Shown: positions 1 to 8,762 of the stretch, in pieces | Numbering within the stretch: position 1 is the first letter of the stretch | Layout: every line of letters starts with the position of its first letter | Source: a virus | Taxonomy: Duplodnaviria > Heunggongvirae > Uroviricota > Caudoviricetes | Strand: one strand, 5' to 3' | Length of the DNA: 8,762 bases | IMG/VR virus record: IMGVR_UViG_2734482780_000010 | The notes under the pieces: generated by a model | The model's input: only the letters and a program-made list of their open reading frames with translations | Told to the model about the DNA's origin: nothing | The model's database searches: none | Made by a program: the position numbers and the translations under genes

Positions 1-729
1 CTATTTGATCACGCAACACTTTACAGGCGGTACAGGACGATCGCCAGTGATAATGCTGAGGCGTAATTTAAACGGACGTTCTTTCAGACCTTCAAACGGA
101 ACGCATTTAAATTCAAATGCCACTGGCATAATGTCTTTGGTCTTCGCTTCGACAGACTCCATCAGGGAGCGTTTGCCGCTGAAGTCATTATCTTCAAAAT
201 CAGCGGTCTGGTTTGCTTCAATCGTGATTTTACGGACTGCCGCAGCCGCTTTTGTTGCTTGAATGGCGTCACCATTAGCATCAAAGCCCACAAGGTAGTC
301 GGCCCAGTCTTCGATCCATTCTGCCAGTGACTTCTGGGAGTTACGCTCGCCGTTAACAGACAACAGAGCAGAGAACGGTGCTGTCTTTTTCAGTTTGAGA
401 GTGGCAGTGTTATCTGCGTGACCTGGCTCATCAATAGTACCCAGGTTAAGCACACTGACGGCACGCATATTATCGGCATCGATAAAGCAGCGGGTGCCTT
501 CATCTGCAAGATCTTTAGAATAACGGGTAAAATCATCGATGCTGGCAGTGGAAAGTGCACCACGGAAACGGAAGCGATTTAAATTAAATTTTTCCAGATC
601 ATGAATGCGGAAATTCTCAGGCAATGCCACAGCATCGGCACCAATCTTACTGATAATTTCATTAACACCCTGAGCAGAAATAAGGGCATGGATTTGATTA
701 ATTGCGGTTGCGTCTAAGTTCTGAGACAT
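1..729 (-). CDS. DUF2303 family prophage protein (YfdQ-like)
   Basis: Complete 242-aa ORF on the minus strand; start ATG at 729, stop codon at 1-3 exactly at the window edge. Purine-rich SD-like sequence (GTGAGGAC) upstream of the ATG. Identification as YfdQ/DUF2303 is from recalled similarity to E. coli CPS-53 YfdQ, not from a search. Confidence 0.6.
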
Positions 730-952
730 AATAAGTCCTCACTATATAAAGATATTCAGTGATGAGATAAATAATCAGTTTATTACGAACGATATTAACG
801 ACCTGCTGCGCGGAGTTTTCCGTCAGGTTCACCGGCAAGAGTCAGTAATTGTCCCTGGTCTTCCTGCAGAATAGTCAGGCGACCACCGCGATTGACATAC
901 ATCGGCGTTTCGGTGGTGTCTTCTTCGGAAATTTTCCCGCGGTTACCGTTCA

Positions 953-1162
953 GTGAATGCAGCGGTGGAGCATCTTCGCGCACTGGAGAAAAAAGGCGTC
1001 ATCACGATAAAGCGTGGCGTGGCCCGGGGCATCACGCTTCATACCGCGGTGAAGGACGACGACAGCGAGGTGGCCGGGATTATCCGCGCACTGCTTGCTG
1101 GTGAGGAAAACGCCAGGCTGCGTGCAGCCCACTGGTTACATGAGAGGGGGCTGAAAGTATGA
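953..1162 (+). pseudogene. LexA-like gene fragment (recognition helix, wing and linker only); probable remnant
   Basis: Translation '...RGYRSVNAAVEHLRALEKKGVITIKRGVARGITL...' matches LexA residues about 36-70 ('[34 protein letters not shown]', 17 of 26 identical in the core). The frame only opens at 896 after a TGA; there is no ATG, the first possible start is GTG 953 with no Shine-Dalgarno. Helices 1-2 and the whole S24 peptidase domain are absent. The stop overlaps the rusA start as ATGA. Confidence 0.5.
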
Positions 1163-1548
1163 AGCTGATTCTGCCTTTTCCACCCAGCGTGAACACCTAC
1201 TGGCGACACCCCAACAAAGGGGCATTTGCTGGTAAGAGCCTGATAAGCGCGGCGGGGCGAAAATTCCAGAGTGCGGCGTGCACAACAATAGTTGAGCAGT
1301 TACGTCGTCTGCCGAAACCAACGTCGGCACCTGCTTCAGTGGAGATCGTGTTGTTTCCTCCGGATAACCGGATCCGCGATCTGGACAACTATAACAAGGC
1401 GCTGTTTGACGCCCTGACCCACGCGGGTGTGTGGGAAGACGACAGCCAGGTGAAAAGAATGCTGGTGGAGTGGGGACCGGTTATCCCGGAAGGGAAGGTC
1501 GAGATCACTATCAGTAAGTACGAGAAAACGGCGGGTGCAGCCGCCTGA
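1159..1548 (+). CDS. rusA: Holliday junction resolvase RusA (crossover junction endodeoxyribonuclease)
   Basis: 129-aa ORF with RusA-family features (N-terminal 'LPFPPSVNTYWRH', 'RDLDNYNKALFDALTHAGVWEDDSQV' acidic catalytic core). SD GAGGGGG 8-9 nt upstream of ATG 1159. Confidence 0.85.
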   Translation: MKLILPFPPSVNTYWRHPNKGAFAGKSLISAAGRKFQSAACTTIVEQLRRLPKPTSAPASVEIVLFPPDNRIRDLDNYNKALFDALTHAGVWEDDSQVKRMLVEWGPVIPEGKVEITISKYEKTAGAAA

Positions 1549-1567
1549 TCAAGAGGAGAAACGAAGT

Positions 1568-2365
1568 ATGAATAATCTGATGGTCATTGATGGTATTGAA
1601 GTTCGTCGTGATGCTTATGGGCGTTACAGCCTGAACGATCTGCACAGGGCTGCCGGTTCTCTGGATAAGCATAAGCCTGCATTCTGGCTCCGCAATGAGC
1701 AAACTGAACGTTTAATAAGCGAGTTGCAGATTTGCAACTCGGTCAATATAGAGCCAGTTAACGTTATTCGTGGCGGAAATAACCAGGGGACGTATGTCTG
1801 CAAAGAACTGGTGTATGCCTATGCAATGTGGATCAGCCCGTCATTCCATCTGAAGGTGATCCGTACTTTCGATATGGTAACCAGCGCATCGGAAAAATTA
1901 TCCGGGCAGGCTGCTGACAAGATGCAGGCTGGCGTGATTCTGCTGGACTTTATGCGCCGGGAGTTAAACCTGTCTAACTCTTCAGTGCTTGGTGCCTGTC
2001 AGAAACTCCAGGAGGCTGTTGGCTTACCGAATCTGGCACCGCGCTATGCCATTGATGCTCCTGCTGACGCGCCTGATGGCTCAAGCCGTCCCACGCTGTC
2101 ACTGAGTGCACTGCTGAAGCAGTATGGTATCCGCCTGACAGCTAATCAGGCATATCACCAGATGGTGAAGCTGGGGATCGTCGAGCAGCGCGAACGATAC
2201 AGCCGTACCGCTATTAACAACATCAAAAAATTCTGGTCGCTGACAGCGAAAGGCTGCATGTTCGGCAAGAACATCACCAGTCCCGCAAATCCGCGCGAGA
2301 CGCAGCCGCATTTCTTCGAATCCCGATTCCCTGAGCTGTTAAAGCTGCTCGATACCGTTCATTGA
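1568..2365 (+). CDS. KilA-N domain protein with C-terminal antirepressor-like extension
   Basis: ATG 1568 preceded by a strong SD (AAGAGGAG); the track's GTG 1535 start overlaps rusA and is less likely. The N-terminal ~100 aa ('MNNLMVIDGIEVRRDAYGRYSLNDLHRAAG...GTYVCKELVYAYAMWISPSFHLKVIRTFD') is a typical KilA-N (APSES-like) DNA-binding domain. C-terminal half uncharacterised. Confidence 0.75.
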   Translation: MNNLMVIDGIEVRRDAYGRYSLNDLHRAAGSLDKHKPAFWLRNEQTERLISELQICNSVNIEPVNVIRGGNNQGTYVCKELVYAYAMWISPSFHLKVIRTFDMVTSASEKLSGQAADKMQAGVILLDFMRRELNLSNSSVLGACQKLQEAVGLPNLAPRYAIDAPADAPDGSSRPTLSLSALLKQYGIRLTANQAYHQMVKLGIVEQRERYSRTAINNIKKFWSLTAKGCMFGKNITSPANPRETQPHFFESRFPELLKLLDTVH

Positions 2366-2366
2366 G

Positions 2367-3362
2367 GTGACCGTGAGAGCACTACTGACCCCTGAAATTG
2401 CCCCGCGTATGGGGATCGTATTGTTCAGGCCCGGTTCAGAGCTGATGCCCCTGTTTATGCAGGGGCGTGTACTGCTGGAGCCTGAGCCGGAGCATTATTC
2501 ATCTTTCGCCAGTGGTGCCGTTCCCGCGGCATCACAACCGCTGGCGGATGATCCTGCCGTTCGGGCCGTGTTCCGTAATGAGGCAGTGATTCGTCGTGCT
2601 GGTGGGGTGGAATGTCTTGAAAGCTGGTTACTTCGTGAAAAAGGCTGCCAGTGGCCTCATTCCGACTGGCACAGCGAGAACATGACCACAATGCGACACG
2701 CGCCGGGCGCAATCCGTCTGTGCTGGCACTGCGATAATCAGTTACGTGATCAGTTCACGGAGCGGCTGGAATCAATGGCAACGGATAACTGTGCCCATTG
2801 GGTGTTGTCTGTAGTCCGTCGGGATCTCGATTTTAATGATAACCATGCCGTGACAATGCCGGAACTGTGCTGGTGGCTGGTTCGTAATGACCTGGCGGAT
2901 GCCTTACCGGAAAGCGCAGCCCGTAAGGCACTGAGATTACCGAAGTCTGTTTTGCCGTCTGTCACCCGGGAAAGTGACCTTGTGCCTTCGGTTCCTGCCA
3001 CCAGCATTATCCAGGATAAAGCGAAAAAGGTGCTGGCGCTGAAAGTGGATCCGGAGTCGCCGGAGTCTTTTATGTTACGCCCCAAACGTCGTCGCTGGGT
3101 TAATGAACAGTACACGCGCTGGGTTAAGACGCAGCCGTGTGCATGTTGTGGAAAGCCAGCTGATGATCCGCATCATCTGATAGGCCATGGTCAGGGTGGA
3201 ATGGGTACAAAAGCGCATGACCTTTTTGTGCTGCCTTTGTGCAGAAAACACCACGACGAACTGCATGCGGATACCGTGGCATTTGAAGAGAAGTATGGCT
3301 CCCAGCTGGAGCTGATATTTCGTTTTATCGATCGCGCACTGGCGATTGGTGTGCTGGCCTGA
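2367..3362 (+). CDS. DUF968 family prophage protein (YdfU-like) with C-terminal Cys/His zinc-binding HNH-like motif
   Basis: 331-aa ORF starting 1 nt after the KilA-N stop (GTG 2367; alternatives GTG 2373 with the GAGGTG SD, or ATG 2410). C-terminal '[14 protein letters not shown]...[10 protein letters not shown]' cluster. Family assignment is from memory. Confidence 0.7.
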
Positions 3363-3379
3363 TTTTGTGGAGAAAGTTA

Positions 3380-3763
3380 ATGCGTGATATTCAGATGGTT
3401 CTTGAACGTTGGGGAGCGTGGGCGGCTAATAATCATGAAGATGTGACCTGGTCGTCCATTGCCGCCGGTTTTAAGGGATTAATTCCTTCAAAAGTAAAAT
3501 CTCGCCCGCAATGTTGTGACGATGACGCGATGATCATTTGCGGGTGCATGGCCCGTCTGAAAAAGAACAACAGCGATTTGCACGATTTATTAGTAGATTA
3601 TTATGTAGTCGGTATGACATTCATGTCACTGGCAGGTAAGCATTGCTGCTCTGATGGTTATATCGGGAAAAGGTTACAGAAGGCTGAGGGCATAATTGAA
3701 GGGATGTTAATGGCATTAGATATCCGGTTAGAGATGGATATCGTTGTTAATAACTCTAATTAA
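3380..3763 (+). CDS. quuD: Late-gene antitermination protein Q (QuuD-type)
   Basis: 127-aa ORF beginning '[22 protein letters not shown]...', recognised as the DLP12 QuuD sequence. ATG 3380 with SD GGAGAAAG; the track's upstream start at 3365 is unlikely. Sits immediately upstream of the lysis region. Confidence 0.85.
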
Positions 3764-3796
3764 TATGCCAATTGTTTACTGAAAATTATTAAAAAT

Positions 3797-3814
3797 GGGG
3801 CGTTGCAACGCCCC
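3797..3814 (-). terminator. Rho-independent terminator for nmpC/IpeX transcription
   Basis: Perfect 18-bp GC-rich palindrome GGGGCGTTGCAACGCCCC; on the minus strand it is followed by a U-rich tract (ATTTTTAATAATTTTC). The plus-strand flank is A-rich, so it is poor as a plus-strand terminator. Confidence 0.5.
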
Positions 3815-3882
3815 CAAAAATAAAGGGTAATATATAACAGAAGGTTTATATAGTTAGAAGCAAGGTTGTGCTCCTAAAGGAA

Positions 3883-3950
3883 GTGGCTTGAGGGAGCCAC
3901 TTATATGTTGGGGAGGCAACGCCTCCCGCAACATATCTTTTTCGTAATCA
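3883..3950 (+). terminator. Tandem stem-loops; second followed by T5: candidate tR'-like terminator for transcripts leaving Q
   Basis: Hairpin 1 AAGTGGCT-TGAGGG-AGCCACTT (3883-3904). Hairpin 2 ATATGTTGGGGAGGC-AAC-GCCTCCCGCAACATAT (3905-3945) followed by CTTTTT on the plus strand. About 140-190 nt downstream of the Q stop, comparable to the lambda pR'-tR' distance. The same structures lie in the nmpC 3' UTR on the other strand. Confidence 0.4.
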
Positions 3951-3952
3951 GA

Positions 3953-5050
3953 TTAGAACTGGTAAACCAGACCTACAGCAACGATGTCATCAGTGCTTAC
4001 ACCGAGTGCTTTAGTGAAGTCATTTTTGTCAAGCAGGTTGATTTTGTAATCAACGAAAGTAGACATATTTTTGTTGAAGTAATAGGTTGCACCTACATCA
4101 ACATATTTGACTAAGTCCTGATCGCCCCATACTCCAAGATCCTTACCTTTAGATTGCAGGTAAGCAACGGACGGACGCAGACCGAAATCGAACTGATATT
4201 GTGCAACAGCTTCGAAGTTTTGAGCTTTATTAGCAACGAAGTGATCAGCAAATACAGTCATATTCTGGGTTTCAGAATAGGTAGTGGCCAGGTAAATGTT
4301 GTTAGCGTCATATTTCAGACCTGCGGCCCAAACTTCTGCATTTTTACCGGAAGCAAATACTTCAGGAAGAACTTTCCCTGCATTAACTTGAGTGTCGGTA
4401 CGATCAGATTTCGCATAAGTTGCACCGATACCGAATCCTTCGTATTCATAGGTAGCAGAGAAACCGAAGCCATCACCGTTACCTTCGGTGTAGTTATCGA
4501 AATCGCTACGATCGTTTTTGCCTTGGTACTGAGCAGCAAAGTTCAGACCATCAACCAGACCAAAGAAGTCGTTGTTACGATAGGTTGCAACACCAGTGGT
4601 GCGACCAGTCATGAACACATCTGTTTGGGTCCAGGTATCGCCACCGAATTCTGGCAGAACGTCAGTCCACGCACCGATGTCGTATGCTACACCGTAGTTA
4701 CGGCCGTAATCGATTGAGCCGTAGTCACCGAATTTCAGGCCTGCAAATGCAAGACGGGTTTTGTCTTTGGAGGAACCTTGAGATTCAGCGCGGTTGCCTT
4801 TGAATTCATATTCCCACTGACCGAAACCAGTCAGCTGATCGTTGATTTGGGTTTCGCCTTTGAAGCCCAGACGAACATAAGTAGTATCACCATCATCTGC
4901 ATCGTTAGAGGAAAAGTAGTGCTTGGCATTAACTTTCCCGTACAGATCCAGCTTGTTACTGTCTTTATTATAAATTTCAGCTGCCTGAGCAGACATCGCC
5001 ATCAGTACTGATGCAGCTACAGCAGAAATTGCCACTGTTAATTTTTTCAT
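3953..5050 (-). CDS. nmpC: Outer membrane porin, NmpC/OmpD/Lc family (intact)
   Basis: 365-aa ORF with signal peptide '[23 protein letters not shown]|AEIYNK', general porin motifs and C-terminal 'VGLVYQF' ending in Phe. No IS interruption. Lower GC than the flanking phage genes, consistent with a moron. Confidence 0.9.
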
Positions 5051-5638
5051 CGTGAGCCCTTTTTTTTGAACTATTATTAAAAAATGATGTCACTGCGCGA
5101 TAAATATTCATCTAATCAATGTGATTATTTCAAGATGTAAGTTTTAGTTTCTCATTTAATTTGTGAAGTAGATCTCTATTTTTATCTGAACTTTTTCTAT
5201 CGAAACCTATTTATGGCTCTTATTTGAACAAAAATAAATCTATTAGCTAATTTATATTAATGGCTGTTATTTATGGTGGTTCTATAATTCGTCTGTTTAA
5301 TTTAAACCAGCTAAAAATAACACTGGAAATTATTTATTGGTTATTTGTTGAAGTTTTCTTATGTATTTGTGGTGATGTTTTGAACACTCGGTAGCATTCT
5401 CATAAATATCATTCAGTGGTTTACGTACGTAAAAAATTGGTTATGCTGTTAAGAGTGGTTACTTCGTCACACAGCTTAAACCCGCCGTCGAGCTGGTTTT
5501 TCCATTTTTTGAGTCTCGATATTAGCTGATAACTCAATACCTGAGTTATTCACTGACTCGGAGTCAGTTACGTTTCTGCTTTTTTGCGATACGTTGTATT
5601 CCCTCAATTTACACCCGCTTTGTCTGCGAGGTGGGGTT
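5051..5638. promoter_or_regulatory. AT-rich intergenic region: nmpC promoter/leader (minus strand) and the region upstream of the lysis cassette with tandem hairpins
   Basis: About 590 bp, strongly AT-rich, no convincing ORF. Tandem inverted repeats ATAACTCA-ATACC-TGAGTTAT (5529-5549) and ACTGACTC-G-GAGTCAGT (5552-5568), followed by a T-rich tract ending in TTTTTT (5580-5585), then SD GAGGTGGGG before essD. Confidence 0.4.
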
Positions 5639-5854
5639 ATGAAATTCATGGATAAGTTAACAACTGGAGTCGCCTATGGCACCTCAGCAGGTAGTGCCGG
5701 TTACTGGTTTTTACAGCTGCTCGATAAAGTCACTCCCTCACAGTGGGCAGCAATAGGTGTGCTGGGTAGCCTGGTATTTGGCCTGCTGACGTACCTGACA
5801 AACCTTTATTTCAAGATTAAAGAAGATAAGCGCAAGGCTGCGAGAGGTGAATAA
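5639..5854 (+). CDS. essD: Class II holin/pinholin, phage 21 S-type, with dual-start motif
   Basis: 71-aa product '[24 protein letters not shown]...' with two TMDs. Met1 (5639) and Met4 (5648) give the Met-Lys-x-Met dual start of S21 (antiholin S71/holin S68). SD GAGGTGGGG upstream. The track's TTG 5594 start is rejected. Confidence 0.85.
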
Positions 5855-6351
5855 TGCCTCCATCATTACGAAAAGCCGTTGCTGCTGCTATTGGTGGCGG
5901 AGCAATTGCTATAGCATCAGTGTTAATCACTGGCCCAAGTGGTAACGATGGTCTGGAAGGTGTCAGCTACATACCATACAAAGATATTGTTGGTGTATGG
6001 ACTGTATGTCACGGACACACCGGAAAAGACATCATGCTCGGTAAAACGTATACCAAAGCAGAATGCAAAGCACTCTTGAATAAAGACCTTGCCACTGTCG
6101 CCAGACAAATTAACCCGTATATCAAAGTCGATATACCGGAAACAACGCGCGGCGCTCTTTACTCATTCGTTTACAACGTGGGTGCTGGCAATTTTAGAAC
6201 ATCGACGCTTCTTCGCAAAATAAACCAGGGCGATATCAAAGGCGCATGTGATCAGCTGCGTCGCTGGACATACGCTGGCGGTAAGCAATGGAAAGGCCTG
6301 ATGACTCGTCGTGAGATTGAGCGTGAAGTCTGTTTGTGGGGGCAACAGTGA
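5854..6351 (+). CDS. rrrD: SAR endolysin (phage 21 R-type lysozyme)
   Basis: 165 aa; N-terminal Gly/Ala-rich weakly hydrophobic SAR domain '[20 protein letters not shown]' followed by a T4-lysozyme-like domain. Start overlaps the essD stop (TAATG). Confidence 0.9.
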
Positions 6352-6809
6352 GCAGAGTAACCGCGATTATATCCGCTCTGATTATCTGCATCATCGTCAG
6401 CCTGTCATGGGCGGTCAATCATTACCGTGATAACGCAATCGCCTACAAAGTCCAGCGCGACAAAAATGCCAGAGAACTGAAGCTAGCGAACGCGGCAATT
6501 ACTGACATGCAGATGCGTCAGCGTGATGTTGCTGCGCTCGATGCAAAATACACGAAGGAGTTAGCTGATGCGAAAGCTGAAAATGATGCTCTGCGTGATG
6601 ATGTTGCCGCTGGTCGTCGTCGGTTGCACATCAAAGCAGTCTGTCAGTCAGTGCGTGAAGCCACCACGGCCTCCGGCGTGGATAATGCAGCCTCCCCCCG
6701 ACTGGCAGACACCGCTGAACGGGATTATTTCACCCTCAGAGAGAGGCTGATCACTATGCAAAAACAACTGGAAGGAACCCAGAAGTATATTAATGAGCAG
6801 TGCAGATAG
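6348..6809 (+). CDS. rzpD: Rz i-spanin (inner membrane spanin subunit)
   Basis: 153 aa from GTG 6348, overlapping the rrrD stop (GTGA). N-terminal TMD '[18 protein letters not shown]', coiled-coil-rich periplasmic domain. From memory, near-identical to lambda Rz. Confidence 0.85.
6568..6750 (+). CDS. rzoD: Rz1 o-spanin lipoprotein, embedded in the +1 frame of Rz
   Basis: 60-aa ORF wholly inside rzpD in another frame; lipoprotein signal with lipobox 'VVVGC', Pro-rich mature part. Classic embedded Rz/Rz1 architecture. Confidence 0.8.
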
Positions 6810-6834
6810 AGCTGACCATATCGATGGGCAACTC
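6808..6834. terminator. Imperfect inverted repeat between convergent rzpD and borD (degenerate bidirectional terminator)
   Basis: GAGCTGACCAT-ATCG-ATGGGCAACTC; the arms are complementary except for two mismatches. Sits between the stop codons of two convergent genes. Confidence 0.3.
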
Positions 6835-6840
6835 ATGCAA

Positions 6841-7134
6841 TTATTTTGAGCAATACACACGCGCTTCCAGCGGAGTATAAATGCCTAAAGTAATAAAACC
6901 GAGCAATCCATTTACGAATGTTTGCTGGGTTTCTGTTTTAACAACATTTTCTGCGCCGCCACAAATTTTAGCTGCATCGACAGTTTTCTTCTGCCCAATT
7001 CCAGAAACGAAGAAATGATGGGTGATGGTTTCCTTTGGTGCTACTGCTGTCTGTTTGTTTTGAACAGTAAATGTCTGTTGAGCACATCCTGTAATAAGCA
7101 GGGCCAGCGCAGTAGCGAGTAGCATTTTTTTCAT
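6841..7134 (-). CDS. borD: Bor lipoprotein (serum-resistance protein, lambda Bor homolog)
   Basis: 97 aa; lipoprotein signal 'MKKMLLATALALLITGC'. Recognised as lambda Bor. Confidence 0.9.
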   Translation of the reverse strand: MKKMLLATALALLITGCAQQTFTVQNKQTAVAPKETITHHFFVSGIGQKKTVDAAKICGGAENVVKTETQQTFVNGLLGFITLGIYTPLEARVYCSK

Positions 7135-7424
7135 GGTGTTATTCCCGATGCTTTTTGAAGTTCGCAGAATCGTATGTGTAGAAAATTAAACAAACCCTAA
7201 ACAATGAGTTGAAATTTCATATTGTTAATATTTATTAATGTATGCCAGGTGCGATGAATCGTCATTGTATTCCCGGATTAACTATGTCCACAGCCCTGAC
7301 GGGGAACTTCTCTGCGGGAGTGTCCGGGAATAATTAAAAACGATGCACACAGGGTTTAGCGCGTACATGCATTGTATTATGCCAACACCCCGGTGCTGAC
7401 ACGGAAGAAACCGGACGTTATGAT

Positions 7425-7835
7425 TTAGCGTGGAAAGATTTGTGTAGTGTTCTGAATGCTCTCAGTAAATAGTAATGAATTATCAAAGGTATAGTAATAT
7501 CTTTTATGTTCGTGGATATTTGTAATCCATCGGAAAACTCCTGCTTTAGCAAGATTTTCCCTGTATTGCTGAAATGTGATTTCTCTTGATTTCAACCTAT
7601 CATAGGACGTTTCTATAAGATGCGTATTTCTTGAGAATTTAACATTTACAACCTTTTTAAGTCCTTTTATTAACACGGTGTTATCGTTTTCTAACACAAT
7701 GTGAATATTATCTGTGGCTAGATAGTAAATATAATGTGAGACATTGTGACGTTTTAGTTCAGAATAAAACAATTCACAGTTTAAATCTTTTCGCACTTGA
7801 TCGAATATTTCTTTAAAAATGGCAACCTGAGCCAT
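7425..7835 (-). CDS. ybcV: DUF1398 family prophage protein YbcV
   Basis: 136 aa from ATG 7835 (SD GGAAGG 9-14 nt upstream). The same frame stays open upstream to TTG 7958 (177 aa, track entry) with an ATG at 7877; start chosen for the SD and recalled YbcV length. Confidence 0.65.
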
Positions 7836-8120
7836 TGGTAAAACCTTCCATGTGATACGAGGGCGCGTAGTTTGCATTATCGTTTTTATCGCTTCAATCT
7901 GGTCTGACCTCTTTGTGTTTTGTTGATGATTTATGTCAAATATTAGGAATGTTTTCAATTAATAGTATTGGTTGCGTAACAAAGTGCGGTCCTGCTGGCA
8001 TTCTGGAGGGAAATACAACCGACAGATGTATGTAAGGCCAACGTGCTCAAACCTTCATACAGAAAGATTTGAAGTAATATTTTAACCGCTAGATGAAGAG
8101 CAAGCGCATGGAGCGACAAA

Positions 8121-8327
8121 ATGAATAAAGAACAATCTGCTGATGATCCCTCCGTGGATCTGATTCGTGTAAAAAATATGCTTAATAGCACCATTTCTAT
8201 GAGTTACCCTGATGTTGTAATTGCATGTATAGAACATAAGGTGTCTCTGGAAGCATTCAGGGCAATTGAGGCAGCGTTGGTGAAGCACGATAATAATATG
8301 AAGGATTATTCCCTGGTGGTTGACTGA
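8121..8327 (+). CDS. ybcW: Prophage protein YbcW (small, uncharacterised)
   Basis: 68-aa ORF '[24 protein letters not shown]...' with SD GGAG 10 nt upstream; recognised as DLP12 YbcW and the lambda right-arm ORF. Confidence 0.75.
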
Positions 8328-8491
8328 TCACCATAACTGCTAATCATTCAAACTACTTAACCTGTGACAGAGCCAACACGCAGTCTGTCACTGTCAGGAA
8401 AGTGGTAAAACTGCAACTCAATTACTGCAATGCCCTCGTAATTAAGTGAATTTACAATATCGTCCTGTTCGGAGGGAAGAACGCGGGATGT

Positions 8492-8626
8492 TCATTCTTC
8501 ATCACTTTTAATTGATGTATATGCTCTCTTTTCTGACGTTAGCCTCCGACGGCAGGCTTCAATGACCCAGGCTGAGAAATTCTCGGACCCTTTTTGCTCA
8601 AGAGCGATGTTAATTTGTTCAATCAT
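8492..8626 (-). CDS. YlcI-like small protein (DUF3950), apparently N-terminally truncated
   Basis: 44-aa ORF below the track's length cutoff: 'MIEQINIALEQKGSENFSAWVIEACRRRLTSEKRAYTSIKSDEE'. The 'SAWV...C...L' core resembles the YlcI/YnfO family. No good SD; an in-frame stop lies 9 codons upstream, so the longer 64-aa form cannot be encoded here. Confidence 0.45.
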   Translation of the reverse strand: MIEQINIALEQKGSENFSAWVIEACRRRLTSEKRAYTSIKSDEE

Positions 8627-8639
8627 TTGGTTAGGAAAG

Positions 8640-8762
8640 GGTAATGAGGTGCTTTATGACTCTGCCGCCGTCATAAAATGGTATGCCGAAAGGGATGCTG
8701 AAATTGAGAACGAAAAGCTGCGCCGGGAAGTTGAAGAACTGCGGCAGGCCAGCGAGACAGAT
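8640..8762 (+). pseudogene. Terminase small subunit Nu1 homolog (NohD-like), 5'-truncated; 3' end beyond window
   Basis: Translation 'GNEVLYDSAAVIKWYAERDAEIENEKLRREVEELRQASETD' is near-identical to lambda Nu1 residues about 36-76. The frame is closed by TAA at 8610-8612 and the upstream sequence is unrelated to the Nu1 N-terminal wHTH. Possible restart at GTG 8649 with a fortuitous SD-like AGGAAAGG. Confidence 0.7.

Follow-up and report, generated by a model that had tools for sequence, protein, structure and literature searches.

A 5'-truncated LexA-like gene upstream of rusA in a defective Escherichia coli prophage and recurrent breakpoints at its edge

Standalone LexA-like genes and their rusA neighbor

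Small standalone LexA-like proteins are encoded by the phages SfV, SfII, SfIV, cdtI and mEp460 and by many Stx2a and Stx2c phages, in which the LexA-like gene adjoins rusA. We found only one experimentally characterized analogue of this gene, gp6 of GIL01, which is a truncated LexA homologue of phage origin and an activator of the late promoter P3 (PMC6182141). GIL01 is a Bacillus tectivirus and gp6 lacks the C-terminal tail of the lambdoid protein; the two may be likened as analogues, and gp6 says nothing on a truncated copy. For the lambdoid protein itself, no functional study was found in the open-access literature. The second system considered here is rusA of the DLP12 prophage of E. coli K-12, which is quiescent until an upstream insertion of IS2 or IS10 gives transcription (PMC1636454).

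The DNA analyzed here is a stretch of 8,762 nucleotides (hereafter, the window) that, by its gene content, is part of a defective lambdoid E. coli prophage of the SfV/CPS-53/DLP12 type. Its gene order, derived from the list of open reading frames, domain scans and near-identical annotated relatives, is yfdQ (minus strand), a yfdP fragment (minus strand), a LexA-like fragment, rusA, a KilA-N gene, a DUF968 gene, quuD, a porin gene (minus strand), essD, rrrD, rzpD, bor and ybcV. The porin gene (3953-5050, minus strand) is intact with 365 aa and lies between Q and the lysis genes, and an Rz1-type lipoprotein ORF (6568-6750) is embedded in the rzpD frame (6336-6809). Both features are typical of DLP12-like prophages. 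Rfam and tRNA scans of the window gave no matches.

An intact reference prophage was available from E. coli strain RM10466 (locus L001). Its LexA-like gene, hereafter the parent gene (L001 5896-6222, 327 bp), is annotated as a LexA family transcriptional regulator (WP_000210176.1) of 108 aa. It lies between a PerC gene, with which it shares a TAATG overlap, and rusA, with which it shares an ATGA overlap, and it has its own Shine-Dalgarno sequence (GGGGG). The protein matches the complete Pfam LexA_DNA_bind profile (positions 1-65 of 65, E 2.9e-19, protein residues 1-65) and the complete phrog_362 profile (1-106 of 106, E 7e-58), and covers just positions 1-91 of 203 in TIGR00498. An AlphaFold (AF2) model built with 22 homologues (pLDDT 81.9) predicts helices at residues 6-22, 28-35 and 40-52, the strands 56-58 and 66-68 forming a wing, a floppy linker, and two further helices at 74-87 and 93-103. 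The best fold match of the model is the LexA N-terminal domain (1lea, rmsd 1.3 Å, 51% identity), and parent residues 1-68 superpose on E. coli LexA structures (1lea, 3jso) with an rmsd of 1.0-1.3 Å and 50-52% identity. Unlike E. coli LexA, which has an S24 domain, the parent ends in a short C-terminal tail of two helices. LexA Ser39, Asn41, Ala42 and Glu45 have conserved counterparts in the parent, and Glu44 is replaced by Val; the tail includes the string LLAGEEN, placed by the LexA model close to the Ala-Gly cleavage region.

In annotated phage records with this rusA allele, the LexA-like gene stands beside rusA, and about 50 phage records carry each of the two genes at 94% identity or above. 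The early-right region of an intact SfV/CPS-53/DLP12-like prophage has the order cro, ymfL, DUF4222, O-like HTH gene, PerC, LexA-like gene, rusA, KilA-N, DUF968, Q; in intact phages these genes lie on one strand, closely packed or overlapping, 3' of cro. From its conservation and context, the parent is therefore an ordinary, independent small gene of its phage group that is already annotated. A preliminary description of the window had considered a LexA-like ORF in this place unusual for the nin region, a view that does not hold: the gene is the normal upstream neighbor of this rusA in at least 50 phage records and in about half (2,801) of the 5,426 complete E. coli genomes. The full-length gene that it proposed to look for at the same position in related prophages exists (L001 and others); this gene encodes 108 aa and no S24 domain. 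The outcome that it had named as refuting, a small gene that is conserved and independent and has a start and Shine-Dalgarno sequence of its own, holds in part: it applies to the full-length parent and not to the window ORF, which is truncated and has neither.

The truncated copy and the deletion at its 5' edge

The LexA-like remnant occupies positions 944-1162 on the plus strand and comprises codons 36/37-108 and the stop codon of a gene of the WP_000210176.1 type (phrog_362). Its frame follows a TGA at 893-895, is open from 896, has its earliest start codon at GTG 953 and ends with TGA at 1160-1162. The first part of the open frame (896-943, plus strand) is an antisense stretch of yfdP that is in frame and not LexA-related, and it lies inside the segment 30-945 that corresponds to L001 265-1180. 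Of the feature previously drawn at 896-1162, 944-1162 is thus LexA-related and 896-943 is not. The remnant residues equal parent residues 36-108 with no differences.

The domain content of the remnant agrees with the preliminary description, according to which it has the LexA recognition helix and wing and lacks helices 1-2 and an S24 peptidase domain. The translation of 896-1159 matches LexA_DNA_bind with E 3e-6 and 27.3 bits, above the Pfam gathering cut-off of 23.7 bits, at profile positions 36-65 of 65 only. The remnant therefore has no complete LexA_DNA_bind winged helix: beginning at codon 36, it lacks helices H1 and H2 of the parent model, and it retains helix 3, the wing and the C-terminal two-helix tail. 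In terms of E. coli LexA, its aligned portion is helix 3 plus the wing. The mechanical 69-aa ORF that starts at GTG 953 (953-1162, plus strand), a codon equivalent to parent Val40, scores 23.1 bits against LexA_DNA_bind, slightly below the cut-off, and matches phrog_362 at positions 41-106 of 106 (E 2.8e-31). Neither the remnant nor the parent has a Peptidase_S24 match in the Pfam scan, and both stay below the TIGR00498 cut-off of 110.95 bits (26.4 bits for the remnant, 67.4 bits for the parent). Compared with full-length phrog_362 genes (about 106-108 aa, with their own start and Shine-Dalgarno sequence), codons 1-35, the ATG and the Shine-Dalgarno sequence are deleted; the identity of the retained part and the place directly 5' of rusA, with a 4-nt overlap, are those of this type, as in L001, L003 and the phage records. 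The earlier idea of a decayed LexA-like repressor gene is accordingly right as to a decayed phage LexA-like gene, and wrong as to its origin from a LexA with an S24 domain, as the parent is a 108-aa standalone winged-helix protein that never had one.

Homologues of the LexA-like gene include many frameshifted or fused alleles, which points to frequent decay, and the 108-aa gene is often inactivated in prophages. An A6 run lies at window positions 989-994 (GAGAAAAAAGG), and the +1-frame ORF spans 892-1104. Many database alleles are frameshifted at or near this run, or at codons 61-65, into the frame of that ORF, and their tails read ...HHDKAWRGPGHHASYRGEGRRQRGGRDYP... (e.g. P0094, P0109 and P0115).

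The 5' edge of the remnant is a deletion junction, named A|D (944-945), at which the dinucleotide TA is common to both parental sequences, GCGGTTA|GTTGGG in yfdP and GGGATA|CCGTTC in the LexA-like gene. By pairwise BLAST, window 30-945 matches L001 265-1180 (100% identity), a segment within the minus-strand genes yfdP/yfdQ, and window 941-7600 matches L001 6001-12660 (99.87%). Given these two alignments, 4,825 bp of the intact prophage are absent between window positions 945 and 946. According to the L001 annotation, the left part of the lost segment held the 5' part of yfdP, two hypothetical genes, a cI-like S24 repressor gene and cro, and the right part held ymfL, a DUF4222 gene, an O-like HTH gene, PerC and codons 1-35 of the LexA-like gene. 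On the left side, about 49 codons and the stop of yfdP remain (795-945, minus strand); of the L001 gene (1030-1392, minus strand) only 1030-1180 is kept, and its 5' part was lost in the A|D deletion. Where intact phage copies have PerC or Dam upstream of the LexA-like gene, the window has antisense yfdP. In a megablast search with positions 730-1600, the region was found in 2,801 of 5,426 complete E. coli genomes; in nearly all of these the match begins only at window position 941, and genomes with any match have a median of two matching places.

The same right-hand cut is seen in a prophage of E. coli strain PCP06173, whose pseudogene (L002 6522-6740) is cut at the same nucleotide and followed by rusA, and whose left breakpoint in yfdP is also the same. 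It differs from the window in a 318-bp internal fragment of ymfL between the two outer breakpoints (L002 6209-6526), in its location at thrW and in its late genes. The ymfL fragment looks like filler DNA caught on joining, or like an intermediate state. PGAP calls the equivalent fragment in PCP06173 a 'LexA family protein, incomplete, missing N-terminus'.

A second deletion junction, E|F (30-32), lies at the left end of the window, where GTA is common to both parents. Window 1-32 is internal intD sequence (L003 2838-2869, 100%), yfdQ begins at base 30, and window 30-878 corresponds to L003 5301-6149; about 2.4 kb is missing, from yfdT to yfdR together with the 3' end of yfdQ. The remaining yfdQ (DUF2303; 1-729, minus strand; PF10065, E 1.7e-79) is thereby truncated at its 3' end to 242 aa, vs 274 aa in L001.

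Translation signals, rusA and the alternative readings

The rusA gene (1159-1548, plus strand) is intact and encodes 129 aa (PF05866, E 9.5e-15, profile positions 1-123 of 124). Its product aligns to E. coli RusA (1q8r, E 6e-18), keeps the RDLDN and DD..QV motifs, and is predicted to be a full-length RusA Holliday-junction resolvase with acidic catalytic motifs. As claimed in the preliminary description, the rusA ATG (1159-1161) overlaps the TGA of the remnant in an ATGA at 1159-1162; this overlap is ancestral, inherited from the intact gene pair. A Shine-Dalgarno sequence of rusA (GAGAGGGGG, 1142-1150, plus strand) lies 8 nt 5' of its ATG, within the final codons of the remnant. At GTG 953, neither a Shine-Dalgarno sequence nor a purine-rich stretch is present in the 25 nt upstream (GAAATTTTCCCGCGGTTACCGTTCA), and a crude consensus scan of window positions 1-1700 detected no sigma-70-like promoter on either strand. 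Left without its natural upstream promoter by the deletion, rusA is probably quiescent like its K-12 counterpart, although read-through from beyond the left end of the window may reach it. The comparison with K-12, which the earlier description had drawn, is useful as an analogy only: both are intact rusA genes in a defective prophage without a natural promoter, whereas the window RusA is a divergent allele of 129 aa in a different gene context and the window contains no IS element.

We conclude, with a probability of roughly 0.88, that the feature is a non-functional, 5'-truncated pseudogene of the 108-aa phage gene, produced by the 4,825-bp deletion in a decaying E. coli prophage. A single deletion, with no more than the TA microhomology, fused the middle of yfdP, running leftward, to codon 36 of the LexA-like gene. 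It took away helices 1 and 2, the ATG and the Shine-Dalgarno sequence, along with the whole immunity and replication region and the promoter region 5' of cro. With helix 3, the wing and the C-terminal tail left, no three-helix winged-helix core should be possible. Because this core cannot form and a translation start signal is lacking, the remnant most likely yields no protein, and it would then be untranslated and without function. Initiation at GTG 953, a codon permitted as a start, may still occur in a leaderless or Shine-Dalgarno-independent way; if the remnant, with its conserved C-terminal tail, were translated, an interaction with intact copies from other prophages in the same cell would be conceivable.

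Three other readings were weighed against the pseudogene. The preliminary description had offered a leader role, in which the remnant acts as an upstream ORF whose translation hands ribosomes to rusA through the ATGA. The overlap is indeed present, and intact phages, in which coupling is plausible, share it. In the window, however, coupling would need ribosomes on an upstream ORF that has lost its ATG and Shine-Dalgarno sequence and whose GTG 953 is an internal valine codon with no such sequence of its own; the ATGA is inherited, no upstream promoter was detected, and rusA needs no coupling because its own good Shine-Dalgarno sequence precedes the ATG. We regard this role as quite improbable. 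Slightly less probable again is the other function proposed there, that the 69-aa peptide from GTG 953 is a LexA mimic, or else a dominant-negative partner of intact 108-aa copies. Such a peptide would retain the recognition helix and wing, derived from a parent with the LexA-equivalent residues listed above, as well as the conserved C-terminal helices, and other intact copies are often found in the same genome. Against it, helices 1 and 2 of the three-helix bundle are absent, so that by the model the domain should not fold; the peptide would start at an internal valine codon that no Shine-Dalgarno sequence precedes, and its Pfam score lies below the gathering cut-off. SOS-box-like sites in the window (CTGT-N8-ACAG, at most one mismatch) are at chance level, with 4 vs 3.06 expected, and give no support for a LexA-operator context.

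The third reading, that A|D is an assembly artefact in a chimeric contig, would agree with the fact that none of the 5,426 complete E. coli genomes has the junction in a single aligned piece. Yet the identical junction occurs in independent assemblies, namely an NCBI draft genome (GCA_043676575.1, L004), whose contig has been reported from 4 samples, and a contig (L135) from an ENA gut metagenome, with a background 96.8% identical to the window (3.2% diverged), and the 2-bp overlap is too short to mislead a k-mer assembler. The junction is genuine, and an artefact is the least probable of the readings.

Recurrent breakpoints in related prophages

The two window junctions, E|F (30-32) and A|D (944-945), lie at sites where breaks recur in other assemblies. 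The breakpoint scans took the sites of interest as their anchors and included few controls. Site D (GGGATA|CCGTTC, at codon 36/37 of the LexA-like gene) takes part in at least 14 different junctions, exact to the nucleotide, in assemblies from NCBI, Logan, IMG/VR and ENA (L002, L005-L008, L129-L135, L139, L162, L166 and L170). Locus DNA and pattern scans revealed 10 left partners with the right side of D kept, all joined exactly at ...|CCGTTC(A/G)GTG. These partners are yfdP, ymfL, a gene beside yfdP, the O-like gene at two positions, the end of the O-like gene, a cro-like gene, the end of ymfL, a site by yfdT, and codon 55 of rusA (a tandem duplication). The microhomology between the parents of these left partners and site D is 0-5 bp. 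With the left side of D kept (...CTGGGATA|), four more junction types lead to rusA, a tail-fibre gene or morphogenesis genes. Control anchors placed 30 nt left and 29 nt right of D gave no junctions in the scans. Among homologues from the protein search, seven N-terminal fusion partners join the LexA-like gene at codon 37/38, vs six elsewhere in codons 1-50; 10 of 16 junctions fall into one codon bin (P about 4e-12 after correction).

Two observations concern individual hits of these searches. In L133 (1-1057) and in P0063, P0083 and P0089, fusions of the tandem-duplication type link rusA codons 1-55/56 to the LexA-like gene at its codon 27, 38 or 41, and another rusA copy comes next; all three fusions come from drafts with similar locus-tag series, and a common source or an artefact is possible. 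A junction-pattern hit in Sulfuricella (L136) was discarded as a chance match.

Three other sites behave in a similar way. On its left side, site A in yfdP (window 939-945, GCGGTTA|GTYGGGCG) has four or more partners, being joined to D, an internal ymfL site, a Q gene and a baseplate-like gene (L002, L180, L181 and L186); the right side of A occurs in a single junction, with the intD site E (L186). A control scan near site A found no junctions. For site E in intD (GGCGGTA|TCGTTCAG), four or more partners were counted, among them the right side of A. A survey of split alignments over all the loci collected, made without a target site, brought out site G in the DUF968 gene (window 3269-3277, GCGGATA|CCGTGG), which is joined to two independent deletion partners (L186 and L006/L007).

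The motif GG(W)TAYCGT is common to three of the four recurrent sites. In a composite reference of 17.7 kb it occurs four times on the plus strand (E, D, G and a further site, H) and once on the minus strand, and the string GGATACCGT has exactly two copies, at D and G. Site H corresponds to window 3736-3744 in quuD, and no junction was seen there. The A|D junction recreates the motif as GGTTACCGT at window 941-949.

It is about an even bet, in our estimate, that the 5' edge of the remnant is non-random, with a sequence-specific and strand-oriented break or replication arrest driving prophage decay at these sites and the ends being joined through 0-5 bp of microhomology. A nuclease, a topoisomerase or a protein barrier might be responsible. 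The DUF968 protein (window 2367-3362) has a C-terminal HNH-like motif (CxxC...HH...H), and its relatives have a weak Pfam HNHc_6 hit on record; travelling with the LexA-like gene and rusA, it is a candidate nuclease for the recurrent breaks.

Several more familiar causes were considered and set aside. A hairpin or cruciform at D is not indicated, with no significant inverted repeat found there and a DNA fold z-score of +1.25. CRISPR self-targeting, with an ATG PAM and protospacer and a Cas3 nick at D, is unsupported: the type I-E and I-F arrays of the 5,426 complete E. coli genomes hold no spacer matching D in the two frames tested. A mobile element or homing-endonuclease gene at D was rejected, as the four left-side junctions lead to rusA, tail-fibre and morphogenesis genes and to no inserted gene. 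RusA itself prefers cutting 5' of CC (PMC1636454). By eye, neither this preference nor Chi, IS target sites, the gyrase consensus, KpnI-like star sites, the target rules of IS200/IS605 and IS91, or serine-recombinase symmetry explains all sites. A search of the open-access literature for a paper on these recurrent breakpoints found none.

The remnant itself matters little: it is a fragment of a common annotated phage gene and shows no new regulation of rusA. Its intact form is a standalone LexA-like protein that is 51% identical to the host LexA over the N-terminal domain and is always paired with one rusA allele. The part worth pursuing, above the remnant itself, is the reuse of breakpoints. 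If confirmed, a motif-linked return of deletions to endpoints exact to the nucleotide would suggest that the decay of lambdoid prophages in E. coli is shaped by a specific activity that breaks DNA or arrests replication.

Follow-up and report, generated by a model that had tools for sequence, protein, structure and literature searches.

The window analysed here is the whole 8,762-nt stretch of viral DNA (Duplodnaviria; Heunggongvirae; Uroviricota; Caudoviricetes) in IMG/VR record IMGVR_UViG_2734482780_000010, and it forms part of a lambdoid prophage, now decayed, of the kind that occupies the DLP12 site. A single, tightly packed operon comprises a truncated lexA-like ORF, rusA, a gene for a KilA-N protein, a gene for a DUF968 protein and quuD, which encodes the Q antiterminator (Table 1). 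The lexA-like ORF lacks its 5′ part, homology to the intact gene starting near position 943, and its stop codon overlaps the rusA start (ATGA). The first-pass annotation had described two genes between rusA and Q in a slot that in K-12 DLP12 holds only ylcG; both ORFs are real and lie on the plus strand, ylcG is indeed the sole gene between rusA and quuD of DLP12, and the pair is dispensable at this position of the delayed-early operon. Comparison with five homologous loci gives dN/dS values of 0.07–0.20 for the two genes, a signature of purifying selection, and they are therefore not chance ORFs. Neither an internal promoter nor a strong terminator was found in the operon, and an Rfam scan of the window returned no RNA family. 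The tight packing of the two genes is confirmed, whereas the spacing of 1 nt originally assigned to them is not. The aligned first codon of the DUF968 gene in 79 homologues is ATG (28), GTG (46) or TTG (5) with a GGGG/GAGG Shine-Dalgarno sequence ahead of it, and the RefSeq start agrees with the GTG at 2373; the start is thus at 2373 rather than 2367, leaving a gap of 7 nt after the KilA-N stop. This stop codon sits inside the Shine-Dalgarno sequence of the DUF968 gene (TGAGGTG), and the two genes are co-transcribed and probably translationally coupled.

Table 1. Genes of the operon and features of the two proteins, in window coordinates.
Feature	Position	Strand	Evidence or remark
Truncated lexA-like ORF	953..1162	+	LexA_DNA_bind 6.6e-05; 69 aa here vs 108 aa in B4103-1 homologue
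rusA, Holliday-junction resolvase, 129 aa	1159..1548	+	Pfam RusA 9.5e-15
KilA-N protein gene, 265 aa	1568..2365	+	Pfam KilA-N; PHROG 129, 1.1e-128
KilA-N / APSES-like DNA-binding domain, residues 7–105	1586..1882	+	
C-terminal module of KilA-N protein, residues 111–265	1898..2362	+	No Pfam match
DUF968 (YdfU/PdcB-family) gene, 329 aa, GTG start at 2373	2373..3362	+	Pfam; PHROG 96
DUF968 N-domain zinc cluster, C92...H100...C117-W-H-C120	2646..2732	+	Within beta-beta-alpha element; pLDDT 80–93
DUF968 linker, predicted disordered, residues 193–246	2949..3110	+	pLDDT <50
DUF968 zinc HNH / His-Me finger core (predicted)	3123..3299	+	Ligand residues in text
quuD, Q antiterminator, next after DUF968	3380..3763	+	PF06530

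The KilA-N protein carries an N-terminal Pfam KilA-N domain (PF04383; 2.2e-26, 92.2 bits against a cut-off of 23.8) that displays the features of an APSES-like DNA-binding fold and recurs in P1 KilA (46.5% identity across residues 2–101). The remainder of the protein, beyond residue 110, matches no Pfam family at E ≤ 1, ANT/KilAC (PF03374) included, in agreement with the earlier description of a KilA-N domain followed by an unassigned C-terminal domain, and NCBIfam has no model that matches either the KilA-N or the DUF968 protein. Profile comparison (hhalign) of the C-module with the Rha+ANT and ORF6N+ANT proteins that neighbour DUF968 in other phages is not significant, the alignments being shallow and the ANT-containing sets also failing to match one another. 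Elsewhere the C-module follows Rha or Bro-N N-domains in a single protein, and it is found in Pseudomonas and Ruminococcus phages, all of which gave no DUF968 match; phage LASTA encodes, two genes downstream of a RecA_dep_nuc gene, a Rha protein with the same C-module. An APSES-like domain joined to a C-module that is shared with Rha and Bro-N proteins places the KilA-N protein, by domain composition, among the two-domain proteins of the Roi/antirepressor class.

The DUF968 protein matches Pfam DUF968 (PF06147) at 3.4e-81 (271.7 bits against a gathering score of 27.8) and PHROG 96 over its full length (4.6e-176), and P1 PdcB is 26% identical to it from end to end (E 2e-39); judged by these matches, it is a member of the YdfU/PdcB family over its whole length. 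Its first 190 residues constitute a family-specific zinc domain, the ligands of which are conserved among 77 homologues (C92, C117 and C/H120 in every one, H100 in 74), whereas H109, the candidate catalytic histidine of this domain, is kept in only 43. The first-pass annotation had taken two Cys/His clusters to suggest a zinc-dependent HNH-like nuclease fold; both clusters are present, but CWHC (117–120) belongs to this separate N-terminal site, and the HNH motif is formed by the second cluster alone. Two other origins of the N-domain, duplication of the HNH domain within the protein and kinship with Ref, were rejected for lack of sequence similarity (z −0.2 and 0.5, respectively); given these scores and the poor conservation of His109, we regard it as a zinc-binding domain of unmatched fold, for which no structural neighbour was found. 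It occurs only at the N-terminus of proteins of ∼330 aa (204 representatives among 1.84 billion), a match to a 2334-aa protein being discarded as an artefact of repeat summation. Gram-positive ‘DUF968’ proteins have been described with an Orf/NinB-like N-domain (Curtis 2014), a feature of HNHc_6 members that is not found in the protein of the window. The linker that follows carries a nearly invariant basic motif (12 residues, letters not shown).

The C-terminal 80 residues hold what is predicted to be a zinc HNH (His-Me finger) nuclease motif of the Ref/Gp16/YbcO type with its ligands intact, and this part of the earlier proposal is borne out by the HNHc_6 match, the alignment with Ref and the conserved ligands. 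The core residues are C256-x-x-C259, H267-H268, D283, C290-R-K-H293-H294 and H298, an arrangement with the characteristics of the beta-beta-alpha-metal fold of HNH / His-Me finger nucleases. The structural zinc site (CxxC...CxxH/C) is kept throughout the homologues (C256, C259 and C290 in 77/77, H/C293 in 76/77), as is the catalytic set (H268 and D283 in 77/77, H294 and H298 in 76/77). The match to Pfam HNHc_6 is marginal (3.2e-06, 27.3 bits against a cut-off of 26.6) and is confined to the HNH core (HMM positions 123–184 of 204), although 23 of 24 diverse members of the DUF968 family match the same model. RecA_dep_nuc (PF16786) is matched weakly by 8 of the 24 (best E 0.0032), and the window protein, with 13.0 bits, falls far short of the cut-off of 26.9. 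The C-domain aligns with residues 91–147 of P1 Ref (hhalign E 4.8e-05) with a Smith-Waterman z of 7.5, a score attained by none of 300 shuffles, and H294 pairs with H134 of Ref, which together with H153 is replaced in the nuclease-dead H134/153A variant. AF2 models the HNH part with low confidence (pLDDT 27–76), and Foldseek found no significant neighbour in the PDB (best E 0.85); when the KilA-N and DUF968 sequences themselves were searched against the PDB, only chance zinc-finger matches came back, and the DUF968 family profile reached only sub-threshold matches to YbcO and IscB (E ∼0.1). The closest solved structure to the C-terminus is P1 Ref, a RecA-dependent nuclease, and the closest characterised relatives by sequence and fold are recombination- or RecA-linked nucleases. 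A literature search for an assay of any member of the YdfU/PdcB family found none. On this sequence evidence, the DUF968 protein is probably a recombination or DNA-processing nuclease encoded beside an optional regulator.

The pair is not new to the record: SfV orf44/orf45 and thousands of RefSeq entries are nearly identical to it, and Jablonska et al. (2017) placed DUF968 among the His-Me fingers with these same neighbours and arrived at the same hypothesis at family level. It is thus an already known, uncharacterised gene pair. Both genes are present in ∼40% of complete Escherichia coli genomes, and of 5426 such genomes 2363 have the DUF968 allele at ≥80% of its length and 3720 have some match; the DUF968 gene also occurs in Stx2a and Stx2c phages and in Shigella serotype-converting phages.

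Synteny was surveyed at 78 DUF968 loci from a one-genome-per-species collection. The slot upstream of DUF968 holds a Roi-class gene in 46 of the 78 (59%), the product being of the Rha+ANT (29), KilA-N (12) or ORF6N+ANT (5) type. KilA-N thus abuts DUF968 at only 12 loci, with one more nearby, and rusA abuts it in at least 6, while unrelated genes lie upstream at others. Downstream, a Q-family gene follows in 70 of 73 loci and represents four Q Pfam families. A prophage of E. coli 98198 has a 93%-identical DUF968 gene without rusA or KilA-N, P1 and the Vibrio H20-group phages have DUF968 far from their KilA-N genes, and APSE-2 has a full-length KilA-N homologue (38% identical) without DUF968. 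An obligate module would show co-occurrence in both directions, and exceptions are found in each: DUF968 loci that lack KilA-N, and the DUF968-less APSE-2. Adjacency of KilA-N and DUF968 nevertheless persists from 97% down to 24–37% protein identity in Gilliamella, Serratia, Pantoea and Erwinia genomes and in phage Pm34. The two genes also adjoin in 78 of 78 close IMG/VR relatives, and the arrangement in HK022, where Roi (Rha+ANT) is directly upstream of the YbcO nuclease, recurs in 50 of 78; the IMG/VR scans gave only close relatives (≥89% identity), and these two counts are therefore not independent. KilA-N::DUF968 fusion proteins were considered as Rosetta-stone evidence and rejected: they arise by in-frame deletion, their junctions are of at least four kinds, and this points to decaying prophages and not to a true fusion of domains. 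The two genes are neighbours in one operon and not an obligate two-part system. The discrete, co-inherited module of the first-pass annotation is not sustained by the 12 of 78 loci and APSE-2; with a nuclease fold recognisable in the DUF968 protein and co-occurrence that is partial rather than absent, the idea is weakened but not refuted.

The reading that we favour, with a little more than even confidence, is that of two separate accessory nin (delayed-early) genes of a lambdoid prophage, a DUF968 nuclease and an exchangeable KilA-N regulator that do not form an obligate pair. DUF968 is the constant element, usually the last early gene ahead of the late-gene activator Q, and its product consists of the ∼190-residue zinc N-domain, a basic, predicted-disordered linker and a predicted C-terminal HNH nuclease. 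During lytic growth we infer that its product would nick or cleave DNA in recombination or replication intermediates, perhaps in association with RecA by analogy with Ref and Gp16, and that together with RusA it may favour recombination-dependent replication and concatemer processing, or else damage host DNA. The KilA-N protein is an interchangeable member of the Roi/antirepressor class that joins an APSES-like N-domain to a shuffled C-module; its slot is occupied by Rha+ANT or ORF6N+ANT proteins in other phages, and it is most likely an independent DNA-binding regulator.

It is unlikely, in our estimation, that the pair is a functional unit of two components in which the Roi-class DNA-binding protein recruits, targets or gates a group-7 His-Me finger nuclease at the early-to-late transition. 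The 7-nt spacing with the KilA-N stop inside the DUF968 Shine-Dalgarno sequence, and the adjacency held across the range of identities given above, are consistent with such a unit, and this KilA-N subfamily, where present, almost always abuts DUF968; yet in ∼40% of DUF968 loci the gene stands alone or beside rusA or unrelated genes, and the conserved gene order of the lambdoid nin region could account for adjacency without interaction. A broader version, a recurrent lambdoid two-gene unit in which a Roi-class protein (KilA-N, Rha or ORF6N plus an ANT-like C-module) lies upstream of a group-7 nuclease (DUF968/YdfU or YbcO) and gates a Ref-like, RecA-linked activity, seems to us somewhat less likely again. 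Occupancy of the slot by Roi-class proteins, the HK022 arrangement and its recurrence in close relatives, and the neighbourhood in LASTA point towards a unit of two components, whereas the separated genes of P1 and the Vibrio H20-group phages, the solitary KilA-N homologue of APSE-2, the C-modules of Pseudomonas and Ruminococcus phages without a DUF968 match and the fusions by decay argue against it. If the broader unit were real, a Ref-type function with possible effects on the SOS response, induction and antibiotic synergy would be present in ∼40–70% of E. coli genomes, and Stx2 prophages would be among its carriers.

That the pair, or the nuclease alone, serves prophage defence, superinfection exclusion or anti-defence is improbable. 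The pair is accessory and mosaic, as such a function might suggest, and the KilA-N core has a weak PADLOC match to PDC-S22 (3.5e-06); this match, however, is limited to 40 residues within the shared domain, and neither the DUF968 protein nor RusA nor any of the neighbours tested had a match in PADLOC-DB 2.0, so that the anti-defence role once suggested gains no signal of defence or anti-defence from that search. Placement inside a lytic delayed-early operon, with no promoter of its own detected, is also unlike that of lysogen-expressed morons, and the fixed place ahead of Q in many phage lineages fits a role in the lytic cycle. We give still less credence to the DUF968 protein as a packaging cofactor that helps terminase to cut concatemers in the manner of HK97 gp74. 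Its expression last in the early operon, just ahead of the late genes, and the position of P1 pdcB two genes upstream of pacA/pacB would suit this role, as would the HNH proteins known as terminase partners from reports cited in PMC12817073. In the near-identical B4103-1 prophage, however, the gene for the terminase small subunit lies ∼5.7 kb downstream with nine genes between, among them Q, a porin gene, the lysis cassette, bor, ybcV, ybcW and ylcI, and the closest characterised relatives of the C-domain are linked to recombination or RecA instead. Moreover, gp74-type HNH proteins are small and adjoin terminase genes, and are not known to carry a 190-residue N-domain. Least probable of all is a selfish, free-standing homing endonuclease whose mosaic borders reflect homing: free-standing HNH genes often are homing endonucleases, and mosaic boundaries are seen at both ends of DUF968 (many phage matches end at 3349–3426 of the window, and one E. 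coli match, H43, starts at ∼2352), but the position and orientation of the gene are constant across homologues of 24% to 97% identity and it is under purifying selection, it encodes a large conserved non-nuclease domain, and in every lineage examined it resides at one locus rather than being scattered over insertion sites.

The YdfU/DUF968 family is among the commonest uncharacterised prophage genes of E. coli, and if its members are Ref- or Gp16-like RecA-linked nucleases, DUF968 could affect prophage induction, Shiga-toxin release and quinolone killing in the way that Ref does in P1 lysogens (PMC4713147). This possible RecA link is a lead of modest weight that can be tested, rather than a new type of system.

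[quoted passage not shown] Gp16 of the Staphylococcus aureus phage PhiNM1 (HNHc_6, PF16784), a RecA-interacting nickase (PMC12817073), has a ligand spacing identical to that of the window protein (CxxC-x8-H...C-x-x-H-H-x3-H) and is likewise an early-expressed phage gene product; it is the similarity to Ref and Gp16 that would suggest RecA dependence of the DUF968 protein. YbcO (DUF1364; PDB 3G27), present in DLP12 and HK022, is a 96-aa single-domain protein encoded upstream of rusA, and its match to the DUF968 family profile is weak (E 0.097). Qin YdfU and P1 PdcB share both the family and the two-domain architecture of the window protein, and ydfU-type genes match the DUF968 gene at the DNA level. 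PdcB is encoded directly upstream of the late-gene activator Lpa, as DUF968 is of Q, but neither the HH pair nor the CRxHH motif of the window protein survives in it, and it may therefore be inactive or use other ligands. The KilA-N protein resembles HK022 Roi (Rha + ANT/KilAC, 241–242 aa), P1 KilA and P22 Ant in its similar size and in the combination of a DNA-binding N-domain with a C-module, although its N-domain is KilA-N as opposed to the Rha of Roi and its C-module has no detectable ANT. Roi, which reportedly is associated with inhibition of lytic growth in IHF mutants, is encoded by a nin-region gene that immediately precedes the gene for a group-7 nuclease.

Along the + strand, the LexA-like remnant, rusA, the KilA-N gene, the DUF968 gene and the antiterminator gene Q form a closely packed series of ORFs. 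Pfam profile matches bear out the KilA-N, DUF968 and HNH domain calls of the first-pass annotation, with a KilA-N match of 92.2 bits over residues 7–105 of the 265-aa protein, a DUF968 match of 271.7 bits in the second protein and an HNHc_6 match in the latter at 27.3 bits (cut-off 26.6). Full-length PHROGs assignments are phrog_129 (‘transcriptional regulator’) for the KilA-N protein and phrog_96 (‘HNH endonuclease’) for the DUF968 protein. The two genes are tightly packed as described, but the proposed 1-nt gap between stop and start is corrected to 7 nt. The DUF968 start is placed at 2373, not 2367, because the aligned first codon in 79 homologues is ATG, GTG or TTG preceded by a GGGG/GAGG Shine–Dalgarno sequence, and 2373 is the RefSeq start; the KilA-N stop codon lies within this Shine–Dalgarno sequence, which therefore leaves 7 nt between the genes. 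Values of dN/dS of 0.07–0.20 for the two genes indicate purifying selection on both.

Genes of the rusA-to-Q run and the adjoining porin gene
Feature	Coordinates	Strand	Basis
LexA-like remnant	953–1162	+	ORF calls, Pfam
rusA	1159–1548	+	ORF calls, Pfam
KilA-N gene, 265 aa	1568–2365	+	ORF calls, Pfam
DUF968 gene, 329 or 331 aa by start chosen	stop at 3362	+	ORF calls, Pfam
Q antiterminator	ends 3763	+	ORF calls, Pfam
nmpC-like porin gene, 365 aa, intact	3953–5050	−	

The window represents a degraded lambdoid prophage of the argU/DLP12-site type, with ~99% identity to E. coli O27:H7 B4103-1 from position 943 on. The LexA-like gene (within 836–1162) is 5′-truncated, encoding 69 aa versus 108 aa in E. 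coli B4103-1, with the match to the intact gene beginning near 943, and no immunity and replication region is present; the operon therefore lies in a decayed prophage and lacks its native early promoter. A consensus scan revealed no sigma-70-like + strand promoter, either ahead of the operon or within it, and a scan of the window revealed no strong terminator inside the operon. The downstream order is quuD (Q), the nmpC-like porin gene, essD, rrrD, rzpD, bor, ybcV and ybcW. The porin gene, situated between Q and the lysis cassette, is intact, whereas the K-12 DLP12 copy is interrupted by IS5. A strong GC-rich hairpin with a T-run on the − strand at 3797–3814 (GGGGCGTTGCAACGCCCC ATTTTT), in the interval that separates quuD from the porin gene's 3′ end, is likely the porin gene terminator, and an AT-rich stretch (GC 0.28–0.33) occupies 5000–5600 between the porin and holin genes. 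The K-12 DLP12 order is ybcN, ninE, ybcO, rusA, ylcG, quuD, so that ylcG had been correctly assigned to the slot between rusA and quuD; the related small HNH gene of DLP12, ybcO, lies on the opposite side of rusA from the DUF968 gene of the window.

The C-terminal core of the DUF968 protein (residues 251–309) aligns to residues 91–147 of P1 Ref (hhalign E 4.8e-05), with a Smith–Waterman z of 7.5 and a score reached by none of 300 shuffles. Among 77 diverse homologues no substitution occurs at the zinc ligands C256, C259 and C290 or at the catalytic-type residues H268 and D283, while H/C293, H294 and H298 are each present in 76. The lone exception at these last three positions is most likely P1 PdcB, to which the DUF968 protein is homologous (26% identity, E 2e-39), as it is to Qin YdfU; in the pairwise alignment PdcB has Q, E and C at these positions and lacks the HH and CRxHH residues kept in the window protein. 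The core has the same CxxC-x8-H…C-R-x-H-H-x3-H spacing as PhiNM1 Gp16 (C145/C148, H157, C181, H184, H185 and H189), which is a nickase by experiment and interacts with RecA (PMC12817073). Moreover, H294 corresponds in the alignment to Ref H134; the nuclease-dead Ref variant H134/153A is altered at this residue and one other.

Within the N-domain (residues 1–190), residues 60 to 185 are modelled at pLDDT of about 80–93, and a conserved C92/H100/C117/C-or-H120 cluster is located on a beta-beta-alpha element. Structure searches, including Foldseek against the PDB, returned no significant neighbour for this domain, and in sequence it resembles neither the C-domain nor Ref; profile and structure comparison showed that it is not NinB/Orf-like. 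Only 204 relatives of the N-domain occur in 1.84 billion representative proteins, all of them N-terminal in ~330-aa proteins or fragments. The P0039 group of DUF968 proteins has alternative first 115 residues (window 2373–2720) and a remainder that is ~95% identical. Upstream of the core, linker residues 193–246 (window 2949–3110) are predicted to be disordered, and the linker carries a basic motif that hardly varies among family members as far apart as Gilliamella and E. coli. This motif may serve as an interaction or DNA-binding peptide, and the linker may be likened to the basic, unstructured DNA-binding N-segment of Ref.

Residues 111–265 of the KilA-N protein match no Pfam family, and this C-module is fused to Rha in Klebsiella phages LASTA and SopranoGao, Pseudomonas phage Medea1 and Ruminococcus phages, and to a Bro-N-annotated protein in Pseudomonas phage Alize. 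The C-terminal part is thus a mobile module, and its sharing with Rha and Bro-N proteins places the architecture in the Bro/KilA-N/Rha ‘antirepressor-like’ type; it stands where ANT/KilAC usually is, and on testing gave no match to the ANT family. Like the DUF968 protein with its alternative N-terminus, the KilA-N protein has an internal mosaic segment, an indel-rich hypervariable stretch with near-identical flanks within the KilA-N domain (residues 30–75, window about 1655–1790).

We gathered 80 DUF968 loci from a one-genome-per-species collection and examined the neighbours downstream in 73 and upstream in 78. A Q-type antiterminator (Pfam families PF06530, PF03589, PF06323 and DUF1133) is found downstream in 70 of the 73, with rusA intervening in three of these 70. 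The upstream gene is Rha+ANT, with its stop overlapping the DUF968 start, in 29 of the 78 loci, of KilA-N type in 12 at 7–10 nt (and in one more at 550 nt), ORF6N+ANT in five, a small ORF of 92–135 aa in seven and an abutting rusA in at least six, the remainder being various and including large ORFs with methyltransferase-like motifs (judged by eye). These counts therefore make DUF968 the constant gene and Q its most faithful neighbour, and the KilA-N gene is one among several interchangeable occupants of the slot upstream of DUF968. The two genes do not show the conserved co-occurrence expected of a two-gene module, since KilA-N abuts DUF968 in only 12 of these loci and the genes are separated elsewhere: in P1, pdcB adjoins lpa with kilA ~40 kb off, and in Vibrio H20-group phages the two lie ~20 kb apart. 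One E. coli prophage has a DUF968 gene of 93% identity flanked directly by the replication genes and Q, rusA and KilA-N both being absent, and no DUF968 gene adjoins the APSE-2 KilA-N homologue (38% identity), whose neighbours are Bro-N and Rha genes. DUF968 is downstream of close KilA-N relatives in 78 of 78 IMG/VR contigs, which are non-independent, and also in phage Pm34 (57% identity) and in genomes as remote as Gilliamella. In APSE-2, three successive genes for KilA-N, Bro-N and Rha proteins (3501–6194, between an endonuclease gene and the helicase gene) make up a tandem array of the antirepressor class. Annotated KilA-N + DUF968 fusion proteins (P0049, P0066, P0010, P0060 and P0232) were rejected as true fusions and represent in-frame deletions, among which at least four distinct junctions occur, P0049 and P0066 having a common junction and different KilA-N variants. 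Mosaic joints are present at both ends of the DUF968 gene.

The sole feature that sustains the possibility of functional coupling is the recurring order of a Roi-class (antirepressor-like, two-domain) gene followed by a group-7 nuclease gene. In HK022, Roi (Rha+ANT, 241 aa) takes up the equivalent position, with the YbcO nuclease gene and then rusA right after it, and it directly precedes the YbcO gene in 50 of 78 close IMG/VR relatives. The HK022 nin region (3877–6835) reads NinB, Roi, YbcO (96 aa), RusA, Q, so that the three functions present in the window recur there, differently ordered. Conserved order of the nin region can also explain the recurrence of Roi-class and nuclease genes. This region is mostly unannotated in the HK022 RefSeq record. 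Klebsiella phage LASTA (266–2034) has a Ref-family gene (RecA_dep_nuc 1.9e-13, weak DUF968 match) placed two genes ahead of a Rha protein that bears the C-module of the window's KilA-N protein. In P1 (3273–5085), pdcB is directly upstream of lpa, the late-promoter activator gene, two genes before pacA/pacB; this arrangement mirrors the lambdoid order of DUF968 then Q, even though lpa is served by a separate promoter.

Of 5426 complete E. coli genomes, 1753 cover at least 80% of the rusA-to-Q block; the same coverage is reached for the KilA-N gene alone in 2114 and for the window DUF968 allele in 2363, and 3720 have some match to that allele. At 93–97% DNA identity the block recurs in SfV, SfII, cdtI, Stx2a and Stx2c converting phages and Kati, the SfV copies of the pair being orf44/orf45, annotated ‘unknown’. 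Protein searches of SfIV, mEp460 and Ayreon gave identities of 96–97% for DUF968 and 67–87% for KilA-N.

Beyond anatomy, conservation and synteny, which were observed directly, we infer from sequence that the DUF968 gene most likely encodes a functional zinc HNH enzyme, a nickase or endonuclease, produced towards the end of the early phase. Its substrates would be intermediates of recombination or replication, or else the host's DNA. It has its place beside RusA, much as NinG/Rap and Orf have theirs in the lambda nin region. For the KilA-N protein, the most likely role is that of a DNA-binding regulator belonging to the Roi/antirepressor class. Ref and Gp16, the core's two characterised relatives, each operate together with RecA; a RecA link of the DUF968 protein is possible, though less likely than not.

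The first-pass annotation had read the gene pair correctly. Jablonska et al. (2017) had already placed DUF968 and DUF1364/YbcO in His-Me finger group 7 and named YdfU; the neighbours they gave include RusA, Q and an antirepressor, and they suggested a function in recombination and repair. DUF968-type Orf-HNH fusions were discussed by Curtis et al. (2014). No assay of YdfU or PdcB was found in the literature searched, and PADLOC has no model for the DUF968 nuclease. The pair is thus well populated, already catalogued and known from sequence, and no new kind of system. To this the present analysis adds the tie between the core and both Ref and Gp16, with conservation given for each ligand, a zinc N-domain specific to the DUF968 family, an interchangeable Roi-class slot upstream of DUF968, and a near-constant place directly upstream of the late-gene activator, P1 included.

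Follow-up and report, generated by a model that had tools for sequence, protein, structure and literature searches.

The gap between Q and nmpC in a DLP12-type prophage as the probable IpeX region of a porin cassette, with the putative late promoter beyond nmpC

We analyzed a stretch of 8,762 nucleotides, here called the window, which represents the late-control region of a DLP12-type lambdoid prophage of E. coli. The 189-bp gap between its Q and nmpC genes is very probably the 3′ UTR and IpeX region of an nmpC moron, the late promoter PR′ being located at 5419–5501 and a cassette spanning 3740–5419 lying between the Q core and this promoter. An earlier note on this DNA had described the gap as an overlap of the late promoter with the IpeX region. 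The feature is real and its IpeX and terminator part is known biology, while the overlap with a late promoter is contradicted by the position of the PR′ homologue. The features referred to below are as follows.

1159–1548: rusA
1535–2365: KilA-N gene
2367–3362: DUF968 gene
3380–3763, plus strand: quuD (Q), late antiterminator of the Q21 family, 127 aa (Pfam PF06530, Q21 structures, 933W Q)
3740–5419: moron cassette (inserted gene unit) of Q tail, IpeX spacer, nmpC and nmpC promoter region, delimited by DNA alignments
3764–3952: flagged gap between the Q stop and the nmpC stop, 189 bp
3791–3952, minus strand: nmpC 3′ UTR, IpeX small-RNA region (identity to K-12 DLP12 and PA-2, fold, Term-seq)
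3814–3791, minus strand: intrinsic terminator of nmpC/IpeX with stem GGGGCGU/ACGCCCC (3814–3797), loop UGCA and AUUUUU (3796–3791)
3881–3902: hairpin AAGTGGCT-N6-AGCCACTT inside IpeX, 8-bp stem and 6-nt loop
3903–3942, plus strand: long hairpin and CTTTTT, probably terminating the Q/early transcript; read from the minus strand, it forms the 5′ hairpin of IpeX
5050–3953, minus strand: nmpC (Lc/OmpD-like porin), intact, 365 aa (Pfam Porin_1, E = 1.8e-156; RefSeq ‘porin’ in identical loci)
5419–5501, plus strand: PR′ and Q-utilisation region, homologue of 933W/Sp5, between the nmpC start and essD; −35 TTTACG (5420–5425), 16-bp spacer, −10 TATGCT (5442–5447), predicted start about 5454, conserved block TAAGAGTGGTTAC (5450–5462), weakened hairpin (5481–5496) and TTTTT (5497–5501)
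5648–5854, plus strand: essD, holin, first late (lysis) gene (RefSeq annotation of the identical locus), one of the lysis genes essD, rrrD and rzpD beyond nmpC

The TAA stop codon of the Q ORF occupies 3761–3763 and that of nmpC 3955–3953 on the minus strand, and the gap they enclose indeed has the size of 189 bp given earlier. Many E. coli chromosomes match the 2-kb segment 3300–5300 with 100% identity, and of 5,426 complete genomes, 2,468 cover at least 80% of this Q–nmpC query. An alternative upstream start of essD is present at 5639, in keeping with the dual-start holin/antiholin annotated in 434B. QuuD matches Pfam PF06530, the Q21 family as defined in PMC9388147, over the full length of the profile (E = 8.5e-54) and is 30% identical to Q21 of PDB 6P18/6JNX, the Q21 chains being recovered with E = 7.6e-08, so that both profile and structures identify it as a Q21-family member. 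Its closest characterised relative is the Q protein of phage 933W with 79% identity. Antisense inside quuD (3629–3600, minus strand), a sigma-70-like site reads GTGACA-18-CATAAT with 10 of 12 matches; its relative position is roughly that of paQ in lambda and phage 21. It may mean nothing, and the sigma-70 scan as a whole returned fewer sites than expected by chance.

The annotation of phage 21 (OL657228) places PR′, the Q-binding repeats, the pause element and the terminator directly after Q, and that of 933W (AF125520) places pR′ across the Q stop with the arrangement TTTACG-16-TATCAT; in both phages, no more than about 10 bp separate the PR′ start from the Q stop. For the identical Sp5 prophage of strain Sakai, dRNA-seq and Term-seq have mapped a PR′ start that precedes tR′ by 258 nt (PMC7547250); in the Sakai sequence, this start is 7 nt past TATCAT. 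Alignment of the window to the annotated 933W pR′ region revealed a homologue at 5419–5501 with a local score of 64, compared to 21.2 ± 2.2 and a maximum of 31 for shuffled queries. The alignment extends from the −35 element to the promoter-proximal hairpin, the core is identical to the 933W-type block at 13 of 13 positions, and the window reads TTTACG-TACGTAAAAAATTGGT-TATGCT-GT-TAAGAGTGGTTAC...CCCGCCGTCGAGCTGG-TTTTT from 5420 to 5501, with transcription expected to start at about 5454. The QBE of phage 21 (ATTGAGCA/AATGAGCA) has no counterpart in the window, as is expected because the two Q proteins share 30% identity. Besides 933W and Sp5, the PR′ block is shared by K-12 DLP12, Stx phage 75/02 and 434B, a hybrid phage that is viable. 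Of 80 related IMG/VR loci, 79 have it 1638–1657 bp past the Q stop; in Stx phage 75/02, PR′ is likewise parted from Q by an inserted ORF. The literature (PMC7918800) also assigns control of the DLP12 lysis operon to a promoter region directly upstream of essD and to a Q-type antiterminator together with RpoE. The K-12 start-site sets contain no PR′ start at the predicted position of about 5454. The window hence shares a PF06530 protein, the PR′ block and a promoter-proximal hairpin with T-run with known late cassettes of the Q21 family, namely PR′-QBE-SDPE-terminator in phage 21 and the PR′ of 933W/Sp5 that yields StxS, but differs from them in that these elements lie 1.65 kb downstream, outside 3764–3952, and are separated from Q by the nmpC moron.

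Several observations concern the region just past the predicted PR′ start. In 933W/Sp5, a strong hairpin with a T7 run lies only about 27–50 nt after the PR′ start (L086, 1983–2005; L089, 773–795); this first hairpin is the one kept in DLP12, and the published tR′, where StxS ends, follows 258 nt past the PR′ start. At 5481–5501 of the window, GCTGG replaces the GCGGG of K-12 (L001, 9257–9277) and the pairing with CCCGC is incomplete. The start-proximal PR′ RNA folds with −8.4 kcal/mol here, −13.9 kcal/mol in K-12 and −21.9 kcal/mol in 933W, and each of the GCTGG and GCGGG alleles is found in about half of 79 related loci, which suggests that late or lysis expression may be leakier in one lineage. 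The PA-2 record J02580 annotates a CRP site (L090, 1730–1750) that maps onto GTGGTTACTTCGTCACAC at 5455–5475 of the window; this sequence, conserved just past the predicted PR′ start, may be a CRP-like dyad, a part of the Q-utilisation site, or both. Finally, a weak plus-strand 5′ end of 7 reads (Kim et al. 2012, PMC3415461) corresponds to window position 5511 (K-12 v2 576509), 57 nt downstream of the predicted PR′ start, 112 nt upstream of essD and past the hairpin and T-runs; it could represent the RpoE-dependent promoter of the lysis cassette or a processed end.

The alignments also define what separates Q from this promoter. When the Q genes of the window, 933W, 75/02 and ev087 are aligned, homology is lost directly after GAGATGGAT (3731–3739, encoding ...RLEMD), and homology to 933W is regained at TTTACG (5420); the 1,680 bp between these points therefore constitute a cargo cassette. 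From 3740 onwards, Q ends in seven cassette-specific residues, IVVNNSN*. At this junction, ev087 has a plus-strand terminator followed by the minus-strand lipocalin gene Blc, and Stx phage 75/02 has an ORF on the plus strand; each cargo version comes with its own short Q tail (window 3731–3739 and 5420; L004, 2880–3050; L087, 1870–2690). To judge by these sequences, cargo seems to be inserted recurrently at the junction past Q codon 120. Morons, a concept introduced by Hendrix and colleagues, are autonomous units of promoter, gene and terminator inserted between phage genes. The nmpC cassette resembles them: nmpC comes with a promoter and a terminator of its own and is expressed in the lysogen, and conserved phage blocks flank it on both sides, at a site where related phages have other cargo. 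Unlike them, it is oriented against the phage operons, and its insertion replaced the last few Q codons.

On the minus strand, the gap forms the end of the nmpC transcript. The perfect 18-bp palindrome noticed earlier is present at 3797–3814 (GGGGCGTTGCAACGCCCC, 9-bp arms), and the chance expectation for such palindromes in 189 bp is 189/4^9, or about 0.0007. It is followed on the minus strand by ATTTTTAATAATTTT and was reported by the terminator scan; the stem comprises seven pairs, six of them G-C, with AUUUUU directly after it, and a U-run is found on the minus strand only. K-12 coordinates convert to window positions by subtraction of 570576. The Term-seq data of Adams et al. 2021 for MG1655 (PMC7815308, Supplementary file 1) list minus-strand 3′ ends at 574367/574366, which correspond to 3791/3790, the last U of the AUUUUU run past the palindrome. 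This G+C-rich hairpin thus combines a U-run with mapped 3′ ends at the near-identical K-12 locus, which bears out its assignment as a minus-strand terminator, and the earlier prediction of a minus-strand transcript ending near 3785 is matched by the K-12 end at 3791. K-12 and many other loci differ from the window terminator solely in the loop at 3806–3807. Supplementary file 2 of the same study gives a region of Rho termination at 574331, equivalent to 3755 and antisense to the end of Q; therefore, part of minus-strand transcription passes the nmpC terminator.

IpeX was reportedly first described by Castillo-Keller et al. in 2006, in connection with DLP12 and phage PA-2. The gap is identical to the quuD–nmpC spacer of K-12 DLP12 at 185 of 189 positions, two of the four differences being within the terminator loop, and 97.9% identical to the region downstream of lc in phage PA-2 (J02580). 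These are the loci to which IpeX is assigned, and the identity to both is about 98%; the designation of the gap as nmpC 3′ UTR and IpeX region is correct and already published. According to a 2025 review (PMC12197685), IpeX is encoded by DLP12, has 167 nt and arises from the porin promoter within the porin transcript, from which it is then processed; further articles (PMC5069750, PMC3333887) cite it as a repressor of ompC/ompF. From the nmpC stop to 3791 there are 162 nt, or 167 nt if counted from 3957, and an RNA of the reported length would span 3957–3791 or 3952–3786. The window RNA accordingly shares with IpeX of DLP12/PA-2 the location directly 3′ of the nmpC/lc stop, the matching sequence, the Rho-independent terminator on the nmpC strand, the nature of a porin-transcript tail and a compatible length of about 167 nt. 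It differs from the K-12 locus in that nmpC is intact here and in PA-2 but split by IS5 in K-12, and in that the terminator loop is UGCA, completing the palindrome, instead of UCUC on the RNA. The nmpC promoter is active in K-12, where 331 reads support a start site 45 nt ahead of the ATG (Kim et al. 2012, Table S1, PMC3415461); this start site corresponds to about 5095/5096 on the minus strand of the window. The Cappable-seq and SMRT-Cappable-seq supplements have no entries at this locus. An Rfam search of the window returned no family at the gathering score and no IpeX family among the matches, those within 3700–4050 being sub-threshold chance matches. Small RNAs derived from 3′ UTRs are known, for example CpxQ, SroC and DapZ. 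As with these, the terminator here is common to the RNA and its parent mRNA. IpeX would probably be active in this particular strain.

The minus-strand RNA 3952–3786 (167 nt) is predicted to fold with −62.4 kcal/mol (z = −8.0), none of 200 shuffled sequences being as stable, and the plus-strand stretch 3839–3945 gives a z of −4.6. The tandem hairpins described earlier at 3883–3945 do exist but are better placed at 3881–3902 and 3903–3936, and the statement that they are usable from either strand did not hold, since the U-run of 3903–3936 (CTTTTTCG) is found on the plus strand only and that of the palindrome on the minus strand only. The long hairpin at 3903–3936 consists of 15 pairs with one bulged G (−20.8 kcal/mol) and is the strongest plus-strand combination of hairpin and T-run between Q and essD. 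Its plus-strand U-run has 5 nt, shortened to 4 nt in 13 of 29 distinct variant sequences. The curated K-12 Term-seq list (PMC7815308) holds no plus-strand 3′ end at 3903–3942, which we assume to result from weak transcription of quuD in K-12, and it contains a second minus-strand 3′ end at 574476, corresponding to 3900, 3 nt past the long hairpin on the minus strand. We infer that 3903–3942 is the probable end of the Q/early-right transcript when it is not antiterminated, with plus-strand termination at 3942. The 29 distinct gap versions come from 84 related loci and are all about 88–99% identical. Frequent substitutions affect the terminator loop (3806–3807), the long-hairpin loop (3920), the bulged base (3928) and the plus-strand T-run (3938), and the hairpin at 3881–3902 shows single variants only, in 2 of the 29 sequences. 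The 29 variants are too alike for covariation in the IpeX hairpins to show, and the comparison of paired with unpaired positions gave p = 0.25. On the plus strand, an ORF of 69 aa (3905–4114) runs antisense to the 3′ end of nmpC and starts within the long hairpin. The PA-2 annotation lists it as ORF1, and that of 434B gives a hypothetical protein and a ribosome-binding site for it; it is unlikely to be a gene.

The earlier note had located the late promoter and the Q-utilisation site inside the gap, so that late transcription would collide head-on with that of the porin and small RNA. In such an arrangement the gap would hold PR′, the Q-binding and pause elements and tR′ (3903–3942), with late transcription running antisense through nmpC. 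The immediate vicinity of PR′ and the Q stop in phage 21 and 933W speaks for it, as do the plus-strand hairpin with its U-run, the weak −10-like hexamers TAATAT and TATAGT, and the viable hybrid 434B, which carries the module and in which late transcription hence works in this layout. We nevertheless regard it as very unlikely. No plus-strand sigma-70 site within 3764–3952 passes the consensus scan, and a relaxed scan yields the weak pairs TTGCAA-19-TAATAT (3803–3833), with its 19-bp spacer, and GTAATA-16-TATAGT (3827–3854). The segment 3740–3960 reaches a best score of 14 against the 933W PR′ block, below the shuffle mean of 15.3 ± 2.6, whereas the clear homologue of the PR′ block of the closest characterised Q is found at 5419–5501, and PR′ of Stx phage 75/02 is also displaced from Q by an inserted gene. 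The PR′ homologue and the nmpC promoter are thus back to back and divergent, which contradicts the expected collision. We had ourselves considered a PR′ with −10 TAATAT at 3828–3833 and a start at about 3840. This choice was based on an ATAA(C/G)AG past the −10 common to 933W and ev087 and on the −10-like TATAGT downstream, the gap motif TAATAT-ATAACAG faintly resembling TATCAT-GATAAGAG of 933W, and it was dropped once the 933W-type block was found at 5419–5501.

The same hexamers might instead serve a weak, Q-independent plus-strand promoter (−10 TAATAT at 3828–3833 or TATAGT at 3849–3854) for an anti-IpeX RNA of approximately 85–105 nt that ends at 3942 and titrates or destabilises IpeX. The stable plus-strand fold with its terminator-like end would suit such an RNA, and 3815–3860 is almost invariant across the 29 sequence variants, but this invariance fits a constraint on IpeX or recent common ancestry equally well. 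Since the −35 elements or their spacing are poor, and neither a plus-strand 3′ end in K-12 Term-seq nor a start within the gap in the K-12 start-site list is found, we consider this RNA quite unlikely. The hairpins could also be mere terminators or insulators at the moron boundary, the 3′ UTR having no trans-acting small-RNA role where nmpC is intact. Morons typically bring their own terminator, the ev087 junction too has a plus-strand terminator before a convergent gene, and duplexfold reveals no significant complementarity of IpeX to the ompC, ompF and nmpC leaders (matched or bettered by 34, 10 and 40 of 200 shuffles, respectively), a crude test that ignores intramolecular structure and is therefore uninformative. 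A fold z of −8 and five hairpins are far beyond the needs of a terminator, however, and published genetics assign porin-inhibiting activity to this sequence; a purely insulating role is hence hardly credible to us.

In the preferred reading, that of an nmpC moron whose 3′ UTR fills the gap, minus-strand transcription would proceed from the nmpC promoter (about 5095) through nmpC into a highly structured tail, roughly 160 nt long, and stop at the intrinsic terminator 3814–3791. This tail would be IpeX and would lower OmpC/OmpF upon expression of the phage porin. The QuuD-responsive PR′ (start about 5454, plus strand) would lie beyond the nmpC start and back to back with the nmpC promoter (about 5095, minus strand); therefore, late transcription would diverge from nmpC, and Q-modified polymerases would never cross nmpC or IpeX. 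The plus strand of the gap would be entered only by the tail of the Q transcript, that is, of the early-right operon, and most likely represents nothing but the untranslated tail of this Q/early transcript, which most likely stops at 3903–3942 unless the polymerase carries N-type antitermination.

With convergent terminators at the Q end (about 3942) and the nmpC end (3791), the two transcripts would overlap by about 150 nt. This overlap, together with the K-12 read-through into antisense Q, means that the IpeX/nmpC tail could act in cis on Q. The nmpC 3′ UTR/IpeX might then double as a cis-antisense RNA to the Q message, by which porin expression in the lysogen damps Q and the late/lysis genes, a moron-supplied analogue of lambda paQ; we regard this as a rather unlikely possibility. 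The resemblance to the lambda paQ/oop antisense RNAs lies in IpeX being antisense to the convergent Q transcript tail and in the antisense read-through into Q, whereas an effect of IpeX on Q is speculative.

The corrected map places a porin gene and a small RNA between Q and the Q-responsive promoter in a very common prophage module of E. coli. Expression of nmpC and IpeX in lysogens would consequently be insulated from late transcription and be exposed to read-through from the early operon alone. A functional antisense relation to Q, if it existed, would tie a lysogenic-conversion gene to the control of lysis.

Follow-up and report, generated by a model that had tools for sequence, protein, structure and literature searches.

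A 540-bp deletion joining ylcI to an internal Nu1 segment: probable decay scar of a defective DLP12-family prophage in one E. coli lineage

Deletional decay of cryptic lambdoid prophages is textbook knowledge. Lambda prophages without cos are likewise familiar from the laboratory, where such deletions (e.g., the cos2 allele) serve in vitro packaging extracts. These prophages are lambdoid and lack cos, so they are unpackageable; however, they were engineered or selected and are otherwise functional, i.e., they still make terminase and heads. The element studied here, which we analysed within a window of 8,762 nucleotides (the whole stretch of DNA under study), is in contrast a natural one, in which Nu1 is truncated as well and the prophage is gutted.

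With regard to location and late gene order, the element resembles DLP12 of E. coli K-12. Both lie at the argU site, between fimZ and the ompT/envY side, both show the late gene order from quuD to nohD, and both are defective with most morphogenesis genes lost. The window element differs in its early region, which is of another type (yfdQ/yfdP, kilA-N, DUF968), and in its set of deletions. K-12 DLP12, in turn, carries a full ylcI (64 aa, 195 bp), a 388-bp spacer with cosN, and a full nohD (181 aa, 546 bp). Since this arrangement is complete in K-12, the deletion reported below is not a property of DLP12-type elements. An earlier note on this DNA had advised a comparison with the K-12 DLP12 ylcI-nohD region to see whether the deletion is strain-specific; with K-12 intact, it is strain- or lineage-specific. 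The flanks of the deletion share about 99% identity with lambda, namely with positions 47717-48256 and with Nu1 starting at codon 36; lambda has all the DNA in between that the window element lacks. The allele appears to be undescribed so far, though it is not new in kind.

We are highly confident that the element belongs to the DLP12 family, as a defective lambdoid prophage located at tRNA-Arg(tct), the gene corresponding to argU, and, as part of the same reading, that it carries a lineage-specific deletion of 540 bp. The integration site was read from a sister contig (L003), in which the tRNA-Arg(tct) gene (19016-19092) adjoins fimZ, and in which 50 bp of the tRNA 3' end are repeated at 1327-1376, beyond ompT. 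The late region shows the order quuD - porin - essD - rrrD - rzpD - bor - ybcV - ybcW - ylcI - nohD, given the ORFs of the window, the gene calls of contigs L003-L010 and the annotations of 99.9%-identical relatives. The remnant, bounded by the attR repeat and by tRNA-Arg(tct) (argU), measures about 17.7 kb. It retains rusA, quuD, the porin gene, the lysis cassette, bor, ybcV and ybcW; cos and the large terminase are gone, and so are the immunity and replication genes, the portal, most of int and most of the head and tail genes.

A query of 663 bp (8100-8762) is split in two in thousands of E. coli genomes and in lambda-type phages, where the two blocks span 1,203 bp, i.e., 540 bp more than in the window. 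We mapped the breakpoints exactly against RM11911, FWSEC0010, K-12 MG1655 DLP12 and phage lambda, with concordant results. Compared to DLP12-type relatives, 540 bp are missing between 8639 and 8640. Compared to lambda, the number is 541 bp: the left block ends at lambda position 48256 and the right block picks up at 296 from window position 8640, i.e., the missing part comprises 48257-48502 plus 1-295. The features around the join are as follows.

8637..8640, no strand: deletion junction (D3 below), from pairwise alignment to RM11911 and exact breakpoint mapping.
8492..8626, minus strand: ylcI remnant, an ORF of 44 aa equal to YlcI residues 21-64, starting from an internal Met.
8640..8762, plus strand: internal Nu1/NohD segment from G36 (K35 when counting the shared AAG), running off the end of window and contig.
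8607..8762, plus strand: chimeric ORF from ATG 8607, as called by gene finders in sister assemblies.

Around 8610-8660, the plus strand reads CAATCATTTGGTTAGGAAAG up to the join and GGTAATGAGGTGCTTTATGAC beyond it. In the parental sequences, GGAAAG is followed by CGGATG on the left, and GGCAAG by GGTAAT on the right. The two hexamers are alike at 5/6 positions, and AAG (8637-8639) is the 3-bp microhomology common to both. One of the joined AAG triplets lies in ylcI codons 16-17, the other is Nu1 codon 35. A synonymous Nu1 variant with GGAAAG for GGCAAG (codons 34-35; window 8634-8663) occurs in 17 complete genomes, on chromosomes as well as on phage-like plasmids. We considered a 6-bp parental microhomology via this variant and set it aside: the 99.9%-identical relatives carry GGCAAG, and the one carrier of the variant that we examined (APEC E14033) is of a different lambdoid type. 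The microhomology at the join is thus likelier to have been 3 bp than 6, as judged from these candidate parents.

The earlier note's description of this region agrees well with the mapping. It had claimed a deletion scar that removed cos and the Nu1 DNA-binding domain (the 540-541 bp are indeed present in intact relatives), an AAG microhomology at the join, a minus-strand ylcI-like ORF starting at 8626 (ATG opening 8492-8626) and truncated (44/64 aa left), and plus-strand Nu1 sequence from about residue 36 (it resumes with K35/G36 at 8637/8640). The lambda distances that it had given, i.e., about 200 bp to cos and then about 190 bp plus 36 codons, are about right. Its in-frame TAA at 8610 has to be corrected: TAA is found at 8611-8613 and out of the Nu1 frame, while 8610-8612 is TTA (Leu).

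In intact relatives, cosN (GGGCGGCGACCT) is part of the piece that is lost here; from it, the left breakpoint is 246 bp away and the right one 294 bp (294-295), the latter distance being 190 bp plus 35 codons. The deletion removes YlcI codons 1-16 (MSTKNRTRRTTTRNIR), the region upstream of ylcI, cosN, and Nu1/NohD codons 1-34/35, and takes along the cos-flanking DNA and the Nu1 ribosome-binding region. In lambda, this DNA also harbours cosQ, the cosB elements R3, I1, R2 and R1, and the start region for Nu1 translation. Nu1 structures in the PDB comprise residues 1-68 (1J9I), 1-55 (7LW0) and 1-98 (6HN7). The winged-helix DNA-binding domain, solved as residues 1-68 (PDB 1J9I), is thus left incomplete by the deletion of residues 1-34/35: it is its N-terminal half that was removed.

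No piece of the missing 540 bp was found anywhere else in the window, in which cosN has 0 matches at up to 2 mismatches and the Nu1 N-terminus is absent in every frame. Extending the cosN search to the whole remnant of about 17.7 kb (contig L003) yields a sole match with 2 mismatches, which lies inside the pin gene and is at chance level. This is what the earlier note had stated for the window, i.e., no cosN-like site and no Nu1 N-terminus in any frame, and it answers its call for a cosN search of the whole prophage. Of a functional lambda-type packaging module, cosN, large terminase and portal are absent and the Nu1 DNA-binding domain is incomplete.

The final 8,762 bp of contig JUBZ01000030.1 (GCA_000797575.1) and the window agree at 100% identity, and the window stops inside Nu1, 123 bp past the junction, where the source contig stops. 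The contig break at 8762 would be in keeping with a second, repeated copy of Nu1, as part of another lambdoid prophage of that genome. Exact look-up of the 44-aa ylcI product places the junction in 18 contigs, which stem from near-identical draft E. coli assemblies from NCBI. To these carrier contigs, the longest of which has 361 kb, the window aligns without gaps at 99.95% identity or more. In L003, the junction is found within a contig of 101 kb with about 10 kb of flank on either side. Because it is present in long contigs of independent assemblies, we regard the junction as real and not as an artefact.

To assess its spread, we used a 51-mer centred on the join, neither half of which is able to seed megablast (28-base word). 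Neither the 5,426 complete E. coli genomes nor the 50,697 phage records that we searched had a match across the join, and a junction 29-mer gave nothing in IMG/VR. The intact arrangement, with blocks exactly 540 bp apart, is present in 2,902/5,426 of the same complete genomes and in lambda-type phages. Given its occurrence in 18 draft contigs and in none of the three collections searched, the deletion is lineage-specific; going by these counts, it is apparently confined to a single rare, near-clonal E. coli lineage. The exact junction sequence provides a clean marker of that lineage (0/5,426 complete genomes, about 18 draft assemblies).

The closest complete relatives (e.g., O113:H21 FWSEC0010) are 99.9% identical to the window save for three gaps, and have 14.1 kb where the window has 8.7 kb. 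According to its annotation, the FWSEC0010-type relative harbours an apparently complete prophage at argU. With this relative as the reference for the window and for L003, we found the following deletions, given with the microhomology of the mapped junctions.

D1, window 30-32: from the C-terminal intD remnant to yfdQ, 2,434 bp missing, GTA.
D2, window 944-945: from yfdP to the gene of a LexA-family regulator, 4,825 bp missing, TA.
D3, window 8637-8640: from ylcI to Nu1, 540 bp missing, AAG.
D4, beyond the window, in L003: from Nu1 residue 169 to the middle of an S49 peptidase (gpC-like) gene, 3,751 bp missing, ATA.
D5, beyond the window, in L003: from the S49 peptidase gene, of which a fragment of 440 bp is left, to the gene of a tail fibre.

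That is, at least five deletions shrank the prophage from an estimated size of roughly 45 kb to about 17.7 kb. The four exactly mapped junctions (D1-D4) all show a microhomology of 2-3 bp. With D2, the entire region for immunity and replication is gone (LexA-family repressor, cro, ymfL, replication HTH protein, perC), and D4 removes A, W and B, so that the large terminase (gpA) and the portal are absent downstream of Nu1 in L003. Window bases 1-32 match the inside of the relatives' intD. Since D1 left only the C-terminal part of int, the prophage cannot excise.

The 540-bp deletion explains why a helper phage cannot mobilise or package the element. The earlier note had concluded that the element would be unable to cut or package its DNA. 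This is true though redundant, because large terminase, portal, capsid genes and integrase are lost too, the other deletions having taken terminase, portal and head genes.

We also searched for intermediates that would order the deletions. The 49-51-mers across D1, D2, D3 and D4, all designed such that each half is too short to seed, have no spanning match in complete E. coli genomes, and neither of the Nu1 products predicted for single deletions (178 aa, 157 aa) was found by exact look-up in a collection of 15 billion proteins. The ORF spanning D2 (795-983, minus strand, 62 aa) encodes a hypothetical protein known from 17-18 draft assemblies, which is the same contig count as for the ylcI remnant. 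The layout of the remnant, for which no intermediates are sampled, is that of a Swiss cheese: in L003, the islands between deletions are 408 bp of Nu1 (residues 35-169) at 9586-9993 and 440 bp of the S49 head-protease gene at 9149-9588. The 378-aa tail-fibre product of L003 7997-9133 is encoded on 29 contigs, compared to 18 for the other lineage-specific products; the surplus may come from intermediates or from prophages that are unrelated.

The deletion leaves two altered reading frames. On the minus strand, the 44-aa product MIEQINIALEQKGSENFSAWVIEACRRRLTSEKRAYTSIKSDEE is what intact relatives have as residues 21-64 of their 64-aa YlcI. Upstream of the junction, its frame continues antisense to Nu1 until a stop codon at 8660-8662, 11 codons ahead of the ATG. 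The remnant scores 71.6 bits (cut-off 25) against Pfam PF13132 (DUF3950) over residues 1-29, i.e., it retains the whole DUF3950 match, minus the 16 N-terminal codons (a basic tail) and the upstream region. The full 64-aa YlcI matches PHROG 949, function unknown.

On the plus strand, the sequence from 8637/8640 encodes KGNEVLYDSAAVIKWYAERDAEIENEKLRREVEELRQASETD, i.e., Nu1/NohD from K35/G36 onward. In sister contigs, Nu1 goes on to residue 169, followed by the second deletion (D4), and this remnant matches only profile positions 34-164 of Pfam PF07471. No stop codon interrupts the Nu1 frame between 8442 and the window end, and the starts in this frame are ATG 8562, ATG 8607 and GTG 8649. Due to this upstream opening, gene callers give a chimera from ATG 8607, which is preceded by a weak AAGAG Shine-Dalgarno-like sequence. 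It consists of 10 codons antisense to ylcI (MLICSIIWLG) fused in frame to Nu1 from K35 onward. The last 9 of its 154 residues (LPAWPLMSR) are foreign and stem from the next deletion. NCBI records list this very 154-aa sequence under the names 'DNA packaging protein' and 'terminase small subunit'. Given that it is a double fusion artefact without DNA-binding domain, a pseudogene flag is warranted for these records. The ylcI stub, which is without promoter, and the accidental chimeric Nu1 ORF are both best read as pseudogenes, where the loss of expression is assumed.

In all likelihood, the lineage-specific 540-bp deletion stems from the ordinary microhomology-mediated decay of a DLP12-family prophage and would be a scar without function. 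The AAG triplets of ylcI codons 16-17 and of Nu1 codon 35 would have been joined with loss of the intervening DNA by RecA-independent illegitimate recombination, i.e., by replication slippage or by microhomology-mediated end joining of a break. We infer the RecA-independent mechanism from the signature of the junction, for which slippage and break repair would look alike in sequence. Native RecBCD-dependent end joining in E. coli is known to yield joins with 1-3 nt of microhomology (bioRxiv 10.1101/605246). The ylcI stub and the chimeric Nu1 ORF would be mere by-products of the event. The cryptic prophage thereby gains one more documented lesion, which is of little biological weight.

Whether such a join needed a trigger can be asked with regard to cosN. 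Here, terminase would have cut the chromosomal cosN of the non-excisable prophage, RecBCD would have resected a few hundred bases, and the ends would have been joined at AAG. The terminase could have come from the prophage itself, before its gene A was lost, or from a co-resident or infecting lambdoid of the same specificity. We consider this unlikely. It is in line with the position of cosN near the middle of the deletion (246 bp vs 294 bp from the breakpoints), but in a 540-bp deletion covering cosN, a centring to within 24 bp would arise by chance with a probability of about 0.09, which is not significant. Double-strand breaks at the DLP12 cos are thought to occur during lambda growth and to stimulate recombination in the neighbourhood (PMC3945230), and native end joining in E. 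coli is RecBCD-dependent with the observed length of microhomology (bioRxiv 10.1101/605246); RecBCD, however, normally degrades kilobases, and terminase expression usually comes along with lysis such that survivors are unlikely. The end of the source contig inside Nu1 would fit a second Nu1 copy in the genome. On the other hand, the three other mapped deletions share the 2-3 bp signature without any cos site, therefore no special trigger is needed.

A broader version of the same idea is that D1-D5 arose together in one episode of abortive induction, i.e., by in situ cos cleavage along with other breaks, repaired by alternative end joining. This seems quite improbable to us. It draws on the observation that the sampled genomes apparently never carry just some of D1-D5. 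If it were true, the cos-centred loss of 540 bp would be the footprint of a terminase cutting the chromosome.

While decay leaves the chimeric ORF without function, one may also think of its domestication, i.e., of the 154-aa product acting as a dominant-negative decoy that poisons the terminases of incoming lambdoids. The chimera keeps central Nu1 and lacks the DNA-binding domain and the extreme C-terminus; its frame is open, with an ATG and the weak AAGAG sequence in front, and phage-parasitic islands are known to use proteins that target the small terminase subunit. The PDB entry with the N-terminal 98 residues of Nu1 (6HN7) we take to be a complex with such an island protein. Still, the product is a candidate predicted from sequence, its ORF start arises from ylcI read backwards and its C-terminus is a second accidental fusion. 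Furthermore, there is no signal of selection or spread since the allele is limited to about 18 near-identical draft genomes. We thus hold domestication to be very doubtful.

An assembly or contig-end artefact is hardly credible. It is suggested by the junction's distance of only 123 bp from the end of source contig JUBZ01000030.1 and by the multi-copy nature of Nu1-like sequence (median of 2 places per E. coli genome); however, the junction is located deep in independent contigs, e.g., the 101-kb L003 and the longest carrier of 361 kb, and an overlap of 3 bp is unable to produce a graph mis-join. That the arrangement is native to a subtype of DLP12-like phages with cos elsewhere and a shorter Nu1, which the earlier note had named as the case that would overturn its reading, can be practically dismissed, given that no phage record or IMG/VR contig searched carries the junction, that the remnant between attR and argU is without cosN, that large terminase, portal and head genes are absent, and that the 99.9%-identical relatives show the canonical arrangement.

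Some further observations concern the genes around the scar. The window encodes an uninterrupted porin of 365 aa (3953-5050, minus strand; NmpC/OmpC-like, Pfam Porin_1) between quuD and the lysis cassette; the porin copy of K-12 DLP12 (nmpC) is presumably disrupted by IS5. Just upstream of the chimeric start and antisense to ylcI, a terminator-like hairpin with a T run (CTGAGAAATTCTCGG ACCCTTTTTG) is found at 8572-8595 on the plus strand. It is a mere consensus match, with 1 found compared to 0.6 expected.

For YlcI, we tried an assignment as an Arc-type ribbon-helix-helix protein, which we dropped: it has no PDB sequence match, no RHH family in Pfam even at E<=10, and no BLASTP alignment to P22 Arc. 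At 8583, the window has T where the relatives have C (plus strand), which changes YlcI Gly35 to Glu (GSGNF to GSENF). The one contig found to encode a full-length 64-aa YlcI with Glu35 bears the label of a Marinagarivorans MAG, and this label is probably due to contamination or mislabelling.
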